From: Promethearchaeota archaeon
GTDB lineage: Archaea; Asgardarchaeota; Thorarchaeia; Thorarchaeales; Thorarchaeaceae
Length of the DNA: 64,000 nucleotides
Assembly: GCA_014728035.1 (NCBI GenBank)
Contig: WJMJ01000131.1
Coordinates: 1-64,000, forward strand
Reading direction: 5' to 3'
Part shown: one piece after another, positions 1 to 64,000 of the stretch
How the letters are laid out: each line of letters starts with the position of its first letter
How positions within the stretch are numbered: position 1 is the stretch's first letter
The notes under the pieces: generated by a model
What the model saw: the letters and a program-made list of their open reading frames with translations, nothing else
Told to the model about the DNA's origin: nothing
The model's database searches: none
Position numbers and translations under genes: made by a program

Positions 1-110
1 AAACATACTGTCCAAACCGTCGATTGTAAAACACAGCCACATAACTCAAGAGGTTTCTCAATCGACATCTTGTGGAATGTTTTGCGTAATCTCGGTAAGA
101 GAGAAACATG

Positions 111-232
111 GAAAGAAAAGGAGTGCGAAAAGCGGTTAACGTTCTTCGGTTTGTTAATGTTAAACTAATGAGCGTAGATACAGCGGTGTATAACCACGGG
201 TCCTGTTTCCTCAAATTCCTTGTTACCAAGAT
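111..232 (-). repeat. Diverged direct-repeat copy of the actin 3' end, 3' UTR and terminator (relic/att-like)
   Basis: 158-221 matches 972-1035 at 54/64 nt and translates on the - strand as KEFEETGPVVIHRCI versus actin [15 protein letters not shown]. 111-147 (aaagaaaaggag..gaaaagcg-gttaa-cgttcttc) matches the actin terminator at 930-965. Confidence 0.9.
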
Positions 233-295
233 ACTCTCCTGAATCTCAAGAGAGATATAAGGAAATGCACATACTAATGAGTGAGGCCAATCTTC

Positions 296-526
296 ATGGG
301 AAATAGACTGATCGTTACAGACCCAGAGGTCATGATGGGAAAACCAGTGATTACCGGAACACGAATCACAGTTGAGATGATCTTGGACAAATTGGCAGCA
401 GGAGAAACCATCGACCAGATTCTAGAGGATTATCCTCAGTTGACCCGTGAATCGATTCTCGCAGCACTGTCCTTCGCGGCTGATGCCATGAAGACAATCA
501 CTGCATATCCGACTGAGGCGTCCTAG
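296..526 (+). CDS. DUF433 family putative antitoxin
   Basis: IVTDPEVMMGKPVITGTRITVEMILDKLAAGETIDQILEDYPQLT matches the DUF433 signature. An alternative GTG start lies at 281. Confidence 0.9.
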   Translation: MGNRLIVTDPEVMMGKPVITGTRITVEMILDKLAAGETIDQILEDYPQLTRESILAALSFAADAMKTITAYPTEAS

Positions 527-528
527 AG

Positions 529-885
529 TTGTGAATACTTGCGGACGAATGTATCGAGCAGAGTATAGTACAGAGTCTCAGAGAAAATGGTTTCAAAGTA
601 GATTACATCCTTGAATCCGCACCAGGATCTACAGACTCGACTGTACTCTCAATGGCCGAGTCTTCCCGCTCTATCTTGATGACTGCAGACAAGGACTTCG
701 GTGAATTGGTGTATCGTCAAGGGAAAGCTCATCATGGAATAATCCTGGTTAGACTGCATGGAGTTCCTAGAGAAAACAAAGTAGCAATACTAACTACAGT
801 GTTGAAAGAGCACGAAGGTAAGTTGGTAGGAGCTTTCACTGTTGTTGAACCAAATCAGGTCAGAATCAGTAGACCATCTGCATGA
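529..885 (+). pseudogene. DUF5615 PIN-like toxin with disrupted start (TTG-TGA-ATA-CTT-GCG-GAC-GAA)
   Basis: The frame of ORF 652-885 extends upstream as ILADECIEQSIVQSLRENGFKV..., the typical DUF5615 N-terminus, and continues to ILMTADKDFGELVY...HHGIILVRL. There is an in-frame TGA at 532-534. Confidence 0.7.
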
Positions 886-929
886 TAACATAGAGTTCAC
901 GGGATATCTTACACTCTAAGCGAGTTGAG

Positions 930-965
930 AAAAGAAAAGGAGAAGAAGAGCGGAAGTCGCTCTTC
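930..965 (-). terminator. Hairpin plus pyrimidine/U tract terminator of actin
   Basis: GAAGAGCG-5nt-CGCTCTTC stem (945-965) followed on the - strand by TTCTCCTTTTCTTTT. Confidence 0.7.
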
Positions 966-987
966 ACGTTGTGTTAAACTAATGCGC

Positions 988-2157
988 TTAGATACACCGG
1001 TGTATTACTTCCGGTCCTGCTTCCTCGAATTCTTTCCTTGAGACCCACATTTACCAGGCTGCAACAGGAATTGCTGCAACATTCTGGAAGGTCTTCAAGG
1101 ACGCAAGAATTGAGCCACCGATCCAGACGGAGTATTGGCGCTCAGGAGGAGCAATGATACGGACCTCGATGTTCTCTGGGACGAGTTCGGAAATCTCTTT
1201 GTGGAGACGTTCCTTGAGTCCTGGGAACATGGTGGAACCGCCGGAGAGTACGATGTTAGCGTACAGGTCACGTCGCAAGTCAACGTCACAAGACTTGATA
1301 GCCTCGACAATGTGTTCGTCAAGAGGAATGGAGTCAAGTCCGATAGCGCTTGGGTTAAAGAACAGTTCAGGGGCCTGGAATCGCTCAGCACCTACAGTGA
1401 TAACCTCACCGTCGGGGAGCATGTATGGTTTATCCACACCAGCTTTGTCAGCAACGGAGCGTTCACGCTCGGGGTCAAGGGCAATGTAACATAATTTCTC
1501 CTTGATATCTCTGACAATTTCTTTCTCAGCACCGCTTACGAATGCATAACCTCTCTGACGGAGAAGTCTGCGCAAGTATTCGGTGATGTCTCGACCAGCC
1601 AAGTCAATACGTTTGATTGCGTGGTTGATTGAGAAACCTTCGTATACAGGAACGATGTGAGTAACACCGTCACCAGAGTCGATAACCAGACCAGTGGTTC
1701 TTCCGGACGCGTAGAGTGACAGAACAGCCTGTGTAGCCACATAGACTGCAGGGACGCCAAAGCTGTCAAACATGACAGAGGCCATACGTTCTCTGTTCTC
1801 TCGTGGGTTGAAAGGAGCTTCAGTCAGAAGGACTGGATTCTCACTAGGGTCAACTTTGAGGTCATTATAGAACGTGTATGACCAGATTTTTTCAATTGCA
1901 TCCCAGTCATCAACGACACCGTGTGTAATAGGATAGACTAGTCGAAGAACACCACGGAGGTTAATTGCCTCCTCACCAATGTAATAGTCACGTGTGTAGT
2001 GATCGACGTCAGTCATAATAGACTCATAACGTGGATAACCAATGAGTGTTGGCCATACACTGCGTGGTTGGTCCTCGCCTGCATATCCGTTTTTGCTCAA
2101 ACCAGTGCCATTATCAATGACAACGGGTTTGGCACCAAGAAATTCATCTTCAGCCAT
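988..2157 (-). CDS. Asgard actin (lokiactin-type); exon 1 2157-1082, exon 2 1051-988; 379 aa if spliced
   Basis: Motifs [58 protein letters not shown] and [13 protein letters not shown]. The conserved C-terminus [20 protein letters not shown] lies in frame after the TAA at 1051-1053. Confidence 0.95.
1052..1081 (-). other. Putative 30-nt bulge-helix-bulge (tRNA-endonuclease-type) pre-mRNA intron
   Basis: RNA reads CCAG-AA^U-GUUGCAGCA-AUUCC-UGUUGCAGC-CUGG-UA^A: a 4-bp central helix, two 3-nt bulges and a 9-bp intron stem, plus exon-exon pairing. Excision gives TTC CAG AAA ATG TGG (FQKMW). Confidence 0.85.
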
Positions 2158-2230
2158 TTTATTTCGGTCCTCGCTTTGTGCAAGTCACAGAATCTAGATT
2201 CTTAACGAGAAGTCTCTGTGTTACTTAACG

Positions 2231-2250
2231 ATACGCTTGAGCGTATTTAA
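2231..2250 (-). promoter_or_regulatory. Actin TATA-like box (TTAAATA) overlapping a 7-2-7 palindrome
   Basis: ATACGCT-TG-AGCGTAT at 2231-2246, with TTAAATA on the - strand at 2250-2244, about 90 nt upstream of the actin ATG. Confidence 0.5.
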
Positions 2251-2500
2251 GCCTTGTCTGGATTGGTTCGAAAAATCGACGTTTTTCATTAGATATATAT
2301 GATATATATGTATGTATTGTTTTTAATTACGCATCACAGAACCGCCGTAGAAGGCTAAGAAATACGAAATAGTATTACGAAATCAGGTATTCGAAAACCC
2401 CCAGTAACATATATATTGTTATTATATGTATCTATGGAATGAATTCCTTCACGGAGGATCACTCCAAAGAACCCACAGAATCCGTTAGGAGCACCATACG

Positions 2501-3295
2501 ATGATTTGGAAACCAGCCGACCAACTAGTACGAGAGGAAGTAGAGTCAGTACGAGCAAGAAGAGTCATTCTTGACCAACTAGAGAGTGGTTCCAAGACTG
2601 GGAACGAATTAAGAGAGGCAATTAGAAAAGATATGATGGCACTAGCTGTAAAATCCGGAGTGAGAAAACCGGATCCGGCAGATTATGTAGTAACAGACCC
2701 AAAATTGTATTTTAACACAAAACACCTAGAGAATATAGGTCTGATTCAGAGTCAGAAAGTGTCCAAGCAAAGAGTTTTCCAACTTACACCCCCAGCAATT
2801 CAGCCTGTGCGAAGAGTACTTGAAATCACAAGGAAAAATATTCTGATTACTTCACTTGTAGAACCTGCTGACGCACGACCACTTATCGGATGGTATTGCA
2901 AGGAGAGAAGGTTTTCATTCAAGCAGCTTCATGTGGTGGTTGAGATGGAGAGGTTTCAACGAGGGGTTTCAAAGAATTTAGAGAGATATATTCCTGATGG
3001 AAGCATAAGGAAAATACGTGATCAATGGCATGAGCTCCCTCTCGAGATTGCAGGAGAATTTGGCGGAGGGAAACAAGGAGATCTTCGTTTAACATATAAC
3101 GCATTAGAAGCAATAATCTTTCAAGATATCAGAGAGTATAATATCATTCTTGATGGTTCATTAGGTCCACCAGTAATCAGCATGGCAATGATGTTGCTAT
3201 CGTCACATTACTCATTAGACATGATATATGTCAGAGAATATGCGGGGAAGGATTCCGATATTCAGAGGGTAACAGCTTTGGAGGTGGTAGATTGA
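2501..3295 (+). CDS. Winged-HTH protein with C-terminal CARF-like domain
   Basis: N-terminal ArsR/PadR-like wHTH (RRVILDQL...KLYFNTKHLENIGLI...RVFQLT). The C-terminal IILDGSLGPPVISMAMMLLSSHYSLDMIYV resembles the CARF motif D-x-T/S-x-G...YV. Confidence 0.55.
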   Translation: MIWKPADQLVREEVESVRARRVILDQLESGSKTGNELREAIRKDMMALAVKSGVRKPDPADYVVTDPKLYFNTKHLENIGLIQSQKVSKQRVFQLTPPAIQPVRRVLEITRKNILITSLVEPADARPLIGWYCKERRFSFKQLHVVVEMERFQRGVSKNLERYIPDGSIRKIRDQWHELPLEIAGEFGGGKQGDLRLTYNALEAIIFQDIREYNIILDGSLGPPVISMAMMLLSSHYSLDMIYVREYAGKDSDIQRVTALEVVD

Positions 3296-3967
3296 ATATC
3301 GAAAAGAAGTTGTCTTGGAAAAAGATTGATCTGATGAATAGGTTACACAAGTTAGAAAAAACGATTCAAGACGACCTGAAAAGAACACCACCACAAAATA
3401 CTAGGACAATACAAAAATTTGCTAGATGGCTTGAGCAACTGCAATATATCTTTTCAAAGATTCAGAGTATCAATACCCAAGTCATACCAAAAGTGGAGAA
3501 AGCTTTAGGAATAAAATTGAAAGATAAAGAGCAAGTGGTTATTGCACTCTTTCAGCCAAGTACAAGGAATCTGTTTTTGGAAACTAAGACCCATTTTTAT
3601 GGAGAGGATATATTTTCGACGAATTTCTTCGATATTCTATCAACACTAAGCGATAGAGCTGAGCTGTTGGCTTTAATTGGAGATGCTGCAATTTCACTCA
3701 GCGTTATCCACTATATTTGGCCTCCAGCAGAGATTAGCGCAGGTTCACTCACATTACAAAGAGCTGATATTGTTAGTAATGAACACATGAGTGAGATTTG
3801 TGACAAATGGGAATTATACGAACATAGAATTCACTTTGATCCAGGAGAGCCTTCGCAAACGGAGATGAATCATGATAAAGGCACATTGCTGGAAGCAATC
3901 TATGGCATAATCTATCTGAATTACGGATACGATAAGACTAGAGAGTTAGTCAAGCATATTCTATGAT
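3292..3967 (+). CDS. RNase III-domain protein, Mini-III (MrnC)-like, no dsRBD (ORF track 3292-3966)
   Basis: LLALIGDAAISL, RADIVSNEHMSEI and KGTLLEAIYGIIYL motifs. Overlaps the upstream gene by 4 nt. Confidence 0.75.
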
Positions 3968-3969
3968 AA

Positions 3970-5535
3970 TTAGGTCTCGGTCATGTCATATTCATCCTGT
4001 CGATATCGAGCCTTTCTTTTCAAAGGATACATTTTGTTGAATCGGTCCCGAATCTCTCCAGCAATTTCAGGATCCGAATATACTCTCACCGAGGGTATTG
4101 TGCGTTTCTGTTGACGGAGAGCATGAATTATCGGTTTGCCTTCCTGAGCCTTTTTCAGGCGGACAATCTCAATTCCGCTCTTCTCGCCCCCAACCAAGAG
4201 AGGGATACGTCCAAGACTCTTCTCACCCAATTCTGGGTTTACCACATCGATAATTACCTTACCGATATCGTCCCCTAGTTCAACCTCATTATCAATGAGA
4301 GTTTCGATATCAGATAACATCTTCATAAAGAGATTACGCGTATCATCCTCAAAGGACAAAAGTGGACGGGATAGAACTACTTTGAAGAGTCGTCTATAAC
4401 GTATCCGAGCAGCATACTCGCGAATAAAATCGGTTTCCGATTCTTTTAGCCAAGCGTAGAGATCGGAGTCAGTCATTCGTGTAAAAAGACCGATACACTC
4501 ATTCTTTGTCAGCTCTTCCTCTTTCATTCGAAAATAGGTAGCCTTGGACACAAGAGATTCTGCAACACGTACTGCGTGGTGAAGGTATAGACTTGCAAAC
4601 ATCCAATTCCGGCTTAGGGTCAGTGCTTCTAGAGAATGTAATGCCTTGAGCATAAATGCACGATGATATTTTCCTCGGCCGTCACGTACAACTCGGTTTG
4701 TTAGCAACACCCGTTCTGCTGGAAACACACCTAATTGTACACCACTAAAATGAGCATCACGAATGAGATAATCTGTCTTGTCAATATCAAGAGGACTATC
4801 AATGAAATCAGAAAGTAGCATCAGAACTGGATCCTTTGACCTGCGTTTAAGCACATCAACTACTGTTTTTGGCTCAATATCATGACGTTCAAGGATTTCA
4901 GTGACACCACTATTTAGAATCAAGAAAGCTCCGAGATCGGTATGATCAAGACCAGACCAGCTTTCCAATGCAAATTCAATCGTATGAGATGTGGGCGGGT
5001 GACCTACATCATGAAGTAAAGCCGCTGCACGAAACACTTTCTGCTGGTAATCATCCAACAATTGAGAAAGAGGGCTGAAGCACACATTGTCAAGGTCATC
5101 ACAATAATTCACTACACGGACACATTTCTGAGCAAGAAAATTAGTTCCAAGACAATGCTGAAATCTTGTATGTGTAGCTCCAGGGTAGACTATATGTGCG
5201 GGTCCAAGTTGTTTTACAAATCGCAGTCTCAAAATCTCCCACCCGGAAACCAAATCTAGCTCCCACGGATCAAAAATAATAGCACCATGAACGGGATCTT
5301 GAATTGCTTTCTGTCTAGAATGGGCCTCGGTCTTTGAAAGTAATTTCGAGTGGTCAGATTGAATTCGTTGGATTTGTTTCCAAATTTTATCTTTCTTTTT
5401 CCGTGCATCAACTAGTTCTGATTCACGCATGCCAGTGACACGAACTAATTTCACAGTTTCAACATCAACTGGTTGGTCAGCAACAAACCCATGTGACGTT
5501 GTACTCTTTTCGCGCCCGGATTGTTTCTTGGGCAT
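3970..5535 (-). CDS. HD-domain phosphohydrolase (SAMHD1/dNTPase-like family)
   Basis: IQDPVHG, LRFVKQLG...VYPGATHTRFQHCLG, AALLHDVGHPPTSH and LDIDKTDYLIRD. The ORF is open to 5628; MPKKQ is the likely start. Confidence 0.9.
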   Translation of the reverse strand: MPKKQSGREKSTTSHGFVADQPVDVETVKLVRVTGMRESELVDARKKKDKIWKQIQRIQSDHSKLLSKTEAHSRQKAIQDPVHGAIIFDPWELDLVSGWEILRLRFVKQLGPAHIVYPGATHTRFQHCLGTNFLAQKCVRVVNYCDDLDNVCFSPLSQLLDDYQQKVFRAAALLHDVGHPPTSHTIEFALESWSGLDHTDLGAFLILNSGVTEILERHDIEPKTVVDVLKRRSKDPVLMLLSDFIDSPLDIDKTDYLIRDAHFSGVQLGVFPAERVLLTNRVVRDGRGKYHRAFMLKALHSLEALTLSRNWMFASLYLHHAVRVAESLVSKATYFRMKEEELTKNECIGLFTRMTDSDLYAWLKESETDFIREYAARIRYRRLFKVVLSRPLLSFEDDTRNLFMKMLSDIETLIDNEVELGDDIGKVIIDVVNPELGEKSLGRIPLLVGGEKSGIEIVRLKKAQEGKPIIHALRQQKRTIPSVRVYSDPEIAGEIRDRFNKMYPLKRKARYRQDEYDMTET

Positions 5536-5587
5536 AGAACATACTCCCGATGATGGATAAAAGAATAGTAGTATATAAGACAGCCCG

Positions 5588-6130
5588 TTATTCGATTTGG
5601 AGAGGTTGATGTTGCTTGATTCTCCCACGGGATGTAGAGTAACTCAAAGGATTTCGTGTAATCATTGACTGGCAATAACGGTCGGATTGACAGAGACCCC
5701 ATTCTTGTAACCAGCTACAATTCGGAGTGCCTTTTGATTTGTAAAAGGGAGGTTCAAGTAAATGAACTCGAACGAGAAAATCCACTACAACTCGGATTTG
5801 CTTTCGGACGTATGCGATTCTAATACAGGGAGGTGCTCTTCGTAATACCGACCATCGAATCATCTTAAAGAGGTCATACCACAATAGACATTCTTTTTCC
5901 TTGTAAAGGAAATCACAAGAAACACAAGCTTGTTCGTGTTGTGAAAGATTGCAAAATTGAAGCCTTGATTCTTCTACAAGACCAACATCGCGTAGCAGAT
6001 GAAAATTGATTTCAACAAACCAATCGGGATTGAAAGAGCCAAATTCTGTAATGAAATCATGAAGTTCTTCTGCTACAAACGAGGAGTCTTCAAGCCAGTA
6101 TTTGGAAGATAATTCGGACGAGTTTGACAA
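5588..6130 (-). CDS. Cys-rich protein resembling the primase large subunit (PriL) C-terminal Fe-S domain
   Basis: APPCIR ... TPNCSWLQEWGLCQSDRYCQSMITRNPLSY follows the PriL-CTD pattern PPC...PxC-x2-L-x3-GLC-x5-C...NPL-x-Y. Confidence 0.5.
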   Translation of the reverse strand: MSNSSELSSKYWLEDSSFVAEELHDFITEFGSFNPDWFVEINFHLLRDVGLVEESRLQFCNLSQHEQACVSCDFLYKEKECLLWYDLFKMIRWSVLRRAPPCIRIAYVRKQIRVVVDFLVRVHLLEPPFYKSKGTPNCSWLQEWGLCQSDRYCQSMITRNPLSYSTSRGRIKQHQPLQIE

Positions 6131-6274
6131 AGCAGTTCATTATTCTATTAAATAGTTCAACTATTAAGCTCATCACAAAGTGAGATACAGCAGTGTAACC
6201 ACTGCAATAACTCTTAAATTACTCATAGTGGAATTGGTATTTCAATGCCTTTTGTCCTATGAGGCCCGACTCCC

Positions 6275-7282
6275 ATGATTGATCTCGTAAAGACTTCAGA
6301 AGTAATGTTCAGGGAAGCAATCACATCAATAGAGCTTACTGATTTAACACGAGATGGAAAGCAAGAGTTGGTAATAACCACAATGAATGGAGATCTTAGA
6401 GTCTTTCATTTAGGTTCAGGAACCCAGGAAGAAGTTTCTGAGGTTTGTAAGACAGGGGGGCTTCCACCAGTTGCAGCAGTAGGTTTTGGAGATATATTAG
6501 ATAATGAAATAGACGAACTTGTAGTAGGTACACTTGATAATATGCTCCAAGTGATTGTATTTGATGGAAAGGAGTTATCTAGCAAAGCAAGCACACCCTT
6601 GGGAACATTGCCCACGGCAATATGTGTGACAAATGTAATGGGAGAAAAAGGAGCTGAAGTAATCGTATCCACTAATGACAAAGCACTTCGTTGTTACGGA
6701 TGGTTTTACTCATGTCTTGATAAACTCGCTCACAAGGTGGTTGAAAGACCAACTTTTTCAATGGCACCTCTTAGAAGTAAAGGACTGCCATATAGCAGAT
6801 TTGTCTTCGGGGATGAAGTGGGTTATCTGTATGTATATCAATATGCAGATGATAGATTACATGAGATTGCGAAAAGAAAAGTGGGTGGAGAAATCATGAG
6901 AGTTGCAACTGGAAATATCAATGCTGATCGTAATTACGAGATAGCAACCGTATCAGATGGAAATATCCTAACCCTCTTTGGAATTGGTAAGAACGAGCTT
7001 GAAGCAATAGCCAAGTACAAAACAAATTCGCCAATCACATCTTTACGGTTTAGTCATTTGTACGGAGAACCGGAAGATACCCAATTAGTTCTAAGCCTTG
7101 GCGACTCAACTATCCATGTATTAGAATTGAACGAGTCTGGATTCACTGCAAAAGGCAAAATACGGACCATGAAAAAGTCAATTGAATCAATGATAGCAGT
7201 AGGAGATATCAATGGAGATGGAAACAGGGAGATTGTCCAAGCAGTAGGGAACAATCTCTCCATTATTCGTCCAAAATTTTGA
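6275..7282 (+). CDS. FG-GAP/VCBS-like beta-propeller protein, cytoplasmic
   Basis: Repeated DLTRDGKQELVI, GDILDNEIDELVVG, GNINADRNYEIA and GDINGDGNREIV motifs; no signal peptide. Confidence 0.75.
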   Translation: MIDLVKTSEVMFREAITSIELTDLTRDGKQELVITTMNGDLRVFHLGSGTQEEVSEVCKTGGLPPVAAVGFGDILDNEIDELVVGTLDNMLQVIVFDGKELSSKASTPLGTLPTAICVTNVMGEKGAEVIVSTNDKALRCYGWFYSCLDKLAHKVVERPTFSMAPLRSKGLPYSRFVFGDEVGYLYVYQYADDRLHEIAKRKVGGEIMRVATGNINADRNYEIATVSDGNILTLFGIGKNELEAIAKYKTNSPITSLRFSHLYGEPEDTQLVLSLGDSTIHVLELNESGFTAKGKIRTMKKSIESMIAVGDINGDGNREIVQAVGNNLSIIRPKF

Positions 7283-7702
7283 TTAGTCCAGTTTGGGCAT
7301 AAAAACTTCGTTTGGTTGTAAGACTTTGATGGTCTTGACAGGGAGATTGGATTCAATCTTAGGAACAATTTCGGATTCAACCCAAGATTTTACCTTTTCT
7401 CGAGCCGCCTCAATGGTTTCTGCTTCCGCATTTCTATCAAAACGAATGAAGAGGTTGTAAGGTTCTCTTTCGGTGACTTCTTTCTTAATCATAGCCCAAA
7501 ACGCTTTAGATCCAGCTGGAACATCAATGCGTCCTAGAATTTCGGACCATTGTTTTCCTTCAAGACGTTTAGAAACAATAGCTAAATCCTTCAATTCGGA
7601 CATTTCAGAAAGAGCATCTAACACCTTCTGTCCTGATGCCTTTGTGTCTTTAATATCTTTGAACTCTGCGATGAGATAGTGATCTGCCCTAAAAATGGCC
7701 AT
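7283..7702 (-). CDS. Hypothetical protein
   Basis: Clean ORF (open to 7744) with protein-like composition, filling the gap between neighbours. Confidence 0.65.
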   Translation of the reverse strand: MAIFRADHYLIAEFKDIKDTKASGQKVLDALSEMSELKDLAIVSKRLEGKQWSEILGRIDVPAGSKAFWAMIKKEVTEREPYNLFIRFDRNAEAETIEAAREKVKSWVESEIVPKIESNLPVKTIKVLQPNEVFMPKLD

Positions 7703-7766
7703 AATTAGATAGTCTCCAATGAGTATTTGAGTGCCGCGAGCCATATTTGACTCTTAAATATAATGG

Positions 7767-8372
7767 TTACTCCGTATTTGGTTCTAGCAATTCTTGTTGA
7801 TAGTGATAATACCGATAAGCTGCAGTAAAAACCCCCATAATTGTTACAAGTACTAGACCCCATAGCAAAAAGCCAACCAGTGAAAAAATCACAAGTGTGA
7901 GAAGTCGTTCTGACCTTCCACCAAGACCAACATCTAAATCCCGTACTCCGACAGATTCAGCTCGCGACCGTGTATAACTGGTAAGAAGCCACCCAAATAA
8001 ACAGAGAAAGCTCCAAGCTGGAACAGATAGGGACAGAATTGTTTCGGAAGAATAGGTTAACAGAATAGCAAACAAAATTAGCATCTCAGCTACCTTATCT
8101 ACCACAGAATCGATAAATCCTCCAGAGTGCGATTTTCTTGAACCCAATCGAGCAACAGCCCCATCAACACCATCGAATAGGCCAACCAAAAAAACAAGAA
8201 ATGCGAATAATGGTTGCCAGTAGGTTACTTGCAGGGTGAGAAAAGCAATAAGTGAAAGAAGGAGGGTGAAATAAGTAACTGTGTTGGGATGTATATTTCG
8301 AGAAACAAGAGGTCTTGCAATAGCAATTACCACGCTGCGAAATAATCCGCGAACTCGAAATTTACTTGGCAT
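7767..8372 (-). CDS. CDP-alcohol phosphatidyltransferase (archaetidylinositol-phosphate synthase-like)
   Basis: IHPNTVT, FDGVDGAVARL...GGFIDSVVD, LTSYTRSRAE and GLGGRSERL. Confidence 0.9.
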   Translation of the reverse strand: MPSKFRVRGLFRSVVIAIARPLVSRNIHPNTVTYFTLLLSLIAFLTLQVTYWQPLFAFLVFLVGLFDGVDGAVARLGSRKSHSGGFIDSVVDKVAEMLILFAILLTYSSETILSLSVPAWSFLCLFGWLLTSYTRSRAESVGVRDLDVGLGGRSERLLTLVIFSLVGFLLWGLVLVTIMGVFTAAYRYYHYQQELLEPNTE

Positions 8373-8376
8373 TATT

Positions 8377-9408
8377 CTAACCTCTGAGTATATGATTTTT
8401 ATGAACAACTGCATCTTGAATGTGACTATTAGCAGCTACTTCGGTATCACCAGTGGTTAGAACATTTCTAAGAACACTATTACGTTTCACCGAGGTTTTT
8501 GCCCCAAGACTGACATAAGGTCCAATCTTACATCCTTCTTCTATGATACAGTCTTTGTCCACACAGACAGGACCATGAAATGATACACCTTGATGCAATG
8601 CAATACCATTGTGGAGTTGCAAAGTATCACCAAGTTCCATAGTATCACCAATAGGAATCAAAATCGATGCGGTGCCTTGTATATGTGATTCGAGGAAATA
8701 TTTAGATCCTCTTAGAAGTGCTGAGTGTGTGTCAATATCAAAACACAAGCCATCTACAGGTGTGGATTTTACCTTGGCACCTTGAGAGATAAAATGATTG
8801 AGAGCTTGACTCACATGGGAGTATCCTTTCCTCAAAGCAGTAGTAAAAGAAGGGAATAAGTCACGTTTTAGTGATAGAAGCATCGCAGAAGATAGTGATT
8901 TCGAGGCGGATTCCACATCTTTGCCAATTCCCAGGATATAACCAGAATCATCAAGATGGATTTGAGGCTTATGTGTGGAGGATAAAACACCCAGAAGAGC
9001 ACTAGAAGACATCTCACTTGAAGCACATTCGAGAAAAGACCTGACAATATCAGAAGTAACTACTAAATCAGAAGGAACTACTAGAACTCTGTGCTCTTTG
9101 GTTTTGCCCAATGAAGAAACCAGTGTTTGAAGTGGTCCATTTCTATAGTTAGAAACCTCAATAAATTCTACTTTTTCGGAGATTTTCAATTCAGTAACTG
9201 CTTCTTGTATCTGTTTTCCTTTGTATCCAAGACCTACAGTAATTTTGTTAACGCCAGCATTCAAACAGGAGGTGATAAGCTGCTCAATCAGAGAAATGCC
9301 ACATATCCGAATCAATGGCTTAGGGATGTTTTCCGTGATTGGATTCAATCTCTTTCCTCGTCCAGCAGCCAAGATAATTGCACGAATCGTAAGAACCTCC
9401 GAAAGCAA
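8377..9408 (-). CDS. Sugar-phosphate nucleotidyltransferase with C-terminal left-handed beta-helix
   Basis: AIILAAGRGKRLNPITENIPKPLI, FDIDT and hexapeptide repeats (GPVCVDKDCIIEEGCKIGPYVSLG). Confidence 0.85.
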   Translation of the reverse strand: MLSEVLTIRAIILAAGRGKRLNPITENIPKPLIRICGISLIEQLITSCLNAGVNKITVGLGYKGKQIQEAVTELKISEKVEFIEVSNYRNGPLQTLVSSLGKTKEHRVLVVPSDLVVTSDIVRSFLECASSEMSSSALLGVLSSTHKPQIHLDDSGYILGIGKDVESASKSLSSAMLLSLKRDLFPSFTTALRKGYSHVSQALNHFISQGAKVKSTPVDGLCFDIDTHSALLRGSKYFLESHIQGTASILIPIGDTMELGDTLQLHNGIALHQGVSFHGPVCVDKDCIIEEGCKIGPYVSLGAKTSVKRNSVLRNVLTTGDTEVAANSHIQDAVVHKNHILRG

Positions 9409-9440
9409 GATAATGTGCCTTTGATGTAACCTTCATATGT

Positions 9441-10154
9441 ATGTTTGTTCATTCAAAAGTTGTGATTCCTGTGACAGCTGAAATCATTGTAGCAACTGAG
9501 GAAAACTATGATGATGCCATAGAAAAAGGGGTAGAAGTACTTCAAAATGGTGGAATTGTGGTCTATCCCACTGATACGAGCTATGGAATAGCCTGTGATC
9601 CCCGAAATGAAGATGCAATTTCAAGATTACTTGCAATAAAACAAAGAGATGCAGGAATGGGAGTGCCATTACTTTTTTCGGATCTCGATCAATGTGAGAA
9701 ATATGCAGATATGGGTAGCCTCGAAAAAGTTCTTGCAAGACTGTTTTGGCCAGGTATGCTCACAATGGTAGTAACTCCAATAGATAGTCTTCCATCGCAT
9801 ATCACTGGAAACAGAACATCTCTAGCAATCCGCATTCCGAATCATCCAGTTCCAAGAGGATTAGCAAAAGGGTTGGGAGCCCCAATAGTTGGAACGAGTG
9901 CAAACAGGACAGGTGGACCAAGTCCGTTCATAGTTGATACAGCTCGAGAGCAATTAGGAGATGAGGTTGACCTCTATATTGATTGTGGACCTTCTGAATC
10001 AGAGAAAAACTCGACCATTATTGGTGTTGAGGACGGAAGTATCAAAGTATATCGAGAAGGACAACTAAGCATAAGTGAAATGTCTGAATCATTAAAGGTA
10101 GATTCTGATGCCTTGAAACTCTGGACTACAAGAATTGTCTATGCAGATATGTGA
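9441..10154 (+). CDS. sua5: L-threonylcarbamoyladenylate synthase (YrdC/TsaC/Sua5 family)
   Basis: GGIVVYPTDTSYGI, IKQR, FWPGMLT, AIRIPNHP, GTSANRTG and STII. Confidence 0.93.
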   Translation: MFVHSKVVIPVTAEIIVATEENYDDAIEKGVEVLQNGGIVVYPTDTSYGIACDPRNEDAISRLLAIKQRDAGMGVPLLFSDLDQCEKYADMGSLEKVLARLFWPGMLTMVVTPIDSLPSHITGNRTSLAIRIPNHPVPRGLAKGLGAPIVGTSANRTGGPSPFIVDTAREQLGDEVDLYIDCGPSESEKNSTIIGVEDGSIKVYREGQLSISEMSESLKVDSDALKLWTTRIVYADM

Positions 10155-10698
10155 GGAGAATAGACTGAGAAAATATAACCTCCTAATTGGATGCCCTCGT
10201 GAACGAGAGAGAGCAGCACGGTCAGAGATGAGATACTTTGTTGGTGATTTGATAGGTGACGAAGATCTAAGGATTTCGAGAACTCATGTTTCTGGACTGC
10301 TTGCTGCTAGAACCTCATTAGATCCTATTGAAGTAGTACATCAATTGAAAGAATTTGCAGAAGAAAATCCCTACCAATTTCGATTTGCTATCAGAATCAC
10401 CCCTCTTGAGTTATGTGTCGAAGCAGATATAGATGAAATAACAAAGGCTGCTGAATCATTACTCCATAAAATCGAGAAAGATGAATCGTATCGTGTTACG
10501 GTTAGACGGAGACATACCGACCTTGAGCATATGGATATTGTGAGTGCCATCGCAACAAAAGTCGATAGAGAAGTAAATTTGGACCACGCGGATAAATACG
10601 TGTGGGTCGAAGTGGTCGGAGAATGGGCAGGAGTTTCAGTACTAGTAGAAGACGAGGACATTCTATCGATAATGACAATGAGAGATGACCAATACTAG
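10135..10698 (+). CDS. THUMP-domain RNA-binding protein
   Basis: ESYRVTVRRRHT...IVSAIA...VNLDHADKYVWVEVVGEWAGVSV. Confidence 0.88.
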   Translation: MSMQICEENRLRKYNLLIGCPRERERAARSEMRYFVGDLIGDEDLRISRTHVSGLLAARTSLDPIEVVHQLKEFAEENPYQFRFAIRITPLELCVEADIDEITKAAESLLHKIEKDESYRVTVRRRHTDLEHMDIVSAIATKVDREVNLDHADKYVWVEVVGEWAGVSVLVEDEDILSIMTMRDDQY

Positions 10699-10703
10699 AT
10701 ATT

Positions 10704-11282
10704 TCACGAGTCAACAGCAACCAAAGAAACTCTACTCGCAACACACTTCGAAAGAGCTATCCAACGAGATTCGATATCAGATTTTGATGTTAATGCAGTA
10801 ATCTCTAGCACCGATATATCAAAATGCTCCATAATAGAATCCATTCGTTCTTTTGACGAAGCAAAAGGAGGAAAAACAAAAGGCCCGATTTGTTCTTCAA
10901 ATCGATCCAAAAAGGTTTGTATCTCCTTCTTTTCAGTTCCAATTAGTACCAACGCGACAGTATCTAATCTATCCTTTAGTCCGAATTGATCTAAAGCAAC
11001 AGAAATCTGCCGCTGGGCTGAACTATAGAGTATTATTTCCACATCCAGGCTCCGAGATATTGCATATTGACCAAGCCATGCATTCAAAGCATTTTGAGCT
11101 GCAGAAACTAAATGAAGGGTGCCAGCAATCAGAGAGGAATTAAGAAATTGTACCGCCATAATATTGTCAGGATTTTTTTGAGCGAGTTTCAATATTTCCT
11201 TCATTGAAAGATTATGCTCGTTTCTGATTTCAGCAATCCCAACAAAAAACGATTCAGTTGGATGATATAGAGATTCAATCAT
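10704..11282 (-). CDS. cgi121: KEOPS complex subunit Cgi121
   Basis: VQFLNSSLIAGTLHLVSAAQNA...ISRSLDVEIILYSSAQRQISVAL..FG. Confidence 0.88.
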   Translation of the reverse strand: MIESLYHPTESFFVGIAEIRNEHNLSMKEILKLAQKNPDNIMAVQFLNSSLIAGTLHLVSAAQNALNAWLGQYAISRSLDVEIILYSSAQRQISVALDQFGLKDRLDTVALVLIGTEKKEIQTFLDRFEEQIGPFVFPPFASSKERMDSIMEHFDISVLEITALTSKSDIESRWIALSKCVASRVSLVAVDS

Positions 11283-11297
11283 TGTGCCTATCTCGCA

Positions 11298-11879
11298 TCA
11301 GAGTCGTTTCATGAAATAATCCGCTACAGTTGGATCAAAGCCAACTTCAAAGACCAACTTATCTCGAATCTGTTTCATATCAAGAGAGGGGTCTTCATTC
11401 TTGAATATCTTAACCAAAGAGATAATTGACTCTCTGTTTTCCCACGGATAAACGGTCCAAGAGTCAACCACTTGGCAATAGAAATCAGGGGTTATCTTAG
11501 AGGTCGGTTTCAGGTGTAATACTGCGGTTTTGACTTTTCCGACACCTTGATCTTTGATGTATTTAACAGCATGTTCCAAACTATCACCAGTATCAGCTAC
11601 TTCATCTACTATAAGGACACTCTTGTCTTTTATCGATACAGAGATTGGTTGTGTGATCTTTGGTTCTTTTCCACGACGGCCCAAGTCACTATAGTACTCG
11701 ATACGAACATTCCACATTGTGCTGGTATATAGCACATCCGAAAGAATTCGAGCAGGAATCCAGCCACCACGAGCAATTCCAACAATCACATTTGGCTTAA
11801 ATCCACTGTTGACAACCTGTTCTGATAGTCTTAATGTGAGATTATAAACGTCCTCCCAGCTGATAATTAGATATTCCAT
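11298..11879 (-). CDS. Purine phosphoribosyltransferase (HGPRT/XPRT-like)
   Basis: IVGIARGGWIPARILSD, VLIVDEVADTGDSL and WTVYPWE. Confidence 0.92.
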   Translation of the reverse strand: MEYLIISWEDVYNLTLRLSEQVVNSGFKPNVIVGIARGGWIPARILSDVLYTSTMWNVRIEYYSDLGRRGKEPKITQPISVSIKDKSVLIVDEVADTGDSLEHAVKYIKDQGVGKVKTAVLHLKPTSKITPDFYCQVVDSWTVYPWENRESIISLVKIFKNEDPSLDMKQIRDKLVFEVGFDPTVADYFMKRL

Positions 11880-11989
11880 ATGACTCAGTTCCTATGATTG
11901 CCTGTTATTCGAAAATGTGGTTTCCTTAATTAAGAATACTACGAAGCGTAATGTAAAAGAAGAGGCGCTGTTCTATCGGATTGTGTATA

Positions 11990-13258
11990 ATGATGAAACC
12001 CGACTTGCTGCTTACCAATATTGGCCAATTAGCCACACTTGAGGGCCATTCTGAGAAGCCAAAAATTAAGGACGAGCTGAAAGAGCTATCAATCATTACG
12101 GATGGAGCAATCGCAATAAAGGACGGAAAAATCATTGCAGTTGGTACTACCAAAGAAATTACATCTGAAATATCAGAGGAACCAGCTCTTCCAGCGATAG
12201 AATTCCCTAATATGTTGGCATTGCCAGGATTTATTGATAGCCACACACACCTTGTTTTCGGAGGATCTCGCGAAAAAGACTTTGCAATGAAGCTTGATGG
12301 AAAATCGTACATGGAAATATTGGAAGCGGGAGGGGGCATTCTCAACACACTTAGGGCAACAAGAGAAGCTACGAAAGAAGAACTTTGTAGTAATGCATTT
12401 TCTTATGCGGAAAGCATGTTAGCACAGGGTACAACCACAATTGAAGCAAAGAGCGGCTATGGACTCAATGTAAATGATGAAGTCAAAATGCTTCAAGCTC
12501 TTCAGGAATTGCATGAAAAAATTCCAAATTCAATTGTTTCCACATTTCTAGGAGCTCATGCAATACCACCCGAGTACAAAGGGCGAACAGATGAATACGT
12601 TGATCTTGTTGTTAATCAGATGATTCCCGCAATTACAGACAAATCATTAGCAGAGTTTTGTGATGTGTTTTGTGAAGAGGGGGTATTTGATGTAGAACAG
12701 TCACGAAGAATACTAGAAGCAGCTAAAACGCATGACATGAAAATCAAAGTCCATGCAGACGAGATAGTTCAACTAGGTGGAGCTGAACTTGCAGCAGAAA
12801 TTGGAGCTGTTTCAGCAGACCATCTTTTACAGGCATCTGATGACGGTTTAGAAGCGATGAGAAAGGCAGGTACTATTGCAACCCTTCTACCTGCAACAGC
12901 ATTCAGTCTTGATACAGAGTATGCAAATGCACGGAAAATGATTGAGATGGGTTTGCCAGTCGCATTGGCAACTGACTTTAACCCAAACTGTGCAAATGAG
13001 TCGATGTTCTTTACTATTGCATTAGCTTGCTACAAAATGAAGATGCATCCAAGAGAGGCAATATCAGCTTCTACGATAAATGCTGCACATGCAATAGACC
13101 GTGCTCAAGATTTGGGAAGCATCGAGTTAGGAAAAAGAGCAGATATCATCATTCTCGAGTGCCCCAACCCAGAATTTATAGCTTATAGGTTTGCAGTTAA
13201 TCAAGTTCACACAGTTATCGTCAATGGAGAAGTTGTACATACCAGATTAGGCCCATAA
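11990..13258 (+). CDS. hutI: Imidazolonepropionase
   Basis: PGFIDSHTHLVFGG, EAKSGYGL, TFLGAHA, KVHADEI, SADHL and ALATDFNP. Confidence 0.96.
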   Translation: MMKPDLLLTNIGQLATLEGHSEKPKIKDELKELSIITDGAIAIKDGKIIAVGTTKEITSEISEEPALPAIEFPNMLALPGFIDSHTHLVFGGSREKDFAMKLDGKSYMEILEAGGGILNTLRATREATKEELCSNAFSYAESMLAQGTTTIEAKSGYGLNVNDEVKMLQALQELHEKIPNSIVSTFLGAHAIPPEYKGRTDEYVDLVVNQMIPAITDKSLAEFCDVFCEEGVFDVEQSRRILEAAKTHDMKIKVHADEIVQLGGAELAAEIGAVSADHLLQASDDGLEAMRKAGTIATLLPATAFSLDTEYANARKMIEMGLPVALATDFNPNCANESMFFTIALACYKMKMHPREAISASTINAAHAIDRAQDLGSIELGKRADIIILECPNPEFIAYRFAVNQVHTVIVNGEVVHTRLGP

Positions 13259-13699
13259 TTAGTTATCTGTTCCTTTTTGGAACTCACGGAAGCGCTCAAG
13301 CCATTTTGGGTCTTCCGTGCTTTTGACCCATTCCACGAATTGTGTTAATTTTTCGATAGTTTCAGAGGTAGCTATATGTTCGAATTCACACGCGTCAGCA
13401 TCAGCCACATCTGGGGTGACACCAATTAGGGTGAAAAACCATCTCAATATTTTATGAGTTCTATCTAATCGCGCAGCTATTTTTCTTCCTTTTTCAGTAA
13501 GATGTACTGCTTTGTATGGTTCGTATAGTATTAGTTCACTATCACTTAATCTCTTCAATACATGTGTGACACTTGGAGCTCTCACTCCTTTACTTTCAGC
13601 TATTGCCGTAACACTGGCTTCGCCATGGACATTTTCAAGCGCATATATAATCTCAAGGTATTCTTCCATGGCCCTAGTCAATTCTCTCAAGTCACACAT
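13259..13699 (-). CDS. DtxR/MntR family metal-dependent regulator
   Basis: MEEYLEIIY, IAESKGVRAPSVT, HLTEKGR and DACEFEH. Confidence 0.92.
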   Translation of the reverse strand: MCDLRELTRAMEEYLEIIYALENVHGEASVTAIAESKGVRAPSVTHVLKRLSDSELILYEPYKAVHLTEKGRKIAARLDRTHKILRWFFTLIGVTPDVADADACEFEHIATSETIEKLTQFVEWVKSTEDPKWLERFREFQKGTDN

Positions 13700-13758
13700 C
13701 TCGATTGGTTTAACAATAGGTTGTTCTCAACGAATAAAGATAAGCCTTAGCGAGATTG

Positions 13759-15297
13759 CTACTTGAGGAGTTTTCCAGTAACCTCTTCAACTTCTGCAAT
13801 TATCGTGCCAGAATCCATAAGTTCACGAACTTCATGTATGTCTTTTGCAATTATCCGATCCTCTTCAAGCGGAGGAACTACATCACGGATAACACCAAGC
13901 GCAGACTCAAGTGCACTAGAGGGCTTCATGGGTTCCAGCAAGGTTATCCCTTGAGCTGCACAAAGATACTCAACAGCTATTACATTACGAACATTTTCCA
14001 AGATTTGCATTGCTTTTCGAGCAGCTATCGTGCCCATACTAACATGATCTTCTTGGTCAGCACTGGTTGGAATCGAATCTACACTAGCAGGATGGGCAAG
14101 TGTCTTATTCTCAGAAACTAGAGCAGCTGCAGTATACTGGGCAATCATTAATCCCGATTCCAATCCACCCTCAGTTGTTAAGAATGCGGGTAATCCACTG
14201 AGATCAGGATTCACCAATCGATTCACTCTTCGTTCTGCTATATTTGCCACCTCAGAAAGAGCAATACCAAGAAAGTCCATCACGAGAGCGACGGGTTGTC
14301 CATGAAAGTTCCCACCAGATAAGACATCACCTTCCTTTGGAAAAACTAACGGGTTATCAGTCGCAGAGTTGAGTTCGACTTCAATCACACTTCTAACATA
14401 TCGCATGGAATCAAGAGAAGCTCCCAGAACTTGAGGTATACATCTCAAGGAGTATGCATCCTGTACTTTTCCACATTCTGCATGTGACTGATTAATCTCA
14501 CTATCTTGGAGTATTGCTAGCATTGAACTTGCAACAGTCTTCTGCCCTTCATGGGGTCTTATGAGATGAATGCGCTCATCAAAAGCAGCTCTGGTCCCAC
14601 GTAAAGCCTCCAGACTCATAGATGCAGCAATCATGGCATCCTTTATGAGCTGAAGAGAATCATGAATAGTTAATGCGCCAACAGCGGTCATTGGTTGTGT
14701 ACCATTTATCAGCGCAACACCTTCCTTGGCACCTAGAGAGATGGGTTCTATCTCTGCACGTTCCATGGCATCTTTGCCAGCGAGCAATTCCCCATCATAA
14801 AACGCATCACCTTCACCCATAAGTACAAGCGCCATGTGAGCCAGAGGAGCGAGGTCTCCACTGGACCCAACAGAACCTTGTTGGGGAACAACAGGAACTA
14901 CAGACTCATTTAGCATATCAACCAAGGTGTCAACGACTTTTTCACGTACTCCAGAGAATCCTTTTGCTAATGCATTCGCACGCAAAAGCATCATACCACG
15001 TACAACATCGTGATTAAATAGTGGTCCAACCCCTGCAGCATGACTGCGAATCAGATTCACCTGCAGTTTCGCTAGGTCTTCTTTGCCAATACTAATAGAT
15101 GCAAGATCACCAAAACCAGTATTCACTCCATATACAGTTCTATTTTCTTGGAGTGCTTTTTCGATAATCTCACGACTTCGAGATATTTTCTCCCTGGTTT
15201 GTTGTGGAATACCTACTTTTTGTCTATGTCTTGCTACCTGAACTACATCTTCAATTGTCAGGGTTTCGCCATCAATCTCTACCGTCATGACATTCAT
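13759..15297 (-). CDS. hutH: Histidine ammonia-lyase
   Basis: VYGVNTGFG, LIRSHAAG, the MIO-forming GSVGSSGDLAPLAH, QDAYSLRC and GGNFHG. Confidence 0.97.
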   Translation of the reverse strand: MNVMTVEIDGETLTIEDVVQVARHRQKVGIPQQTREKISRSREIIEKALQENRTVYGVNTGFGDLASISIGKEDLAKLQVNLIRSHAAGVGPLFNHDVVRGMMLLRANALAKGFSGVREKVVDTLVDMLNESVVPVVPQQGSVGSSGDLAPLAHMALVLMGEGDAFYDGELLAGKDAMERAEIEPISLGAKEGVALINGTQPMTAVGALTIHDSLQLIKDAMIAASMSLEALRGTRAAFDERIHLIRPHEGQKTVASSMLAILQDSEINQSHAECGKVQDAYSLRCIPQVLGASLDSMRYVRSVIEVELNSATDNPLVFPKEGDVLSGGNFHGQPVALVMDFLGIALSEVANIAERRVNRLVNPDLSGLPAFLTTEGGLESGLMIAQYTAAALVSENKTLAHPASVDSIPTSADQEDHVSMGTIAARKAMQILENVRNVIAVEYLCAAQGITLLEPMKPSSALESALGVIRDVVPPLEEDRIIAKDIHEVRELMDSGTIIAEVEEVTGKLLK

Positions 15298-15391
15298 CTC
15301 ACTGGAAGATAAAGGAGAACAGAAATGTTTCCATGCAGAATCGACCGTAGAGGACTTTAGAAATTATCGGAAAGCGACATATAACAAAAAG

Positions 15392-15997
15392 TTACTTGCC
15401 TTCAAGTCTTGTGGCTGATACAAGATACGCCTTTGCACCACCAACATGTAAAGCGGATTCGAATAAGGTATCAGCGATATAATTTATTTTGAAATGTTTT
15501 CCAAATACCGTATCGATTTCTGCCTTTGATACACGTCTTGGTCCTGCGCGACTCTGTTCCTTTTCAGAAAAACAGAGAAGGTAATATCGCCCATTTTCTT
15601 TCAGAACGCGATGAATCTGACGAACATAGGTCCAACGGTCATCATCTGATAGAATATGAAATAGTCCTGAATCTATAATAGCATCAAAACTGTGTGCTGG
15701 GAAATATCTACTCAATCTAAGGACATCGCCCACTCGAAAACCAACAGACACTCCGATTTCTTTTGCATTTTCTCGTGCTAAGGATATTGCTTCTGGAGAA
15801 ATATCAACACCTATTGCATCAAATCCATTCTCCGCAAGGAAGATGGTATTTTGTCCAGTTCCACAACCAAGATCAAGAACCTTACCAGGACGCAATTCAT
15901 TGTTGAAGACAAGTTCAACAATTGCAAATTGTGGATGTCCTACGTCCCATGGTGGTTTTGAATCATATGCATCTGACCACGAGTTCATCAAGCTCAC
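15392..15997 (-). CDS. Class I SAM-dependent methyltransferase (TPMT-like)
   Basis: PPWDVG, VLDLGCGTG and FDAIIDSGLFH. Confidence 0.9.
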   Translation of the reverse strand: MSLMNSWSDAYDSKPPWDVGHPQFAIVELVFNNELRPGKVLDLGCGTGQNTIFLAENGFDAIGVDISPEAISLARENAKEIGVSVGFRVGDVLRLSRYFPAHSFDAIIDSGLFHILSDDDRWTYVRQIHRVLKENGRYYLLCFSEKEQSRAGPRRVSKAEIDTVFGKHFKINYIADTLFESALHVGGAKAYLVSATRLEGK

Positions 15998-16010
15998 CTA
16001 TATACCATAT

Positions 16011-16026
16011 ATTAACAATTGTTAAT
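16011..16026. promoter_or_regulatory. Perfect 16-bp palindrome in a divergent promoter region
   Basis: ATTAACAATTGTTAAT lies between the divergent methyltransferase and endonuclease V genes. Confidence 0.45.
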
Positions 16027-16087
16027 TAATCTTCAGGTTGTGCATGATTTAGCAAAGAATTTTTGGTAATTGGATTATTATTGGATT

Positions 16088-16747
16088 ATGCCACCGTACA
16101 CAGAAAAACAACTACAGGATCTAAAAAGAAATCAAGAAAGGCTTGCAAACCTAGTAATTATGGAAGATAGACCAGCCTTTAGAGGTGGTTCAGTCACTGG
16201 CATTGATGTGACATATTCAGAAGGTGTAGCAGCTGTTTGTGCGGTTACAATCAATAGCGATACAAGACAGACCACCAGAATAGAAAAACAGGTAGTCGAG
16301 GACAAGTCAGTATATATTCCGGGATTTTTCTATCTGAAAGAGGGGCCAATTATAAAGCGGATATTGGAGGATTTGGAAGAAACCGGACCAGTTCTTATTG
16401 ATGCAAATGGCGTATTGCATCCAAGAGGTCTTGGAATGGCTTCACAGATTGGAGTCGAATTGGATATTCAGACCATTGGAATTGCAAAGAAACTGCATAC
16501 TGGATCTATTTCTCAACGGATGGGAGATAATGCCCATGTAGTGGGAAATTCACAGGAGATTATAGGACAAGCGGTATGGTGTCCTAAGAAAAAAAGGCCC
16601 TATATTATTTCGATAGGACATAGGATATCTCTTAAGACCGCTGCTAAAGTAATGAGAAAGGTATCTAATGAATATGGTCCGATTCCGCTTAGATTAGCAG
16701 ACAGATATTCACGCGAAGTAATTGCAGAGATAAAGAGAGGAGAGTAA
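16088..16747 (+). CDS. nfi: Endonuclease V
   Basis: GIDVTY, YIPGFFYLKE, VLIDANGVLHPRGLGMAS, TIGIAKK, ISIGHRISL and PLRLAD. Confidence 0.93.
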   Translation: MPPYTEKQLQDLKRNQERLANLVIMEDRPAFRGGSVTGIDVTYSEGVAAVCAVTINSDTRQTTRIEKQVVEDKSVYIPGFFYLKEGPIIKRILEDLEETGPVLIDANGVLHPRGLGMASQIGVELDIQTIGIAKKLHTGSISQRMGDNAHVVGNSQEIIGQAVWCPKKKRPYIISIGHRISLKTAAKVMRKVSNEYGPIPLRLADRYSREVIAEIKRGE

Positions 16748-16748
16748 G

Positions 16749-17207
16749 ATGTCATCAGATTACGAAGCTATCAAAACAGAGATTCAAGGGATGGTGGATA
16801 GAGAAACCCGAGCTTGGGACACAAAAGATCTTGATTTGTTGATGACATTATGGCATGAGGATATGGTGTGGCCATGGCCTGAAGATGCCTATGCCCACGA
16901 CCCCATTAGGTGGAAGCTGGTACAGGGAAAGTTCGATTATGACCGATGGAAAAGTGGTTGGAAGAAACTCTTCGACACTCATCAGCTTATTCATAACAAG
17001 AGGATTACACAAAAGATTGAGGTTTCGCAAGAGGGAGATGGCGCATTTGCAGTTGTGGACATAGACACGCTCTGGGAGAGTAGAGACGGAAAACAACAAC
17101 ATTGGCATGGGAGAGTATGTAAAGTGTACACCAAAGTTGCGAAAGAATGGAAAATCATCATGCATACTGGTGCATTAGACTATACGTTATGTAAAAAGAA
17201 AGAATAG
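16749..17207 (+). CDS. SnoaL/NTF2-like (DUF4440) protein
   Basis: RAWDTKDLDLLMTLWHEDM ... GRVCKVYTKVAKEWKIIMH pattern. Confidence 0.8.
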   Translation: MSSDYEAIKTEIQGMVDRETRAWDTKDLDLLMTLWHEDMVWPWPEDAYAHDPIRWKLVQGKFDYDRWKSGWKKLFDTHQLIHNKRITQKIEVSQEGDGAFAVVDIDTLWESRDGKQQHWHGRVCKVYTKVAKEWKIIMHTGALDYTLCKKKE

Positions 17208-17224
17208 GCTCTGTGAAAAGAGCC
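17207..17224. terminator. Hairpin between convergent genes
   Basis: GGCTCT-GTGAAA-AGAGCC. Confidence 0.4.
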
Positions 17225-17231
17225 AATAATT

Positions 17232-19250
17232 CTATTTCTTCAGTCTTTCACGAACAAGGTCTTCAACCAAGGATTCTTCTGGCACATATGGAAGAGTAAT
17301 CTGACCTTTACCATCCATGACCTTATTCCATTCAACTACGGTTTCAATTGCATGTTCATTTCGAGCCCAAGATCTTCTTGCTACGCCACCCATGACATCC
17401 CAATCAATTGCAGATTTGATGATAGTATCAACTCGTTCACTGCCATCAAGAACTAGTCCGAATCCACCATTGATAGCTTTACCAGTACCAACACCACCAC
17501 CATTTGATAGAACACAGAGTGACATACCCCGGGCCGCATTGCCAGCCCAACATTGATGAGCCATATCACTAGTTATGTTGCTGCCATCGTAGATATTTGC
17601 GGTCTCACGGAAAGGCGAGTCAGTTCCACCAGTATCATGATGATCTCTGCCAAGCATGATTGGACCTACTTTTCCGTCTCGAACCAGTTTATTGAACTCC
17701 AAAGCTATCTTCACTCGACCCTGAGCATCTGCATAGAGAATACGGGCTTGCGAACCAACAACTAGGCTGTTCTCCTCTGCGTCACGAATCCAAACATAGT
17801 TGTCCCGGTCTTGACCCCGCCGTTCTGGGTCGATACACGCCATAGCTGTTTGATCAGTCATAATCAGGTCATCAGGTTTTCCACTCAGACAGACCCATCG
17901 AAATGGACCATAACCATAATCAAAACACACAGGCCCCATAATATCCTCTACATAGGATGGAAAGACAAAACCATCATTGGTGTTTTCACCATTCTTAGCT
18001 ATTCGGGTCACACCTGCATCAAATACTGCTTTCAAGAAACTGTTTCCATAGTCCCAGAAAAAGGTGCCACGCTTAGACATTATCTCAATGAGCTCGAACT
18101 GTTTTCTCAACGATTTATCAACAAGTTTGTTGAATTTGACCCTGTCAGACTCGAGAAGTTTCCTACCCTCTTCAAATGTGATTCCTTGGGGAGTGTAGCC
18201 ACCCTCATATACTGCATGACAGGAGGTCTGATCAGAGGCCAACTCGATTTTGATATCATTGTCTACTACATATTGCCATAGGTCAACAACATTTCCGTAA
18301 TACCCAATCGATACTGGTTCGCCGGTATTTCGGTATTCATCTACCCATTCGAATATCTCATCAAGATTATCAGACCATCTGGACAACCAACCCTGTTCAT
18401 GACGAGTGTCAATTCTGCTTTTGTCCACTTCTGCGATGAGGCCGATGCCTCCTGCAATCTCAATTGCCTTTGCCTGCGCTCCGCTCATACCACCCAGACC
18501 GGATGTAAGGTACACCTTTCCGCTCAAGTCTTGGTCTTCAGGAAGACCGAGATATTGCCTACCTGCATTCAAGAGTGTGATGTAGGTACCATGAACAATA
18601 CCCTGCGGTCCAATATACATCCAACCACCAGCCGTCATTTGTCCATAATTTACAGTGCCCATCTGAGTTGCCCAGTGAAAATCATTCGGAGTATCAAACA
18701 TACCCACCATAAGACCATTCGTTGATATCACTCTGGGAGCATTTTTCTTGGTTGGAAACAGCCCAAGTGGATGACCCGAACTTACAACAAGAGTCTGATC
18801 TTCGGTCATGTTCTCAAGATATTTCTTAATCAGAAGATATTGCCCCCACTGAACAACTACTTGACCTGACTCCCCGTACGTCACGAGTTCGTATGGATAC
18901 AGAGCGATATCGAAGTCGAGATTATTGTCGATCATAAGCTGTATGGCCCTGGCTTCAAGAATACCCTTGTATTCATCGACAGGCTTTGCCTTGATCGCAC
19001 CAGGAGGCCGATATCGGTACGCATAGATTCGACCACGAGTCATCAATTCCTCAAGAAATTCAGGTGCCAAAGTATCATGTAGTTTGGAAGGAAAATACCT
19101 CAAGGCATTCTTCAATGCAGTGATAGTCTCAACCTCTGTGAGGGTATATCCTCTATCGGGAGCACGACGGTACTTGGGGTCAAACTCCGGATAAGGGGGA
19201 AGCTCGTCAGAGAGCTTAATTTTCATCGCTTTTGAGATATCTAGATTCAT
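17232..19250 (-). CDS. hutU: Urocanate hydratase, long (about 670 aa) form
   Basis: YGQMTAGGWMYIGPQGIVHGT, GLGGMSGAQ, SDQTSCH, GPFRWVCLSG, GRDHHD and SPFRET. Confidence 0.97.
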   Translation of the reverse strand: MNLDISKAMKIKLSDELPPYPEFDPKYRRAPDRGYTLTEVETITALKNALRYFPSKLHDTLAPEFLEELMTRGRIYAYRYRPPGAIKAKPVDEYKGILEARAIQLMIDNNLDFDIALYPYELVTYGESGQVVVQWGQYLLIKKYLENMTEDQTLVVSSGHPLGLFPTKKNAPRVISTNGLMVGMFDTPNDFHWATQMGTVNYGQMTAGGWMYIGPQGIVHGTYITLLNAGRQYLGLPEDQDLSGKVYLTSGLGGMSGAQAKAIEIAGGIGLIAEVDKSRIDTRHEQGWLSRWSDNLDEIFEWVDEYRNTGEPVSIGYYGNVVDLWQYVVDNDIKIELASDQTSCHAVYEGGYTPQGITFEEGRKLLESDRVKFNKLVDKSLRKQFELIEIMSKRGTFFWDYGNSFLKAVFDAGVTRIAKNGENTNDGFVFPSYVEDIMGPVCFDYGYGPFRWVCLSGKPDDLIMTDQTAMACIDPERRGQDRDNYVWIRDAEENSLVVGSQARILYADAQGRVKIALEFNKLVRDGKVGPIMLGRDHHDTGGTDSPFRETANIYDGSNITSDMAHQCWAGNAARGMSLCVLSNGGGVGTGKAINGGFGLVLDGSERVDTIIKSAIDWDVMGGVARRSWARNEHAIETVVEWNKVMDGKGQITLPYVPEESLVEDLVRERLKK

Positions 19251-19294
19251 GGAACCACATCCAATAACAAAGGATTGTGGCTTTGATTTATGCA

Positions 19295-20056
19295 TTACTG
19301 AACAAGTCTTCTATAGGTCCCACGATTATCGACAAACTCGAGTAGTCCAAAATCGCGAAGTTGCTGTAATATCTGGCGGATTTTGCCTTTGATGTTCCTA
19401 TTATCAGGATATAGACGGGAAAAATGTTCAACGTAATCATATAGGTCTTGAAGTGTGAAGACTTCACTTGTGAATTGACTAATTATCTTGTAGACCTCTT
19501 TATTCCAACCAACAAGCGATTCGATAATCATGCTTCTCTCAATGAACTGTTCACTGTCCATTTGTTCAAGTTGAAAACGTAGGTCAGGAGGAATACGTTC
19601 CAATAGTCTTCTGATTGACTCGACAGTATCAGTATCCACATTTGCACCATTTGAAAACAAGTAATCGAAATCCCTACGTACTTGTCTAACAATCCGGTCA
19701 TCCGAAACAAGTAGACCATATTCTTGATTTCGAACAAGACCACCTAAAGTGAGATTTGCAGACGTTACAACAGCTCGATTATCGAATATGTAGACCTTGG
19801 CATGTAATGGATTGATAGATTTCATCTCTGCACCAATATTCAGAAGATTGTTGATAGACTCTATATCTGAAACTCCCTTTACAAACCGAAGAGGACTAAG
19901 AACAGTTACACCACGAATTTTTAGATCATATTTGGTTACGTATTCAACTCCATTTTGAGTGATGAACGGAGAAAGAAAATCAAAGGAACTCGATTCAGAT
20001 AAGAGACTATCGAATAGATCATCCCATGGACTTGTTATGGTCATTACCTGCGACAA
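19295..20056 (-). CDS. PLD-family nuclease fused to a DpnI-like winged-helix domain (putative modification-dependent restriction endonuclease)
   Basis: HKD motif LHAKVYIFDNRAVVTSANLT. The C-terminal FTLQDLY...YPDNRNIKGKIRQILQQLRDFGLLEF..RGTYR resembles the DpnI C-terminal domain. Confidence 0.8.
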   Translation of the reverse strand: MSQVMTITSPWDDLFDSLLSESSSFDFLSPFITQNGVEYVTKYDLKIRGVTVLSPLRFVKGVSDIESINNLLNIGAEMKSINPLHAKVYIFDNRAVVTSANLTLGGLVRNQEYGLLVSDDRIVRQVRRDFDYLFSNGANVDTDTVESIRRLLERIPPDLRFQLEQMDSEQFIERSMIIESLVGWNKEVYKIISQFTSEVFTLQDLYDYVEHFSRLYPDNRNIKGKIRQILQQLRDFGLLEFVDNRGTYRRLVQ

Positions 20057-20169
20057 TTAGGAACCTCCATATTCAATTTTCACATCGAGAATATAGATCT
20101 TACTGAAAATTAGAACACGTGTTCCAATACTCATTCTAGAATGAAAGTGAAAGAATGAGAGAAACCAAT

Positions 20170-21147
20170 TCAAACTTCCATAACAGAATATCCTTTTGCC
20201 AAGGCATTAAGAAAAGAACCTTTTCGAAACTCATCTGCAACTGCAGCTACTTCATCACGAACCTCAATCCACTGGAAAGCATTGTCCATGGTCCATTCCA
20301 AATTGTTATTCTGATGCAGTTCGCGATTCAGAGCCCAGGACAGGACTTCGACGGTGCGCAGATATCGCTCCATATCTTCTTCAATTAGAGAACCAACCTC
20401 ATCACTAAGTATTGCATGTGTGTTGTACATGATGTGAGTACCAATCTCATGGGAAACATTATTCGAAATCTTTTCTGCGGATGTTCTTGCATAGAAGCCA
20501 TCACGGTCTGCTAATAGAGAGGTTCCCATCGTACGAACGGAGTCGATTAGCTCGATTTGAAACGTATCATATGGGAATTTGATGTTTGTACGTTCTTCCC
20601 ACCAACCAATCCAATCAATTCGTTTTGCATATTTAGTAGATAGCAATTCAGCCTTTTTTTCAAGTTCAGGAGATATCTTCTGCCATCTTTTGCGGTAGAC
20701 AGAATCATAGGTATATGTAACCGCATCAGAAAACTGTTGGATGACTTCAGGCCATGGGGAAGGTGGTTTTCCAGAGTAGCCGAGATATGTGTGAAACTTC
20801 GATTCTGGAATGAATTTTTCAATGATAATTTGTTTATCTAGGAAAAGTCTAATGACCTCATAAGTCGGATTGACTGTGAGCATATCGTATATATCCAATA
20901 GAGATGCAAGATCATCACTGGCTAGATAAACGGGAATCTGATACAATAGAGCAAACCAAGTCGTAGAGCTAACACCTTCTATTTTTCCTAAATCCGGCAA
21001 GACCTTCAAATCTCTACGAATCCAATCTTCATATTCATCTTCATATTTTGGATTCAATATTTCATGATATCTTCCTATTTTCATGCCGGCCAGTGTATGT
21101 TGAACTAGATTAGGAAGTAGATTAACAGTGTACTCTAAGCTTTTCAT
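20170..21147 (-). CDS. Hypothetical protein with an HExxH-like motif
   Basis: 325-aa ORF containing SHEIGTH followed by a downstream E (TVEVL), weakly zincin-like. Confidence 0.6.
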   Translation of the reverse strand: MKSLEYTVNLLPNLVQHTLAGMKIGRYHEILNPKYEDEYEDWIRRDLKVLPDLGKIEGVSSTTWFALLYQIPVYLASDDLASLLDIYDMLTVNPTYEVIRLFLDKQIIIEKFIPESKFHTYLGYSGKPPSPWPEVIQQFSDAVTYTYDSVYRKRWQKISPELEKKAELLSTKYAKRIDWIGWWEERTNIKFPYDTFQIELIDSVRTMGTSLLADRDGFYARTSAEKISNNVSHEIGTHIMYNTHAILSDEVGSLIEEDMERYLRTVEVLSWALNRELHQNNNLEWTMDNAFQWIEVRDEVAAVADEFRKGSFLNALAKGYSVMEV

Positions 21148-21273
21148 GCTTGATTGGTCTCATATCAGATGGCACAAAACTAGTTAATAGTACTTGAGGT
21201 CAGTGAAAAGCGATAATGGGAATCCCTAAGTAGTAGAATGCAAAGAAAATCTGATAGATAAGGTGTAAAGGCC

Positions 21274-22173
21274 ATGGACTTGATTGATAAGGGTATTCTC
21301 CTTGATTTGATTCGGAATTGCAGAATAACATATCGAGAATTATCAATCAAACATGGAATCACAGCAAATGCAATTCGTAACAGAATACGGAATCTTGAGA
21401 AGGATGGAGTGATTTCTGCATACAAAATTAATTTCTCTTCAGGAATGGATGAGCGGGAATATGTCTATGGGGTGATAAAAAGTGACGGATCGCAAGATGA
21501 CATTACCTTTGTTGAGAATATGGGACAATGTCCTGGTGTTGTTGCAGCTGCAGCTTATACAGGTGGGGTATATTACTTCGTAGCACATTACAGAACTCCT
21601 GAAGATCTAGTTTCGATCAGAAAATATATGACCCGATTAGAAAGCGTGAAAGATTTAGAGATTCACACGATTATCACAGGAATAGGAGAAAAAATTAAGC
21701 TTTCAAAATATCAAAAACGGATAATTCGAGTACTCCTTGAAAATCCAAGGATGACAATTGCCGAGATAGCAGACCGGGCAAGACTAACTGCGAAAAGAGT
21801 GAGAAAAAACCTTAGAAAACTAGAAGAAAGTAGCGCAGTCAGATTTTCAGTAGAGATCGAGCTTGGAGCTGCTAGTGGTATCCCGTTTATATTAGAGATA
21901 GAGATAGATGATCAAGTTTTGACATATTACGAGATTGAAGAATGGTTCAGAGAAAATCATAATTTAGCATTTTGGGAAGTGTATTGCGCTGCTTTAGAGC
22001 CGAAACTTTTTGCACTCTTGGCAGTTGATACTCTCACCGAGCTAAATGATATCATACGAGATGTTAGGAAGCAGTCTTTTGCCAAGAATGTGATATCTCG
22101 CATCAGTACATACCATTCATATTTTCCAGAAATAGAAAAGAAGAAAATATTAGAGTTAACCAAGTTAGAGTAA
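21274..22173 (+). CDS. Lrp/AsnC family regulator with tandem duplicated HTH-effector units
   Basis: MDLIDKGILLDLIRNCRITYRELS..GITANAIRNRIRNLEKDGVI, and a second HTH IIRVLLENPRMTIAEIA..RLTAKRVRKNL. Confidence 0.88.
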   Translation: MDLIDKGILLDLIRNCRITYRELSIKHGITANAIRNRIRNLEKDGVISAYKINFSSGMDEREYVYGVIKSDGSQDDITFVENMGQCPGVVAAAAYTGGVYYFVAHYRTPEDLVSIRKYMTRLESVKDLEIHTIITGIGEKIKLSKYQKRIIRVLLENPRMTIAEIADRARLTAKRVRKNLRKLEESSAVRFSVEIELGAASGIPFILEIEIDDQVLTYYEIEEWFRENHNLAFWEVYCAALEPKLFALLAVDTLTELNDIIRDVRKQSFAKNVISRISTYHSYFPEIEKKKILELTKLE

Positions 22174-22229
22174 TAAATACATCAAGTACACAAATGCGAT
22201 ATTACGATTCAAGTTGCAAAAGCAATCTA

Positions 22230-22661
22230 TCAAAAAGACATGGTAGGAGGGCAGAGAAGTTTGAAAATATTCTCTGAGGGCTCGTTAATGAATTCTTTAG
22301 AGACCGTCCACAAACAGTCGGGACCTACAACATCTGCTGTGAACCCCTGCTCACACAATGCAGTCATATATTGGAGATGAATAATCATTCCGTCAAGAAG
22401 GTCCCTTGCATCCATTTGAAAATCACCACAGTCCTTTGTAGTCTTAGATGCGCAAAGCGGTAATGAAGTTTCAACTTCGATGCTAGCACAATGGGGAGCT
22501 TCTTCCGAGCGTACAACATAAATTCGAACCCATTCGGTTTCATACAATATTTGTACTGATTCTAAATCATCATTTTCAGGCATTGCCCGAAAAGGTTCAT
22601 TCAACAATTGCTTATACAGCTCTAACAGTTTGACAGACTGGGCCATAATCATCACTAACAA
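22230..22661 (-). CDS. Hypothetical protein
   Basis: 143-aa ORF directly downstream of the small wHTH gene. Confidence 0.6.
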   Translation of the reverse strand: MLVMIMAQSVKLLELYKQLLNEPFRAMPENDDLESVQILYETEWVRIYVVRSEEAPHCASIEVETSLPLCASKTTKDCGDFQMDARDLLDGMIIHLQYMTALCEQGFTADVVGPDCLWTVSKEFINEPSENIFKLLCPPTMSF

Positions 22662-22684
22662 TTGAATAATCTCAATTTGCTAAT

Positions 22685-22942
22685 TCATGTTAATACTCTG
22701 CCATATTTCATGAAGACAGCACGCATTTTTTCACGATCTACGTGATAGAGAGGTCTACGCATATCAGCCAAGTTAGGAATTTTCTTGCAGATTTTCCAGC
22801 CGACAAGCTTACGGAGAGCAAAACTTACAGTTCTTAGAGGAATATTTGCTTTCTGGCTGATATCCTTTGGGGGCATTGGACCATTTTCCTTCAAGCAATC
22901 TAATACAATAAGCGCACTTCGTGGGATTTCTGTTTGGGACAT
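22685..22942 (-). CDS. Small winged-HTH transcriptional regulator
   Basis: SALIVLDCLKENGPMPPKDIS..IPLRTVSFALRKL...PNLADMRRPLY, with a GAGGTGA SD upstream. Confidence 0.85.
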   Translation of the reverse strand: MSQTEIPRSALIVLDCLKENGPMPPKDISQKANIPLRTVSFALRKLVGWKICKKIPNLADMRRPLYHVDREKMRAVFMKYGRVLT

Positions 22943-23232
22943 TTCTTATTCACCTCAAGAATTGTTAGGAGTTTTCAGAAGACAAACCCAAAGAGTTGGT
23001 CATAATCTGAAACTACCAGACAATTCCGTCTAAGGTATATGATAGAAAGAATAGATATTATTCCACGGAAAACAGCGGTTTAGGATTTCAGATGATAAAG
23101 GACTCAATTACGCGGAAAAACGAAAAGCAAGCTTCAGAAACTGGCCTTGATGTACAGAATTGTGCATGTTGAAATGATATTCATACGTTTTCTTGTCAAT
23201 ACTCTTATTTTGCAAGAATTGCACTAGCATAA

Positions 23233-23736
23233 ATGGAAAAGATGAAGCTTGCAAATATATTGTTGAATTCAATAAGGACCGAAGTGGATCAAGCAAAAGT
23301 AGTGCTTGAAGTTGCAGAGGGTGTTGACTTTGATTTTACTCCAGGTTATGGATTAAAACCACTGAGAAGCCTTGCCAACCATCTTGTGCAAATTCCAAAA
23401 ATGGATTTTCGAATCTTTACCATGATGATGGAGAATGCGGAGCAAGCACAGGCATATGAGAGAGAACTAACAAGGAATTCAATACAAGATATGCTCCAAG
23501 TATTGGATGAAGGAATGGAAGAAGTAGAAGAACATTTCAAAGACATGTCTGATAACGAATTATTAGAAAAGAAGATTACTCCATTCTACGTACAGGACGT
23601 AAAAGAAAGTCTTACACATTATCTGCAAGAGATGGCAACTCATATTGCAATGCATAAAATGCAATTATGGATGTATTTGAAGTTGGCTGGAAAAGATGTG
23701 AATATGATGACTTATTATGGAATAAAGCATGATTAA
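23233..23736 (+). CDS. DinB/YfiT family protein
   Basis: DFTP...LRSLANHL and ATHIAMHKMQLWMYLKLAG. Confidence 0.85.
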   Translation: MEKMKLANILLNSIRTEVDQAKVVLEVAEGVDFDFTPGYGLKPLRSLANHLVQIPKMDFRIFTMMMENAEQAQAYERELTRNSIQDMLQVLDEGMEEVEEHFKDMSDNELLEKKITPFYVQDVKESLTHYLQEMATHIAMHKMQLWMYLKLAGKDVNMMTYYGIKHD

Positions 23737-24120
23737 TTGGTGTTTGACTTGGCAGGAATAATATTCTTTGAAACTCAAAAACTGGAAGAGATTGTGGAAT
23801 TTTATACATCCACTCTTGGAATGAAGATATGGTTGGAACAAAAAAGTTGTACCATTCTAAGTCACGGAAATCTCTTGCTTGGATTCTGTCTGAGAAACAA
23901 TGCAGAAATTGAAGGAATGATCACTCTATTTTACAAGACTCAAAGAATAGTAGATCAAATGTATGAAAGAGTAAAACATCTAGCTAACACAGAACCAAGG
24001 AAAAATGAGGTATATAATATCTATCAGTTTTTTGCGAAAGATCCTGAAGGGCGAGACCTAGAATTTCAAGCATTCCTCCACAAATTGACACCGTTGGATA
24101 TAGAAGACTTTCTCAAATAA
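23737..24120 (+). CDS. VOC/glyoxalase family protein
   Basis: EFYTSTLGM ... FFAKDPEGRDLEF. Confidence 0.88.
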   Translation: MVFDLAGIIFFETQKLEEIVEFYTSTLGMKIWLEQKSCTILSHGNLLLGFCLRNNAEIEGMITLFYKTQRIVDQMYERVKHLANTEPRKNEVYNIYQFFAKDPEGRDLEFQAFLHKLTPLDIEDFLK

Positions 24121-24135
24121 CAGGACACATTATCC

Positions 24136-25080
24136 CTATGGTTCACACAAGCTGTGCTTTGAAATAACGCATATTTTTCCATTTGAGCCAGCAATGAATA
24201 GACGAGTAGAATCTTGTGTCAGGTCTTTAGGAATAAATCCAAGAGTAAGAACACCTACCGCTTCGAAATTGTCTTTTTGATATATGCGCAACGTGCAATC
24301 ATCTGAAATAGTATAAATGTACTCGATATCTACAGCAATTCCATTAATATTGTCGGAATGTTCAGATTTTGTAGCTATACACATCCACTTGGTTTTGTCC
24401 CATACACGTAAAGCACTCTCAAAAAGACTAGGGCGAGGAGCTCCAGGTCCACCCCACATTATTTCTCCAGAACCAGAGTAAACGTAGTCATCATCAGCTG
24501 AGAGTGTAAAAACACTGGCTTCGTGGCCTTGCAAAGTTGCAACATGAGTGTAATCAGATTTTAGAAAGACACGCGTCATTCTGTCAAGTCCACCGGCAAA
24601 TATGTGCTTGGAATCAATCGAAATCGATAGAACAAAGTATTCCTGAACTTTCAATGTGTACATCATCGACCACGTGTTCTTTTCCCACATTTTGACAGTA
24701 CCATCAGCTGAGCCAGTATAGAGAAATGATGAATCTATGGCCATATCTAAGATAGAATTAGTGTGGCCTGAAAGTTTTGTAAATTGTTGATGGTCTGACA
24801 TATGGCATATGTATACATCAGGAGTTCGATAGCCAGATCCTAAATAGACATAATCTTCATCTGAAACTATACTGATCAAGGGAATGGAACTATCAAATTT
24901 AGTTGTTTTAAAATGAAGCAGATCATTGCAAGTCCAAGAAACAAATCGCCCATTAGAAGTCAATGCGTGAATGTATGTTGAATCTATAGTGACTTTGTTC
25001 ATCAAGAAATCCTGTTCTATGTTGGGAATAGTAAGGAAGAGAACATCATCAAGGGAAGTGATATGTCTATCTTCACTCAT
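24136..25080 (-). CDS. WD40-repeat protein
   Basis: LSGHTNSI..LYTGSADGTVKMWE, LQGHEASV..VYSGS..LRVWD and EHSDNI..ISDDCTLRIY. Confidence 0.9.
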   Translation of the reverse strand: MSEDRHITSLDDVLFLTIPNIEQDFLMNKVTIDSTYIHALTSNGRFVSWTCNDLLHFKTTKFDSSIPLISIVSDEDYVYLGSGYRTPDVYICHMSDHQQFTKLSGHTNSILDMAIDSSFLYTGSADGTVKMWEKNTWSMMYTLKVQEYFVLSISIDSKHIFAGGLDRMTRVFLKSDYTHVATLQGHEASVFTLSADDDYVYSGSGEIMWGGPGAPRPSLFESALRVWDKTKWMCIATKSEHSDNINGIAVDIEYIYTISDDCTLRIYQKDNFEAVGVLTLGFIPKDLTQDSTRLFIAGSNGKICVISKHSLCEP

Positions 25081-25121
25081 AACTCATCACGAAAGATATT
25101 GAAAACGTTTCTAATTTCGAA

Positions 25122-25745
25122 TCAGATAGCCACCAACTTGGATGTTTCTGGATCCCAACCGAGTTTCTTTGCTTTATTAAACGCTCCAGTTGCCTCTTCA
25201 TAACAACCAGTAAGCCATAAGACAAGTCGAAGCTGATTCCAAAGATCCTCGTTTTCAGGTTCTTCTTCAATGACCTTCTTAATTCCAGCAATCATCTTCT
25301 CATATTCCGCATTGTCTTTTGCAGTTTGCTTTTTGGCAGATTCTAGAACTCTCTGAATTTGTTTCTTACTACGACCAAGAGGGTACTCAAAAAATACATC
25401 GGGTTTATCGCTAAGGAAGTGGTCTATTGCACTACTGGGTGTATTACTTCCAACTCCAAGTTCACCCCTAACAAGTCGCTGTTCATAGCCACTCTGCATG
25501 AACTCGAGCAAATCTGTGAAGTTTCGGGTTATCTCGTGCTCTTCACCAAGATTCCGTTTACAGAAAAGGATTTCATGATAGATTAACTCTCGACCAATAG
25601 TGAATAGTGCTCGGGGAGTTGGTTCAATCTCTTTTATCTCCTCAATCAAGTCTGCTAAAGTGTAACATTTTGCGGCATCGCCACCAAGAGACTTGGGTAT
25701 AATCTCGCCAAGTTTTCCGGGTAGTTTTGGAAGCTTATCGAACAT
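25122..25745 (-). CDS. Hypothetical protein with a C-terminal TPR
   Basis: KKVIEEEPENEDLWNQLRLVLWLTGCYEEATGAFNKAKKLG is TPR-like. Confidence 0.7.
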   Translation of the reverse strand: MFDKLPKLPGKLGEIIPKSLGGDAAKCYTLADLIEEIKEIEPTPRALFTIGRELIYHEILFCKRNLGEEHEITRNFTDLLEFMQSGYEQRLVRGELGVGSNTPSSAIDHFLSDKPDVFFEYPLGRSKKQIQRVLESAKKQTAKDNAEYEKMIAGIKKVIEEEPENEDLWNQLRLVLWLTGCYEEATGAFNKAKKLGWDPETSKLVAI

Positions 25746-25821
25746 AGTACAATCCCCGTAGACATAGAGGGTATCAAGATTAGATAAACTCTATCCATAT
25801 ATAGTACGTATCGGCACTATG

Positions 25822-27174
25822 TTAATCTATTGTATCTATGCGTTTTACATACCTGTCAATATCGAATTTTCGTTCTAGTCCCCGCGCATTCATATATCGC
25901 ACTTTGCCAAAAATAGGTCGTTCTTTCCATGCACGATCATGCTTTCCAAAACACCAAGCAACACCTGCATATCCGTTGGGGTCTCTACCATCAAGTTCGT
26001 ATTTGTTATTTAGATATATAGCATTTTGATAAGCTATTTCTGGGGTTTCACTCCATTCAAGAATTTTCTTTCCCCAATACATACGCATGTAGCCATGCAT
26101 TTTGCCACATTTGACCATCTCTTTTTGAGCAGCATTCCAATAAGAGTCGTGAGTTTCTGCATTCTCGAATTCGGATAGAGAATAGATATACTCTCTTTTA
26201 TCAGCACTATGGATTTCAAGTGTCGATTTCGCCCAATCGGGAAGACATTGAAGAGTATCATAATGAGGATTATAATAGACAAAATTCATACTCAACTCTC
26301 TTCGTACAAGTAGCTCCTCGATGTAACTAGCAGTACCAGGGCTTTCAGCATCTAGAACACGTAGTGCCATATACAGGGGAGAAATCTGTCCAAAGTGAAG
26401 ATACGGGCTCATGTTTGAAAGATGGTTTTCAGAGGGATCGTTTCGTAAATCTTCAAATATATCAAGACCACCATCCAAAAAACTATGAAATGTATCTAGA
26501 GCAGAGTCATAACCTGACTCTAGCCAATTTACCGGCGGAATGCGTCGATCAATATCAAGAGATGACAAAATCTTGGATGGACGCTCAAATGAGTCGTGTC
26601 TGAATACATCTGGAACGGGATTTTCTATAGAAACTGGTTTTAGTGATACGAGATACTTATCCAAAGCACGACATATTTTAGGCCTAAACGTCCCTGCAGT
26701 GTATTCTTCTTTTGGTGAGGCAACTTCAAGGGGAACAACAACATCGGTTTCAACTTGAATGAGCGGGCATTTAACCCGTTCTGCAACATGCATTCGCCAC
26801 AATCTTTGATGACGTAGATAACCACGGTCTACAACAACCAAACTCGCAGATCTTGTGTGTTTCACGATACCAATCTCAGGGGATGATAATTCAATACCAA
26901 AACTAATCCCTCGTTCAAAAAGCGCATCACACGTTTTTTCCAGGCCATCAAGCATAAAAGAGTAGGAGCGAAGATTCGCCTCAGGATAGGAAGGTGAAAC
27001 CCCAACATAGACGGCTAATGGTTGCATGTATTTGTTAGCTAGTTCAATACCATACTCCAGTGCATGATTGTAGTTTGGCCTTTGTGATGCTTGCATCCAA
27101 TATAGTACAAAGTCACCATCTTGAATGGAATTTTGATTTAACCTCTTAATTCGGGAGTTTTCGATCATAGTCAA
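25822..27174 (-). CDS. phr: Class II CPD DNA photolyase
   Basis: VLYWMQASQR..NHAL, LSNMSPYLHFGQIS, MHGYMRMYWGKKILEW and YELDGRDPNGY. Confidence 0.95.
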   Translation of the reverse strand: MTMIENSRIKRLNQNSIQDGDFVLYWMQASQRPNYNHALEYGIELANKYMQPLAVYVGVSPSYPEANLRSYSFMLDGLEKTCDALFERGISFGIELSSPEIGIVKHTRSASLVVVDRGYLRHQRLWRMHVAERVKCPLIQVETDVVVPLEVASPKEEYTAGTFRPKICRALDKYLVSLKPVSIENPVPDVFRHDSFERPSKILSSLDIDRRIPPVNWLESGYDSALDTFHSFLDGGLDIFEDLRNDPSENHLSNMSPYLHFGQISPLYMALRVLDAESPGTASYIEELLVRRELSMNFVYYNPHYDTLQCLPDWAKSTLEIHSADKREYIYSLSEFENAETHDSYWNAAQKEMVKCGKMHGYMRMYWGKKILEWSETPEIAYQNAIYLNNKYELDGRDPNGYAGVAWCFGKHDRAWKERPIFGKVRYMNARGLERKFDIDRYVKRIDTID

Positions 27175-27349
27175 CAGCTATCTCTTGATTTCAGGGCAGT
27201 TCGTCTTTTCAAAGCGAACAAATAGTAAACCATGAAAATCTGTTCGATTTATCTAAACAAATACATCTTTAAAACAATATACTATCATTGATGATAATCA
27301 TTTTTCAGAGTAGCAATCTTACCACTTCTCAAAGCATTCTGTGCATTTA

Positions 27350-28249
27350 TTAGACAAATTCAGAGAGTCCGGTCTGATTGATAATAGAAACGTCAGAATC
27401 CAAATCCAGAAAATAACCAATGAACCGTTTCAAGTTTACAAATTTATACAAACCATCTAATGTTACGACAAGAAGCGGTCCTTTCAGCCCAACAACCTTT
27501 CCAAGAATCGTAGTACCAGGAATTGATTCTCCACGCTTCAAGATTGGCCGAGGCAGACTATCGAGTGATTCAAGATTGTAATGTTTTGATAAATCATGAA
27601 GATTTACATCCTCATCCGGTGCTAGCCCTGATTGAGTTAGAAAAGTTTCTATCTTTGACATGGCATCAGATGCTGTTAGTGAGGTCAAAAGATGCTTTGC
27701 TTTTGTAGAAGCGCGAACCGATTTTGTAACACCGATTAAATGTCCAAGACGTGATTCGATACTACGAGCTAGTTTTCCACCAGTTACTTTTTGAACAATT
27801 GCTGCATAGTCTGCCCCTTGCTCAATACAACGAGTACGAACACGTCCCAATGTGGATACACCTACTTTAACTGCACCACTTTTGAATAATGCGACATAGA
27901 TAGCGTATTCGGTATTCTTGCATTTCTCCCAACGTTCAGGCTGGGCTAAACAATTTCGTCCATCACATCTAACACAGGCTTGAACAAAGTCCATCGCAGA
28001 ACATGGCCCACATTTGATACTGGTCTTTGGGAGTTGCATCGTATCAGGACACTGATTCGTTTGCATTTTAGAGTCAAGATAACCAATACACGTCTTAGGG
28101 CCTTGTATAGTCCATGATACTTTCTCACCGAGTATAATAGGGAAAGTTATTGGAGATCTAGAACCACATTTCCAAACCTGAAGACCATGTTCGAATTCAC
28201 CGGTAGGTGTTTCATTCCAGATAACATTGAGGATATGCATGATAATCAC
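27350..28249 (-). CDS. DUF2797 family protein
   Basis: CxxC pairs, YAIYVALF..GAVKVGVS..RVRTRCIEQGA and GKVVGLKGPLL. Confidence 0.8.
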   Translation of the reverse strand: MIIMHILNVIWNETPTGEFEHGLQVWKCGSRSPITFPIILGEKVSWTIQGPKTCIGYLDSKMQTNQCPDTMQLPKTSIKCGPCSAMDFVQACVRCDGRNCLAQPERWEKCKNTEYAIYVALFKSGAVKVGVSTLGRVRTRCIEQGADYAAIVQKVTGGKLARSIESRLGHLIGVTKSVRASTKAKHLLTSLTASDAMSKIETFLTQSGLAPDEDVNLHDLSKHYNLESLDSLPRPILKRGESIPGTTILGKVVGLKGPLLVVTLDGLYKFVNLKRFIGYFLDLDSDVSIINQTGLSEFV

Positions 28250-28471
28250 TTAGGAAAAATCAGATAGGTTCCATCATTCATCTGATACAATCTAGCTATT
28301 TCAATGTCAGCATTGCTTTCTGAAATCAACCTCTATAAGATTCTTCTTCAAGTATTCATCTTCTGATTCTAGACCATTTTGTTTCAATCAAATAGAATGA
28401 ATTGGAAAAATCCGGACATTTTCGATTTGGCTGAGTAAAAATTTCTCTAACGCATTATTCTTTGATGATAT

Positions 28472-29242
28472 TCAAAATGGAAATCCCCATAACATCCAGT
28501 CGGGAAGGCTAGAGATAGATAGAAAATAAATCAGACCAAGCAGAACAGCAATCGAGGAAAATACTAGAATCCAGTCACGTCTTTGAAATTCTAACCTTTT
28601 TAGATAAGTTCTATTTTGTGAAACACCAAATGCACGAGATTCCATGCTCTCTGCAACGGAAAGAGCTCTCCTTATTGAAACTATAATCAACGGCACAATG
28701 ATAGGAATCATATTTCGGATTCGTTTCAGGATGTTTCCTTTATCGAGCTCAATCCCTCTAGCTTTTTGGGCATCCATTATAGTATATGCTTCTTTAGCAA
28801 GTGTAGGAACATAACGCATTGCCATGCTCATTGCAAAAGCAAACTCAAATCGCACTCGCATCTGAATCAAAGCTTGTGACAACTCATCAGGATGAACGGT
28901 AAGGAAAAAGATGGAAAATGATGTCATCAAAGCAACAAGTCGGATTGTAAGAGCTATCGAATAGGAGAAGGGATTTGTAGCGGTTGAGAGCAATGTGTTA
29001 AAGACAATTATGAAAATCAATAGGAAAGAAAGGCCCTTCATACTATGAAGCCATCTCTTAACGGATTTTGCAAGAAAAAGAAGAGGAACTAGAAAGGTCA
29101 AAATGATAAGTAATGGAATAATATTTAGAAACATCAGAGAAATCGCTGCAGAACAAATTGTAAATACCATTTTGGAACGTGGATCCAGTCTGTGAATAGT
29201 CGAATCTTGCCGAGTATACTGAAATACCTCAAGAAAAGACAA
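28472..29242 (-). CDS. ecfT: ECF transporter transmembrane component T
   Basis: IHRLDPRSK, RYVPTL, AQKARG and AESMESRAF. Confidence 0.93.
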   Translation of the reverse strand: MSFLEVFQYTRQDSTIHRLDPRSKMVFTICSAAISLMFLNIIPLLIILTFLVPLLFLAKSVKRWLHSMKGLSFLLIFIIVFNTLLSTATNPFSYSIALTIRLVALMTSFSIFFLTVHPDELSQALIQMRVRFEFAFAMSMAMRYVPTLAKEAYTIMDAQKARGIELDKGNILKRIRNMIPIIVPLIIVSIRRALSVAESMESRAFGVSQNRTYLKRLEFQRRDWILVFSSIAVLLGLIYFLSISSLPDWMLWGFPF

Positions 29243-29243
29243 T

Positions 29244-30068
29244 TTAGAACCCTCCTACTAGATTAAGAATTGTATCCTCCAATTCTTGAACAGATGTGAT
29301 TCTATCGGATACTTGTGGAAAGTTCTTTTTTAACGCAATAGCTGCAATTGTAGTTTGAGGTGCAGACAAAGAGCATCGTTCAATTATCATGCTGTTGCTT
29401 AATAGTGCATTAGTAGGGCCATCACCAACAATAAGACCACCAGACATAGCTACTGTACGTGGGAAGTATTCTACTACAAACTCAATATCATGTGTAACAA
29501 CGATTACCGTACAACCTTCTGAATTCATCTCGGTCAGCAAATCAGCAAGCATTTTTTTCTGGTACGCATCTTGACCAATTGTAGGTTCATCCAGAGCGAG
29601 AATTTTTGGTTCGGTTGCAAGAACAGAAGCTAATGCAACTCGTTTTCTTTCTCCACCAGAAAGAGTGAATGGAGACCTATCTGCAAAGCCCTCCAGGCCT
29701 AAACGTGCCAATGTGTCATCACAACGTCTTTTTGCTTCTTCCTCAGAGTATCCAAGATTACGAAGACCAAAAACAACTTCCTTTTCAACAGTTTCAAGAA
29801 ATAACTGGTGATCAGGACTTTGGAAGACCAGTCCCACAGTCTTAGCCATCTCTGCCACTGACATCTTTTTTGTATCACGGTCATTCAAAAACACATGACC
29901 ACTATTTGGGCGTATTAAACCATTCATATGTTTGACAAGGGTTGTTTTGCCAGCACCGTTAGTTCCAACAACAGCAATACGTTCACCTTGATCAATTTGA
30001 AGAGATACTCCCCTTAATGCAGTATATAGCCCGTCATAAGAAAAATGAACATCATCGATTTTTAGCAA
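29244..30068 (-). CDS. ecfA2: ECF transporter ATPase
   Basis: GTNGAGKT, VFQSPDHQLF, LSGGERKR and LDEPT. Confidence 0.9.
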   Translation of the reverse strand: MLKIDDVHFSYDGLYTALRGVSLQIDQGERIAVVGTNGAGKTTLVKHMNGLIRPNSGHVFLNDRDTKKMSVAEMAKTVGLVFQSPDHQLFLETVEKEVVFGLRNLGYSEEEAKRRCDDTLARLGLEGFADRSPFTLSGGERKRVALASVLATEPKILALDEPTIGQDAYQKKMLADLLTEMNSEGCTVIVVTHDIEFVVEYFPRTVAMSGGLIVGDGPTNALLSNSMIIERCSLSAPQTTIAAIALKKNFPQVSDRITSVQELEDTILNLVGGF

Positions 30069-30070
30069 TC

Positions 30071-30907
30071 CTAACCAACCTCCTGTACTAACCTAGCAAG
30101 TTCTTCACCGGATAATGGAACTGAGGGGAGAACCAATCCACGGGATCTTAATCCTTTGTAAACCTGGGTAGCTTTAGGAATTCCTACACCAATTTCTTGG
30201 CAGATGTCATCCACAAGAACCTCTCGAGGCGCTCCATCTGCTACAACTTGACCATCATTCATCAACACCACCCTGTGCGCATCTTGAGACACTAAATCAA
30301 GACGATGTTCAATGAGTACTACTGTCATGCCGCGTTTATTCAAAGCAGAAACGATGTCAAGAATGTGTTCTGCATTTTGAGGATCGAGATTGGATGTGGG
30401 TTCATCAGCAACGAGAATTTTTGGTTTCATAGATAAAGTAGCCGCCAGAGCTACTCTTTGTTGCTCGCCGCCAGACATCTCATGAGGATGTTTTTCAAGT
30501 AAATGGTCTAAATCAAGCAAATCTACAATCTCATCTATTCTGCGACGGATTTCTGCAGGCTCAACTCCTAAGTTTTCTGGTCCAAAAGCTAACTCACGTT
30601 CTACATTTAGAGTGACTAATTGATTAGCTGGATTTTGAAATACCATTCCAGCGATTGCTGATAGGTCAGCTACAGAGCTAACACGTGTGTTGATCCCATC
30701 GATGATGACACTTCCACGGATATACCCTCTATGAAAATGAGGAACAAGGCCATTAATTGCACGACAAAGAGTAGTTTTTCCACATCCTGAAGGTCCTGTG
30801 ATAACAACATATTCACCCTCAGTGATTTCAAGTTGTATTTTTTTGAGAGCTAGAAAGCTCGACCCAACGTATTTGAAACTGAAATCTGCGAACTCTATTA
30901 GGGCCAC
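30071..30907 (-). CDS. ecfA1: ECF transporter ATPase
   Basis: GPSGCGKT, VFQNPANQL, MSGGEQQR and DEPTSNLD. Confidence 0.9.
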   Translation of the reverse strand: MALIEFADFSFKYVGSSFLALKKIQLEITEGEYVVITGPSGCGKTTLCRAINGLVPHFHRGYIRGSVIIDGINTRVSSVADLSAIAGMVFQNPANQLVTLNVERELAFGPENLGVEPAEIRRRIDEIVDLLDLDHLLEKHPHEMSGGEQQRVALAATLSMKPKILVADEPTSNLDPQNAEHILDIVSALNKRGMTVVLIEHRLDLVSQDAHRVVLMNDGQVVADGAPREVLVDDICQEIGVGIPKATQVYKGLRSRGLVLPSVPLSGEELARLVQEVG

Positions 30908-30922
30908 GACACATCACTCCAA

Positions 30923-31921
30923 TCAAGCGGATGGGGTTTCCATTGCTTCTGCCTGCAACTTACGCCTAATGAGTTCTACTGCTTCTTTCAGTGCCTCACC
31001 TCGATTCTTGACACCATTAGCTCCAGCAGCATTTTGATGTCCACCACCCTGACCTCCAATTAATTCACCCAAAGGTGCCATTACATCACTACCAAGGTTG
31101 ATTCCTGTTGCTCTCGAGAATTTTGTAGTACTGCGAGAACTAATACGGACACGCTTCTTTGAAGGTTTTCCTCCTACAATAGCAACATCTGCACCAAGGT
31201 CAATAAGTCCTCGACAAGAACTTGCTTCAAATGCACCAATTTTAGCTGTTGCAATAACCCAGTCACCAATCGTGTAAATAGTTAGACGACTTGCTGCTTT
31301 CAGTCTTGCTATGCGTTCTGAACGATCAGGACGCACAATTAGAGATTGAACACATCTTCTGTAATTAGCACCAGCATTGATTAAAGTGGAAATTGCTTCA
31401 AATGTGGTCTTTTCAGCATAAAAGAAGCGTCGTGTATCAAAAAGAATTCCTGTCAGCAAAAGATTTGCTACTTTTTCAGAGATGTCAATGGAATAATCTG
31501 AATATAGTTGAACCATCATCTCACAAGTTGATGAAATATCAGGTTTTATCCAACGAGTGTGAGCAAGTTCGGAAGCATCTTCGCTTTCTTCGTGATGGTC
31601 AATAATAAGGGTCTTTTGAGGATCCAGAGTCAGAAACGCAGACAATGAACCCAATTGGCTTATACTATTGGTATCTAACAAGACAAGAAGATCGTACTCT
31701 CCAGAGATGCCTGATTCAATGCGTTCATTTTGAGCAAATGTTTCTAGAATTTTTCGGGATAGTTTACTGATATCATCACACGCTAAAAGTATAGATGATT
31801 CTGGATACAAATGATGATACATCTCTTTGAATGCAATCATTGAGCAAACTGCATCAGGGTCTGCATTGTGATGGCCTAAAACAAGTACTCGCTCTGCCTG
31901 CATAATGGAGTGAGTATTCAC
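30923..31921 (-). CDS. DHH/DHHA1 family phosphoesterase
   Basis: HHNADPDA, LLDT, IIDHH, GILFDT and GGGHQNAAG. Confidence 0.92.
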   Translation of the reverse strand: MNTHSIMQAERVLVLGHHNADPDAVCSMIAFKEMYHHLYPESSILLACDDISKLSRKILETFAQNERIESGISGEYDLLVLLDTNSISQLGSLSAFLTLDPQKTLIIDHHEESEDASELAHTRWIKPDISSTCEMMVQLYSDYSIDISEKVANLLLTGILFDTRRFFYAEKTTFEAISTLINAGANYRRCVQSLIVRPDRSERIARLKAASRLTIYTIGDWVIATAKIGAFEASSCRGLIDLGADVAIVGGKPSKKRVRISSRSTTKFSRATGINLGSDVMAPLGELIGGQGGGHQNAAGANGVKNRGEALKEAVELIRRKLQAEAMETPSA

Positions 31922-32226
31922 TACTTCATCCCCTGTAGCTCTTCTTCAATCCAGCTAATACCATGTGTTATTGCATCATTGATTATTTCATTTAGATTAT
32001 GATTAGTTTCGTATCTTTGAATAATGTCAATATCTATGGAGATGTCCAGTTGCCCACTCGATAACTCAAACATGCAAACAACAACGATTTGTTCTAAGCT
32101 TTTTTTAGGAACCTGCTCCAGTATATATTGAGTGACTTCATTTTCACACTCTTCAGCGAGTTTTTCTATTTCTGTATCAGATAGATTGGGTAGTCCAATC
32201 TCCAATAAGGGGCTCATAGTGTTCAC
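31921..32226 (-). CDS. DUF3194-like archaeal protein
   Basis: IGLPNLSDTEIEKLAE...ILEQVPKK, in the conserved position after prefoldin beta. Confidence 0.7.
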   Translation of the reverse strand: MNTMSPLLEIGLPNLSDTEIEKLAEECENEVTQYILEQVPKKSLEQIVVVCMFELSSGQLDISIDIDIIQRYETNHNLNEIINDAITHGISWIEEELQGMK

Positions 32227-32230
32227 TGTA

Positions 32231-32593
32231 TTATTGGCTACCTTGACCCAGAGATTGAATCTTCGTTGCGATTTTTGTTATTTCTTGTTTAGTTTCCTCA
32301 AGTTTCTGTTCGAATCTTGGGACTGTTTCTTCAAGACGTTGCTTTTCTTTCTTCAAATCTTCTTGTGTCTTCACTTTATCAACTTGAAACATGACTTGCC
32401 CAACAAACTTGTAGGTAGTAGTATCATCAGATTGTTTTTCCAATTCTTTAAGGGTTTCAGTTACTTCATGAAGCCGTTGTTTGAATGCTTGAAGATTTAC
32501 AGATGTTTTCTCGTAACTTTGTGCAAGTTGCTCGTACTTCTGGCGATATTTCATCATCTCATGCTCGACTTCAGGAGGGTTGCGTTGTGCCAT
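32231..32593 (-). CDS. pfdB: Prefoldin beta subunit
   Basis: Coiled coil with ELEKQSDDTTTYKFVGQVMFQV, plus superoperon context. Confidence 0.9.
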   Translation of the reverse strand: MAQRNPPEVEHEMMKYRQKYEQLAQSYEKTSVNLQAFKQRLHEVTETLKELEKQSDDTTTYKFVGQVMFQVDKVKTQEDLKKEKQRLEETVPRFEQKLEETKQEITKIATKIQSLGQGSQ

Positions 32594-32687
32594 CGTATTG
32601 TAACTCCCTGTAATTATAACAGGTTTCACATTGCGCGACCTCTCTGGTGACTTAAGGCTTTTGGCATATATGATTACAAGAACTCTG

Positions 32688-32987
32688 TTATTGGGATAAT
32701 GATTCTAGGATTTCGAATGTTTGTTGACAACTGGATGCCCAAGCAAGATATGAGTTCATTGATGCCCGTAGTGCAGTCAAATCTTCTGCATCAATATCAA
32801 TGAAAAGAATTGGCCCCTCAACACGAAGTGATGCAGACGCACGATCTGATGAGATAGAAACACTCTCTGGAAGAAGAGCAGCAAAAGCTACTTTTGCTAG
32901 ATCAGGGGTTCCAAAATCTAATTCAAGGTTTGCCTGACAAGCAACTATCGGGCTTTCATCCTGATTTGTCATAGATACTACATTCAC
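32688..32987 (-). CDS. pcc1: KEOPS complex subunit Pcc1
   Basis: AALLPE...IDIDAEDLTALRASMNSYLAW. Confidence 0.9.
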   Translation of the reverse strand: MNVVSMTNQDESPIVACQANLELDFGTPDLAKVAFAALLPESVSISSDRASASLRVEGPILFIDIDAEDLTALRASMNSYLAWASSCQQTFEILESLSQ

Positions 32988-33029
32988 GTCCGAGAACTTG
33001 TTTGTTTTGATGGCGATATTAGATGAAAA

Positions 33030-33581
33030 TCATTGAATGGATTTGACACTAATACGAGGTCCAATTTCCATCCCGTCTGCAGAATGATAATGGGTCCAAA
33101 TTACACTCCCAGATTTAGGCGCATCAAGAACTATAGAACCCATATTACTATAATCAGATCCCAATGGCATAATTCCATCCGATTTGACAACAGGAACATC
33201 TGTTACTTCTGCAAGTATTGCTCCTAAACGAATCACGTCAGGGTTATCGGAGTTAAGAGAAACAATAGAATGAATCGAATTGATCCGAGGGGCTTTTCTC
33301 GATTGTACTTCACGCTTAAGTGCAGCACTCTTAGTCCGAATAGTGATGAACTCAACACCATTGGAATTGATGAATCGAATATCTCCAACATTTCCTCTAA
33401 ACATGGTAACAACTAGTGCTACTTTTGCGGTGCTTATTTGAATTCTAGCAGTAAGTTCGGAAAGGTTCATTCCTCCACGATTGAAACGCTCAGAACCAGG
33501 AAGTACAGACCATAAATCGCGAACGAAACTACGCACTCTGTTAGAGGTTCTACGTGAGGTGGTGATTAGAAACAAATCCAA
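33030..33581 (-). CDS. Brix/Imp4-domain ribosome biogenesis protein
   Basis: LITTSRRTSNRVRSFVRDL...RFNRGGMNL ... IGPRI. Confidence 0.9.
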   Translation of the reverse strand: MDLFLITTSRRTSNRVRSFVRDLWSVLPGSERFNRGGMNLSELTARIQISTAKVALVVTMFRGNVGDIRFINSNGVEFITIRTKSAALKREVQSRKAPRINSIHSIVSLNSDNPDVIRLGAILAEVTDVPVVKSDGIMPLGSDYSNMGSIVLDAPKSGSVIWTHYHSADGMEIGPRISVKSIQ

Positions 33582-33595
33582 TCGAACCCTATGTT

Positions 33596-34063
33596 TCAGT
33601 CAAAAGACTCTGAATCGCCTATCTCTTCGTCCTCTACATCTTCAGGCAGTTCATAATCATCAGAAATGTCTTCGTATGCGTCAGATGCTTCAAGGACTAT
33701 TTCTTCTTCATCCAAATTTGGGAGAAACGAAGGCAGTTCTTCTGACTCGGTTGTTTCCCCAATTTCGATATCTTCAGTATCTTTGAGTGACAGAAGGTCA
33801 TCAGATACACGCTGGGCAATAGCACGACGAGCTGCTTTTCCTGCATCTGTATAGGGGACGTAAGCGCCACCAGCAAAGAGAATACCACATTTTCGGCATG
33901 TCCAGAGACCAGCAGCTTTTCTCTTCAGAGCTTTTGTTGCACAAGATGGACACCTATGCTCTTCCTTTCGACGTCGCTCGATATCGAGTACTCTACGACG
34001 TAGCTTAGAACCGTATCTTGCTCCAAAGCGACCAGTGCTACCAACTTTCTTTGTTCTTGCCAA
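33596..34063 (-). CDS. rpl37ae: 50S ribosomal protein L37Ae (eL43) with an acidic C-terminal extension
   Basis: TKKVGSTGRFGARYG, CPSC..KRKAAGLWTCRKCG..FAGGAYVP. Confidence 0.95.
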   Translation of the reverse strand: MARTKKVGSTGRFGARYGSKLRRRVLDIERRRKEEHRCPSCATKALKRKAAGLWTCRKCGILFAGGAYVPYTDAGKAARRAIAQRVSDDLLSLKDTEDIEIGETTESEELPSFLPNLDEEEIVLEASDAYEDISDDYELPEDVEDEEIGDSESFD

Positions 34064-34178
34064 TTTAGTGGGCTCCTGTTAATTATAATGATTCCAATTA
34101 TTTCACAATAGGCGTGAGGAATCTATTAGTCGCCCATCGTGTCTACTTATTAGCGTATCTATTTGTCGAATGAAACCA

Positions 34179-34202
34179 GGAGGTTCCAGTAGCAGAACCT
34201 CC
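34179..34202. terminator. Hairpin after rrp42
   Basis: GGAGGTTC-8nt-GAACCTCC. Confidence 0.45.
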
Positions 34203-34217
34203 CAACATTTCGATTTC

Positions 34218-35048
34218 TTATTCTTTCTTGGATGCTACTGCATCTCGTATTGCCTTGCGAATCTCTTTGGACCTGGCAAGAGCAATATCCATTGCTTCGT
34301 CTATCTGAGAGAGAGGCATCGGTCCACTACCGCCGCCTTTCTGTAAAGCAGTGAATTTCTCATGGTCATCAATAGCCATGGTCAACCTACAGTCCTGAAC
34401 AAACTCTTCCTTCAGAACAGGATCAATAACAATATGGTCACCGATTTTTGACACGGTGTGTTCAATAGCCATATTCTGCACAGGTAATTTGAGTTTCTTT
34501 CCAGTTGGGACGACTTCGTCATCTTCTACTTTCAGTTCATCATACTCAGTAGTCAGCAATGCGGCATTGACTGCCATGGAACTTGCATCTATCAAGTTTC
34601 CATCATATTCTAACGTGTACACATCAGCAAATACCATGAAGACTTTCTTGCCTTCTTCAAGACAGAGCTGTTTAACATCTATGGTTTCTGATTCACGAAC
34701 ACCACGATCAACAACACGTGCTAGCTCAATGGCATTCTCACGTGGTGGACCCAGTTCAAATAATGGAGAGGCTATCGGAGCTAATTCTGCAGTCACCATA
34801 ACAACACCCTCATCAGGATTGTCAGGATATGGTTCACCAACAAGAACCTTCACTCCAGCAATGACAGTCGTACCACCCAATCTAATAATTGCTGAACCCT
34901 CTGCTTTTGCGTCAACAGGATTAAGCTCTATCTCTAGTGGACGATACATGTCAAACTTTCTGCCATCAACACGTTCTCCATTCTTGAGGAGATCATCGAT
35001 GTAATCTCGGTCAATGTGACTGATTGTTTCTGCACTATAGTCTCCCAT
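34218..35048 (-). CDS. rrp42: Exosome complex component Rrp42
   Basis: RVDGRKFDMYR, KAEGSA, PYPDNPDEG, ELARVVDRGVRES and DGNLIDA. Confidence 0.95.
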   Translation of the reverse strand: MGDYSAETISHIDRDYIDDLLKNGERVDGRKFDMYRPLEIELNPVDAKAEGSAIIRLGGTTVIAGVKVLVGEPYPDNPDEGVVMVTAELAPIASPLFELGPPRENAIELARVVDRGVRESETIDVKQLCLEEGKKVFMVFADVYTLEYDGNLIDASSMAVNAALLTTEYDELKVEDDEVVPTGKKLKLPVQNMAIEHTVSKIGDHIVIDPVLKEEFVQDCRLTMAIDDHEKFTALQKGGGSGPMPLSQIDEAMDIALARSKEIRKAIRDAVASKKE

Positions 35049-35872
35049 TACTCTTCATCCTCCAAATCAGATTCTCCAAGGTCCGTTTCTAAATCGTCCT
35101 CGTAGTCATCATCGTCATCGTCATCGTCATCATCGTCATCTGTGGGGCGTCTCTTTGCATATGCCTGTTTTAGGGCTTCTTTCTGGAGCTCATGCATGTA
35201 TTTGCAGGCAGTGACACCCATCTCAATTGCCTCGAGCAATTCTTCTTTTGTGAAATGACCATCTTGCTGTAACAGTGTGATGTCATCCTTTGGGGGTAGC
35301 GTGGCTAATGGGATATCACCTTCTCCATATTTGTCCTCGGCATCTCCAAGATCAAGCAGAAGAGTGCCTTGTGCCTTTCCGACCGCAACTGAAGGTACCA
35401 ATGTACGCATTGGAATACCAGCATCTGCTAGAGCTAGGGATGCTGCATTGATTGATGCACAACGTGTACCGCCATCAGCCTGGATGACTTGAATGAAAAC
35501 GTCAACTACTGCTTTTGGAAATTCCTCCAAGAACAGTGCGGGTTCAAGAGCATTTGCTATAACCATTGAGATCTCTCTCTCGCGTCGAGATGGTGCGGGT
35601 CGTTTCCTATCCGGTACTGAGAAAGTTGCCATTCTGTAGACCACTCGGAGATAGGCACGATCATTCAATGTGAGATGTCTTGGATGTAGTTCACGAGGTC
35701 CATATACAGCAGCAAGGATGTATGTGTTTCCCTGTCTTATTGACGCGGATCCGTCTGCTTGTTTTAATACACCAACCTTCATCTCGACAGGACGGAGCTC
35801 ATCTGGGCGTCTCCCATCTATTCTGAGACCCTCTGCATTTATCAGATTGTCCGGCTTTTCTTCGGGACTCAT
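35048..35872 (-). CDS. rrp41: Exosome complex exonuclease Rrp41 with a poly-Asp tail
   Basis: RIDGRRPDELRP, ADGSA, VYGPRELHP, PAPSRREREIS and ADGGTRCASINA. Confidence 0.96.
   Translation of the reverse strand: MSPEEKPDNLINAEGLRIDGRRPDELRPVEMKVGVLKQADGSASIRQGNTYILAAVYGPRELHPRHLTLNDRAYLRVVYRMATFSVPDRKRPAPSRREREISMVIANALEPALFLEEFPKAVVDVFIQVIQADGGTRCASINAASLALADAGIPMRTLVPSVAVGKAQGTLLLDLGDAEDKYGEGDIPLATLPPKDDITLLQQDGHFTKEELLEAIEMGVTACKYMHELQKEALKQAYAKRRPTDDDDDDDDDDDDYEDDLETDLGESDLEDEE
35105..35140. repeat. GAT/GAC trinucleotide run encoding the poly-Asp tail of Rrp41
   Basis: gtcatcatcgtcatcgtcatcgtcatcatcgtcatc. Confidence 0.8.
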
Positions 35873-36615
35873 TCTTCTTTATCCTCCATTTCTTCTTCTT
35901 TATCATCAGTTTCTTCTTCGGTCTCTTCTTCAAGCTTTGCCAACTCTTCTTCCAGCATGCCTTTCACGCGGTCCGTGAGTTTGGATGTGTGCGCTTGTTC
36001 CTCAATCATGCGAAATGCCTTGATTGCTAGACGTGTAGTGGTTATATCTTTTGCACGAACCCAGATACGACCGTTTTGTGCAACCACAACCTGGATTCCT
36101 AATAGGTCTTTGATCATGTTAATCATTGAACCTCTGCGTCCAATTATTCTGGGTACCTTTGCAGGGCTCACATGCATGATCATTCCACCTTCCAATTTGC
36201 GTAATCCACGACCTTTCATTGAAAGAAAGGGTCCGGTTACACGATCATAGGTGGAAATCTCTGCGACGATTACGTCTCCGATATCCATATAGTAGGAAAT
36301 ATCATCCTTATACGGACGACGTAAAGCATTGTTTGCGTGAAGTGATGCCCCATACGGACCTCCAATTTCAACACGCCAATTATTACCTACAACTTGTGTT
36401 ATTGTACCAATTACTAAATCGCCCTGCCGTGGAGCGTAAACTCCCTCTAGGGCTACAACTTTGACAGTATTCCCACGTAGCTCTGCTAAGCCCACTACTG
36501 CAGAGTAGACCTTTCCTTCTCTGTCAGCATATGTGCCATAAGACGGACGATATCGCCCCTCTGCTAGCAGCTGTCCGGGTACAACTATCTCGCGTTTATT
36601 AAAATAGACAGCCAA
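35869..36615 (-). CDS. rrp4: Exosome RNA-binding protein Rrp4
   Basis: IVVPGQLL, YAPRQGDLVIG (S1 domain) and SPAKVPRIIGRRGSMI..AQNGRIW (KH domain). Confidence 0.95.
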   Translation of the reverse strand: MAVYFNKREIVVPGQLLAEGRYRPSYGTYADREGKVYSAVVGLAELRGNTVKVVALEGVYAPRQGDLVIGTITQVVGNNWRVEIGGPYGASLHANNALRRPYKDDISYYMDIGDVIVAEISTYDRVTGPFLSMKGRGLRKLEGGMIMHVSPAKVPRIIGRRGSMINMIKDLLGIQVVVAQNGRIWVRAKDITTTRLAIKAFRMIEEQAHTSKLTDRVKGMLEEELAKLEEETEEETDDKEEEMEDKEE

Positions 36616-36670
36616 TTTTTATTCCTCTTTCTACTGTTATCTATCTATAAGTGATTATGCTATGAATGTT

Positions 36671-37396
36671 CTATCGTACTACTTCGATTCTGACTTGGCC
36701 TTTTGTTAGTTTGTTAAGAGTGTCATATAGCTCTTGGCGCTGTGCAGCAGGTAGCTCCACAACCCCAGTCCATGAACCATCTTTTTCCCAAGTTTCAGAT
36801 TTGATTACTCCCGTTTCTGCGACGAGATTATATCCCTTTCCGGTATGCGCAGCAGGAAGAGTGACTTTAAGTTTTACACTCTCAAAAGATATGGGGATAA
36901 TCACACGAAGGGCCTTTACAATTCCTGGAACTTGTTCTTCCACTTTGATGAAAGGGTCAACACGGACTTTTGCCTCTTCCATAGCTTGGGCTATTCGGTC
37001 AGGAGGGTGGGGGTGTCCTGTTTGAGGATTCATCGCACGCTTCGATATATTGTGAATGATATCAGCAGTCTTTTCCTCAACAAGATGTGTTCTTTGTTCG
37101 TGGGTTAATTTGAATTCACCATATTTGATTATTTCAGGAGCAATCTCGAAGATTTCAGCTGTGCCAAAGGTATCTTCAGCAAGGTCATCAGATGCTTTTT
37201 CTCCACGTCGGGCATCTTCATAAATCTCGTAGCTTTTCAGAATTTCTTCGAGTGGAATGTCCGTACCACGTCGATATTCAAATGCTAAATCGGGGTCAAC
37301 AAAGATTTCAAACCTAAGATGTCCCTTTTGAATGCCTATAACTACTGCATCAAGATCAAGCCATTTCTCACCAGATTTCTTGCCAGAACCCATCAT
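36671..37396 (-). CDS. Ribosome maturation protein SBDS/Sdo1
   Basis: RFEIFVDP, IYEDARRGEKAS, NPQTGHPHPPDRIAQAM and IPISF. Confidence 0.95.
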   Translation of the reverse strand: MMGSGKKSGEKWLDLDAVVIGIQKGHLRFEIFVDPDLAFEYRRGTDIPLEEILKSYEIYEDARRGEKASDDLAEDTFGTAEIFEIAPEIIKYGEFKLTHEQRTHLVEEKTADIIHNISKRAMNPQTGHPHPPDRIAQAMEEAKVRVDPFIKVEEQVPGIVKALRVIIPISFESVKLKVTLPAAHTGKGYNLVAETGVIKSETWEKDGSWTGVVELPAAQRQELYDTLNKLTKGQVRIEVVR

Positions 37397-37422
37397 TCTT
37401 CAAAGTCAACTCCAAGTGTTAG

Positions 37423-38175
37423 TTATTCCGTTCCAGATTCCAATAATGCCTTTATTTCATCATGGGTCAATCTTTCAAACTCTTTTGTCTTAACTGGAAT
37501 CTTTGCAATCTCAACATTTTCAGGAGTCAGTTCAGTGTTTCCAGTTTCTCGTAAAGCTGCAAGAGCCAGTTCAACTCCCTTAGACACGGTGACGGATGGT
37601 TTGTAATGTTCTTCTAAGTATGCACCTGCACGAGAACTACCACGACCAATAACCGTTGCCATATAACCCCAAGAAGTGCCTACTGGATCAGTGACTATCA
37701 GTTGAGGTGAATCATCAAAATCCACCGAACTGATTATCATAGCAACACCAAAGGGTCTTCCAGGTGGTAGTTGACTATAATCGGGCAGTTCCAATGCAAT
37801 GGATAAACGAGCTGCTTTCACCTCACAGATGAAATCAGCTAGTGCTTCTGCAGTTATTGGTTCATCATAGCTCAACCAGTAAGACTGAGTATGAGTCCGC
37901 GCTTCGCGAATAAGATATCTTGCATCGGCCATAAGACCTGATGTCGCAACAGCAATGTGTGAATCTATCTTTGAAATCTTTTCTACACTATCTGGTTCTT
38001 GTAGAGGCATGAGTTTCTTTTCGGCTAATAATACAACACCATCTTTACAAAGAATGCCGATTGATGTTGCACCTTGTTCTACTGCCTTCTTCGCATATTC
38101 GGCAGCAAATATACGCCCATCTGGGCTAAATACACTGGTGGACATGTCATATCCACGACCCGAGATTCCAAACAC
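37423..38175 (-). CDS. psmA: Proteasome subunit alpha
   Basis: GYDMSTSVFSPDGRI, SGLMADAR, RPFGV and TDPVG. GTG start at 38175 with a GGAGG SD at 38186-38190. Confidence 0.95.
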   Translation of the reverse strand: MFGISGRGYDMSTSVFSPDGRIFAAEYAKKAVEQGATSIGILCKDGVVLLAEKKLMPLQEPDSVEKISKIDSHIAVATSGLMADARYLIREARTHTQSYWLSYDEPITAEALADFICEVKAARLSIALELPDYSQLPPGRPFGVAMIISSVDFDDSPQLIVTDPVGTSWGYMATVIGRGSSRAGAYLEEHYKPSVTVSKGVELALAALRETGNTELTPENVEIAKIPVKTKEFERLTHDEIKALLESGTE

Positions 38176-38394
38176 TGTATAGATTCCTCCATAAGTCATT
38201 AATTGCAAATCGAAAGTCAGAACCTCAAAGGGCGAATCCTGACAGTTCCGAATCATCCTAATGCCAGATGTGGCAGATATTGATTGCCCATAGCATTGAT
38301 AATTGCATTAGGCTCAAAAGCTTAAGGCTTTAAATAACTCATAAAGCTTCTGGTACTGCAAATAAATAAGGAGGGATTGGACTCGTAGTCCAAA

Positions 38395-38793
38395 TCACCT
38401 TTGAATCATATAGAAATACGAGAGAACACCGAGGGATGCGATGAACGTTGCTGCAGCCAATTCGGGACTGAACATGAGATAAGACATAGCTGTAACAATG
38501 ATTATGAGTACAATAATCTCGGTCCATCCTGCTCGGATACCACTAATCATTAGACGTAGGTTGAAAGCTGAAATCGAAGCAAAGAAGAAGAATCCAATCA
38601 TAACAAGGAGTTCGAGACCCCATAGAACCCAAGGATTAAGATCCTGAATAGCACCGACAGGACTGGTATCAATAACATCCGGGGAAGACCACGCCCATAA
38701 TGTCAGAGCGACCACTAATAATATGATGGACAACAATATAGTTACTACATTAGAACGCATTAGTTCACTTTTTTCAGGAGTATTACCGCTCAC
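38395..38793 (-). CDS. Small hypothetical membrane protein (4 TM)
   Basis: Four hydrophobic segments, with a GGTG SD upstream. Confidence 0.7.
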   Translation of the reverse strand: MSGNTPEKSELMRSNVVTILLSIILLVVALTLWAWSSPDVIDTSPVGAIQDLNPWVLWGLELLVMIGFFFFASISAFNLRLMISGIRAGWTEIIVLIIIVTAMSYLMFSPELAAATFIASLGVLSYFYMIQR

Positions 38794-38866
38794 TATGAGT
38801 CACACCGACCTTGATTCGCGAAACAAAGATATTCCCACTTAAAGATACCGACAGAGCTAGTATCGT

Positions 38867-39823
38867 CTAGTCATGGTTATGCTCGTGCTCATGGGCTTGT
38901 TCAGCAGATGCGGAGAGAGCTTCGTAGAAAGTGTCAGATAGGTCTTCTTCTTCGGGGAATTCAGTATCAAAATCAGCGTTCACTCTGTCACGGAACCGTT
39001 TGATTTGCATTGTAACGACATAGATTAGAGCAGCAATTATTCCAGCGATAGCGCTTGGAGATGCTTGTATTGTTAACGATGCAAAGAGCCCTACAACTTC
39101 CGAAACCAGTGCAAAGAAGAACACAGTGACCATAACACCACGTACTGAACGCATGACCTCATTCGAGGCAGCCGCTGGTGCAACCATAATGGCATAAACC
39201 AAAATAGCCCCGACTGCTTTTGTTGCAAAAGCAATCGCTAAAGCTGAAGTGATGAGCATAAGATAATGATATGCTCGGGCATTCAGCCCATGTGCGATAG
39301 AACCTTCCATATCAACACTGACATAGACATATTCCTTGTTGAAAAGTAATGCGATCAATACTAGGATAATTGCTGTGCCACCCAGTAATACGACATCCAA
39401 GTTATCCAGTAGAAGAATATCACCAACAAGATATCCCCAAACCTGAGGCACCTGCGTTGGAGGAATATAGTGTAATAAAAAGACTGCAATACTCATGGAT
39501 AGAGCAAAAGAAACCCCAACTGCAACCTCCATCTTTTGAGAGATGCCGCTTTCGCCAGCATAGCCAGTGACTACCGCGACTAACACACTGAATATAAGAG
39601 ATCCCAGAACGGGATCAAACCAAGGCAAGATGCCAGAATATTGTAAGAACATACCAAGCGCAGCGCCGCCTAATGCAGCATGAGCTACACCAGCGGTCAT
39701 AAAGGACAGGCCTCGAAACACTAGAAATGTTCCACTTGTCGATGCTACAACTGCAATAAGAATAGAGGCAATGAGAGCCCTTTGAAAAAAAGGAATAGCA
39801 AATAATTGTATTAGATCATTCAT
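38867..39823 (-). CDS. znuB: Zn/Mn ABC transporter permease (ZnuB-like)
   Basis: FFQRALIA, GLSFMTAGVAHAALGG, YLVGDIL, VGAILV..PAAA and a His-rich tail. Confidence 0.9.
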   Translation of the reverse strand: MNDLIQLFAIPFFQRALIASILIAVVASTSGTFLVFRGLSFMTAGVAHAALGGAALGMFLQYSGILPWFDPVLGSLIFSVLVAVVTGYAGESGISQKMEVAVGVSFALSMSIAVFLLHYIPPTQVPQVWGYLVGDILLLDNLDVVLLGGTAIILVLIALLFNKEYVYVSVDMEGSIAHGLNARAYHYLMLITSALAIAFATKAVGAILVYAIMVAPAAASNEVMRSVRGVMVTVFFFALVSEVVGLFASLTIQASPSAIAGIIAALIYVVTMQIKRFRDRVNADFDTEFPEEEDLSDTFYEALSASAEQAHEHEHNHD

Positions 39824-40622
39824 GTCTATCAATTCCAGAATCATGTGTGACACAGTATCTATGGCCAGCATACTCGACTATTCGAGCAGTAGGCCCGTAT
39901 ACTTTAGTCAATAATTCTACATCCATGATTGAACAGGGAGCGCCAATTCCAATCACGGTTCGTTTTAGAAGCAACACACTTCGAACCATTTTATGAATAG
40001 GATTCAAGTCATGTGTGACCATAATTATACTCACATCATTATTCTGATGGTATTCTTCAAGTGCGTCGACAATCAATCGCTGGCTTTCAGCATCTGTTCC
40101 AGCTAGTGGCTCATCAAGAATGAGGATACTGCCTTTTCCTGCAAGGGCTCGTGCAACTAGCACTCTTTGTCTTTGCCCTCCAGAAAGTTCAGGAAAAGGC
40201 CGTTCCCACAACTCCAACATATCTACTTGTTTAAGAGCTTCTTTTGCAATCCGCTTGTCTTTAGATGATGCGAAACGTGGAGGTGATTTTTTCAATAACC
40301 GCCCCATAAGTGCAATATCTTTGACTTTCATAGGAATATTTAGACCAATTTGGTCGCGTTGGGGCACATAACGAACCATCCTCTGGATTTTATGGCTATC
40401 ACGTACCGAATCATACCCCATCATTTTGATGAATCCTCTAGTAGGTTGTATCAATCCCAAAGCGGCCTTGAGAAGAGTACTTTTCCCAGATCCGTTGGGA
40501 CCAATAATAGCCATGAAACTGGGAGATTCAACACTGAAATTCACATGATGAAGTGCATATTCCCCATTCGGATATCGTACAGCTAGGTCTTTGACATCAA
40601 ACAATAGGTTTGATTCACTCAC
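39816..40622 (-). CDS. znuC: Zn/Mn ABC transporter ATPase (ZnuC-like)
   Basis: GPNGSGKST, YVPQR, LSGGQRQRVLVARAL, LDEP and VTHDL. Confidence 0.92.
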   Translation of the reverse strand: MSESNLLFDVKDLAVRYPNGEYALHHVNFSVESPSFMAIIGPNGSGKSTLLKAALGLIQPTRGFIKMMGYDSVRDSHKIQRMVRYVPQRDQIGLNIPMKVKDIALMGRLLKKSPPRFASSKDKRIAKEALKQVDMLELWERPFPELSGGQRQRVLVARALAGKGSILILDEPLAGTDAESQRLIVDALEEYHQNNDVSIIMVTHDLNPIHKMVRSVLLLKRTVIGIGAPCSIMDVELLTKVYGPTARIVEYAGHRYCVTHDSGIDRHE

Positions 40623-41020
40623 TCAACTTTGCCCCCGATGAGGGCCATATGTAATCGGGTCATATGAATTTCCCCTTTGATTTCTTTTACGAAAGCCTTC
40701 ACCTCTTCAGCATCACCTTTCACAATCATTATCTCGATATTCTCTCCGGTGTTCGATTTAGTGTGCATCACAGTTGACACTATCGAACCATAATTATCGA
40801 GAATTGATTTTGATTGAAATCCCTTTAGGGTCTTATTGTATACAGCAGTCGCTACTACTGTTACTTCTCCCTTAATCTTGTCAAGGTCTTGGTGGCGAGA
40901 AAGTAATATCTGAATTGCTTGTCGCACTACATCAGATCTACTGTTGAAACCACCCTCTTCCCTAAGAAATTCAAGTTCTTCTAAATCGGACTCGGGCATT
41001 GAAACAGCTACTATAGGCAT
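40619..41020 (-). CDS. NikR/CopG family ribbon-helix-helix regulator
   Basis: MPIVAVSMP..LEEL...GGFNSRSDVVRQAI plus an ACT-like C-terminus. Confidence 0.85.
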   Translation of the reverse strand: MPIVAVSMPESDLEELEFLREEGGFNSRSDVVRQAIQILLSRHQDLDKIKGEVTVVATAVYNKTLKGFQSKSILDNYGSIVSTVMHTKSNTGENIEIMIVKGDAEEVKAFVKEIKGEIHMTRLHMALIGGKVE

Positions 41021-41158
41021 TACTATCATCTCTTTTGTGTTCTGTAACTTGCTCAGGCTATTTAGTAGAACATAAACCATTAATAACATTGCTGGAAAAA
41101 ACATTAGGATGCATTTATAGAAATAAAGTGCTGTCATTATCGAAAAGGTGTTGAGGTT

Positions 41159-42226
41159 TTGAAACAAAAAATCAGGATTACATTATTGATACTATTGTTA
41201 TTTTCAGGCGTGATTTGCTCCTTATTTCCATCTACTACAGCTCAAGAGAGTCCAGTTCTCAAAGTAGCTGTATCAGTTACTCCCTTGGCAGGGTTGGTAG
41301 AAGCAACAGGAGGGGACCTAGTCGAGATATTTACGCTATTACCAGAAGGGATAGAACCCCATGTCGCTCAACTTCCTCAAGATGCAATCAATGCAGCTGA
41401 AGAAGCAGATTTGTTAGTTTTCACAGGACATTTCCCATGGGAAGAAAGTCTGGCTGACACAGTCGATACACCATACATTGACCTTGAAGATTTCGAACAA
41501 TATGGTGCTGAACTTCTGCCATTTCCAGGCGAAGAACATGACCACGCACTTGCGCAGGATGAACATGATCATGAGGGGAATCCTCATGGATTTTGGTTGT
41601 TGCCAGATAATGCAATTGCAATTGCTAATGCCACCAGAGTAGCTTTTACTAGTCTGAATTCAACATATACAGAAACATGGAACGACAATTTTGCCCAGTT
41701 CGTTGAGCGGGTAGATTCGTTTCAAGGGTTAGTAGCTGCAATGGATTCCGAGTATGATTTCTCATCACTAACAGCAGTAGTTGTTTTTCCAGCTGAAGCA
41801 TATGTTGCAGAAACCTTCGGGATAGAGCCAATAGGTGTTCTTCAGGAGGGAGAAAATACCTTCATCTCAGGAGGAGAATTATTAGAGGTTCAAGAGGGTT
41901 TGAGAAACGGGAGTATTGACATGATTATCGGGTCTGAAGTCGCATTACTCCAAGCGGGAGGAGAATTTGCCACTCAATTATCACAAGATACAGACTCTTC
42001 TTTGGCATGGATTAGAACCCTGTCATTTCCAGAGATGAATGATTACATTTCACTAATGACATACAATCTTGGAGCCGTAATCAACAGTTTGAATCAAGCA
42101 GAAGCTTCAGCCGGAGAAGGAACCCTCACACTTGTACTAGTAGGGATTTCGGGGGGTTTAGCAGTTATTGCTATTCTTGAAGCAGTCATATTAATTCAAC
42201 GCGCCAGAACCGAAGAGGACTTCTAA
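41159..42226 (+). CDS. znuA: Zn/Mn ABC transporter substrate-binding protein (ZnuA-like), C-terminally anchored
   Basis: Signal peptide, LLPEGIEPH, His-rich loop EEHDH..DEHDHEGNPHGFWL and a C-terminal TM. Confidence 0.9.
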   Translation: MKQKIRITLLILLLFSGVICSLFPSTTAQESPVLKVAVSVTPLAGLVEATGGDLVEIFTLLPEGIEPHVAQLPQDAINAAEEADLLVFTGHFPWEESLADTVDTPYIDLEDFEQYGAELLPFPGEEHDHALAQDEHDHEGNPHGFWLLPDNAIAIANATRVAFTSLNSTYTETWNDNFAQFVERVDSFQGLVAAMDSEYDFSSLTAVVVFPAEAYVAETFGIEPIGVLQEGENTFISGGELLEVQEGLRNGSIDMIIGSEVALLQAGGEFATQLSQDTDSSLAWIRTLSFPEMNDYISLMTYNLGAVINSLNQAEASAGEGTLTLVLVGISGGLAVIAILEAVILIQRARTEEDF

Positions 42227-42237
42227 CAGACCAAATA

Positions 42238-42555
42238 TTAGGCATCAACCTTGGTGCCTAATCTCATATTATATACTTGGAATTCTAATTCTGTAAGTTC
42301 ATCTTGTAGTATACGATATTTTTCATCAAATTCCTCTGGACTAATAGTACCAGACTTCTTCTCACGAACTAGACTCTTGAGTTCTTTCTGACGTTTTTGA
42401 ATCTCAGCTTTGAGTTGTTCCCAACGTTCCTTGTTTGAAGACATGGAAGATGCCCAAGATTTGCTGGATTTTGCGTCTTGCTCAAGTTGTTCTACCATAT
42501 CATCAAGAGATTTCTTGATAGTTGCTGGATCGTTCTTCTTTTCTTTTTCACTCAA
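42238..42555 (-). CDS. Coiled-coil hypothetical protein
   Basis: Charged heptad-rich ORF (open to 42630; likely TTG start, MSEKEKK). Confidence 0.65.
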   Translation of the reverse strand: MSEKEKKNDPATIKKSLDDMVEQLEQDAKSSKSWASSMSSNKERWEQLKAEIQKRQKELKSLVREKKSGTISPEEFDEKYRILQDELTELEFQVYNMRLGTKVDA

Positions 42556-42610
42556 ACCTGACACCTGCACAAGAGTAGAAGTCAGGAAATATATGCCTTC
42601 AGATAAGACG

Positions 42611-43546
42611 TTATGGGAAAATAACCGCAAAGAAAGGAATTACTGGTAACAGCAGCAAGGTTCCAATAGTTACGGCTGTGGCAGCAGTTTCATGGTCCAA
42701 ATCAAACCCTGCCGCCAGAATTACAGTAATCACTGCGGGAGGCATCATTGCTTGAAGTAACAACACCTGTGTAGTGACTTCAGACAATCCTGCAAAGAAA
42801 AGAACTAGTGCAATAAAGAAAGGCACAATAAGTTGTCTAATTCCGATCGCTTCCACAGCTGCTCGTAAATCACTCAAAAGGAATTTACTACCAACGCCAA
42901 TTCCAACCACAAATAGAGAGAGATATGTAGTAATCTGCCCGTTCCAGAAGAGCAGGGGTTCAAACACTAAAGGTATTGAAACACTAAATGCAAGCAACAC
43001 AATACCTAGCAGAACAGTCAAGAAAGGTGGAAAAGTGATTGCTTTTTTCACCTGTTCCTGCCATTTTACTTCGTTTCCACTGAAATGAGCTGCTATCAAA
43101 GGTCCCAAAGTTGTAATCAATGTCATCTGAGTGATTGAAAAAAATGCAACAACTGCAATTCCAGCATCCCCAATAAACATCAAGATGAGAGGAACAGGGA
43201 GAAATATCCCATTATTGAATCCAGCACATAATAGTAGAGCTCCTTTTTTGGGATTGGGTGTTTCAGTGGTCCTGAATCTTATCAGCATAAAGCCTATTCC
43301 GAGAATATGAATAAGAAGAGTTATCGAAATGATTGCAGGTACTTCAAGAACAGTACTTGTCGGTGCAGTAAGAAGTGTTTGTAAAACCAGAATCGGTAAC
43401 ATGATATTGAGCAATATTTTTGTCAAAATCTTGTTGATTGATTCTGCTTTCTGATACAGTTTCACAAAAAGATAGCCTATCAAAATAGGTATGTAGAACA
43501 AAGTAAGTTTGATAGTGAAATCCATGATTGCTTGAATCTGCAACAC
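42611..43546 (-). CDS. AEC family (auxin efflux carrier-like) transporter
   Basis: About 10 TM segments, GFNNGIFLPVPL and LLQAMMPPA. Confidence 0.88.
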   Translation of the reverse strand: MLQIQAIMDFTIKLTLFYIPILIGYLFVKLYQKAESINKILTKILLNIMLPILVLQTLLTAPTSTVLEVPAIISITLLIHILGIGFMLIRFRTTETPNPKKGALLLCAGFNNGIFLPVPLILMFIGDAGIAVVAFFSITQMTLITTLGPLIAAHFSGNEVKWQEQVKKAITFPPFLTVLLGIVLLAFSVSIPLVFEPLLFWNGQITTYLSLFVVGIGVGSKFLLSDLRAAVEAIGIRQLIVPFFIALVLFFAGLSEVTTQVLLLQAMMPPAVITVILAAGFDLDHETAATAVTIGTLLLLPVIPFFAVIFP

Positions 43547-43593
43547 CCAATTATTTCGAAATCAGTCATGTAAAAAGACAGTCGATATACGCA

Positions 43594-45384
43594 CTAGATT
43601 CCATCGAGTTGAAGATTCTTTAAAGCCTTCAAAGAGGGGATACCTGAAGCCCGGTCCCATTTACGATATCGATAATATTCATCCAATTGAGATTCAAGAT
43701 CAGGTACACTTTCTTCAATGATGCTATCTTTCAATGGTTGAAGTAGTGGTTTAGGTAATGTATCTTGTTTTGGTTTGAAACCAAGACGCAGATTGATTAG
43801 ACGTTTCAGAGTAACCCCTCTGGCACCAATATGGGGAATATCTTGAATAGAATAGTTTGAGCCAATTGCAAAATTAAGTAAATCAATCAGGTCAGCCAAT
43901 GGAAATATCGGAAAATGACAAACAATTACAGAATCACAAAATGCCCTGAAATCTTGAACTCGCGCTACTAGTTCCCCTTTGCCAGTATTGTCCAGTCGGT
44001 CTCCAGAATTTATTCCGAGCTCGGGGTATTCAACATCCATAGCCACTGCGAAAACATCACTCTCAGTATGTGCTGCACCTCGAGCTGCGATTGCATATGT
44101 AGTAGCCATTCCAACAAAAGCACGTGGATCGTGATAGGGGATATCAAGTCCCTTCACATGGAGAGCTTGGTCAAGAGAATCAATTTTTTGTGCAAATTGG
44201 ACGATTCCGTTGGCAAGACTATCTCCAAAACCTCTGCGATGGGAAATTTCTACTATCAAATCATAGACAAGCTGAGAATCACCCCATTGAAGATTATGGC
44301 CTGATGCCTTACTACTTAATCTACCACATTTGGTCATAGAAATGGCAAATCCGATAACACCACCCGTACTGATGGTATCAATTCCCATCTCATTGCATAG
44401 ATGATTCAATCTAGCAATATCAGGCAGATTATCAATTAGTAGATTTGTCCCAAAAGCAGCAATTGTTTGGAATTCAGGCCCCATAACAGCATCTTCAGAT
44501 ACAGCTAGCTCTACTTTGCGTCCACAGCCTATTGGACAGGAATAACAGGCATTTCTACCAACCAAGATATCCTTCATTGCATCTGCATTAATTCTGTCAA
44601 CATCGAACTCTGCATCTTGGAAGTACCGAATTGGCATGTCATTGTGCAACATACCCCGGGTAACATACATAGCAGTCCCTTGCTTTGATAACATCTCATG
44701 ATTTCTTCGTAGTGATTTTCCGACTTTTCGAGCTAATTCTTTGAACTTGTGTGGATACGCCAGCAATATTGGCTGAGAACCTTGCACTGCAAGTGCTTTT
44801 AGATTCTTAGAGCCCATTACAGCCCCAAGCCCACATCGTGCAGCAACACGCCCATCATGATTGATACCCGCAAAATGAACCAAATTTTCACCGGCAGGCC
44901 CAATTGTGGCAACTTCACATCTGCCAACTTCTTCTCTAATACTCTGTTGAGTCTCGCTAGTGGTCATTCCCCATAAGCTCTCGGCGGATCTAATTTCGAT
45001 TTGTTGTTCAGTTATGTGAAGATAACACGGATTTTCAGATTGGCCAATTACAAGCACCCCATCCAGACCAGCGAACTTCAATTCCGCACCAAATCTACCA
45101 CCAACATGAGATTCACCCCAAAGGCCAGTAAGGGGTGACCTTCCACACACAACATGTCTACCTGAGCATGGAGCTGATGTGCCAGTAAGAGGACCCGTCA
45201 TGAATAATAATGGACTGGAGGGGGAAAGGGGGTCAGATGAGGTTGTAGAAAAATCATATAAAATACGAGCAGCAAGACCACTACCACCAAGAAATTGGTC
45301 TAAGAAAGATCTGCGGGGTTTTACTACCTGTGTCATCTTCTTTGTTAGATCGGCTACTAGAATTCTATCACAATGTCCATTCAT
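43594..45384 (-). CDS. aor: Tungsten-dependent aldehyde:ferredoxin oxidoreductase family protein
   Basis: FLGGSG, RSPLTG, IGPAGENLV, AARCGLGAVMGSKNLKA, CYSCPIGC, GIDTISTG and HDPR. Confidence 0.93.
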   Translation of the reverse strand: MNGHCDRILVADLTKKMTQVVKPRRSFLDQFLGGSGLAARILYDFSTTSSDPLSPSSPLLFMTGPLTGTSAPCSGRHVVCGRSPLTGLWGESHVGGRFGAELKFAGLDGVLVIGQSENPCYLHITEQQIEIRSAESLWGMTTSETQQSIREEVGRCEVATIGPAGENLVHFAGINHDGRVAARCGLGAVMGSKNLKALAVQGSQPILLAYPHKFKELARKVGKSLRRNHEMLSKQGTAMYVTRGMLHNDMPIRYFQDAEFDVDRINADAMKDILVGRNACYSCPIGCGRKVELAVSEDAVMGPEFQTIAAFGTNLLIDNLPDIARLNHLCNEMGIDTISTGGVIGFAISMTKCGRLSSKASGHNLQWGDSQLVYDLIVEISHRRGFGDSLANGIVQFAQKIDSLDQALHVKGLDIPYHDPRAFVGMATTYAIAARGAAHTESDVFAVAMDVEYPELGINSGDRLDNTGKGELVARVQDFRAFCDSVIVCHFPIFPLADLIDLLNFAIGSNYSIQDIPHIGARGVTLKRLINLRLGFKPKQDTLPKPLLQPLKDSIIEESVPDLESQLDEYYRYRKWDRASGIPSLKALKNLQLDGI

Positions 45385-45574
45385 CGCAATACCTCACAAT
45401 TCTACTTTTGCTAGAGAAGCAAATCCTTGATGGATATGCAATCTATCTTATTACATATAGGTGATAAAAGGTGTCTGAATCTTCGTGAATAACGGATACA
45501 CTTGTATAAAATTAGATTCTATGACAGAAATAAACAAGTAACTAGCGCAGGTCAATTATTGAACACACAAGATG

Positions 45575-45606
45575 AAAAAGAAAAGCCCTGAGCACATTCT
45601 CAGGGC
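45575..45606 (-). terminator. Hairpin plus U-tract terminator
   Basis: GCCCTGAG-6nt-CTCAGGGC followed on the - strand by TTTTCTTTTTC. Confidence 0.7.
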
Positions 45607-45630
45607 GTCAATTTACTACTTTGTAGTTTG

Positions 45631-46548
45631 TTATGATGAATTCTCCTGACCGGTAAGAGTTTCACTCCCATAGTGTCTAAGAAGGGGAATTGCAATAGCC
45701 CATGGCAATATACCAACAACAAACGCTAAAGCAACAGGAATTATTGCCATTAGAAACAAACTGACGATATTGTTAATGGCATGGAATATGATGCAGATGA
45801 ATACACTCTCAGTATTGTTGTACAACCAAGTGTAAATCACAGCAATCCCAACCATCGTTAACACATTGAAGAATAACACCTGAATTATTGACACGATTGC
45901 AACAATCAGAAATCCTTCAGCGGGGATATCTGCAGGAAGGTTTGTAATTGTATTAAAGATCAGAAAAGGCCAATGCCAAATGCTCCAAACAACACCTAAC
46001 TTGTAACTAGCTTTCTCAGCTGTCATATTACTCATCATTTCTGGCAATGCGAATCCTCGCCATCCTGGTTCCTCAAATCCACTAGTGAATATCTGATAAA
46101 TAATAAGTGGTAGAAGATATTGTATGGGAACAGCTAATTCCAATGGAGTCGGAAGAGGTATATCAGCAACCAATGCAATCATCAAAGCTGGTACTGTAAG
46201 AATAAAGGGGATGATGAAAATTGCAAGATAGTACCTTTTGTCAACTTTCCATTTCTTCATTCTAGAGAATAAATCTGACAGGCCTTCTCGACCATTTGTT
46301 GTTAACAGAACTGTAATAGCAGCAATCAAAGGACCATACACACCAATTGCGAATACAATAGAAATGATGGCATGTTCTGAGTTTACAAAACCAGTCTGGA
46401 TAATCTGCCCAAATGTACTATGATTAAGAAGACTATAACCATTCAAATATGCAATAATTGATGTGGGAATCCAGCATAGAGCAGTGAATATAATTGCTAT
46501 CGCGAAATAGGAGTTTAGTGGTTTCTTTTTTATAAGCGCGGTTACCAT
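45631..46548 (-). CDS. CPBP (CAAX protease/Abi) family intramembrane metalloprotease
   Basis: EEPGWRGF, WSIWHWP and IIFHAINN. Confidence 0.92.
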   Translation of the reverse strand: MVTALIKKKPLNSYFAIAIIFTALCWIPTSIIAYLNGYSLLNHSTFGQIIQTGFVNSEHAIISIVFAIGVYGPLIAAITVLLTTNGREGLSDLFSRMKKWKVDKRYYLAIFIIPFILTVPALMIALVADIPLPTPLELAVPIQYLLPLIIYQIFTSGFEEPGWRGFALPEMMSNMTAEKASYKLGVVWSIWHWPFLIFNTITNLPADIPAEGFLIVAIVSIIQVLFFNVLTMVGIAVIYTWLYNNTESVFICIIFHAINNIVSLFLMAIIPVALAFVVGILPWAIAIPLLRHYGSETLTGQENSS

Positions 46549-46662
46549 GGTAATCGAAACAACGCAAAAAACGACCCCTTAGTAAGAGTTTCTAAATGAA
46601 TCATAAAACTGACAACTTATTACTTGCTTTCGAAGTTCAAAGAGGATGAGGAATTTAGTACG

Positions 46663-47754
46663 ATGTCGGAGAGCGAGCAAGTTCAGGACATAAAAGAGAG
46701 TGAACCAAAGAATGGTTCTTCAAGTCAAGATGATTCACCGAAAGCGGTCTATGCATGGATTGGCGGATTGATATTTGCTATAGGATTTACCATGTTGATC
46801 TGGGCTTTAGGACCCCTTCTTGATGGGTATTCACACTTGCCAGATCAAGGTGCTACTTGGTACTATTGGCAACTTCCAGTTCGGGACGATATACTCATGT
46901 TGCTTACATGGATATTTTACCTGTCACATCAGTTTGCCATTTGGGGCGCAATATACTGGGCTCAAAAGAATTTGAAAGAGCTCAGGGCAAGACCAACAAA
47001 AGGATTGACAAAATATAATTTCATGGCAATCTTCATCAATGTAGCATTTGTAATTCTGCATCTGATTCAGACTCACTTGTGGTATGATGGGCTAGCCCAA
47101 GACGTTCCAATCTGGACATCACAAGGTTCAGTAATAGTTATGCTTGCAGTCATTCTTGCTATCGAGAATCCAAGACGTGGTTTCATTCTGGGTAAGAAAA
47201 TGGGCAAACCAATGACCGCTAGAGTTACTGGCTTCTTCAGAAGAGCTCATACATACATCTTCGCATGGGCCCTTGTCTATACATTTTGGTTTCATCCAAT
47301 GGATGCAGACCCCCAGTTGTTAACAGGTTTCTTCTACATGTTCTTGCTGTTCACACAGATATCACTAGCATATACTACAGTTCATGTGGATAAACGTTGG
47401 ATAGTCATCTTGGAGTATAATGTGGCGTTTCATGGAGCGATTGTAGCAGTGTTCAATACAGCATTCTTCAATAGTGCTGAGATGTGGCCAATGTTCTTTA
47501 GTGGTTTCACATTCATGTTTGTATTCACGTACATGTACGCATTCGATATCAAGCGAGAGATTCGCTGGCTAGTCATGCTGCTTTACTTTGGATTCTTAGC
47601 TTGGTTATACTTGCCAGCGCCTCTAGGATTTGGTCGAGATCCAATGCGACTGATGATGCTAGAATTTCTCTGGATTCCAATAGTACTCTATGGGCTATCA
47701 ATAGCACTTGCAGGACTAGTTTTTCTGTATTATAAAGTACGAAATAGAGAATAA
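46663..47754 (+). CDS. Multi-pass membrane protein of unknown function
   Basis: About 9-10 TM segments with several intramembrane His (YLSHQ, LHLIQTH, FWFHP, FHG). Confidence 0.75.
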   Translation: MSESEQVQDIKESEPKNGSSSQDDSPKAVYAWIGGLIFAIGFTMLIWALGPLLDGYSHLPDQGATWYYWQLPVRDDILMLLTWIFYLSHQFAIWGAIYWAQKNLKELRARPTKGLTKYNFMAIFINVAFVILHLIQTHLWYDGLAQDVPIWTSQGSVIVMLAVILAIENPRRGFILGKKMGKPMTARVTGFFRRAHTYIFAWALVYTFWFHPMDADPQLLTGFFYMFLLFTQISLAYTTVHVDKRWIVILEYNVAFHGAIVAVFNTAFFNSAEMWPMFFSGFTFMFVFTYMYAFDIKREIRWLVMLLYFGFLAWLYLPAPLGFGRDPMRLMMLEFLWIPIVLYGLSIALAGLVFLYYKVRNRE

Positions 47755-47761
47755 AATAGAA

Positions 47762-47790
47762 AGAGGTGGGGGCTATCCCCCCAACCTTCT
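47762..47790. terminator. GC-rich hairpin between convergent genes
   Basis: AGAGGTGGGGG-CTAT-CCCCCCAACCTTCT. Confidence 0.55.
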
Positions 47791-49121
47791 TACTGAACAT
47801 CAGCAACATGAACACTACAAGAAACACAGGGATCGTATGAACGTACAACGGTCTCAAGTTTTTGTCCGATTATCTTTTTGTCAGACACACCTTGCTCAGA
47901 GAGTGCAGATGCCATCCTTTTTAGATCATCCTCAACAATAGGCAGAAACATCGCAGTAGGGGTAACGATGTCAGTTTCAGACACCTTGCCACTCTTATCA
48001 ACCCTTATCGTATAAGCAAGAAGTCCACGAGGTGCTTCTGTCATGGATACCCCTGTACCGGCCTTGGTTATCTTGGGCTTGATACGTTTCTCATACGGTT
48101 TGAGTTCTTCCGATAAAGTTTCAGCAATTTGTTCAGCTCTGTGTACAAAGTGTACAAGTTCTACTGCTTGTGCAAAATTATTCGACATAGGATTGTTAGG
48201 GTCAAGGTGTGACTCGTACATTGTTGCTAGCTCTTTTGCTCGTGAGCTCAACCCCTCACCAAAGAGAGTATATCGTGATAAAGCTCCGGTCATGAAACAT
48301 TGTTCGTTATATGTGCCATGTTTAGCAAAAGAATGTCTAACAACAGATTCGTTAATCCGAATCTTATATGCGTCAGCCTTGAATTTGTCACCATCAGATG
48401 CAAAGACGGTATCACCTAACATTGTGTAGGACCCGTCATACGGTTGTAAAGCAAGATGGACTCGTTCAGCATCAACCTCAGGCCAGTTACGATAACTTAC
48501 CAAATTCTCTAAAGCTTCTTCTGAAGCGTTGTAGAGACGTGTAAGTCGAGCAGCAAGGGTCTCAAGACTTTTCTTTGTTGGGAGCTTGCCAAACCCACCG
48601 ATTAGTGCGTTCTCCTGATGGATGTACCTTGAACCAATAGTTGTCTGAATATCGGCACCGATATCTTTCAATTGAAGCCCCGCTTTCACTATATCTTTGT
48701 GGTCTTGACTCATTTGGAATGCATCAGGATAGCCAAGATAGTCCGGAAGAGCTAATAAGAAAAGATGCAAAGCATGACTCTCAATGAAATCACCTAAATA
48801 CATCAGTTCTCGTAACTTGATAGTCTGCTCTGTTGGAGTTAGACCAATTGCATTCTCTGCAGCTTGTACTGCTGTTATTTTATGAGCCGCTGCACAGAAT
48901 GAACATACTCTTGGAAAGACTGCAACAGCCTCTTCGACGGGTTTTCCAATCGTGATAGCTTCAAAATATCTTGGCCCTTCATAGACATTCATCTTGACAA
49001 TCTTAACTTCAGCGCCATCATATTCAACTTCAATTCCAGCTTTCCCCTCAATTCGAGCTATGTGGTCAATAGAGAGAGGATGCTTTAGAGATTTCGATGA
49101 TGATTTCTTTGACTTTGTCAT
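47790..49121 (-). CDS. hydA: Group 3b [NiFe]-hydrogenase (sulfhydrogenase) large/alpha subunit
   Basis: ARIEGKAG, RVCSFC, EAPRG and DPCVSCSVH followed by a short cleavable tail. Confidence 0.95.
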   Translation of the reverse strand: MTKSKKSSSKSLKHPLSIDHIARIEGKAGIEVEYDGAEVKIVKMNVYEGPRYFEAITIGKPVEEAVAVFPRVCSFCAAAHKITAVQAAENAIGLTPTEQTIKLRELMYLGDFIESHALHLFLLALPDYLGYPDAFQMSQDHKDIVKAGLQLKDIGADIQTTIGSRYIHQENALIGGFGKLPTKKSLETLAARLTRLYNASEEALENLVSYRNWPEVDAERVHLALQPYDGSYTMLGDTVFASDGDKFKADAYKIRINESVVRHSFAKHGTYNEQCFMTGALSRYTLFGEGLSSRAKELATMYESHLDPNNPMSNNFAQAVELVHFVHRAEQIAETLSEELKPYEKRIKPKITKAGTGVSMTEAPRGLLAYTIRVDKSGKVSETDIVTPTAMFLPIVEDDLKRMASALSEQGVSDKKIIGQKLETVVRSYDPCVSCSVHVADVQ

Positions 49122-49936
49122 TATTCTGCACCTCCATAAATCCGATCCAACATATCTTCTAGACGAGGTTCATGTGCGCCAAAAATACGCATTCTATCCC
49201 GAACATGTTCCTTGGAGAGTCCCTTTTTCTTGAAAGTCATTGCTAGCGAGTCAAACCACGCAGTATCAAAGGGAACAGGTCCACGACATCCAACACAAGG
49301 GGTGTCAAAAGTGATACACCGTGCATCACAACCAGCAGTTGTAACCGGGCCCAGGCAAGGAGCGCCACGTTCGATAAGAATACAAGGATTGCCCTTTAGT
49401 CTGCATTCAGCACAAACCGGATAATCAATACGTTCGGGAAACGTGCCAAACAGAAAGGTCGATATTGAATACATGAGCTCATCTTCCTCAGGAGGGCAGC
49501 CAGGAATGTAGTAATCAATTTCCACATGATGATCGACGGGAGTTGCTTGAAGAGGCTTCATGTCAATCTCATCTTCACCATACACTGCCTTGTGTAGTTC
49601 ATCACAATTCTTCTCATCCTCAGACCAGCTTTGTACCCCACCATTGACAGCACATGCTCCTAATGCAACGACAATACGAGAGTGTTTTCGGATTTCCATC
49701 AATTCCTCCAAATCTTTCTCTGTAGAAACTGACCCCTCAACAAATGCAATATCTACATCTGCTGGCATCTTACTATCACTAGATAACATGTAGAAACTCT
49801 CGAAGCTAACACTCTTTGCAATATCAAGTATTTTTTGAACCGTCGCCAACATTAGCTGACAACCATAACAAGAGGTGAGAGCGTAAACTCCGATTTTGGG
49901 TTTGCAGTCGCCAAGACATTCAGATAGTGTAACCAT
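49121..49936 (-). CDS. hydD: Sulfhydrogenase small/delta subunit
   Basis: TSCYGC, VEGSV, GACA, PGCPP, VCAEC and CLGPVT.AGC..C. Confidence 0.93.
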   Translation of the reverse strand: MVTLSECLGDCKPKIGVYALTSCYGCQLMLATVQKILDIAKSVSFESFYMLSSDSKMPADVDIAFVEGSVSTEKDLEELMEIRKHSRIVVALGACAVNGGVQSWSEDEKNCDELHKAVYGEDEIDMKPLQATPVDHHVEIDYYIPGCPPEEDELMYSISTFLFGTFPERIDYPVCAECRLKGNPCILIERGAPCLGPVTTAGCDARCITFDTPCVGCRGPVPFDTAWFDSLAMTFKKKGLSKEHVRDRMRIFGAHEPRLEDMLDRIYGGAE

Positions 49937-50796
49937 TAAATCAACCCCGGTATACTGGTAATTGCGTAGTAATCAAAGACAGGACCGTCCTTGCACGCAT
50001 ATTTCCACGAAGTAGCTGTACCTATGTTGCAATGACCGCATTTGCCCACTCCGCATTTCATCCTTCTTTCCAAAGTCACAAAGATATATCGTGGGTCATA
50101 TCCTTTTTCTACAAGATAGTCAAACATTCCACGGTACATAGCTGGGGGACCACACATTGCCACTGCGCAATTTTTCGGATCCACATTAGCTTTATCCATA
50201 TGAACAGTAGCTCGACCATGAAGTCCTTCAAAATCAGGATCCCGTGTCGCAGTCTGAACAATTGAGATATTTTCTGCGGTTGCGATATCTTTCATTGCCT
50301 CCAGTTCTTTTTGGAAGAGCAATTCATTTCCATATTTTGCACTGTTAATGATCGTAATATTTCCAAATAACCATCGGTTATCTAGAGCATAGAGAAATAC
50401 CGAACGCAATGGGGCCATTCCCAGACCCGCAGCAACACACAACAAATCGCGCCCATGAAATTGCTCCATCGGAAAACCATTTCCATAAGGACCACGAATT
50501 CCGACCAGAGCACCAGGCTGTAATTCGTGAATTGCGGATGTGACTCGCCCAGCATTGCGAATACATAGTTCAAAAAATCCAACTCTTCTAGCTGAGGAGC
50601 AAATTGAGATAGGAACTTCACCCAGACCGAGAAGTGATACTTCTACAAATTGACCTGGCATGAATCTCCAATCTTGAGCAACTTCAGAATCTTCAAACCT
50701 AAAGAGGAACAATGATTCGAGCTCTGTTAGCTTGTACTTTCTCAAAAGTCTACATTTGTGAGTCTCATAGATACTTGGTTCTTGTTCTTTGGTCAT
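49936..50796 (-). CDS. hydG: Sulfhydrogenase gamma subunit (FAD/NAD-binding)
   Basis: [27 protein letters not shown] and [14 protein letters not shown]. Confidence 0.93.
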
Positions 50797-51833
50797 TTCT
50801 CCACCTCCGGATATCCTCCAATCTCCATCAGATTACTTCTGAATTGAATTTCAGCAGGACAGAAATAGGTACATCTGCCACAGCCAACACAATAGGCAGT
50901 AGTGGTTTCGGGACAGTAAGCATTCTTACATTGATATCGATTATAAAATCGGTCTTTCTTGGTTTCTCGGAAATTGTGTCCACCAGCAACTAGTCCGTGA
51001 GTTCGGAATTGGCAAGAGTCCCAGAAACGGATACGTTCACCAGTTCTACCATCAATACTAGGTTTATCCTTTACATCATAACAGCGGCAAGTTGGACAAG
51101 TGAGTGTACAGTTTCCGCACCCGAGACATTTGTCAGCCTCGCGTTCGTACATCTTGTGATCCATTCTCAATTCTAGAAGATACCGCAAATCATCCCAATT
51201 ACCCTGTACCTTGAACTGTTTTGCCTTCTTTCGCTCGAACTCTGATACATTATCAACGTCTTTCTTTGAAACTTCAGAAAATAGATCCATATTTGGATCG
51301 ATAAGTTTGTGGCCTGTGACAGTCCCTACCCGGACCATAAATCCATCAGGGAGTTCGTGGAAAAATAGGTCAAACCCAGCATCAACAAACTCAATCCTTC
51401 GTACATTACAGAAACAGTATTCATCAGGAAGGCAAGATAGACCAATAATTATCCCATTTTGCCGACGAATCTGATAATAGGGATCAGGTTGTTCATCGAG
51501 AAATTCTGCATCCATAATCCGCAGACCGACAATGTCACAATTGTGAACACCAAACAAAATCACTCGTTCTTTCCTAGGCAGTTTTTCCTGTAATTCGACC
51601 TTGTGGGTATCAAATGTAAACATGGTTTCCTCTACAGGATAAAAAAATCGCCTCGGAGGACGAATCGTTCGATGATAGTCGAACTCCACCTGTTTTACAT
51701 CTTCAACCTCTTTGAAATCGTAGAACTTCTCAGAGATTTTTGAGGGCGCATACAGCGTCCCCATACCTTTGAGCCGATTCAGGAACTCATACGTGTTCTC
51801 ATGGGATATCTTCACATATCGCATTTCCGGCAC
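50793..51833 (-). CDS. hydB: Sulfhydrogenase beta subunit (Fe-S)
   Basis: [25 protein letters not shown] and [12 protein letters not shown]. Confidence 0.93.
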
Positions 51834-51968
51834 CTCATGGGGTAAATCAGCGGATGTGTTTGTTCAAACGATGAGCTCTAATAAAATGAAGCATGTGTAC
51901 TTGATGCTGAAAGTTTAAGTCAAAAAAAACTAATATAAATCAAAATATAGAGAAGGAATGGAATACTT

Positions 51969-53069
51969 TTGTATGCTCTGAAGCCCTATTTCAGATTCTG
52001 GTCAATACTGCTATTCTTGTCAATATTGCTTGCATCACTAACACCATTTATGATTCGATTTCCCCAGTACGATAGAGTTGAGTATACAGATATCAATGAA
52101 AACATATTCTTGAGCGCCACCAACTCCACATATAATATCGAATTGCCAGAGGAGGTATATCAAGTTGATATTAGACAACTGGTCACAAATGGTTCGAAGG
52201 TCGATATTACATCATTCAATTCAAGTACAACCTTTTTCAAAATGTTAAACATAACGGAAATAGACGACATTCCAATCAGTATAGAATCTCAGTTCGATAG
52301 GTGGAATCAGTGGGAAAGCTGGAACATTACAATTTCTCGAGTAGATTCAGATGTATCAGTATTCCTTGATATCAGAATAGGAAAACTGACCCAGATATTA
52401 GTTGATTACGCACCGCTGCAAAATTTTGGTGTTTTTGGAATCGTTTTTGCAGGCATTGGACTCTATTGGTTTGTATCCAGTGAGAGAGAATATAGGAAAA
52501 GACTTGGCAATGATGAGAGATTCGAGAATACAATTAGTCCAATGAAGATTGCGTCTCTAATCATCATAGCTGGATTGTTATTTGCACCATCGGCAATATC
52601 ATTATACCAAAGTCAAACAATGACCGAACTAAACGAGTCGGTTGAAAAGAAATCAGTAAATTTGTCACTGAATTCAACACATCCATCATTATCAGTGAAC
52701 CTTGGCGATATTTCAAATGAAGATGCAATTGAAGCACATGCAAAAATTACGATGTCCACAGGGCAAAATGCCTCGTTTATTGTTCAATTGGAAGATTATG
52801 AAAGTGTTGTAAGATATCAAATTCAGTACCAAGAATTAGTTTCTGAGCAGAGCTGGCATCTCCACATTGGAAATATTACTAGATTCTCATCAGTTACTGT
52901 AGAACGTCTTGATCAGGATGTAGATGTGTTGATTGAAGTAGCAATATATCTCACGGTTCGCACTACAAAGCAGAATCCTATGATTTTAGCAATTCTCGCA
53001 GTGTTTGGAAGTATTCCACTGGTATATGCAATGATGAATTCACACAGATTTGACAATGAAGTAACATAA
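51969..53069 (+). CDS. Hypothetical membrane protein with an internal duplication
   Basis: A TM-beta-domain-TM unit occurs twice (ITISRVDSDVSVFLDI / VTVERLDQDVDVLIEV). Confidence 0.65.
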   Translation: MYALKPYFRFWSILLFLSILLASLTPFMIRFPQYDRVEYTDINENIFLSATNSTYNIELPEEVYQVDIRQLVTNGSKVDITSFNSSTTFFKMLNITEIDDIPISIESQFDRWNQWESWNITISRVDSDVSVFLDIRIGKLTQILVDYAPLQNFGVFGIVFAGIGLYWFVSSEREYRKRLGNDERFENTISPMKIASLIIIAGLLFAPSAISLYQSQTMTELNESVEKKSVNLSLNSTHPSLSVNLGDISNEDAIEAHAKITMSTGQNASFIVQLEDYESVVRYQIQYQELVSEQSWHLHIGNITRFSSVTVERLDQDVDVLIEVAIYLTVRTTKQNPMILAILAVFGSIPLVYAMMNSHRFDNEVT

Positions 53070-53169
53070 TTATTGTACAATCAATCATTCTACACGGTCA
53101 TGACACAACTGTTATATCCCGAGATAGAAACTTGTCCAAATTGTATCACTAGACTGGAGACTCAAGTCT

Positions 53170-56100
53170 ATGGGCAAATCCTCATCAAAAAAGGGTAAGT
53201 CAAAAACGAAACCCACAGATGTTCTTGTTATTGGATCAGGGATGGCAGGCATTAATGCCGCTCTTGATCTTGCTAATGGTGGCTATCAAGTACACCTAAT
53301 TGAAAAAACCGTGAACATAGGCGGGAACTATGTTGCAATATACAAGATATTTCCCATGCTAGAATGTTCTGCGTGTGTTATGACACCACTCACCTCGTTT
53401 GTGGGTAAGCATCCTAATATCAAAATTCATGCGCTCACACAGGTGGAGAAGGTCAAAGGAAGAGCAGGTAACTTCACAGTTACCCTTCGCAAAGAAGCAC
53501 GGTATGTTGACGAAGAAAAATGTACAGGGTGTGGACTCTGTATCAGTGCATGTCCAGTAGAGGTTCCCAATGAATATGATAGGGGATTATCCTTGCGAAA
53601 AGCAGCATACATGAATTTCCCTCAACAAATACCACTAATCTCATGTATTGACAGAGAAGCATGTATTGGATGCGGCACTTGTGCTGCGGTCTGTCCACAG
53701 GATTGCATTAATTACGAAGATGAGGACAAAATATACGATTTAGATGTGGGAGGGATAATTGTTGCAACAGGATTTGATGAATACCAGCCAGTAGATTATG
53801 GTGAATATGGGTACGGAATCTATCCCAATGTTGTGACAAGCCTGGAATACGATAGACAGACACACCCCACAGGGCCAACTGATGCTCATATGGTACGCCC
53901 TTCAGACGGAAAAGAACCTGAAAGAATACTTTTCGTTAACTGTGTTGGGAGTAGAGATGTTAGAGAGCATATTCAAGGATATAGTCAACATTGTAACAAA
54001 GTATGCTGTTCTTTTGGTCTCAAATTGGCTCAAGTTACAAGAATGCATTATCCAGAAGACCATTGTGAAATTATTTACACCTATATGGATTTGAGAACCG
54101 CAGGAAAAGCTCTTGAAGAATTCCTTTGGGATTCACAACACAATCAAGGAATCGATTTCATTCGTGGTAGAGTATCAGAAATACAAGAGAATCCAGATAC
54201 ACATGACCTGTACGTGAAAATGGAGAATACAGATACAGGAGAGATTATTGAGCTCGAGGACATATCAATGGTTGTGCTTAATGCAAGTTTCAGACCCCAT
54301 CCGGAAATGGAAGAACTTGCAAAAACATTGAATATTGAACTGACCGAAGAAGGTTGGGTTAAAGAAGCACATCCAAATACAGGTACACTGGATACAACAC
54401 GACCAGGAGTCTTTGTGGCAGGTTGTGCACACGGACCTCGTGATGGGACTGATACCGTCAACGAAGGAAAAGGTGCAGCTCTAGCTGTTCATTCACTAAT
54501 GCCACTGCCTCCGAAACGGGAAGTTGAGGAAATACCACCTGCTGAAATAACTGACGAACCACGCGTTGGTGTATTCATCTGTCATTGTGGAGGGATCATT
54601 GGAAATGTCATTGACTCACCAGGACTTGCAGAATGGGCAAAAGACATTCCTAATGTAGCATATTCAACAGATTATATTTTCATGTGTAGTGATCCTGGAC
54701 AACAGCTCGTAACTGATGCAATCAGAGAACACAAACTCAATCGAGTTGTTGTTGGATCATGTTCACCGTTACAACACGAGGCAACTTTCAGAAGTGCATT
54801 AGTAAGAGCTGGTCTCTCACCATATTATCTAGTAGGGCCAGTTGGACTTCGTGAACACTTAGCACTGGTAAATGCAAATGCACCCCCAGAAGAAAGACAA
54901 GAGAAAGCTCAAGACCTAATCCGAAGTGCTGTGGCAAAAGCGGTAAACAATGAAGATATCCCTCTCAAACAGGTTGAAGTCGAACGAACTTCAATGGTTA
55001 TTGGTGGGGGTGTTGCAGGAATGACTGCAGCACTCGACATTGCAAAGAAAGGCTTTGATGTTATTTTGGTAGAGAAAACAGACAAGCTAGGTGGAAGGCT
55101 TAACGACTTGTACAGATTATTTCCAAAAATGGAATCTGCTGAAGAGATCATTACGGACCTTATCTCACGAGTTGAAAAGGAAAAACGTATCAAAGTTCTT
55201 CTAAGCAGCAAAGTAACCAATCGAGATGGAGCATATGGAAACTATCAGATAACCATTAGAAATCACGAAACGGAAGAAGAAACTATCTATAACATCGGTT
55301 CAATTGCGATCACAATTGGTTCAGATACATATGACCCAGAAGTTGGTGAATATGGTTGGGGAGAAGTTCCTGGTGTCATATCAAGTTTAGACTTGGAACG
55401 AAAGCTAAGAAATGGAGATATCAAACAAGCACCAAAAAATCCAATCTTTATCCATTGTGTGGGTTCAAGACAGACTCCAGGTGAAGGCAACAAATACTGC
55501 TCAAGAGTCTGTTGTTCAGCTGTTATCACTATGCAATACGAATTGAATGAGATGTTTCCAGACATCAAAATATTTTCTGCATACAAGGAACACATTCGAC
55601 CAGTTGCATCAGGAATGGAAGAAATGTGGCGGGAGAATCGCCAAAATGGTGTTACCTACCTTAGATGGATTCGTGAGCGTCCAATCACTGTAGAAGAAAA
55701 TCCTGATGGAGATGGGGCTATTGTAACAGTCTATGATACTCTATCTCAACAAGAATTCAAGATTGAATCGGATATGGTCGTCTTGGCACTCGGATTGGAG
55801 GCACCAAAGGATGTGGGAGAACTAACCAAAGCACTAGGTATTACTGTAGGACAAGATGGTTTCCTACGAGAGATGCACATGAAATTCAGACCAGTAGAAA
55901 CCACTGTACCAGGTGTATTTACAGGCACCACCTATGCTAAAAATGTGGCTGATTCGGTGGCACAAGGAAGAGGAGCAGCAAGTGAGGCAACGATACCTCT
56001 AAACCTGGGAACTGTTGAAATCGAATTACTGGTTGCTGATGTTGACCAAGACCTTTGTGTTGGATGTGATCTTTGTCATTATTCAGAGATTTGTCCATAC

Positions 56101-56274
56101 GATGCTGTTTCAATGATTGAGACATCTCCTGGCGTGAAAAAGAGTGTAACTGATGAGTTGCGTTGTGAGGGATGCGGTGCATGTGCGGCAATATGTCCAA
56201 CAGGTGCCCGGGATCTACGTTGGTGGAGAGAGAAAAGTTTCCTTAACCAAGTAGAAGAGATGCTAAGAGAGTGA
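53170..56274 (+). CDS. hdrA: Heterodisulfide reductase subunit A-like polyprotein (two FAD modules)
   Basis: Two GxGxAG motifs, ECSAC, ferredoxin CxxCxxCxxxCP motifs, CVGSR...CxxVCC twice, and an internal RVGVFICHCG domain. Confidence 0.92.
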   Translation: MGKSSSKKGKSKTKPTDVLVIGSGMAGINAALDLANGGYQVHLIEKTVNIGGNYVAIYKIFPMLECSACVMTPLTSFVGKHPNIKIHALTQVEKVKGRAGNFTVTLRKEARYVDEEKCTGCGLCISACPVEVPNEYDRGLSLRKAAYMNFPQQIPLISCIDREACIGCGTCAAVCPQDCINYEDEDKIYDLDVGGIIVATGFDEYQPVDYGEYGYGIYPNVVTSLEYDRQTHPTGPTDAHMVRPSDGKEPERILFVNCVGSRDVREHIQGYSQHCNKVCCSFGLKLAQVTRMHYPEDHCEIIYTYMDLRTAGKALEEFLWDSQHNQGIDFIRGRVSEIQENPDTHDLYVKMENTDTGEIIELEDISMVVLNASFRPHPEMEELAKTLNIELTEEGWVKEAHPNTGTLDTTRPGVFVAGCAHGPRDGTDTVNEGKGAALAVHSLMPLPPKREVEEIPPAEITDEPRVGVFICHCGGIIGNVIDSPGLAEWAKDIPNVAYSTDYIFMCSDPGQQLVTDAIREHKLNRVVVGSCSPLQHEATFRSALVRAGLSPYYLVGPVGLREHLALVNANAPPEERQEKAQDLIRSAVAKAVNNEDIPLKQVEVERTSMVIGGGVAGMTAALDIAKKGFDVILVEKTDKLGGRLNDLYRLFPKMESAEEIITDLISRVEKEKRIKVLLSSKVTNRDGAYGNYQITIRNHETEEETIYNIGSIAITIGSDTYDPEVGEYGWGEVPGVISSLDLERKLRNGDIKQAPKNPIFIHCVGSRQTPGEGNKYCSRVCCSAVITMQYELNEMFPDIKIFSAYKEHIRPVASGMEEMWRENRQNGVTYLRWIRERPITVEENPDGDGAIVTVYDTLSQQEFKIESDMVVLALGLEAPKDVGELTKALGITVGQDGFLREMHMKFRPVETTVPGVFTGTTYAKNVADSVAQGRGAASEATIPLNLGTVEIELLVADVDQDLCVGCDLCHYSEICPYDAVSMIETSPGVKKSVTDELRCEGCGACAAICPTGARDLRWWREKSFLNQVEEMLRE

Positions 56275-56278
56275 TAGA

Positions 56279-56848
56279 ATGATCTCTATTAACGGATTAC
56301 GAGCAGGCTGGATGATTCTCAACGAGTTATTGGGAGAACTCAGCAAAATGGATGTATTCATCCCGGATTTGACCTATGCAGACCTTCGAAATTCAAAAAT
56401 GGTTATAGAATATCTGAGTTCCTATGAAGAAGAGATTAGAGAAGCAGACCCCCAAGATGATCAGTTACGTGAAGAAACGGAAATCAAGATTCAGGATCTC
56501 AGAGATGTCCTTATGACATGGATTGAAAAGGAAAAAGGCGTTGATGTCCGAAAAACTTGGGATGAACGGTTTATGCGTGCTATAAATGAGGATGGCGAAG
56601 TAGAATTACCTGAACAGCCAACACCCATTTCGGATATTCCTAGAGAGAAAGATGTTGGATTCTTCAGAATACGATTGCCTGAAGATATACCAGTAGAGAT
56701 TGTTTCTGAAATTGCTGAAGATTGCGAGGTCTTAGTTTCTCTTGATGGTGATAGACATCTCCAAGTAAGTGGGAAAAAAGATTGCGTGAGAGCTGCAATG
56801 AAAAGACTCGGTAAAGTGTTCTATGGCGAAAGTAAAATGGAGAAGTAA
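56279..56848 (+). CDS. DUF2096-like protein
   Basis: WMILNELLGEL....IP..TYADLR pattern and C-terminal FFRIRLP...VSGKK..VRAAMK. Confidence 0.65.
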   Translation: MISINGLRAGWMILNELLGELSKMDVFIPDLTYADLRNSKMVIEYLSSYEEEIREADPQDDQLREETEIKIQDLRDVLMTWIEKEKGVDVRKTWDERFMRAINEDGEVELPEQPTPISDIPREKDVGFFRIRLPEDIPVEIVSEIAEDCEVLVSLDGDRHLQVSGKKDCVRAAMKRLGKVFYGESKMEK

Positions 56849-59800
56849 TTATTTCGCAATTTTTAGAGTAATCTTGAATGATGCCCCACTTTCGGATCGG
56901 ATGTATTCGATTGTTCCATCATAGACCGCAAGTATCTGTTTTGCAAGATAAAGACCAAATCCGCCATCTTTAGTTGAAACTCCTTTCTCAAAAAGGCGAG
57001 GAATGATATCTGAAGACACTCCAGGACCATCATCTGACAGGAGTACTTCTATCCAATCATCAGTTTTTGTGATATTAATCTCAACAGTGGCATTTTCACC
57101 TGCATGTTGAGCTGAATTCCTTAGAAGATTTTCAAAGACCATTGGAAGAAGACGGCTTCCAAACACACGTATCTTTTTAGTACCGCGTTTTGGTTTGACT
57201 AGGACAGTCATACCAGAATGCACTTCCTCCGCATTTTTGGCAACGGATTCAATTAAAGGAATGATCCGATTCTCTGCTTCAACAGGTCTTCCAAGAACCT
57301 GCAAAAGATGACCCATTCGCTCAGCGGATGCCTTTGCGGAATCTACCATGCATAGATAAGATGTAGATTCAGGAGTTTCTAATAATTCCAATGCTTGGAT
57401 AGATGTCATTAGAACCTGCAAATCATTACTTAGGTCATGATGTAGAAGGCTTGCATATAGTTCGAGTTCTCTGTTTTGGAGAGTTCTCTCCTCAGCAATT
57501 TTCTTTTCTTCTGTGATATCTCTTACAATCGCCAGCATTCTTATCGGTTCATCATTTTCATCTAACACAAGCCAAACACGTAGACGAATAGGAATGGTTG
57601 ACCCATCCTTGCGAATGTATTCCTTTTCATATGGGTCAGAATAACCTCTACCCAGGACTTGATTCTGAACAATTTCATCCTCAAATTCTTTCCAGCGGGA
57701 CGGTGTAAATTGTTCGTAAGGAATTTCACCGAGTTCCTCTAAGGTGTATCCAACCATCTCTAAAAACGAAGAGTTAGCATCTACTACGTATCCATCTAAA
57801 TCAGTAATAGCAATTCCATCACGACTAGATTCGAATAAGCTTCTATATCGTTCCTCAGACTCCCGTAGAGCCACTTCTGCCTGAGCTCGAGCAATAAACC
57901 CACTAACCAAAGTAGAGAGCGATTCAAGTGCATTCTTAACAGCGTCTGGAAATCGCTTCAATTTGAGCGATGAAACTGTAAGAGCAGCAATCACTTCATC
58001 CTCATGCAAAAGGGGGATTATACATGAAGCATGCATTCCTCGTTCGAAGTGTGCTTCAAAAATATCATCAAATTCTTCGATATAACTTGGTTCTTTATCA
58101 GAGATGTATTGTACCATCTTAGGATGCAGTTTCTGAAGATGTGAAAGAAGTTCTTCTGGAACGCTGTGTTGTGCACGGAGTTCGTATATATTATCAGATG
58201 TTGGAAAATGAAGCAGAGCATAATCAATTCCAGGAATTCTAATTACAGCCTTCAAAATTTCATTAAATCCTCTATCAAGTCCAATTCCTGAACTAAGAAT
58301 GAAACCTAAATCTTTCTGAATTCGAAATAATGCTTCGCGCTGATGGCGTTCTGTTACATCAACAACGTACTCTATCAGACGTTTGACATCACCATTTTCA
58401 GAGAAAATCGGATGACCATGAATCTCATATACTTGTAGAAGTCCATCATCGCCAACACGTTCATGAACCACAGTGACCGGAGATTTTGTCTGCTTTATTT
58501 GTTTTATTGGACAATCCAGGCCGATTTCGAAACAAGGTTTTGATTCACCTAGAAGTTGATAGCAACAAGGTTCTTCAAATCTATCAGAATTAGTTAGCTT
58601 GTTTGCAATACTTAAGCTCAGATCTTCTGTATTCACAACGTAGAATGGAAGAGCTAAAGAGTCAATCACAGCTTTGAAGAAGTCTCGTTGATAGGCAATA
58701 AGGTCTTTCGTTTCTTTCTCTGCGGTTATGTCAATAATCACAGTTTCAATAATATCGGTATTAGGGACGATGTGAGCATTCATGAGAGCCCAGAATGTTG
58801 AACCATCCTTTCGTTTCAGAAGAACCTCATAATCAGTAGCTTTTCCAGCAAACTGGATAATTTCTGCAAATCGAAGGCGGTCTTCGGGATTAACATAAGC
58901 GTCGTAAGCAGTACTCTCTGAAAGATATGCTTCACGACTCTCATAACCAAGCATGAGGGCTAATTTTTCATTGCATTCAACAATACTTCCGTCAGCTACT
59001 CTGCTACGTACAAGACCTGCAGGAGCTTTACTGTAAAGCTCTCTATATCGCTTTTCACTTGCTCTAAGTTCCTTCTCAACCTCAGCTCTGGCAACACTCT
59101 GTCTATCTCGCTCCAACCGAGTATGAAGAATTGGAGAGATTATCTCAGCTAAAGATTCCATGAGAGCAAGATCGCTTTTTTGATAAGGTGTATTCTTATT
59201 CGCAACCGTGATGACTCCAATTAGGGACTCGCCATAAACTAGTGGTACCACAAGAGACCTTACAATAGGCACGTGGCCATCTGGGACAACATTAGGCTCA
59301 TTCTTGATGTGTGACTTCTTTGTTAGCATTGCTTCTCCCCAGATGCCTTTCCAGCTTTCTTTTGGAAAAACAAGATCTTTCTCTGGAATTTCGCATTCTT
59401 CCCAAATCTCTGAAGTCATCGAAGCAGAAACCATTGCCCCGTCTTCTCGAATATATCCAAATATTCCATATTTGCTATCAGTTGCCTCCAGTAATATATT
59501 CAGTACTGCTGCGTAGATTTTCTTGTCTGTAATTTTAAGAAAAGTTTCGGAAATTCGATTTTTCAATGATAATTCAAGTTCAGTAGCTCTCAATGTGGTT
59601 TCGATCTGCTGAATATCGGTAATATCATACCCGTAGGATATTGATCCTTTAACAGATCCATCTTCATCAAACAAAATCTTTGTTCGCCAAGTAATTAGAC
59701 GAGTTTGACCATTCTTTGTTAGGACAGGATTGTATTGTCGTGGGTTGAATTCCTTTCTAATGGAACTATCCCTTTTTTGAATCATTTTTTTGTATGAATC

Positions 59801-60034
59801 AGTGAGTTTTTCCGCTACGTCAGCAGGAAGTATTGATTCAAACCAATTCTTCCCGACCAATTCCTCCTTTGAATACCCCAACAAGTCACAGCCGGAATGG
59901 CTTATATCGAGAATTTCACCTGTTCGAGAGAGGTATACCATTATTGTGCCTTTTGAACCAATTAAATCTTCAATATCATCTGGCATAAGATGGCCTAATA
60001 TTGAGTGAGGTTCGTCCGTCCTCTTCCTAGGCAT
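56849..60034 (-). CDS. PAS/GAF sensor histidine kinase
   Basis: Multiple PAS/PAC and two GAF domains, H-box LLHHDLSNDL, ENLLRNS, DDGPG and GGFGL. Confidence 0.93.
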   Translation of the reverse strand: MPRKRTDEPHSILGHLMPDDIEDLIGSKGTIMVYLSRTGEILDISHSGCDLLGYSKEELVGKNWFESILPADVAEKLTDSYKKMIQKRDSSIRKEFNPRQYNPVLTKNGQTRLITWRTKILFDEDGSVKGSISYGYDITDIQQIETTLRATELELSLKNRISETFLKITDKKIYAAVLNILLEATDSKYGIFGYIREDGAMVSASMTSEIWEECEIPEKDLVFPKESWKGIWGEAMLTKKSHIKNEPNVVPDGHVPIVRSLVVPLVYGESLIGVITVANKNTPYQKSDLALMESLAEIISPILHTRLERDRQSVARAEVEKELRASEKRYRELYSKAPAGLVRSRVADGSIVECNEKLALMLGYESREAYLSESTAYDAYVNPEDRLRFAEIIQFAGKATDYEVLLKRKDGSTFWALMNAHIVPNTDIIETVIIDITAEKETKDLIAYQRDFFKAVIDSLALPFYVVNTEDLSLSIANKLTNSDRFEEPCCYQLLGESKPCFEIGLDCPIKQIKQTKSPVTVVHERVGDDGLLQVYEIHGHPIFSENGDVKRLIEYVVDVTERHQREALFRIQKDLGFILSSGIGLDRGFNEILKAVIRIPGIDYALLHFPTSDNIYELRAQHSVPEELLSHLQKLHPKMVQYISDKEPSYIEEFDDIFEAHFERGMHASCIIPLLHEDEVIAALTVSSLKLKRFPDAVKNALESLSTLVSGFIARAQAEVALRESEERYRSLFESSRDGIAITDLDGYVVDANSSFLEMVGYTLEELGEIPYEQFTPSRWKEFEDEIVQNQVLGRGYSDPYEKEYIRKDGSTIPIRLRVWLVLDENDEPIRMLAIVRDITEEKKIAEERTLQNRELELYASLLHHDLSNDLQVLMTSIQALELLETPESTSYLCMVDSAKASAERMGHLLQVLGRPVEAENRIIPLIESVAKNAEEVHSGMTVLVKPKRGTKKIRVFGSRLLPMVFENLLRNSAQHAGENATVEINITKTDDWIEVLLSDDGPGVSSDIIPRLFEKGVSTKDGGFGLYLAKQILAVYDGTIEYIRSESGASFKITLKIAK

Positions 60035-60210
60035 CGTAATCCACCAGAGTTAGCTGATATAATTTTCTTAACATAAAATGATTTCTAGAGTTCAACACCA
60101 GTATTATCCTTTAAGTCAGACTTCGCAATATTCAAGATATAATATAGCTGAAACTATTAAAAGATATTCGACATGTGCATTTTGTGTGCACATGCAGAGA
60201 AGAATACAGA

Positions 60211-61089
60211 CTATTGGATACCTAAAATGTCTGAAAGTGATTCTAATGATACTCGATTCAGTTCGAATCCAAGAGCTTCTTCATCTAACCCCATTGCAGC
60301 ACCTAGAATTTGTGTGATGAATAGAGCTGGCAGTTCTAATGATTCACCTTCATCGTTTTTCAACCCATATGCTTGTACATCAAACTGAGTATGGCATGCA
60401 GGACAATTAGTGACGATACAATTTGCTTGTGCTTCCTTTGCAGATTCCATTTTTTCGGTTAGAATCTCTGTTGCAACATCTTCACTTGCAATTAAAAGAG
60501 GGGATCCACAACATCGTAATTTCAAATTCCAAGCTACACTTTTTGCACCAGTCAGTTCTATTAGTTCATCAACTTTCCTTGGTAATTCTGGATCATCAAA
60601 TCCAGCAACATTGGAAGGTCTGAGAAGATGGCATCCAGGATGAAAAGCAACTCTAAGTCCATCAAGAGGATGTACTATATGTTTCTCTATCTCTTCACGA
60701 AGGTCATATAATACTTCGACAAAATGTCTTACCTTCGCCGTTCCCGTATATTCGAGGCCAATTTCTTTCAGAATATTGTTGACTTTTTCTCGTTCTTCCT
60801 CCATATCATGAAGAACATGAGCAGTATCTTTCAAAGAACCAAAGCATCCATTACAGGGAGTTACTACATCATGCCCCCGTTTTTCAGCGAGAGCAATATT
60901 TCTACCAGACATGGAAAGCCAACTAGTTTCATCAATAGATTTGAGAACAACCGTGCCACAACATGAGGCTCCTTCAAAATCAAGCAATTCGATTCCTAGT
61001 TTATCAGCAACAGCGCGCATTGAGGATTCATAATTATTGAAGCGATTGGGAATAGCACATCCAAGGAACACCTCGTAAGTATGAGTCAT
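60211..61089 (-). CDS. hdrB: Heterodisulfide reductase subunit B
   Basis: Two CCG domains: GC..CCG..CNGC and HPGCH..CCG..CPAC. Confidence 0.94.
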   Translation of the reverse strand: MTHTYEVFLGCAIPNRFNNYESSMRAVADKLGIELLDFEGASCCGTVVLKSIDETSWLSMSGRNIALAEKRGHDVVTPCNGCFGSLKDTAHVLHDMEEEREKVNNILKEIGLEYTGTAKVRHFVEVLYDLREEIEKHIVHPLDGLRVAFHPGCHLLRPSNVAGFDDPELPRKVDELIELTGAKSVAWNLKLRCCGSPLLIASEDVATEILTEKMESAKEAQANCIVTNCPACHTQFDVQAYGLKNDEGESLELPALFITQILGAAMGLDEEALGFELNRVSLESLSDILGIQ

Positions 61090-61617
61090 CTATTCACCCT
61101 CCTTAAGCTTCATCAAATTAGTAGTGTCTAGCATCTTTTGGGTCTCACTCAGATCCAATTCGGGTACATCATCAAGTTCAAGGTCTTCTCGTTCCCAGTC
61201 TGTTGGCTCATACAGACGACCTTTGTCATAAAGTGACTGCCTGGCACTAGTATACCCAGAGGGAGTGATATTTTTTTGAAAAGCCATATTTTTTAGACCG
61301 AAAATGATATCGGTAATATCAATACCTTGTGGACAACGTTCTTGGCAAGTATAGCAAGTGGTACATAACCAAACCATATCGGTCTGCAGCACATCTTCAA
61401 GACCAAAGAGAAGCATTCTCATAAGCTCATGCACTTGGATATTCACTTTGTCACTCACTGGACAACCAGCACTGCACTTTGCACACTGGAAACAAGCAGT
61501 AAGGTCTTGACCACCCAGAAGCTTTGCAACTTTCTGTGTGAACTCTGCATCAAAGGTGTTGAACACCTTTCCTTCGAACGATTTTAATTGACCCCAGGTC
61601 TCGGTCATGATATTCAC
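61090..61617 (-). CDS. hdrC: Heterodisulfide reductase subunit C
   Basis: CFQCAKCSAGCP and WLCTTCYTCQERCP. Confidence 0.94.
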   Translation of the reverse strand: MNIMTETWGQLKSFEGKVFNTFDAEFTQKVAKLLGGQDLTACFQCAKCSAGCPVSDKVNIQVHELMRMLLFGLEDVLQTDMVWLCTTCYTCQERCPQGIDITDIIFGLKNMAFQKNITPSGYTSARQSLYDKGRLYEPTDWEREDLELDDVPELDLSETQKMLDTTNLMKLKEGE

Positions 61618-62004
61618 CAGTAACCTTCGAAGCTCCTATCATGAATGAACCACTTATATCAATAGCGTCACGGCACTAAAACGGAAACAGCAAAAACAGT
61701 CACTTGAATAGGTGACTCTTCATTAGTGTCAGCATTATTCTTTACGAAGCGTTTGAAGTAATCATATATCCGTAATTCAGATAGCGGGATTAGAAATAGT
61801 ACCATAAATGAATAATAGAAAAATGAGCCACTAAATCAAATATTTAGTATATTATAGCTTCGTTATTTTAGATAGGAAATCGTATAGGATTCGAATTTCA
61901 AATGATATGGCGAGGCGTGTGTACAGTCAGCCATCTAGTACCTTGATTGTAAGCAGATCTCACTCAGGATAAATACCTCATAACTTTCTAGAGAGGTGAA
62001 ATAC

Positions 62005-62058
62005 ATGGCTAAGGACAAGAAGGGAAAAAAGGACAAGAAACCAAAACCAAAAAAATAA
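62005..62058 (+). CDS. Putative 17-aa lysine-rich micropeptide MAKDKKGKKDKKPKPKK
   Basis: Preceded by a strong archaeal SD (GAGGTGA, 61993-61999) and followed by a hairpin at 62085-62109. Confidence 0.5.
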   Translation: MAKDKKGKKDKKPKPKK

Positions 62059-62084
62059 CCTGTGAATGGTAATGGAATATAAAA

Positions 62085-62109
62085 TGGGAAGGTACAGCTT
62101 TCCTTCCCA
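62085..62109. terminator. Hairpin between the micropeptide and the convergent hdrA-mvhD
   Basis: TGGGAAGG-9nt-CCTTCCCA. Confidence 0.55.
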
Positions 62110-62130
62110 ACAGATTCAATTGGTTAATAT

Positions 62131-64000
62131 CTAGTCCTTCCTTAGGGGACTAGGCCCTAATTTCTCTGCAAGATCCGATAATTTCTTGACAGTATCAGCC
62201 CAGATTGGGCCTTCACTTGCACTAATCTGAGTGAACTGAAGACGGTCGGGTTCAAGACCTGCTTTTTCTATGATTTTCTTGGCGATTGCATATCGGCGTT
62301 CAAAGGAAACATTTCCATCCACATAATGACAGTCTCCAAAATGACAACCTGAAATCCACACCATATCTGCACCCAATCTAAAAGCTTCAAGAATGTGAGT
62401 TACGCTGACCCGTCCCGTACACATCACTCGTATATCTCGAACGGTTGTAGGTTGTTGAAATCTCGATACACCAGCACTATCCGCCCCAGCATAGCTACAC
62501 CAATTGCAAAGAATGGTAAGAATTCGTGGCTGGCTAGCGGGCATATCCTTCAACGCTGACCGCACCTGTGCAAGAATTTGGTCATCAGTGAAATGTTTCA
62601 TTGTAATTGCACCAGCTGGACACCCAGCTGCACATTTTCCACAACCTTGACAAAGAACAGGATTAGGAACAGCATAATCATGGCTTCCATCTCCAGGAAC
62701 AACTTCAATTGCATTGTATGCACAGTTTATCTCACAAGTTCCACATCCCACACAGACTTCTGGATCAACAACAGAAACAATTGCTTCGGCTCTTCGTATA
62801 CCCCTTGCAAGAGGAATTAGAGCTCTTGCAGCAGCTCCTCGTCCTTGAGCAATCGCCTCATCAATTCCTTTGGGAGCGGTAGCTGTTCCTGCAACATAGA
62901 CCCCATCAGTTTGGAAATCAACAGGACGTAGTTTAGGATGAGCTTCCATAAAGAATCCCGACATGTTAAGTGGAACTTTGAATAATTCAGATAATTCTTT
63001 GTTCTTATCTCGAGGAATCATAGCAGTTGCAAGAACAACATGGTCTACATCCAGATTCAACTGAGCACCAAGAATTTGATCCTCCACTTCAATGTGAACA
63101 GCCTTATCTTTCCCTTTCTTAACCACTGGAGGAGTATCACCATCAAAACGAATGAATACGATTCCCCTCTTTCGCGCCTCACGGTATTTATCCTCAACTG
63201 CATAGGGTACACGAAGATCCCGGTAGAGATGAAATATTCGTGAATTAGGATACTTCTCAAGAAGTTCTAGTGAATGCCCGATAGCTACTGAGCAGCAGAT
63301 TCCTGAACACCATGTCCGAGAACCTTCGAGGGATTCTTTCTCACGAGAGCCAGCACAATGAATGACAGCGAAAGTTTCACCATCTTTGATGTCGTCGCCT
63401 GTTGCAACTCGATTATTAAGTTCGACTTCAGTCATAACCTCTGGAATCTTCTTGAGGCCATACAGACCTTCCTCTTCTAGCTGAGTAGCTCCAGTTGCAA
63501 CAATTACAACTCCAACTTTCAATTCATGCTTTTCTTTTCCGGTTTCTACAACAATATCAAAGTCACCAATAGAACCCTTTGCCTCAACCACTTCAGAGGA
63601 GAGATATAGCTCGATGTTCTCATTTTTCTTTATCAGCTCATCATACTGATTTATTATTTCTGAGGTTGAACGAAAGTCAAAATTGACTGTATGTAAGTCA
63701 TTCAATAATCCGCCAATTTGGTCTTCTTTCTCAACTAGATGGACTTTGTATCCTTTATCAGCAATAAGATTAGCAGCAGTCATTCCTGAGACTCCAGCTC
63801 CAATGACAAGAACAGCTGGTTCAATCTCCGTCACAGCTTCTTCTTGAGGTTCTAATAACCGTGAACGTGCAACAGCCATTCGTACAAGATCCATAGCCTT
63901 GGAAGTTGCCTCGTCTTTAGCACCCTGATGTACCCACGAACAATGCTCACGGATGTTTGCCATCTCAAATAGATACTTGTTTAATCCAGCTTCCTCAATA
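62131..64000 (-). CDS. hdrA: HdrA-MvhD fusion protein (5'-partial, continues beyond the window)
   Basis: The frame is open to the window edge (IEEAGLNKYLFEMANIREHCSWVH). It contains GAGVSG, CAGSR..CSGICC, EAHPKLRP, two ferredoxin motifs, then MvhD motifs CNWCSYAGAD..VMCTGRV..GCHFGDCHY. Confidence 0.93.
   Translation of the reverse strand, partial: IEEAGLNKYLFEMANIREHCSWVHQGAKDEATSKAMDLVRMAVARSRLLEPQEEAVTEIEPAVLVIGAGVSGMTAANLIADKGYKVHLVEKEDQIGGLLNDLHTVNFDFRSTSEIINQYDELIKKNENIELYLSSEVVEAKGSIGDFDIVVETGKEKHELKVGVVIVATGATQLEEEGLYGLKKIPEVMTEVELNNRVATGDDIKDGETFAVIHCAGSREKESLEGSRTWCSGICCSVAIGHSLELLEKYPNSRIFHLYRDLRVPYAVEDKYREARKRGIVFIRFDGDTPPVVKKGKDKAVHIEVEDQILGAQLNLDVDHVVLATAMIPRDKNKELSELFKVPLNMSGFFMEAHPKLRPVDFQTDGVYVAGTATAPKGIDEAIAQGRGAAARALIPLARGIRRAEAIVSVVDPEVCVGCGTCEINCAYNAIEVVPGDGSHDYAVPNPVLCQGCGKCAAGCPAGAITMKHFTDDQILAQVRSALKDMPASQPRILTILCNWCSYAGADSAGVSRFQQPTTVRDIRVMCTGRVSVTHILEAFRLGADMVWISGCHFGDCHYVDGNVSFERRYAIAKKIIEKAGLEPDRLQFTQISASEGPIWADTVKKLSDLAEKLGPSPLRKD

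Follow-up and report, generated by a model that had tools for sequence, protein, structure and literature searches.

Gene cassettes between copies of the actin 3' end in Thorarchaeaceae

The actin end and the adjoining island

The window, the whole stretch of 64,000 nucleotides analysed here, begins at a contig end of a Thorarchaeaceae genome (G000). Near this end lies an actin gene on the minus strand, encoded in two exons separated by a 30-nt bulge-helix-bulge (BHB) intron. Exon 1 (1082-2157) matches the Pfam Actin family with an E-value of 1.4e-121, the intron (1052-1081) splits a Lys codon as AA/A, and exon 2 (988-1051) consists of the single base that completes this codon, 20 residues and the stop. 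In the BHB structure, 95.4% of the paired cells are standard and six pairs show compensatory changes; none of 500 shuffles reached the observed value. Upstream of actin are genes for a 264-aa protein that matches no Pfam family and for an RNase III-like protein.

The end of the actin gene is present twice in the window. A repeat search identified positions 158-221 as a direct, 64-nt copy of 972-1035, with 84% identity (54/64) at a spacing of 814 nt. The actin stop lies at 988-990 and positions 972-987 therefore belong to the 3' UTR. Local alignment extends the match to a full unit, 111-221 versus 930-1035, in which 84 of 110 positions are identical (76%), and which spans approximately -44 to +61/+66 relative to the stop. 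The proximal, working unit (930-1035, minus strand) comprises the last 15 actin codons (991-1035), the stop, the 3' UTR, a GC-rich hairpin (945-965) and a T-rich tract (927-944). The distal, relic unit (111-221, minus strand) retains the same order: the last 15 codons (177-221), a stop decayed from TAA to TAC (174-176), the 3' UTR, and a hairpin (126-149) with its T-rich tract. The relic peptide, EFEETGPVVIHRCIY, aligns to the 14 residues of the working tail, and the differences between the two fall mostly at third codon positions (five, versus one each at first and second positions). An earlier note on this DNA had described the copy, its duplicated terminator, the five third-position differences and the lost stop, and each of these was recovered. 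The BLAST E-value of the repeat is 1.5e-10 within the locus and 5.8e-15 against the whole 4.3-Mb assembly, which contains no third copy of the unit.

Only two genes lie between the units, as the same note had stated, and the Pfam search of the window agrees. Both are on the plus strand, antisense to actin. The first (281-526, likely start ATG at 296) encodes a predicted antitoxin of the DUF433 family (COG2442; PF04255, E = 1.4e-26), has its promoter side toward the relic unit, and is the sole such gene in the genome. The second (531-888) is a predicted toxin of the PIN-like DUF5615 family (PF18480, E = 2.3e-21), with a GTG at 531-533, a family-matching frame at 535-882 and stops at 883-888. 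Each gene matches its family, the antitoxin comes first, and 8 nt separate the two. PIN-COG2442 pairs have been predicted to be type II toxin-antitoxin systems (Makarova, Wolf and Koonin 2009, PMC2701414), which the island resembles in its gene pair, its antitoxin-first order and its domain families; the orthologues also have the GTGA stop/start overlap. Unlike those systems, the window's toxin is frameshifted at codon 2-3, as 2 nt are missing directly after the GTG start compared with intact orthologues (L104 and L107, GTGAAACTACTT; window, GTGAATACTT). Read in frame, the sequence gives EL*ILADE (codons TTG TGA ATA), the next in-frame ATG is 39 codons further on, and the gene thus lacks an intact toxin reading frame with a start codon. 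A further difference from the described systems is that relatives' DUF433 genes are partnered with MNT/HepT or with two unknown small genes. Neither the 368-aa actin ORF nor DUF433 nor the truncated DUF5615 had a record when looked up by exact product.

The congener G001 has the same layout, running from actin through a unit, cargo and DUF433 to a second unit. In G001 the units agree at 96% over 109 nt, and two different small genes take the place of DUF5615. Positions 112-450 of the window are homologous to the congener's DUF433 and distal unit at 77%, equal to the background divergence, and the DUF433 reading frame is unbroken across the point where this homology stops. Because the distal unit and DUF433 are common to both species, the cassette is older than their split and no recent arrival; the toxin-side genes were exchanged after the two species separated. 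The relic unit (111-221) is 86% identical to the congener's working tail, and the window's own working tail is equally close to it (0.86 each).

The position of the relic, which begins 110 nt from the contig start, raises the concern of an assembly chimera of strain variants, as do the estimated contamination of this MAG (8.5%) and the frequency with which units in other MAGs adjoin contig ends. A decayed tandem copy of the whole actin gene could also be proposed, and one genome, G045, does have a genuine tandem actin paralogue. We regard either explanation as hardly credible. Relic and working copy share no exact match longer than 13 nt, which is not enough to confuse a k-mer assembler; the congener's independent assembly has the same arrangement, with a homologous DUF433 and relic; and the DUF433 frame is intact at the end of the homology to the congener. 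Such arrays are present in dozens of MAGs that come from different studies, some on contigs of 80-470 kb, and no relic exceeds about 69 nt of coding sequence. Both scenarios had been named in the earlier note as threats to its reading, and both fail, given the agreement of the congener's assembly and the variability of the cargo. A search of the assembly for a continuation past the contig end found no other copy of positions 1-230 and no orthologue of the congener's downstream gene, and no public sequencing run was listed as containing window positions 1-1400.

Sliding identity along the actin gene revealed a mosaic. Coding nucleotides 1-1038 are 93-98% identical to the congener. Past nucleotide ~1038, however, there are 11 differences from the congener in 31 nt, where G015 matches, and from coding nucleotide ~1044 (window ~1114) the gene is G015/G013-like. 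The 44 nt before the intron have an identity of 0.91 to G015 versus 0.70 to G001, whereas the 3' UTR is again of the genus type (0.77 to G001, 0.65 to G015). We interpret this stretch of about 125 nt (991-1120, minus strand), which covers the final ~35 nt of exon 1, the intron and the coding part of exon 2, as an import from an intron-bearing lineage that was converted into the actin end of this genome. The switch point, at coding nucleotide ~1040, lies outside the tail unit and inside the conserved gene body; the intron itself lies upstream of the unit, 16 nt from its left edge.

Tail units and cargo across Thorarchaeaceae

The actin 3' end is a recurrent gene-insertion site in Thorarchaeaceae. 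Scanning 86 genomes of the family with a pattern for the actin tail, we found two or more matches in 28 (1-5 extra tail units), with 0 hits for the reversed control pattern. In G045, counted among the 28, the second match belongs to a true actin paralogue of 373 aa, and this 'copy' (L108), being the end of a real gene, was left out. In 63 loci with 10-kb flanks, the extra units are always on the same strand as actin and downstream of it, and the arrays are placed between actin and the conserved downstream genes. Tail units also occur on separate contigs in eight assemblies (G047, G054, G059, G064, G068, G073, G078 and G101). These were considered as mobile elements and rejected, as they are array fragments or distal array flanks instead; inspection of their ORF lists by eye found no integrase.

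In each unit, the final ~15 codons and the stop are followed by ~10 nt and then by a conserved AGTTT, a GC-rich hairpin and a T-tract. The unit has a sharp right edge (+58 to +64); its left edge varies between -31 and -69, with a clustering at -41 to -59. The hairpin is an inverted repeat of ~10 bp around a spacer of 4-6 nt, which is maintained by compensatory changes while the arm sequences vary. Working and relic units have no invariant core in common beyond the conserved codons, and in array-less genomes the same UTR and hairpin serve simply as the actin terminator.

The cassettes between units are 0.3-4.6 kb long, and often only 0.3-1.3 kb, shorter than an integrase gene. Their cargo is diverse (DUF433/DUF5615, HepT/MNT, GNAT, TPR, beta-lactamase-like, peptidase, deaminase, radical SAM, methyltransferase, nitroreductase and unknown proteins), is found in both orientations and has its own promoters. 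No gene family is common to all arrays, and most cassettes are without a nuclease-like gene. The region downstream of actin in relatives thus combines variable cargo with repeated actin 3' fragments, the pattern that the earlier note had anticipated. Homologous cargo across genera is just 50-75% identical, and shared cassettes were set aside as proof of recent transfer, being uninformative in this respect.

The relics appear to have once been translated. Identity between working and relic units shows a 3-nt periodicity, and the differences number 96, 30 and 27 at codon positions 3, 1 and 2, respectively; in G009 all 23 of 23 differences are at position 3. Distal units are often closer to the tail of the nearest relative than the genome's own working tail is. 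In four pairs (L081/L089, L092/L089, L061/L057 and L120/L060), the hairpin of the relic is of the type found in the working tail of the closest relative, while the genome's own working tail differs. The third-position bias and the likeness of distal units to relatives' tails indicate that incoming DNA brings a new tail and the old one is pushed outward. As had been suggested from the window alone, its copy behaves as a displaced former coding end of actin, given the same third-position bias and, weakly, the likeness to the closest relative's tail.

A similar structure is present at one unrelated gene. A genome-wide, protein-level scan of G000 for tail relics returned only actin and one asparaginase gene (Asparaginase_2, contig C121), whose tail recurs 784 nt downstream; a VapB/VapC pair, antisense to the gene, lies between the two copies. 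This repeat contains no hairpin, and none of 28 orthologous loci in relatives has the duplication. PIN-family toxins are present at both tail duplications of this genome.

How the arrays may be built

Taking these observations together, we lean towards reading the island as a one-cassette example of a Thorarchaeaceae-wide, actin-end-anchored cassette array, built by homology-driven tail displacement. Arriving DNA would carry its own actin tail along with cargo and recombine with the resident actin, such that the incoming tail becomes the new working end of the gene and the former tail is displaced downstream and left as a relic. Repeated rounds of this process would produce arrays of up to four or five units. 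Joining would occur by homology, without a dedicated integrase: one arm would be the highly conserved actin body or tail, and the other the short tail copy beyond the cargo, which is equivalent to a single crossover with a one-unit circle. A toxin-antitoxin pair may then stabilise the insert against loss via recombination between the two units. The breakpoint within the gene body, outside the repeat, and the occurrence of the same architecture at Asparaginase_2 are both consistent with homology-driven arrays. No donor-recipient pair was caught, and the crossover mechanism is deduced from mosaics.

The structure at actin could alternatively be the remnant of an integrative element or provirus for which the actin 3' end was attB, and which brought a new terminus before losing the integrase along with most other genes. 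The cargo lies between direct repeats, and a regenerated gene end with the old one displaced is the pattern known from elements at tRNA genes; toxin-antitoxin cargo is typical of islands. Against this, Pfam found no integrase or transposase domain in the window's island, which encodes DUF433 and DUF5615 only, in agreement with the earlier note, or in 35 cargo ORFs from arrays of about 14 genomes (nine of the 35 have no Pfam match). Many cassettes are smaller than an integrase gene, the cassette is shared with the congener with its cargo exchanged only in part, and the constant boundaries of a fixed att core are not seen, the left edge moving between -31 and -69. A degenerate actin-tail pattern, sought as a possible attP copy, gave 0 hits in the 2.9 million contigs of IMG/VR. 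We therefore consider an integrase-bearing origin very unlikely. Of the earlier note's view that the island is a reduced element integrated into actin, the recurrent use of the actin 3' end for insertions of variable cargo stands, and the once integrase-bearing element is not backed by the data, in light of 0/35 cargo ORFs. Homology-driven recombination is favored over a decayed integrase element because of the lack of an integrase in the 35 ORFs, the variable left edge and the breakpoint upstream of the unit in G000.

A recombinase need not be encoded in the array. If the units were att-like, integrase-less cassettes could be moved in trans by a site-specific recombinase from elsewhere in the genome, with parallels in cis-mobilisable elements, Xer-dependent dif modules and, loosely, integron cassettes. 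The conserved unit with its sharp right edge, the inverted repeat preserved by compensatory changes, and the arrays of short cassettes without an integrase of their own fit this possibility, and G000 encodes one tyrosine recombinase, its single PF00589 match being on contig C17 (contig C103 has no match). However, the UTR and hairpin are merely the actin terminator where there is no array, the sequence of the hairpin arms is not constant, working and relic units lack a common invariant core, and the left edge is variable. Neither the breakpoint inside the actin body nor the hairpin-less asparaginase duplication would be explained. A strict integron-like form, with insertion after an unchanged resident site, is ruled out, as working tails change and relics retain relatives' type. 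Overall, mobilisation in trans appears unlikely.

A third possibility is homing, in which an endonuclease would cut actin alleles near codons -15 to -20 and repair would copy in a resistant tail together with the element from a filled allele, the old tail staying behind downstream; the PIN-like toxins could be the nuclease. The architecture recalls WHO clusters, which are described as replacing the FBA1 3' end at each integration (PMC7282813). Left edges cluster at -41 to -59, and PIN-family toxins occur in both tail duplications of G000. Nonetheless, a nuclease-like gene is missing from most cassettes and no gene family is common to the arrays. Pfam scans of the cargo found no LAGLIDADG, HNH or GIY-YIG domains; however, nine of the 35 ORFs are family-less, and the PIN-like toxins are nucleases that may act on other substrates. 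To our knowledge, the PIN toxins of toxin-antitoxin systems are RNases, which disfavors this explanation. Finally, there is no obvious resistant allele, because working tails and relics encode the same peptide. Homing of this kind is quite improbable, slightly more so than an origin from an integrase-bearing element.

Homology-driven displacement also faces objections. Homology by itself would be expected to give arrays at many conserved genes, yet the scan of G000 found two such genes and the asparaginase case is not recurrent. In G000, moreover, the relic is no nearer to the congener's working tail than the genome's own working tail is. The clustering of left edges at -41 to -59 could reflect a nuclease or recombinase site, and a novel recombinase or nuclease could be concealed among the many cargo proteins without a recognisable family. 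A more speculative and rather doubtful extension is that the actin tail unit is the recognition site of a dedicated nuclease or recombinase, forming an archaeal gene-capture platform comparable to integrons, for which PIN-like toxins or family-less cargo could supply the activity.

Related systems and implications

The closest eukaryotic likeness is to the WHO elements at FBA1 in Torulaspora and Lachancea yeasts, where, as outlined by Coughlan et al. 2020 (PMC7282813), a highly conserved gene has its 3' end replaced with every new arrival. In that account, as at actin, former 3' ends persist as direct-repeat relics among the inserted genes, and the clusters lie downstream of a highly expressed housekeeping gene. 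WHO is described there as encoding a homing endonuclease, with clusters made up of WHO genes and pseudogenes, whereas the Thorarchaeota cargo is unrelated between cassettes and no nuclease or common gene was found. Integrative elements and tandem islands at the 3' ends of tRNA, tmRNA or protein genes (Williams 2002, as presented in PMC8813620) offer a second comparison. Such insertions, of which HeimV1 at tRNA-Gly in Heimdallarchaeum is an example, likewise have flanking 3'-end repeats and supply the gene end; repeated use of a site gives tandem islands, and toxin-antitoxin cargo is common. Unlike the actin arrays, they depend on an integrase of the tyrosine or serine type, their own or one that mobilises them, and their att core is fixed; the actin arrays have no integrase in or near them, a variable left edge and a crossover outside the repeat.

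In the orphan-tail arrays of Rhs/CDI and T6SS effector-immunity loci, incoming DNA recombines in the conserved part of the gene and displaces the old C-terminal piece with its partner genes, without an integrase. There the tail (toxin tip and immunity gene) is variable and selected, whereas the actin tail peptide is invariant and the cargo varies. Integron cassette arrays, which have been reported from Archaea too (Ghaly et al. 2022, PMC9668308), are also rows of small, swappable cassettes, each with one to a few genes, between structured repeat sites, in which toxin-antitoxin cassettes are frequent. Unlike integrons, the actin array has no IntI beside it, its repeats are gene-end copies rather than attC, its cargo lies in both orientations with its own promoters, and the proximal site is replaced at each event, not kept. 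We searched the literature on mobile elements and actin integration in Asgard archaea, on integrons of archaea, on BHB introns in Asgard mRNAs and on introns in the actin of Thorarchaeota, and found no account of this locus.

Actin, the emblem of eukaryote-like gene content in Asgard archaea, hardly varies across Thorarchaeaceae. Its 3' end acts as a landing pad to which accessory and defence-type genes have been added time and again, and where they are exchanged or left as fossils, apparently without island-type integrases; this is a concrete and testable route of gene flow in the closest archaeal relatives of eukaryotes. The relic tails form a dated stack of former gene ends that could help to reconstruct the order of transfers and their donors. 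If plain homologous recombination is responsible, extreme conservation makes the gene a homology arm that different genera have in common; a dedicated enzyme, if there is one, would represent a new recombination system.

The imported patch at the actin end also shows lateral movement of a tRNA-type (BHB) intron within a protein-coding gene. A metagenome scan for the intron and its flanks identified one contig, G015-like, on which actin has a single tail and no array.

A repeated actin tail and its cargo

The window covers the initial 64 kb of contig C103 in a 4.3-Mb Thorarchaeota MAG, with position 1 at the contig end. The actin gene (2157 to 988, minus strand; Pfam Actin, E 1.4e-121) consists of exon 1 (2157 to 1082), a 30-nt insert containing an in-frame stop (1052-1081) and exon 2 (1051-991, stop 988-990), which codes for the canonical actin C-terminus. 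A repeat tool matched 158-221 to 972-1035 (64 nt, 84% identity), and local alignment lengthens the repeat to 111-221 versus 930-1035, approximately -44 to +61/+66 about the stop (E 5.8e-15 searched against the entire assembly, which holds no third copy). Each copy retains a GC-rich hairpin together with a tract rich in T. The direct repeat of the actin 3' end with its terminator, as described in the earlier note, is confirmed. The present actin end (930-1035) is termed here the working unit, and the distal copy the relic. The relic codes for EFEETGPVVIHRCIY, differs from the working tail codons at five third, one first and one second position, and has its stop altered to TAC, the decay already claimed for it.

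Only the DUF433/DUF5615 pair lies between the copies, again as claimed, encoded at 281-526 and 535-882 on the strand opposite to actin. Pairs of PIN with COG2442 (DUF433) have been predicted to form a type II toxin-antitoxin family (PMC2701414). The DUF5615 toxin has no in-frame start, two nucleotides being deleted directly after the GTG start (intact orthologues, GTGAAACTACTT; window, GTGAATACTT). The deletion falls within 529-540 and the other 116 toxin codons are still open, which points to recent inactivation, to translation that begins at a non-canonical codon, or to an error in sequencing.

In the congener G001 (SHMX01, isolate BC), actin is followed in order by a unit, two small genes that overlap and belong to no known family, DUF433 and a second unit; the two G001 units share 96% identity across 109 nt. 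This same layout in an independent assembly argues against an assembly chimera, one of the two alternatives that the earlier note had named as refuting. Window 112-450, which takes in the relic and the start of the DUF433 gene, is 77% identical to G001, about the same as the 80% found over a 4-kb alignment of actin and its upstream flank, whereas 451-927 has no counterpart there. Together these alignments indicate that the cassette is older than the split between the two species, and that its toxin side was exchanged in one of them afterward. The two G001 genes in the place of DUF5615 beside DUF433 (L032:6068-6843) encode 121 and 137 amino acids and have no Pfam family; they may represent new toxin-antitoxin-like partners of DUF433. 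In the DUF433-holding cassettes of the window, G001 (locus L056), G049 (L061) and G101 (L146), DUF433 adjoins the distal unit, and its partners vary between DUF5615, MNT plus HepT, and two unknown genes.

Tail units across the Thorarchaeaceae

A degenerate pattern of the last nine actin codons plus TA matched 77 of the 86 family genomes on which it was run, with 2-6 matches in 28; the reversed control pattern had none in the same 86. One of the 28, G045, was rejected as a tail array, its second match being a real actin paralogue. Extra matches lie mostly on the actin contig and strand, spaced 0.3-5 kb, with some on separate short contigs. Among 63 named Thorarchaeota loci taken with flanks of 10 kb, 25 have extra units, all downstream of actin on the same strand. 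Their left edge ranges from -31 to -69 (mainly -41 to -59) and their right edge from +58 to +64, past the hairpin and T-tract. The arrays are bordered by actin on one side and by conserved downstream genes on the other, as a comparison of L057 with L061 shows. The recurrence of downstream units with varied cargo in related genomes supports the proposal that actin serves as an integration site. Contig ends frequently lie within ~150 nt of a tail unit (for example, L060, L063, L075, G047:C21, G073:C267 and G059:C115), which suggests that strain-level array variation disrupts assemblies and that array sizes are underestimated.

Over 29 unit pairs, working and relic copies differ at 96 third, 30 first and 27 second codon positions. 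In G009, all 23 sites that separate the three relics from the working tail are third positions; approximately half of all relics still encode the intact peptide, and per-site identity of the units has a clear 3-nt periodicity. The third-position bias and the periodicity show that the relics evolved as working actin ends, as had been proposed for the window copy. In several pairs of close relatives (L081/L089, L092/L089, L061/L057 and L120/L060), a relic in the first has the hairpin type of the second's working tail, while the first's own working tail is of a different type. Such a pattern is expected if incoming DNA brings its own tail and pushes out the previous one. Integron-type insertion after an unchanged resident site is contradicted by these relics.

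Cargo diversity and cassette movement

Array cargo varies widely and includes DUF433/DUF5615, HepT/MNT (with or without DUF433), GNAT, TPR, ArsR, a beta-lactamase-like hydrolase, an S15 peptidase, a deaminase, an HD/radical-SAM protein, a methyltransferase, a nitroreductase, XRE with DUF3796, and many family-less secreted or membrane proteins. None of the 35 scanned cargo ORFs matched an integrase or transposase family (nine have no Pfam match), and inspection of ORF lists, with no Pfam scan, revealed none on the separate unit-bearing contigs. The single PF00589 protein of this genome is on a contig other than C103. The reduced integrase-bearing element that had been proposed is therefore not borne out, and no viral copy of the actin-tail fragment was found in IMG/VR; a recombinase acting in trans could possibly move the cassettes.

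Up to CDS nucleotide ~1038, the actin body matches that of G001 at 93-98% identity, after which 31 nt contain 11 differences from G001 and three from another family genome, G015. The intron and exon 2 resemble G015 and G013, but in the 3' UTR the sequence is of the genus type again. This switch from G001-like to G015-like sequence indicates that homologous exchange acts on the actin end. Its breakpoint does not fall within the repeat unit, and the exchanged patch brought the intron.

The same genome has an Asparaginase_2 gene (C121:74295-75957; L148:1796-3458) whose last ~22 codons are repeated 784 nt downstream, with an antisense VapB/VapC(PIN) pair between the copies, and is thus organised like the actin island. 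No such duplication was seen when 28 orthologous loci in relatives were compared; the gene is poorly conserved and the case a one-off.

Given that the left edge of the unit is variable, that working and relic units have no common invariant core, that the arrays yielded no recombinase, that the Asparaginase_2 locus repeats the architecture, and that the exchange breakpoint lies outside the unit, we infer that homology-driven recombination is the most economical explanation of the arrays. The conserved gene would provide one arm for recombination and the short tail copy the second; alternatively, a single crossover would take place with a circle carrying one unit. The extreme conservation of actin would give different genera a common homology arm. 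A weakness of this explanation is that just two such loci, actin and Asparaginase_2, occur in the genome.

The closest architecture is that of yeast WHO elements, which replace the FBA1 3' end at each integration and build clusters (PMC7282813), but which encode their own nuclease. A homing nuclease driving tail replacement is likewise a possible agent at actin. Tandem islands at tRNA genes have the displaced-end logic in common with the actin arrays but are integrase-dependent, and integrons share only the cassette row. Orphan arrays of Rhs, CDI and type VI secretion systems undergo integrase-free displacement as at actin, but there the tail varies. Literature searches turned up no published account of this locus.

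The actin intron and other terminal repeats

The 30-nt insert (1052-1081, minus strand; flanks 1031-1103) is a bulge-helix-bulge (BHB) intron that splits an actin Lys codon (AA/A). It is present in six of the 25 family genomes whose actin locus was read (this genome, G013, G015, G023, G009 and G020) and absent from the congener G001. In the proposed hBHBh' structure, 95.4% of cells are paired, and compensatory changes occur at six pairs. A ~125-nt G015/G013-like patch (~991-1120, minus strand) holds the intron within an otherwise G001-like actin, which suggests that a tRNA-type intron of an mRNA was gained laterally by gene conversion along with flanking exon sequence.

Elsewhere in this genome, the junction of the RNA polymerase B and A' subunit genes (C82:569-1141) has a duplicated A' gene 5' end, with the peptide MLTGIPTKKIDSIEFGLLSP encoded twice, 493 nt apart. 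Two contigs begin with short copies of gene C-termini (C118:1-127 and C123:46-152), and the complete genes ending in the same peptide lie several kb downstream; such copies might represent additional tail relics or else collapsed paralogues.

Follow-up and report, generated by a model that had tools for sequence, protein, structure and literature searches.

A probable tRNA-type bulge-helix-bulge intron in the actin mRNA of Thorarchaeota

The Actin Locus and Its Interrupted Reading Frame

The window examined here is a stretch of 64,000 nucleotides of contig WJMJ01000131.1 (GenBank assembly GCA_014728035.1), which belongs to an archaeon of the family Thorarchaeaceae. Within its 5' 2.2 kb lies a minus-strand actin gene, in which an ORF of 368 aa (2157..1054, with the ATG at 2157) is ended by the stop TAA 1053-1051 and a conserved tail of 20 aa continues in the same frame (1050..988). 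The codon right after this stop is an ATG, and the 20-codon tail closes with a stop of its own (TAA 990-988). The early stop followed by a conserved tail in the same frame had been pointed out in an earlier sequence-only reading of the locus, which proposed that the actin message is interrupted by an intron of the bulge-helix-bulge (BHB) type, and the arrangement was recovered here as described (Table 1).

The Pfam Actin profile (PF00022) matched the first ORF with an E value of 1.4e-121 over profile positions 5-390 of 410, meaning that the C-terminal end of the actin profile is absent from that ORF. When the two coding segments (hereafter exon 1 and exon 2) are joined, a protein of 379 aa results. 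Exon 1 shows 99% identity to the actin of Thorarchaeota isolate BC (residues 1-360), and the amino acids encoded by exon 2 are those of the tail of several intron-less orthologues, among them that of G001, a genome of the same genus. Conventional (lokiactin-type) actin is encoded by a single gene, the sole other match in the genome being 38% identical. By eye, a relic copy of the tail (126-222) seemed to include the 3' end of the intron (CTTGGTAA), an impression that an alignment with G001 did not bear out.

Table 1. Features of the interrupted actin gene and genes for the EndA subunits (positions in the window, except those preceded by a locus label).
Feature	Position	Strand	Description
Actin exon 1	1082..2157	-	Residues 1-358 and two bases of Lys359; begins at ATG 2157 and ends with the second 5'-bulge base; from the ORF list and its translation
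Actin exon 2	988..1051	-	Third base of Lys359, 20-aa tail and TAA 990-988
Predicted BHB-type intron, 30 nt	1052..1081	-	1 nt (third bulge base) + 23-nt hairpin + 4 nt CUGG + 2 nt UA
Central 4-bp helix, 5' strand CCAG	1084..1087	-	End of exon 1; partner 1054-1057
Central 4-bp helix, 3' strand CUGG	1054..1057	-	Within the intron; partner 1084-1087
5' bulge AAU	1081..1083	-	Predicted cut after A1082, by the BHB substrate rule
3' bulge UAA, in-frame stop codon	1051..1053	-	Predicted cut after A1052
Intron hairpin	1058..1080	-	9-bp stem 1080-1072/1066-1058 with two G-U pairs; pentaloop AUUCC 1071-1067
Exon-exon (outer) helix, 5' strand	1088..1101	-	UCCUUG, bulged A, AGACCU, U; UCCUUG 1101-1096 pairs with CAAGGA 1040-1035
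Exon-exon (outer) helix, 3' strand	1035..1050	-	A1050, GGGUCU, CAAGGA; GGGUCU 1046-1041 pairs with AGACCU 1094-1089
Terminator-like hairpin GAAGAGCG-ACUUC-CGCUCUUC	945..965	-	Actin 3' UTR; predicted in the 301-nt context fold
EndA alpha subunit gene	L033 1216-1779
EndA beta subunit gene	L034 1213-1812

Anatomy and Fold of the 30-nt Insert

The BHB pairings drawn in the sequence-only reading coincide with the minimum free energy structure of the 77-nt stretch (ViennaRNA), which reaches -30.8 kcal/mol against a mean of -17.3 kcal/mol for shuffled sequences (z = -4.78; 0/200 shuffles as good), and the fold was retained when 301 nt of context were folded. The central helix measures exactly 4 bp (CCAG/CUGG), and in all six genomes that carry the insert (see below) a 5' bulge AAU (AAA in G009) lies between this helix and the intron stem. 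Each bulge lies on the 3' side of its central-helix strand. This orientation is that of pre-tRNA, in which the partner of nucleotide 32 is found in the intron three positions ahead of the 3' site, and it agrees with the tRNA introns of the same genome.

The exon helix next to the 3' bulge had been described as imperfect, its single U-A pair giving way to a 3-nt bulge, and this was found to hold: the pair U1088-A1050 alone closes the bulge, which is a clean 3 nt only with this lone pair, the 3' site otherwise lying in a 1x7 asymmetric loop. The bases at the 3' site read UAA, UGA or AAA. An invariant U-A pair is all that closes them, and a 6-bp helix begins beyond a further 3-nt bulge, an arrangement that the energy model leaves as a 1x7 loop. 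The predicted 3' splice site of the actin intron appears to be of the relaxed (BHL-like) kind, with no textbook bulge.

A blastn-short search with the insert matched the actin copy alone, with no other copy in the genome, and a repeated DNA element such as a MITE-like hairpin was ruled out since the insert is single-copy. A ribozyme intron (group I or group II) was likewise ruled out, as no Rfam match was obtained at E <= 1 in positions 1-3000 of the window and 30 nt is far too short for such an element. A loose scan of the genome for the BHB geometry, run against a mirror-image control, showed no enrichment at minimum stem lengths of 7, 8 or 9 bp (1697 vs 1666, 508 vs 498 and 172 vs 169, motif vs control), nor did it after an ORF-merging filter (144 vs 140); the filtered set, which is no census of mRNA introns, recovered the actin insert and a second one in ahcY. 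Since the descriptor is not enriched over its mirror image, shape alone is not diagnostic, and it is the comparative evidence that carries the case.

Presence and Absence Among Relatives

The 3' part of the actin gene was searched in 40 related genomes, and the junction was read in 30 actin genes, including that of the window (genome G000). Uninterrupted junctions (...LKTFQKMWV(S/T)(R/K)KEF...) were found in 24 of them, G001 included, and the other six (G000, G015, G013, G009, G023, and G020) carry exactly 30 extra bases at the same site, with an in-frame stop in every case. The 30 nt are absent to the base, at the predicted splice borders, in the 24 relatives, so that the insert behaves as a discrete character in this comparison. 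A pattern scan of 86 genomes of the family returned the same six carriers and no more.

As had been anticipated from the sequence of G000, removal of 1052-1081 gives TTC CAG AAA ATG TGG and the motif FQKMW in a protein of 379 aa, which has the length of the intron-less orthologues and is collinear with the 24 of them that were read. Excision by the BHB rule leads to 379 aa in 6/6 carriers, the length most often seen in intron-less genes, and no other lesions were found in the six intron-bearing actin genes. An apparent second interruption near the actin N-terminus in G010 and G028 was ruled out, these genes having TTG start codons.

Three of the carriers matched public assemblies under different names (JARGGA010000034.1, CAZSWP010000013.1, and CAYWJO010000001.1). 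A pattern scan of metagenome contigs gave five matches, of which one was real and nearly identical to G015, adding no diversity. The occurrence of the insert in six genomes, three of them matching differently named public assemblies, and in one metagenome contig makes an assembly artefact unlikely. A search of sequencing runs for the locus turned up no RNA run. Two DNA runs from marine sediment (one study) yielded a relative's contig of 59 kb, in which 61 of ~1,170 aligned letters differ and ~30 nt are missing at the site; this contig represents an intron-less relative and as such offers no independent view of the insert in DNA.

Covariation and Selection

Pair counts were made on an alignment of the six carrier sequences, which are related to each other, and on this alignment 89% of the cells are paired in the proposed structure, a share that drops to 36-47% once the 3' partners are displaced by 1-3 columns. 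The possibility that compensatory base changes would mark the structure had been raised from the sequence of the window, and such changes were found: six pairs changed on both sides, 2/4 in the central helix and 4/9 in the intron stem, and the observed covariation values were reached by 0/500 shuffles. The central helix is paired in 95.8% of the cells, G023 having UCAA/UUGA in place of CCAG/CUGG, and the 9-bp intron stem in 96% (six sequences). In the carrier G009, the central helix contains one A-G mismatch and the stem one C-U mismatch. The presence of G-U pairs makes the stem specific to the sense RNA strand, and RNAalifold independently yielded the same structure from the carrier alignment.

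The exon-exon helix of 12 pairs is paired in 81% of the cells (six sequences). The exon-exon pairs number 13/13 in G000, with a mean of 10.7 in intron-bearing vs about 7.8 in intron-less members of the family.

The sequences on the two sides of the predicted 3' site evolve in different ways. Among the six carriers, exon 2 accumulates 148 synonymous vs 5 non-synonymous pairwise codon differences, with 16/20 codons variable and a single amino acid change, and the insert, when read as codons, gives 24 synonymous vs 70 non-synonymous pairwise differences. Exon 2 is under strong purifying selection and the insert is not. This pattern indicates that exon 2 is translated and that the insert evolves as an RNA helix and not as a peptide.

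Splicing Enzymes and tRNA Introns of the Same Design

Two genes of the EndA family (PF01974) are present in the genome, one for an alpha subunit and one for a beta-like subunit. The alpha subunit is closest to the enzyme of Aeropyrum pernix (3P1Z_B, E 7e-42), with which it aligns gap-free in the segment across A. pernix residue 44, and the Tyr, His, and Lys of the motifs VY, DHAPF, and VRKKF, which we take to be the catalytic triad, are conserved. In an alignment to the M. kandleri chain, the second EndA-like protein has an Asn at the site of the expected His, presumably as befits a structural beta subunit. RtcB is also encoded (592 bits), and the host genome contains genes for both the endonuclease and the ligase of BHB splicing. 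Residue 44 of A. pernix is the lysine of the Crenarchaea-specific loop, which confers broad specificity and lets this EndA cut relaxed, non-canonical sites (PMC3241643), and Asgard archaea have been described to contain an (alpha-beta)2 EndA with this loop, there named L1 (PMC5829648).

ARAGORN detected 35 tRNA genes in the raw genome, and after the removal of candidate inserts with BHB geometry (26-32 nt) 14 tRNA genes appeared or were repaired. Exactly 30 nt were removed in six of these cases, namely Met 59/60, Gly 53/54, Lys(UUU) 53/54, Ala 20/21, Phe 59/60, and Glu 37/38. The tRNA introns follow the layout of the actin intron, that is, 1 nt, a hairpin of 23 nt (9-bp stem and pentaloop), 4 nt complementary to the exon end and 2 nt, and several share with it an A-Y-U-Y-C loop. 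Because ARAGORN still accepts an excised segment that is displaced by 4 nt, splice borders were judged by the restored T-loop sequence: in tRNA-Gly(CCC) and tRNA-Lys(UUU) with the insert at 53/54, G53-T54 (...GG/TTCRAATCC, where the slash marks the junction) is restored solely by a cut after the second bulge base. These T-arm introns, restored only by this cut, confirm the BHB cut rule in this genome.

The ahcY gene, located on the same contig as actin, contains a BHB insert of 31 nt that breaks the frame, and its removal restores GHPSEVMD along with the reading frame. Judging from alignment lengths, this insert is present in G015 and absent in G001, G009, G013, and G023.

Proposed Maturation of the Actin mRNA and Alternative Readings

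It is highly likely, judging from the genomic comparisons described above, that positions 1081-1052 of the minus strand constitute an archaeal BHB intron in the mRNA of the sole conventional actin gene, and for full-length actin to be produced this mRNA must very probably be cut and rejoined by the tRNA-splicing enzymes. The original suggestion of tRNA-type splicing is supported by the comparative tests, the covariation, the selection on exon 2, the encoded enzymes and the tRNA introns. Building on the observed anatomy, covariation, presence/absence pattern, exon 2 selection, gene content and tRNA use of the same design, a course of cleavage and ligation can be proposed. In the primary transcript the CCAG at the end of exon 1 would pair with the CUGG near the 3' end of the intron, and this 4-bp central helix would be flanked by the 9-bp hairpin of the intron and by the exon-exon helix. 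The heterotetrameric (alpha-beta)2 endonuclease would cut after the second base of each bulge (A1082 and A1052), and RtcB would join the exons as ...UUC CAG AA/A AUG UGG..., with the predicted spliced junction CTTCCAGAA/AATGTGGG, removing the in-frame UAA and giving rise to the 379-aa actin. The 30-nt intron would probably be released and perhaps circularised.

In a reading that dispenses with splicing, actin would be split into a 368-aa body with a 10-residue neo-tail and a separate peptide of 20 aa (MWVSR...HRCI), produced by termination-reinitiation at UAAAUG, and the two would assemble non-covalently. This arrangement is favored by the fact that the stop abuts the AUG, or lies 3 nt from it, in 6/6 carriers, and the selection acting on exon 2 is evidence of its translation, not of its joining to exon 1. 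However, a split actin leaves unexplained the compensatory changes that keep the 4-bp helix, the 9-bp stem and the bulge spacing, as well as the identity of architecture with the tRNA introns of the same genome; it gives no account of an insert with no constraint at the protein level (see the codon differences above), and the frame-breaking insert of ahcY restores GHPSEVMD only if it is excised at the RNA level. We regard a split actin as quite improbable. 

Recoding by the ribosome, either read-through of the stop or a hop, would produce an actin with a 10-residue insertion or with a bypassed segment, and the insert, with 30 nt, is a multiple of three that keeps the frame. Against this stands the stop itself, which is UAA in four of the carriers, UGA in the other two, and comes one codon earlier in G023, a variation in identity and position that rules out a single dedicated recoding signal. 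In addition, the peptide sequence of the insert is not conserved and no matching take-off and landing codons are seen beside it when the sequence is read. A translational hop and a dedicated recoding signal were rejected on these three grounds, and recoding in general appears extremely improbable. Finally, actin might have been truncated by a small DNA hairpin element, the gene being a decaying or non-functional allele tolerated by the cell, as the truncated 368-aa ORF of the public annotation and the existence of a second, distant actin-like gene (38% identity) could suggest. This is hardly credible in view of the retention of the exon 2 amino acids in six lineages in spite of the variable codons, the fact that the insert is no repeated element, the lack of other lesions in any of the six genes, and the conservation of actin at 379 aa across the family.

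History and Possible Spread of the Intron

In a maximum-likelihood tree of the actin coding sequences, the actin genes follow the taxonomy and the carriers are not grouped. In each of the sister pairs G000/G001, G020/G005, and G023/G008 one member has the intron and the other lacks it and, the branches being well supported, at least three changes (gains or losses) are implied. The six Thorarchaeota introns are clearly homologous to one another.

A closer view of these changes is provided by the pair G000/G001, whose divergence is 4.4% across the first 1020 nt of the gene and rises to 17.9% in the final 117 nt (Fisher p = 6e-7). Within this final stretch the actin gene of G000 is closest to that of G015, to which it is identical from -20 to +22 around the junction, and in the actin 3' UTR the G000 sequence is of the G001 type again. 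The differences between G000 and G001 extend past the pairing region. The local divergence, the likeness to G015, the return to the G001 type in the 3' UTR and the reach beyond the pairing region are read as a recombination patch: a segment of ~100 nt looks recombined and would have brought the intron in (or, in G001, out), which suggests a lateral spread. Selection on the exon-exon pairing may add to the local divergence pattern.

How BHB introns arrive is a question that the recent census of Asgard tRNA introns (10.64898/2026.10.13.758758) did not settle, and close relatives that differ in the intron, together with the putative recombination patch, would represent a natural experiment on such an arrival if the intron is spliced. 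A broader hypothesis, which is tentative and which we consider somewhat doubtful, would be that Thorarchaeota harbor a population of BHB mini-introns of ~30 nt that pass from one kind of gene to another (tRNA, rRNA or protein-coding) and spread from lineage to lineage by short-patch homologous recombination, that the tRNA-splicing machinery routinely matures core-gene mRNAs (e.g., those of actin and ahcY), and that intron retention could gate the production of functional actin. If this were true, core-gene mRNAs would routinely be matured by tRNA-splicing enzymes in an archaeon closely related to eukaryotes.

Relation to Known Systems

A BHB intron in the pre-mRNA of cbf5 (pseudouridine synthase) of Crenarchaeota is said to have been reported by Watanabe in 2002. 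The BHB intron of the crenarchaeal cbf5 pre-mRNA is the documented precedent (Yokobori 2009, PMC2738675), and in the literature found cbf5 is the one archaeal protein gene with spliced tRNA-type pre-mRNA introns. In both cbf5 and actin a short BHB-type intron lies within the ORF and the full-length protein depends on its removal by the tRNA-splicing endonuclease and ligase, as deduced from sequence in the case of actin. Both introns have a patchy distribution with precise lineage-specific loss, and both occur in hosts with a broad-specificity (alpha-beta)2 EndA. Unlike cbf5, actin is a eukaryotic signature protein, and its intron is found in Asgard Thorarchaeota, 20 codons from the stop and in 6/86 genomes of the family; moreover, the splicing of cbf5 has been demonstrated experimentally, whereas that of actin is predicted from sequence. 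The actin intron is an addition to the cbf5-type EndA pre-mRNA introns, in a new gene and a new lineage. Full-text searches of a literature collection with few subscription journals turned up no account of a BHB intron in actin, or in any protein-coding gene of Asgard archaea.

Non-canonical BHB/BHL introns in tRNA genes are known from Thermoproteales, from Asgard archaea (preprint 10.64898/2026.10.13.758758) and, according to the intron passages of PMC11291895, from Atabey/Freyarchaeia; these passages deal with tRNA genes only, and the text of the preprint contains neither "mRNA" nor "actin." The tRNA BHB/BHL introns of the genome studied here share with the actin intron an identical 1 + 23 + 4 + 2 design, with a 9-bp stem and a pentaloop, and the same enzymes would act on both. 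The actin intron differs from them in that its host RNA is an mRNA and its exon-exon helix is made of coding sequence.

Splicing of an mRNA independently of the spliceosome also occurs in HAC1/XBP1, in which IRE1 cuts at paired stem-loops, a tRNA ligase (Trl1 or RtcB) joins the ends and the C-terminus of the protein is changed. The process proposed for actin resembles this system in the use of spliceosome-independent endonuclease cuts in an mRNA and of a tRNA ligase and in the altered C-terminus. It differs from it in that the HAC1/XBP1 endonuclease is IRE1, not EndA/Sen, and that the process there is regulated by stress, whereas actin shows no sign of regulation. In Haloferax volcanii the BHB site in an mRNA 5' UTR is presumably not an intron that interrupts an ORF and whose removal restores the frame, unlike that of actin. 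Cleavage of this site by EndA has been reported (PMC7714728), and the likeness with actin would lie in the action of EndA on an mRNA.

If the actin intron is indeed spliced, maturation of mRNA by EndA and RtcB would belong to the ordinary course of gene expression in the lineage, which bears on the debate about the origin of interrupted genes. Gene callers truncate genes of this kind, and the Asgard proteomes and the inventories of eukaryotic signature proteins may hide errors; for the actin gene of the window, NCBI nr carries the truncated 368-aa ORF, and its cluster mates are of 379 aa.

Mosaic Structure of the Actin Gene and Duplications of Its Tail

The first 1020 nt of the actin gene of the window genome diverge by 4.4% from those of a same-genus relative whose actin has no intron (G001). 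For the final 117 nt, at positions 1020-1137 of the spliced CDS (about 988-1135 of the window), the divergence is 17.9%. These last 117 nt were closest to those of G015, an intron-bearing member of another genus. Judged from these identity profiles, the actin gene is a mosaic. Mosaic identity profiles were also seen in other sister pairs.

A direct copy of the actin tail, approximately 84% identical to positions 940-1032, lies 0.75 kb downstream of the gene and comprises the last ~47 nt of the CDS, the 3' UTR and the terminator-like hairpin. The intervening cassette encodes a toxin-antitoxin-like pair, DUF433 + DUF5615, whose DUF5615 ORF lacks a canonical start codon, and the same layout of tail copy and cassette was found in G001. 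The arrangement of actin tail copies flanking this pair resembles an att-type duplication at a hot spot for insertions.

Three further actin tail copies of 126 nt each were detected downstream of the actin gene in G009, another intron-bearing genome of the family. The cassettes that they bound (1.1, 2.7, and 4.6 kb) carry an MNT/HepT pair, a transglutaminase-like gene and an ORF of 916 aa that belongs to no known family; no integrase was seen. These relic copies display the codon pattern of the intron-less alleles (CGC AAG GAG), from which the resident, intron-bearing tail of G009 differs.

Coordinates of tail copies, cassette and BHB introns or inserts
Feature	Genome	Position	Remark
Actin tail copy	G000 (window genome)	window 126-222	
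DUF433 + DUF5615 cassette	G000	window 281-885	between two actin tail copies
Actin tail copies	G009	L157 (C13:23500-34300) 1786-1911, 2904-3029, 5568-5693	
tRNA BHB introns (examples)	G000	C9:171745, C82:4682, C9:91775, C25:214894	
ahcY 31-nt BHB insert	G000	L151 1272-1302 (C103:93771-93801)	outside window

Public Annotation and Introns in Other Genes

The NCBI nr entry for positions 1054-2157 (minus strand) is exactly the truncated 368-aa ORF, and in its 90% cluster most of the members listed are 379-aa proteins named actin; therefore, the actin intron has been overlooked in public annotation.

In the same genome, BHB introns of 26-32 nt occur in at least 14 tRNA genes (contigs C9, C25, C82, and C151), many at non-canonical positions (10, 20/21, 45/46, 53/54, 59/60), and some genes contain two. 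Several of these introns resemble the actin intron in forming a hairpin with a 9-bp stem and a pentaloop of the form A-Y-U-Y-C.

The insert in ahcY shows a CUAG/CUAG central helix with bulges UGA and AAA; once it is taken out, the gene is back in frame and encodes GHPSEVMD. Alignment lengths point to its presence in G015 and to its absence from G001, G009, G013, and G023. In G015 the ahcY tail is duplicated ~1.2 kb downstream.

What the first reader, a model, noticed from the sequence alone, without database searches (positions are those of the whole stretch)
988..1083. The stop codon is itself the 3' splice bulge: a possible splicing-controlled switch for actin
Seen in sequence: the intron length is a multiple of 3, but its last two nucleotides plus the first exon-2 nucleotide form UAA, which is also the 3' bulge. 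Unspliced mRNA would give a 368-aa actin missing the last 21 residues; splicing destroys the stop. Exon 2 also begins A-AUG, so reinitiation could yield a separate 20-aa tail peptide. Established: the actin C-terminal helices are part of subdomain 1 and of the profilin-binding surface, and eukaryotic HAC1/XBP1 are regulated by endonuclease cleavage plus tRNA-ligase joining. Inference: actin output could be coupled to EndA/RtcB activity, a conceptual parallel to unconventional splicing in eukaryotes.
Basis: inference. Interest (0 to 1): 0.8.

Follow-up and report, generated by a model that had tools for sequence, protein, structure and literature searches.

The report
Stop-carrying tRNA-type mini-intron in Asgard actin
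The only conventional actin gene of this Thorarchaeota (Asgard) archaeon is interrupted 21 codons before its end by a 30-base tRNA-type intron whose 3' cut site is also an in-frame stop codon. That stop looks like a general fail-safe of such mini-introns, not a proven actin-specific switch.

Summary
On the minus strand, the actin ORF (2157..1054) stops at UAA 1053-1051, and the missing C-terminus ([20 protein letters not shown]) follows at once.

[quoted passage not shown] Cutting after the second base of each bulge gives ...TFQ-K-MWVS..., exactly what about 68 intronless orthologs in the family encode.

Six of about 75 actin genes in the family carry this intron. Compensatory changes support both helices. 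Exon 2 is under purifying selection. The genome encodes two EndA paralogs and RtcB.

All six orthologous introns keep an in-frame stop, in three forms: UAA or UGA in the bulge, or UGA in the central helix. Mini-introns that I checked in EF-1alpha (two sites), ahcY and rpoA' also carry a stop in the frame in use (5 of 5 introns, against 2 of 10 other frames).

So the stop is probably selected, but as a generic safeguard against translating unspliced mRNA, as in ciliate 3n introns. No RNA data exist, so regulated splicing is untested.

A sharp recombination breakpoint lies about 47 nt upstream of the intron.

This scan has noted actin BHB introns, and the same "switch" idea, on other Asgard genomes before.

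The parts
1082..2157 (-). Actin exon 1: ATG 2157-2155, ends ...UUC CAG AA at 1082
   Evidence: ORF list. Pfam Actin E 1.4e-121. 99% identical to the intronless same-genus ortholog.
1052..1081 (-). 30-nt BHB mini-intron: 1 nt + 23-nt hairpin + 4 nt complementary to exon 1 + 2 nt
   Evidence: Fold. Removal restores QKMW as in intronless orthologs. Covariation.
1081..1083 (-). 5' bulge AAU; inferred cut between 1082 and 1081
   Evidence: Fold. The cleavage rule is inferred from the BHB model and the restored K codon.
1084..1087 (-). Central 4-bp helix, exon-1 strand CCAG
   Evidence: Pairs with 1057-1054. Two of 4 pairs show compensatory change (CCAG/CUGG to UCAA/UUGA in G023).
1054..1057 (-). 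Central 4-bp helix, intron strand CUGG
1058..1080 (-). Inner intron hairpin: 9 bp, 5-nt loop
   Evidence: 96% of cells paired across 6 genomes. Four of 9 pairs change on both sides.
1051..1053 (-). 3' bulge UAA, which is also the in-frame stop of the unspliced mRNA; inferred cut between 1052 and 1051
   Evidence: Orthologs have UAA x4, UGA x1 and AAA x1; the AAA allele has UGA in the helix just upstream.
988..1051 (-). Actin exon 2: A + AUG...AUC (20 codons) + UAA 990-988
   Evidence: Translation. The protein is identical in 5 of 6 intron-bearing genomes despite 5-15 nucleotide differences.
1089..1093 (-). Outer helix, exon-1 strand GACCU, pairing with GGGUC 1046-1042
   Evidence: Fold. 93% paired but almost invariant because it is coding.
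991..1129 (-). Mosaic patch around the intron: last ~47 nt of exon 1 plus exon 2
   Evidence: Against same-genus G001: 21 differences in 109 nt here, versus 45 in 1027 nt upstream (Fisher 1.6e-7). The nearest relative of the patch is the intron-bearing G015 allele.
110..228 (-). Decayed second copy of the actin 3' end (exon-2 part + 3' UTR), beyond a DUF433/DUF5615 gene pair. Not part of the intron.
   Evidence: Alignment. Pfam. The same layout is present in G001.

Best explanation
This is a 30-nt bulge-helix-bulge mini-intron in the actin pre-mRNA.

Inferred mechanism: the tRNA-splicing endonuclease cuts in the two bulges, at 1082|1081 and 1052|1051. This genome has two EndA paralogs, which fits the broad-specificity (alpha-beta)2 type. 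RtcB then joins the exons, giving an mRNA for a normal 379-aa actin.

Splicing is obligatory for function and most probably constitutive.

The in-frame stop is real and probably maintained by selection, but as a generic fail-safe. The intron length is 3n, so an unspliced message without a stop would yield full-length actin with a 10-residue insertion in subdomain 1. The stop makes ribosomes terminate instead.

The intron belongs to a lineage-wide family of look-alike mini-introns. Their shape is 1+23/24+4+2 nt, often with UGCAGC/GUUGCA arms. They also sit in EF-1alpha, ahcY and rpoA', and they move between lineages by short-patch recombination.

Shown: anatomy, exact restoration of the coding sequence, covariation, stop conservation, presence of the enzymes, and the mosaic.

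Inferred: the cleavage sites, that splicing happens, that it is constitutive, and the fail-safe role.
For: Structure and exact restoration of TFQKMWVS.

Covariation: 88.7% of cells paired against 36-49% in the slid controls; 6 pairs change on both sides; 0 of 500 shuffles reach the score.

Distribution: 6 of about 75 actin genes of the family carry the intron, always 30 nt at the same site. None was seen among the best 150 matches elsewhere in the phylum.

Exon 2 protein is unchanged despite 5-15 nt differences, which indicates purifying selection and therefore translation in frame.

This is the only conventional actin in the genome; the second match is 38% identical.

Two EndA-family genes and one RtcB are present.

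Stop codon: 6 of 6 actin alleles keep one, in three different forms.

Independent mini-introns that I verified all carry a stop in the used frame:
- EF-1alpha site A (G001, G079, G023): UGA in the loop.
- EF-1alpha site B (G094): the 5' bulge UAA is the stop.
- ahcY: UAG in the central helix.
- rpoA': UAA in the loop.

By frame: 5 of 5 introns have a stop in the real frame, against 2 of 10 other frames (one-sided Fisher 0.007). For the three independent 3n introns it is 3 of 3 against 0 of 6 (0.012).

No actin or EF-1alpha match that is 30 nt longer lacks a stop.

The intron-coded peptide is not conserved ([10 protein letters not shown] versus NAVWGFPAAW versus KAAPISVAAW). This argues against a function for the truncated product's tail.

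Ciliate tiny 3n introns show the same enrichment of in-frame stops (PMC5014332).
Against: There is no RNA-level evidence of splicing or of its completeness.

The samples are small and partly non-independent: six related actin alleles. ahcY and rpoA' came to me from notes that may have been prompted by their stops.

A stop in 10 random codons has a chance of roughly 0.38, so conservation among close alleles alone is weak.

The 3' side of the BHB is relaxed: a 7-nt loop, with an outer helix made of invariant coding sequence. Cleavage there is therefore assumed.

Archaea have no known NMD, so the benefit of a premature stop rests only on avoiding an aberrant protein.

The truncated actin itself could be harmful or could have a function.
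Confidence: 0.75

Rival explanations
1. Splicing of the actin intron is regulated, and the stop in the 3' bulge turns intron retention into an off-state or an altered state. That state would be a truncated 368-aa actin, possibly plus a 20-aa tail peptide. Actin output would then be tuned by EndA/RtcB activity or by a factor that masks the BHB.
For: The stop is kept in all six orthologous introns. That includes one allele where the bulge lost it and the adjacent helix gained UGA, together with compensatory exon changes. Unspliced mRNA is translatable in frame up to the stop. The enrichment of stops in the used frame shows that selection sees translation of unspliced RNA, so some unspliced RNA must exist.
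Against: No expression data exist. The same feature occurs in unrelated housekeeping genes, so it is not actin-specific. EndA and RtcB are needed for tRNA and rRNA maturation generally, so they make a poor specific signal. The intron-coded tail is not conserved. Most species of the family, including the sister species, manage with no intron. The intron is gained or lost by recombination on short time scales, which fits a selfish or neutral element better than a regulatory device. The AUG is the conserved Met of KMW.
Confidence: 0.1
2. The stop has no selective meaning. It is there by descent from one ancestral intron and because BHB bulges tend to be A-rich. The intron is simply spliced.
For: The six actin introns are homologous. 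A-rich bulges are common in this genome's introns: AAA, AAG, AAU, UGA. The chance of a stop in 10 codons is about 0.38.
Against: The stop persists through three different sequence states. Five of 5 independent introns have it in the used frame, against 2 of 10 other frames. Bulge triplets without a stop work in the same genome (AAA, AAG; CCA, AUA and AGA in tRNA introns as delimited). The structure therefore does not demand UAA.
Confidence: 0.12
3. No splicing occurs. Actin is made as two polypeptides (368 aa plus a 20-aa peptide by termination-reinitiation at UAA-AUG) that assemble. Alternatively, the ribosome bypasses or reads through the 30 nt.
For: The stop and AUG are adjacent in 5 of 6 alleles.
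Against: The insert has a covarying RNA structure typical of EndA substrates, not coding conservation. The BHB cut rule restores the exact ortholog sequence, including the K codon. There are no matching take-off and landing codons for a hop. In G023 the stop and AUG are separated by AAA. Read-through would add 10 residues that no ortholog has.
Confidence: 0.02
4. Artefact or decaying gene: an assembly error or a pseudogenised actin.
For: The genome is a fragmented MAG with 8.5% estimated contamination. The locus lies near a contig end.
Against: The same 30-nt insert is in six genomes of six genera and one further metagenome contig. Substitutions covary. Exon 2 is intact and conserved. No other conventional actin is present.
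Confidence: 0.01

Closest known systems
BHB intron of the cbf5 (pseudouridine synthase) pre-mRNA in Crenarchaeota (Watanabe 2002; Yokobori 2009, PMC2738675)
   Same: A short (16-44 bp) BHB-type intron inside a protein-coding gene, too small to encode anything. It is patchily gained and lost among relatives, is linked to a hetero-oligomeric EndA, and some copies are 3n in length.
   Different: Different gene, phylum and site. Splicing of cbf5 was shown experimentally; here it is inferred. The stop-in-bulge feature and the stop's conservation were not discussed for cbf5.
BHB intron in the 5' UTR of Haloferax volcanii HVO_1309 mRNA (Schwarz 2020, PMC7714728)
   Same: An mRNA substrate of the tRNA-splicing endonuclease. 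Removal appears to matter for expression.
   Different: It lies in the untranslated leader, so there are no reading-frame consequences.
Non-canonical BHB introns of archaeal tRNA and rRNA genes
   Same: Same motif, same enzymes, and the same stereotyped 30/31-nt architecture as the mini-introns of this lineage.
   Different: The host is a translated mRNA, so ribosomes can compete with folding and an in-frame stop becomes meaningful.
HAC1/XBP1 unconventional cytoplasmic splicing
   Same: Non-spliceosomal cleavage of an mRNA at stem-loops, followed by ligation with a tRNA ligase (RtcB for XBP1). Splicing changes the C-terminus of the protein.
   Different: The nuclease there is IRE1, a stress-activated sensor, and regulation is the defining feature. 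Here the nuclease would be housekeeping EndA, and no regulation is shown. This is an analogy, not membership.
Tiny 3n spliceosomal introns of ciliates enriched in in-frame stops (PMC5014332 and the Paramecium work it cites)
   Same: Very short introns. Those with length divisible by three carry in-frame stops, so that retained introns end translation.
   Different: The ciliate introns are spliceosomal, with NMD as the downstream surveillance. Archaea have neither.

Membership tests
Archaeal BHB (EndA/RtcB-spliced) intron | [quoted passage not shown] | tested here: met
   The 5' bulge AAU, the helix CCAG/CUGG and the 3' bulge UAA are in the right register. The 3' bulge is closed outward only by one possible U-A pair and then a 5-bp exon helix. 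That makes it a relaxed (hBH-like) variant.
Archaeal BHB (EndA/RtcB-spliced) intron | Cutting after the 2nd base of each bulge and joining restores the functional sequence | tested here: met
   The join gives CAG-AAA-AUG = QKM. All intronless orthologs read TFQKMWVS. The spliced protein is 99% identical to G001 actin over 379 aa.
Archaeal BHB (EndA/RtcB-spliced) intron | Helices maintained by compensatory substitutions | tested here: met
   Central helix: 2 of 4 pairs. Hairpin: 4 of 9 pairs with changes on both sides. 0 of 500 shuffles reach the observed score. Only six sequences were available.
Archaeal BHB (EndA/RtcB-spliced) intron | Splicing endonuclease and RtcB ligase encoded by the organism | tested here: met
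   Two PF01974 genes (E 6e-30 and 3e-21) and one PF01139 gene (E 1e-177) in the own genome. The (alpha-beta)2 assembly itself was not tested.
Archaeal BHB (EndA/RtcB-spliced) intron | Spliced junction and excised (circular) intron observed in RNA | not testable with these tools
   No RNA run holds the stretch.
Regulated unconventional mRNA splicing (HAC1/XBP1 type switch) | Dedicated, signal-activated endonuclease | not tested
   No IRE1-like candidate was sought. The only nuclease implied by the motif is housekeeping EndA.
Regulated unconventional mRNA splicing (HAC1/XBP1 type switch) | Spliced/unspliced ratio changes with conditions, and both forms have distinct outputs | not testable with these tools
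   No transcriptomes are available. The tail of the unspliced product is not conserved.
Regulated unconventional mRNA splicing (HAC1/XBP1 type switch) | Feature specific to the regulated gene and conserved with it | tested here: not met
   About 68 of 74 actin genes of the family lack the intron, including the sister species. The same stop-bearing mini-introns occur in EF-1alpha, ahcY and rpoA'.
Fail-safe in-frame stop of short 3n introns (as in ciliates) | In-frame stops enriched in the frame in use, relative to other frames or to expectation | tested here: inconclusive
   5 of 5 against 2 of 10 (p 0.007). For 3n introns only, 3 of 3 against 0 of 6 (p 0.012). The direction is right, but the sample is very small and partly ascertained through the stops.

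The most novel reading that the evidence does not exclude
The stop-bearing mini-introns in actin, EF-1alpha, RNA polymerase A' and AhcY form a post-transcriptional checkpoint. Their in-frame stops are selected so that the output of core cytoskeletal, translation, transcription and methyl-cycle genes depends on the flux through EndA/RtcB. Intron retention would be condition-dependent. That would make this an archaeal forerunner of regulated intron retention and of HAC1/XBP1-type control, in the lineage closest to eukaryotes.
Probability: 0.1. Interest if true: 0.8.

Novelty: new member of a known kind. Interest (0 to 1): 0.5.

Why it matters
In the papers I could search, tRNA-type splicing of an archaeal coding sequence is documented only for cbf5, plus one 5' UTR intron.

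Here the sole actin gene of an Asgard archaeon needs such splicing, and so do EF-1alpha, RNA polymerase and AhcY genes in the same lineage. Protein-coding genes of the closest prokaryotic relatives of eukaryotes would therefore be routinely interrupted.

The consistent in-frame stops suggest that selection already deals with translation of unspliced mRNA in a cell without a nucleus. That is the problem often invoked for the origin of the nucleus and of NMD.

The recombination breakpoint next to the intron also points to how such introns spread or are erased.

All of this is testable with one metatranscriptome or an in vitro EndA assay.

Tried and rejected
- RNA evidence: the look-up of sequencing runs listed no RNA holder.
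- Laying the two DNA runs showed only a ~94%-identical intronless relative and other lineages. Nothing about this organism's splicing came out of it.
- blastn-short of the intron against the whole genome found no second copy.
- A genome-wide scan for the bare BHB shape was pure noise: 572 hits against 610 in the reversed control.
- An ORF-restoring variant of that scan gave 430 candidates, mostly false. Two that I looked at, window 39793-39823 and C28:17457-17488, are continuous or overlapping ORFs, not introns.
- The metagenome pattern scan gave 45 loci, of which only one is actin. Its intron is identical to that of G015.
- ARAGORN finds only 35 tRNAs and 8 introns in this genome, with uncertain borders. 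A proper baseline of bulge sequences could therefore not be built.
- The short actin matches in G074 and G077 are contig ends, not other introns.
- No co-conversion signal appears around the EF-1alpha intron of G001, because that gene is 15.5% diverged throughout.
- Ribosomal hopping, read-through and split-protein readings were considered and set aside; see the rival explanations.
- Paper searches found no report of an Asgard actin intron.

Full report
**Observation**

On the minus strand, an ORF runs from ATG 2157 to a TAA at 1053-1051 (368 aa). It is an actin (PF00022, E 1.4e-121). Its last ten residues, [10 protein letters not shown], have no counterpart in actins.

Directly after the stop, AUG 1050-1048 opens 20 codons, [20 protein letters not shown], with stop at 990-988. 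These are the canonical actin C-terminus.

The RNA around the junction folds far better than shuffles (-32.4 kcal/mol, z -4.97) into these elements:
- an exon-exon outer helix;
- a 4-bp helix CCAG(1087-1084)/CUGG(1057-1054);
- a 3-nt bulge AAU (1083-1081);
- a 23-nt hairpin (1080-1058);
- on the other strand, UAA (1053-1051).

Cutting after the second base of each bulge removes 1081..1052 (30 nt).

**Is it an intron?**

In 41 related genomes the orthologous actin is 87-99% identical within the order. Most copies are uninterrupted and read ...SLKTFQKMWVS... That is exactly the predicted spliced product, including the lysine codon rebuilt from two exon-1 bases and one exon-2 base.

The same-genus genome G001 has an intronless actin that is 99% identical.

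A pattern scan of all 86 genomes of the family, and a phylum-wide scan of 400 genomes with the intronless protein, gave the same picture. Six actin genes carry the insert (own genome, G009, G013, G015, G020, G023). It is always 30 nt, always at this site, and each has one internal stop. No other such case was among the 150 best matches. One further metagenome contig repeats the G015 allele.

Across the six sequences, 96% of cells in the central helix and in the hairpin are paired. Two of four central pairs change on both sides (CCAG/CUGG becomes UCAA/UUGA in G023). So do four of nine hairpin pairs, and G020 has an almost entirely different hairpin. No shuffle reaches the observed score, and slid controls pair at only 36-49%.

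Exon 2 encodes the identical peptide in five of six genomes despite 5-15 nucleotide differences. It is therefore translated in frame with actin.

This is the only conventional actin in the genome. The genome encodes two EndA-family proteins and RtcB. A recent preprint reports that two EndA paralogs, read as an (alpha-beta)2 enzyme, are usual in Asgard genomes.

I put the probability that this is a genuine EndA/RtcB-type intron above 0.9. Direct RNA proof is missing: no RNA run was listed.

**The stop codon**

All six orthologous introns keep an in-frame stop, but not the same one:
- UAA in the 3' bulge, four alleles;
- UGA in the bulge (G013);
- in G023 the bulge is AAA, and the stop is UGA inside the central helix, made possible by the compensatory UCAA/UUGA change.

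The intron-coded peptide itself is not conserved.

To see whether this is special to actin, I checked other interrupted genes.
- In this genome, ahcY (C103, about 93.77 kb) carries a 31-nt insert with helix CUAG/CUAG and bulges UGA and AAA. Its removal gives GHPSEVMDLSF.
- rpoA' (C25, about 320-350) carries a 31-nt insert with GUAG/CUAU and bulges AAA and AAG. Its removal gives LIVEDLWELLQ.
- In relatives, EF-1alpha carries 30-nt inserts at two sites. Site A follows GHKDFI in G001, G079 and G023, with UGA in the hairpin loop. Site B lies in DKY|YYT in G094. There the 5' bulge UAA is itself the in-frame stop.

All of these share the layout 1 + 23/24 + 4 + 2 nt. Several share the arm sequence UGCAGC/GUUGCA.

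Counting stops by frame:
- Every allele (12 of 12) has a stop in the frame in use, and so does every independent intron (5 of 5).
- Only 2 of 10 alternative frames of the five representative introns have one (one-sided Fisher 0.007).
- For the three independent 3n introns the count is 3 of 3 against 0 of 6 (0.012).
- No actin or EF-1alpha match that is 30 nt longer lacks a stop.

The numbers are small, and the ahcY and rpoA' cases reached me through earlier notes. Even so, the direction is clear: the in-frame stop is a property of this class of mRNA mini-introns.

The best-documented parallel is the enrichment of in-frame stops in the tiny 3n introns of ciliates. That enrichment is interpreted as ensuring termination on unspliced messages (PMC5014332).

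**Mechanism proposed**

The pre-mRNA folds into the BHB. EndA cuts both bulges, RtcB ligates the exons, and a 379-aa actin is made.

Ribosomes that reach an unspliced copy stop at UAA and release a 368-aa product lacking Lys359 to Ile379. From general knowledge of actin structure, those residues form the C-terminal helices packed into subdomain 1, so the fragment is likely unstable. This last point is inference.

Without the stop, a 3n intron would give full-length actin with ten extra residues, a potentially filament-poisoning species. The stop avoids that.

This is a fail-safe, not a switch. A switch would need condition-dependent splicing. There is no evidence for that, and there are several arguments against it:
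- the enzymes are housekeeping;
- most species of the family, including the sister species, have no intron;
- the intron turns over quickly.

**Turnover**

Between G000 and intronless G001, actin DNA differs at 45 of 1027 positions upstream. It differs at 21 of 109 positions in the last 47 nt of exon 1 plus exon 2 (Fisher 1.6e-7).

In that patch, G000 is closest to the intron-bearing alleles of G015 (0.10) and G013 (0.14). It is no closer to G001 than to random family members. Similarity to G001 resumes in the 3' UTR.

A weaker signal of the same kind separates G023 from its congener G049 (p 5e-4).

So presence or absence of the intron was exchanged by short-patch recombination with co-conversion of flanking exon sequence. 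Gain in G000 is the simpler reading, but replacement in G001 is not excluded. EF-1alpha of the two species is 15.5% diverged, so the 4.4% in the actin 5' part is itself unusually low.

Conversely, G001 has the EF-1alpha intron that G000 lacks.

**Comparison with what is known**

The papers I could search document BHB introns in mRNA only for cbf5 of Crenarchaeota (PMC2738675) and a Haloferax 5' UTR (PMC7714728). I found nothing on Asgard actin.

Within this scan, however, BHB mini-introns in actin have been noted on several other Asgard genomes (Odin-, Hermod-, Loki- and Thor-type). The same "splicing switch" idea was raised on the G015-like allele. Those are unchecked notes. My own survey independently confirms the Thorarchaeota cases.

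**Verdict**

- The intron is real with high probability.
- Conservation of the stop is real and probably selected, but as a general safeguard shared with other genes.
- The actin-specific regulatory switch remains an untested, low-probability idea.

Noticed in passing
window 110-930 (relic 110-228; DUF433 281-526 +; DUF5615 652-885 +): A DUF433/DUF5615 gene pair (toxin-antitoxin-like) lies between the actin terminator and a decayed second copy of the actin 3' end plus 3' UTR. The same arrangement exists in same-genus G001 (window 112-450 matches L046 3632-3973 at 77%). It therefore predates the split of the two species and is independent of the intron.
   Followed up: partly
G000 contig C103, about 93,770-93,810 (+), 29.8 kb beyond the window end: ahcY (SAH hydrolase) is interrupted by a 31-nt BHB mini-intron: helix CUAG/CUAG, bulges UGA and AAA, in-frame UAG. 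Removal restores GHPSEVMDLSF.
   Followed up: yes
G000 contig C25, about 320-350 (+) (L125): The RNA polymerase A' gene is interrupted by a 31-nt BHB mini-intron: helix GUAG/CUAU, bulges AAA and AAG, in-frame UAA in the loop. Removal restores ...LIVEDLWELLQ...
   Followed up: yes
L149 (G001), L154 (G079), L156 (G023), L155 (G094): EF-1alpha genes of relatives carry 30-nt stop-bearing mini-introns at two different sites. At the G094 site the 5' bulge UAA is the in-frame stop. G015 and G053 EF-1alpha genes are split into frame-shifted pieces that may hold further introns.
   Followed up: partly
L001 vs L003/L046 (actin) and L140 vs L149 (EF-1alpha): Actin DNA of G000 and G001 differs by only 4.4% over its first 1027 nt, while EF-1alpha differs by 15.5% and the flanking genes by more. 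Either synonymous sites of actin are unusually constrained, or the gene body was exchanged recently between the two lineages.
   Followed up: no
G000 C151:65109-65363 and C51:13682-13942: There are two separate genes with the tRNA-intron endonuclease catalytic domain (197- and 222-aa frames). This fits a heterotetrameric broad-specificity EndA. A contaminant origin for one of them (8.5% contamination) was not excluded.
   Followed up: no
G077:C12 end (L075): The contig of one relative ends 2 nt after codon 362 of actin, almost exactly at the intron site. This could reflect an assembly break caused by with/without-intron strain heterogeneity.
   Followed up: no
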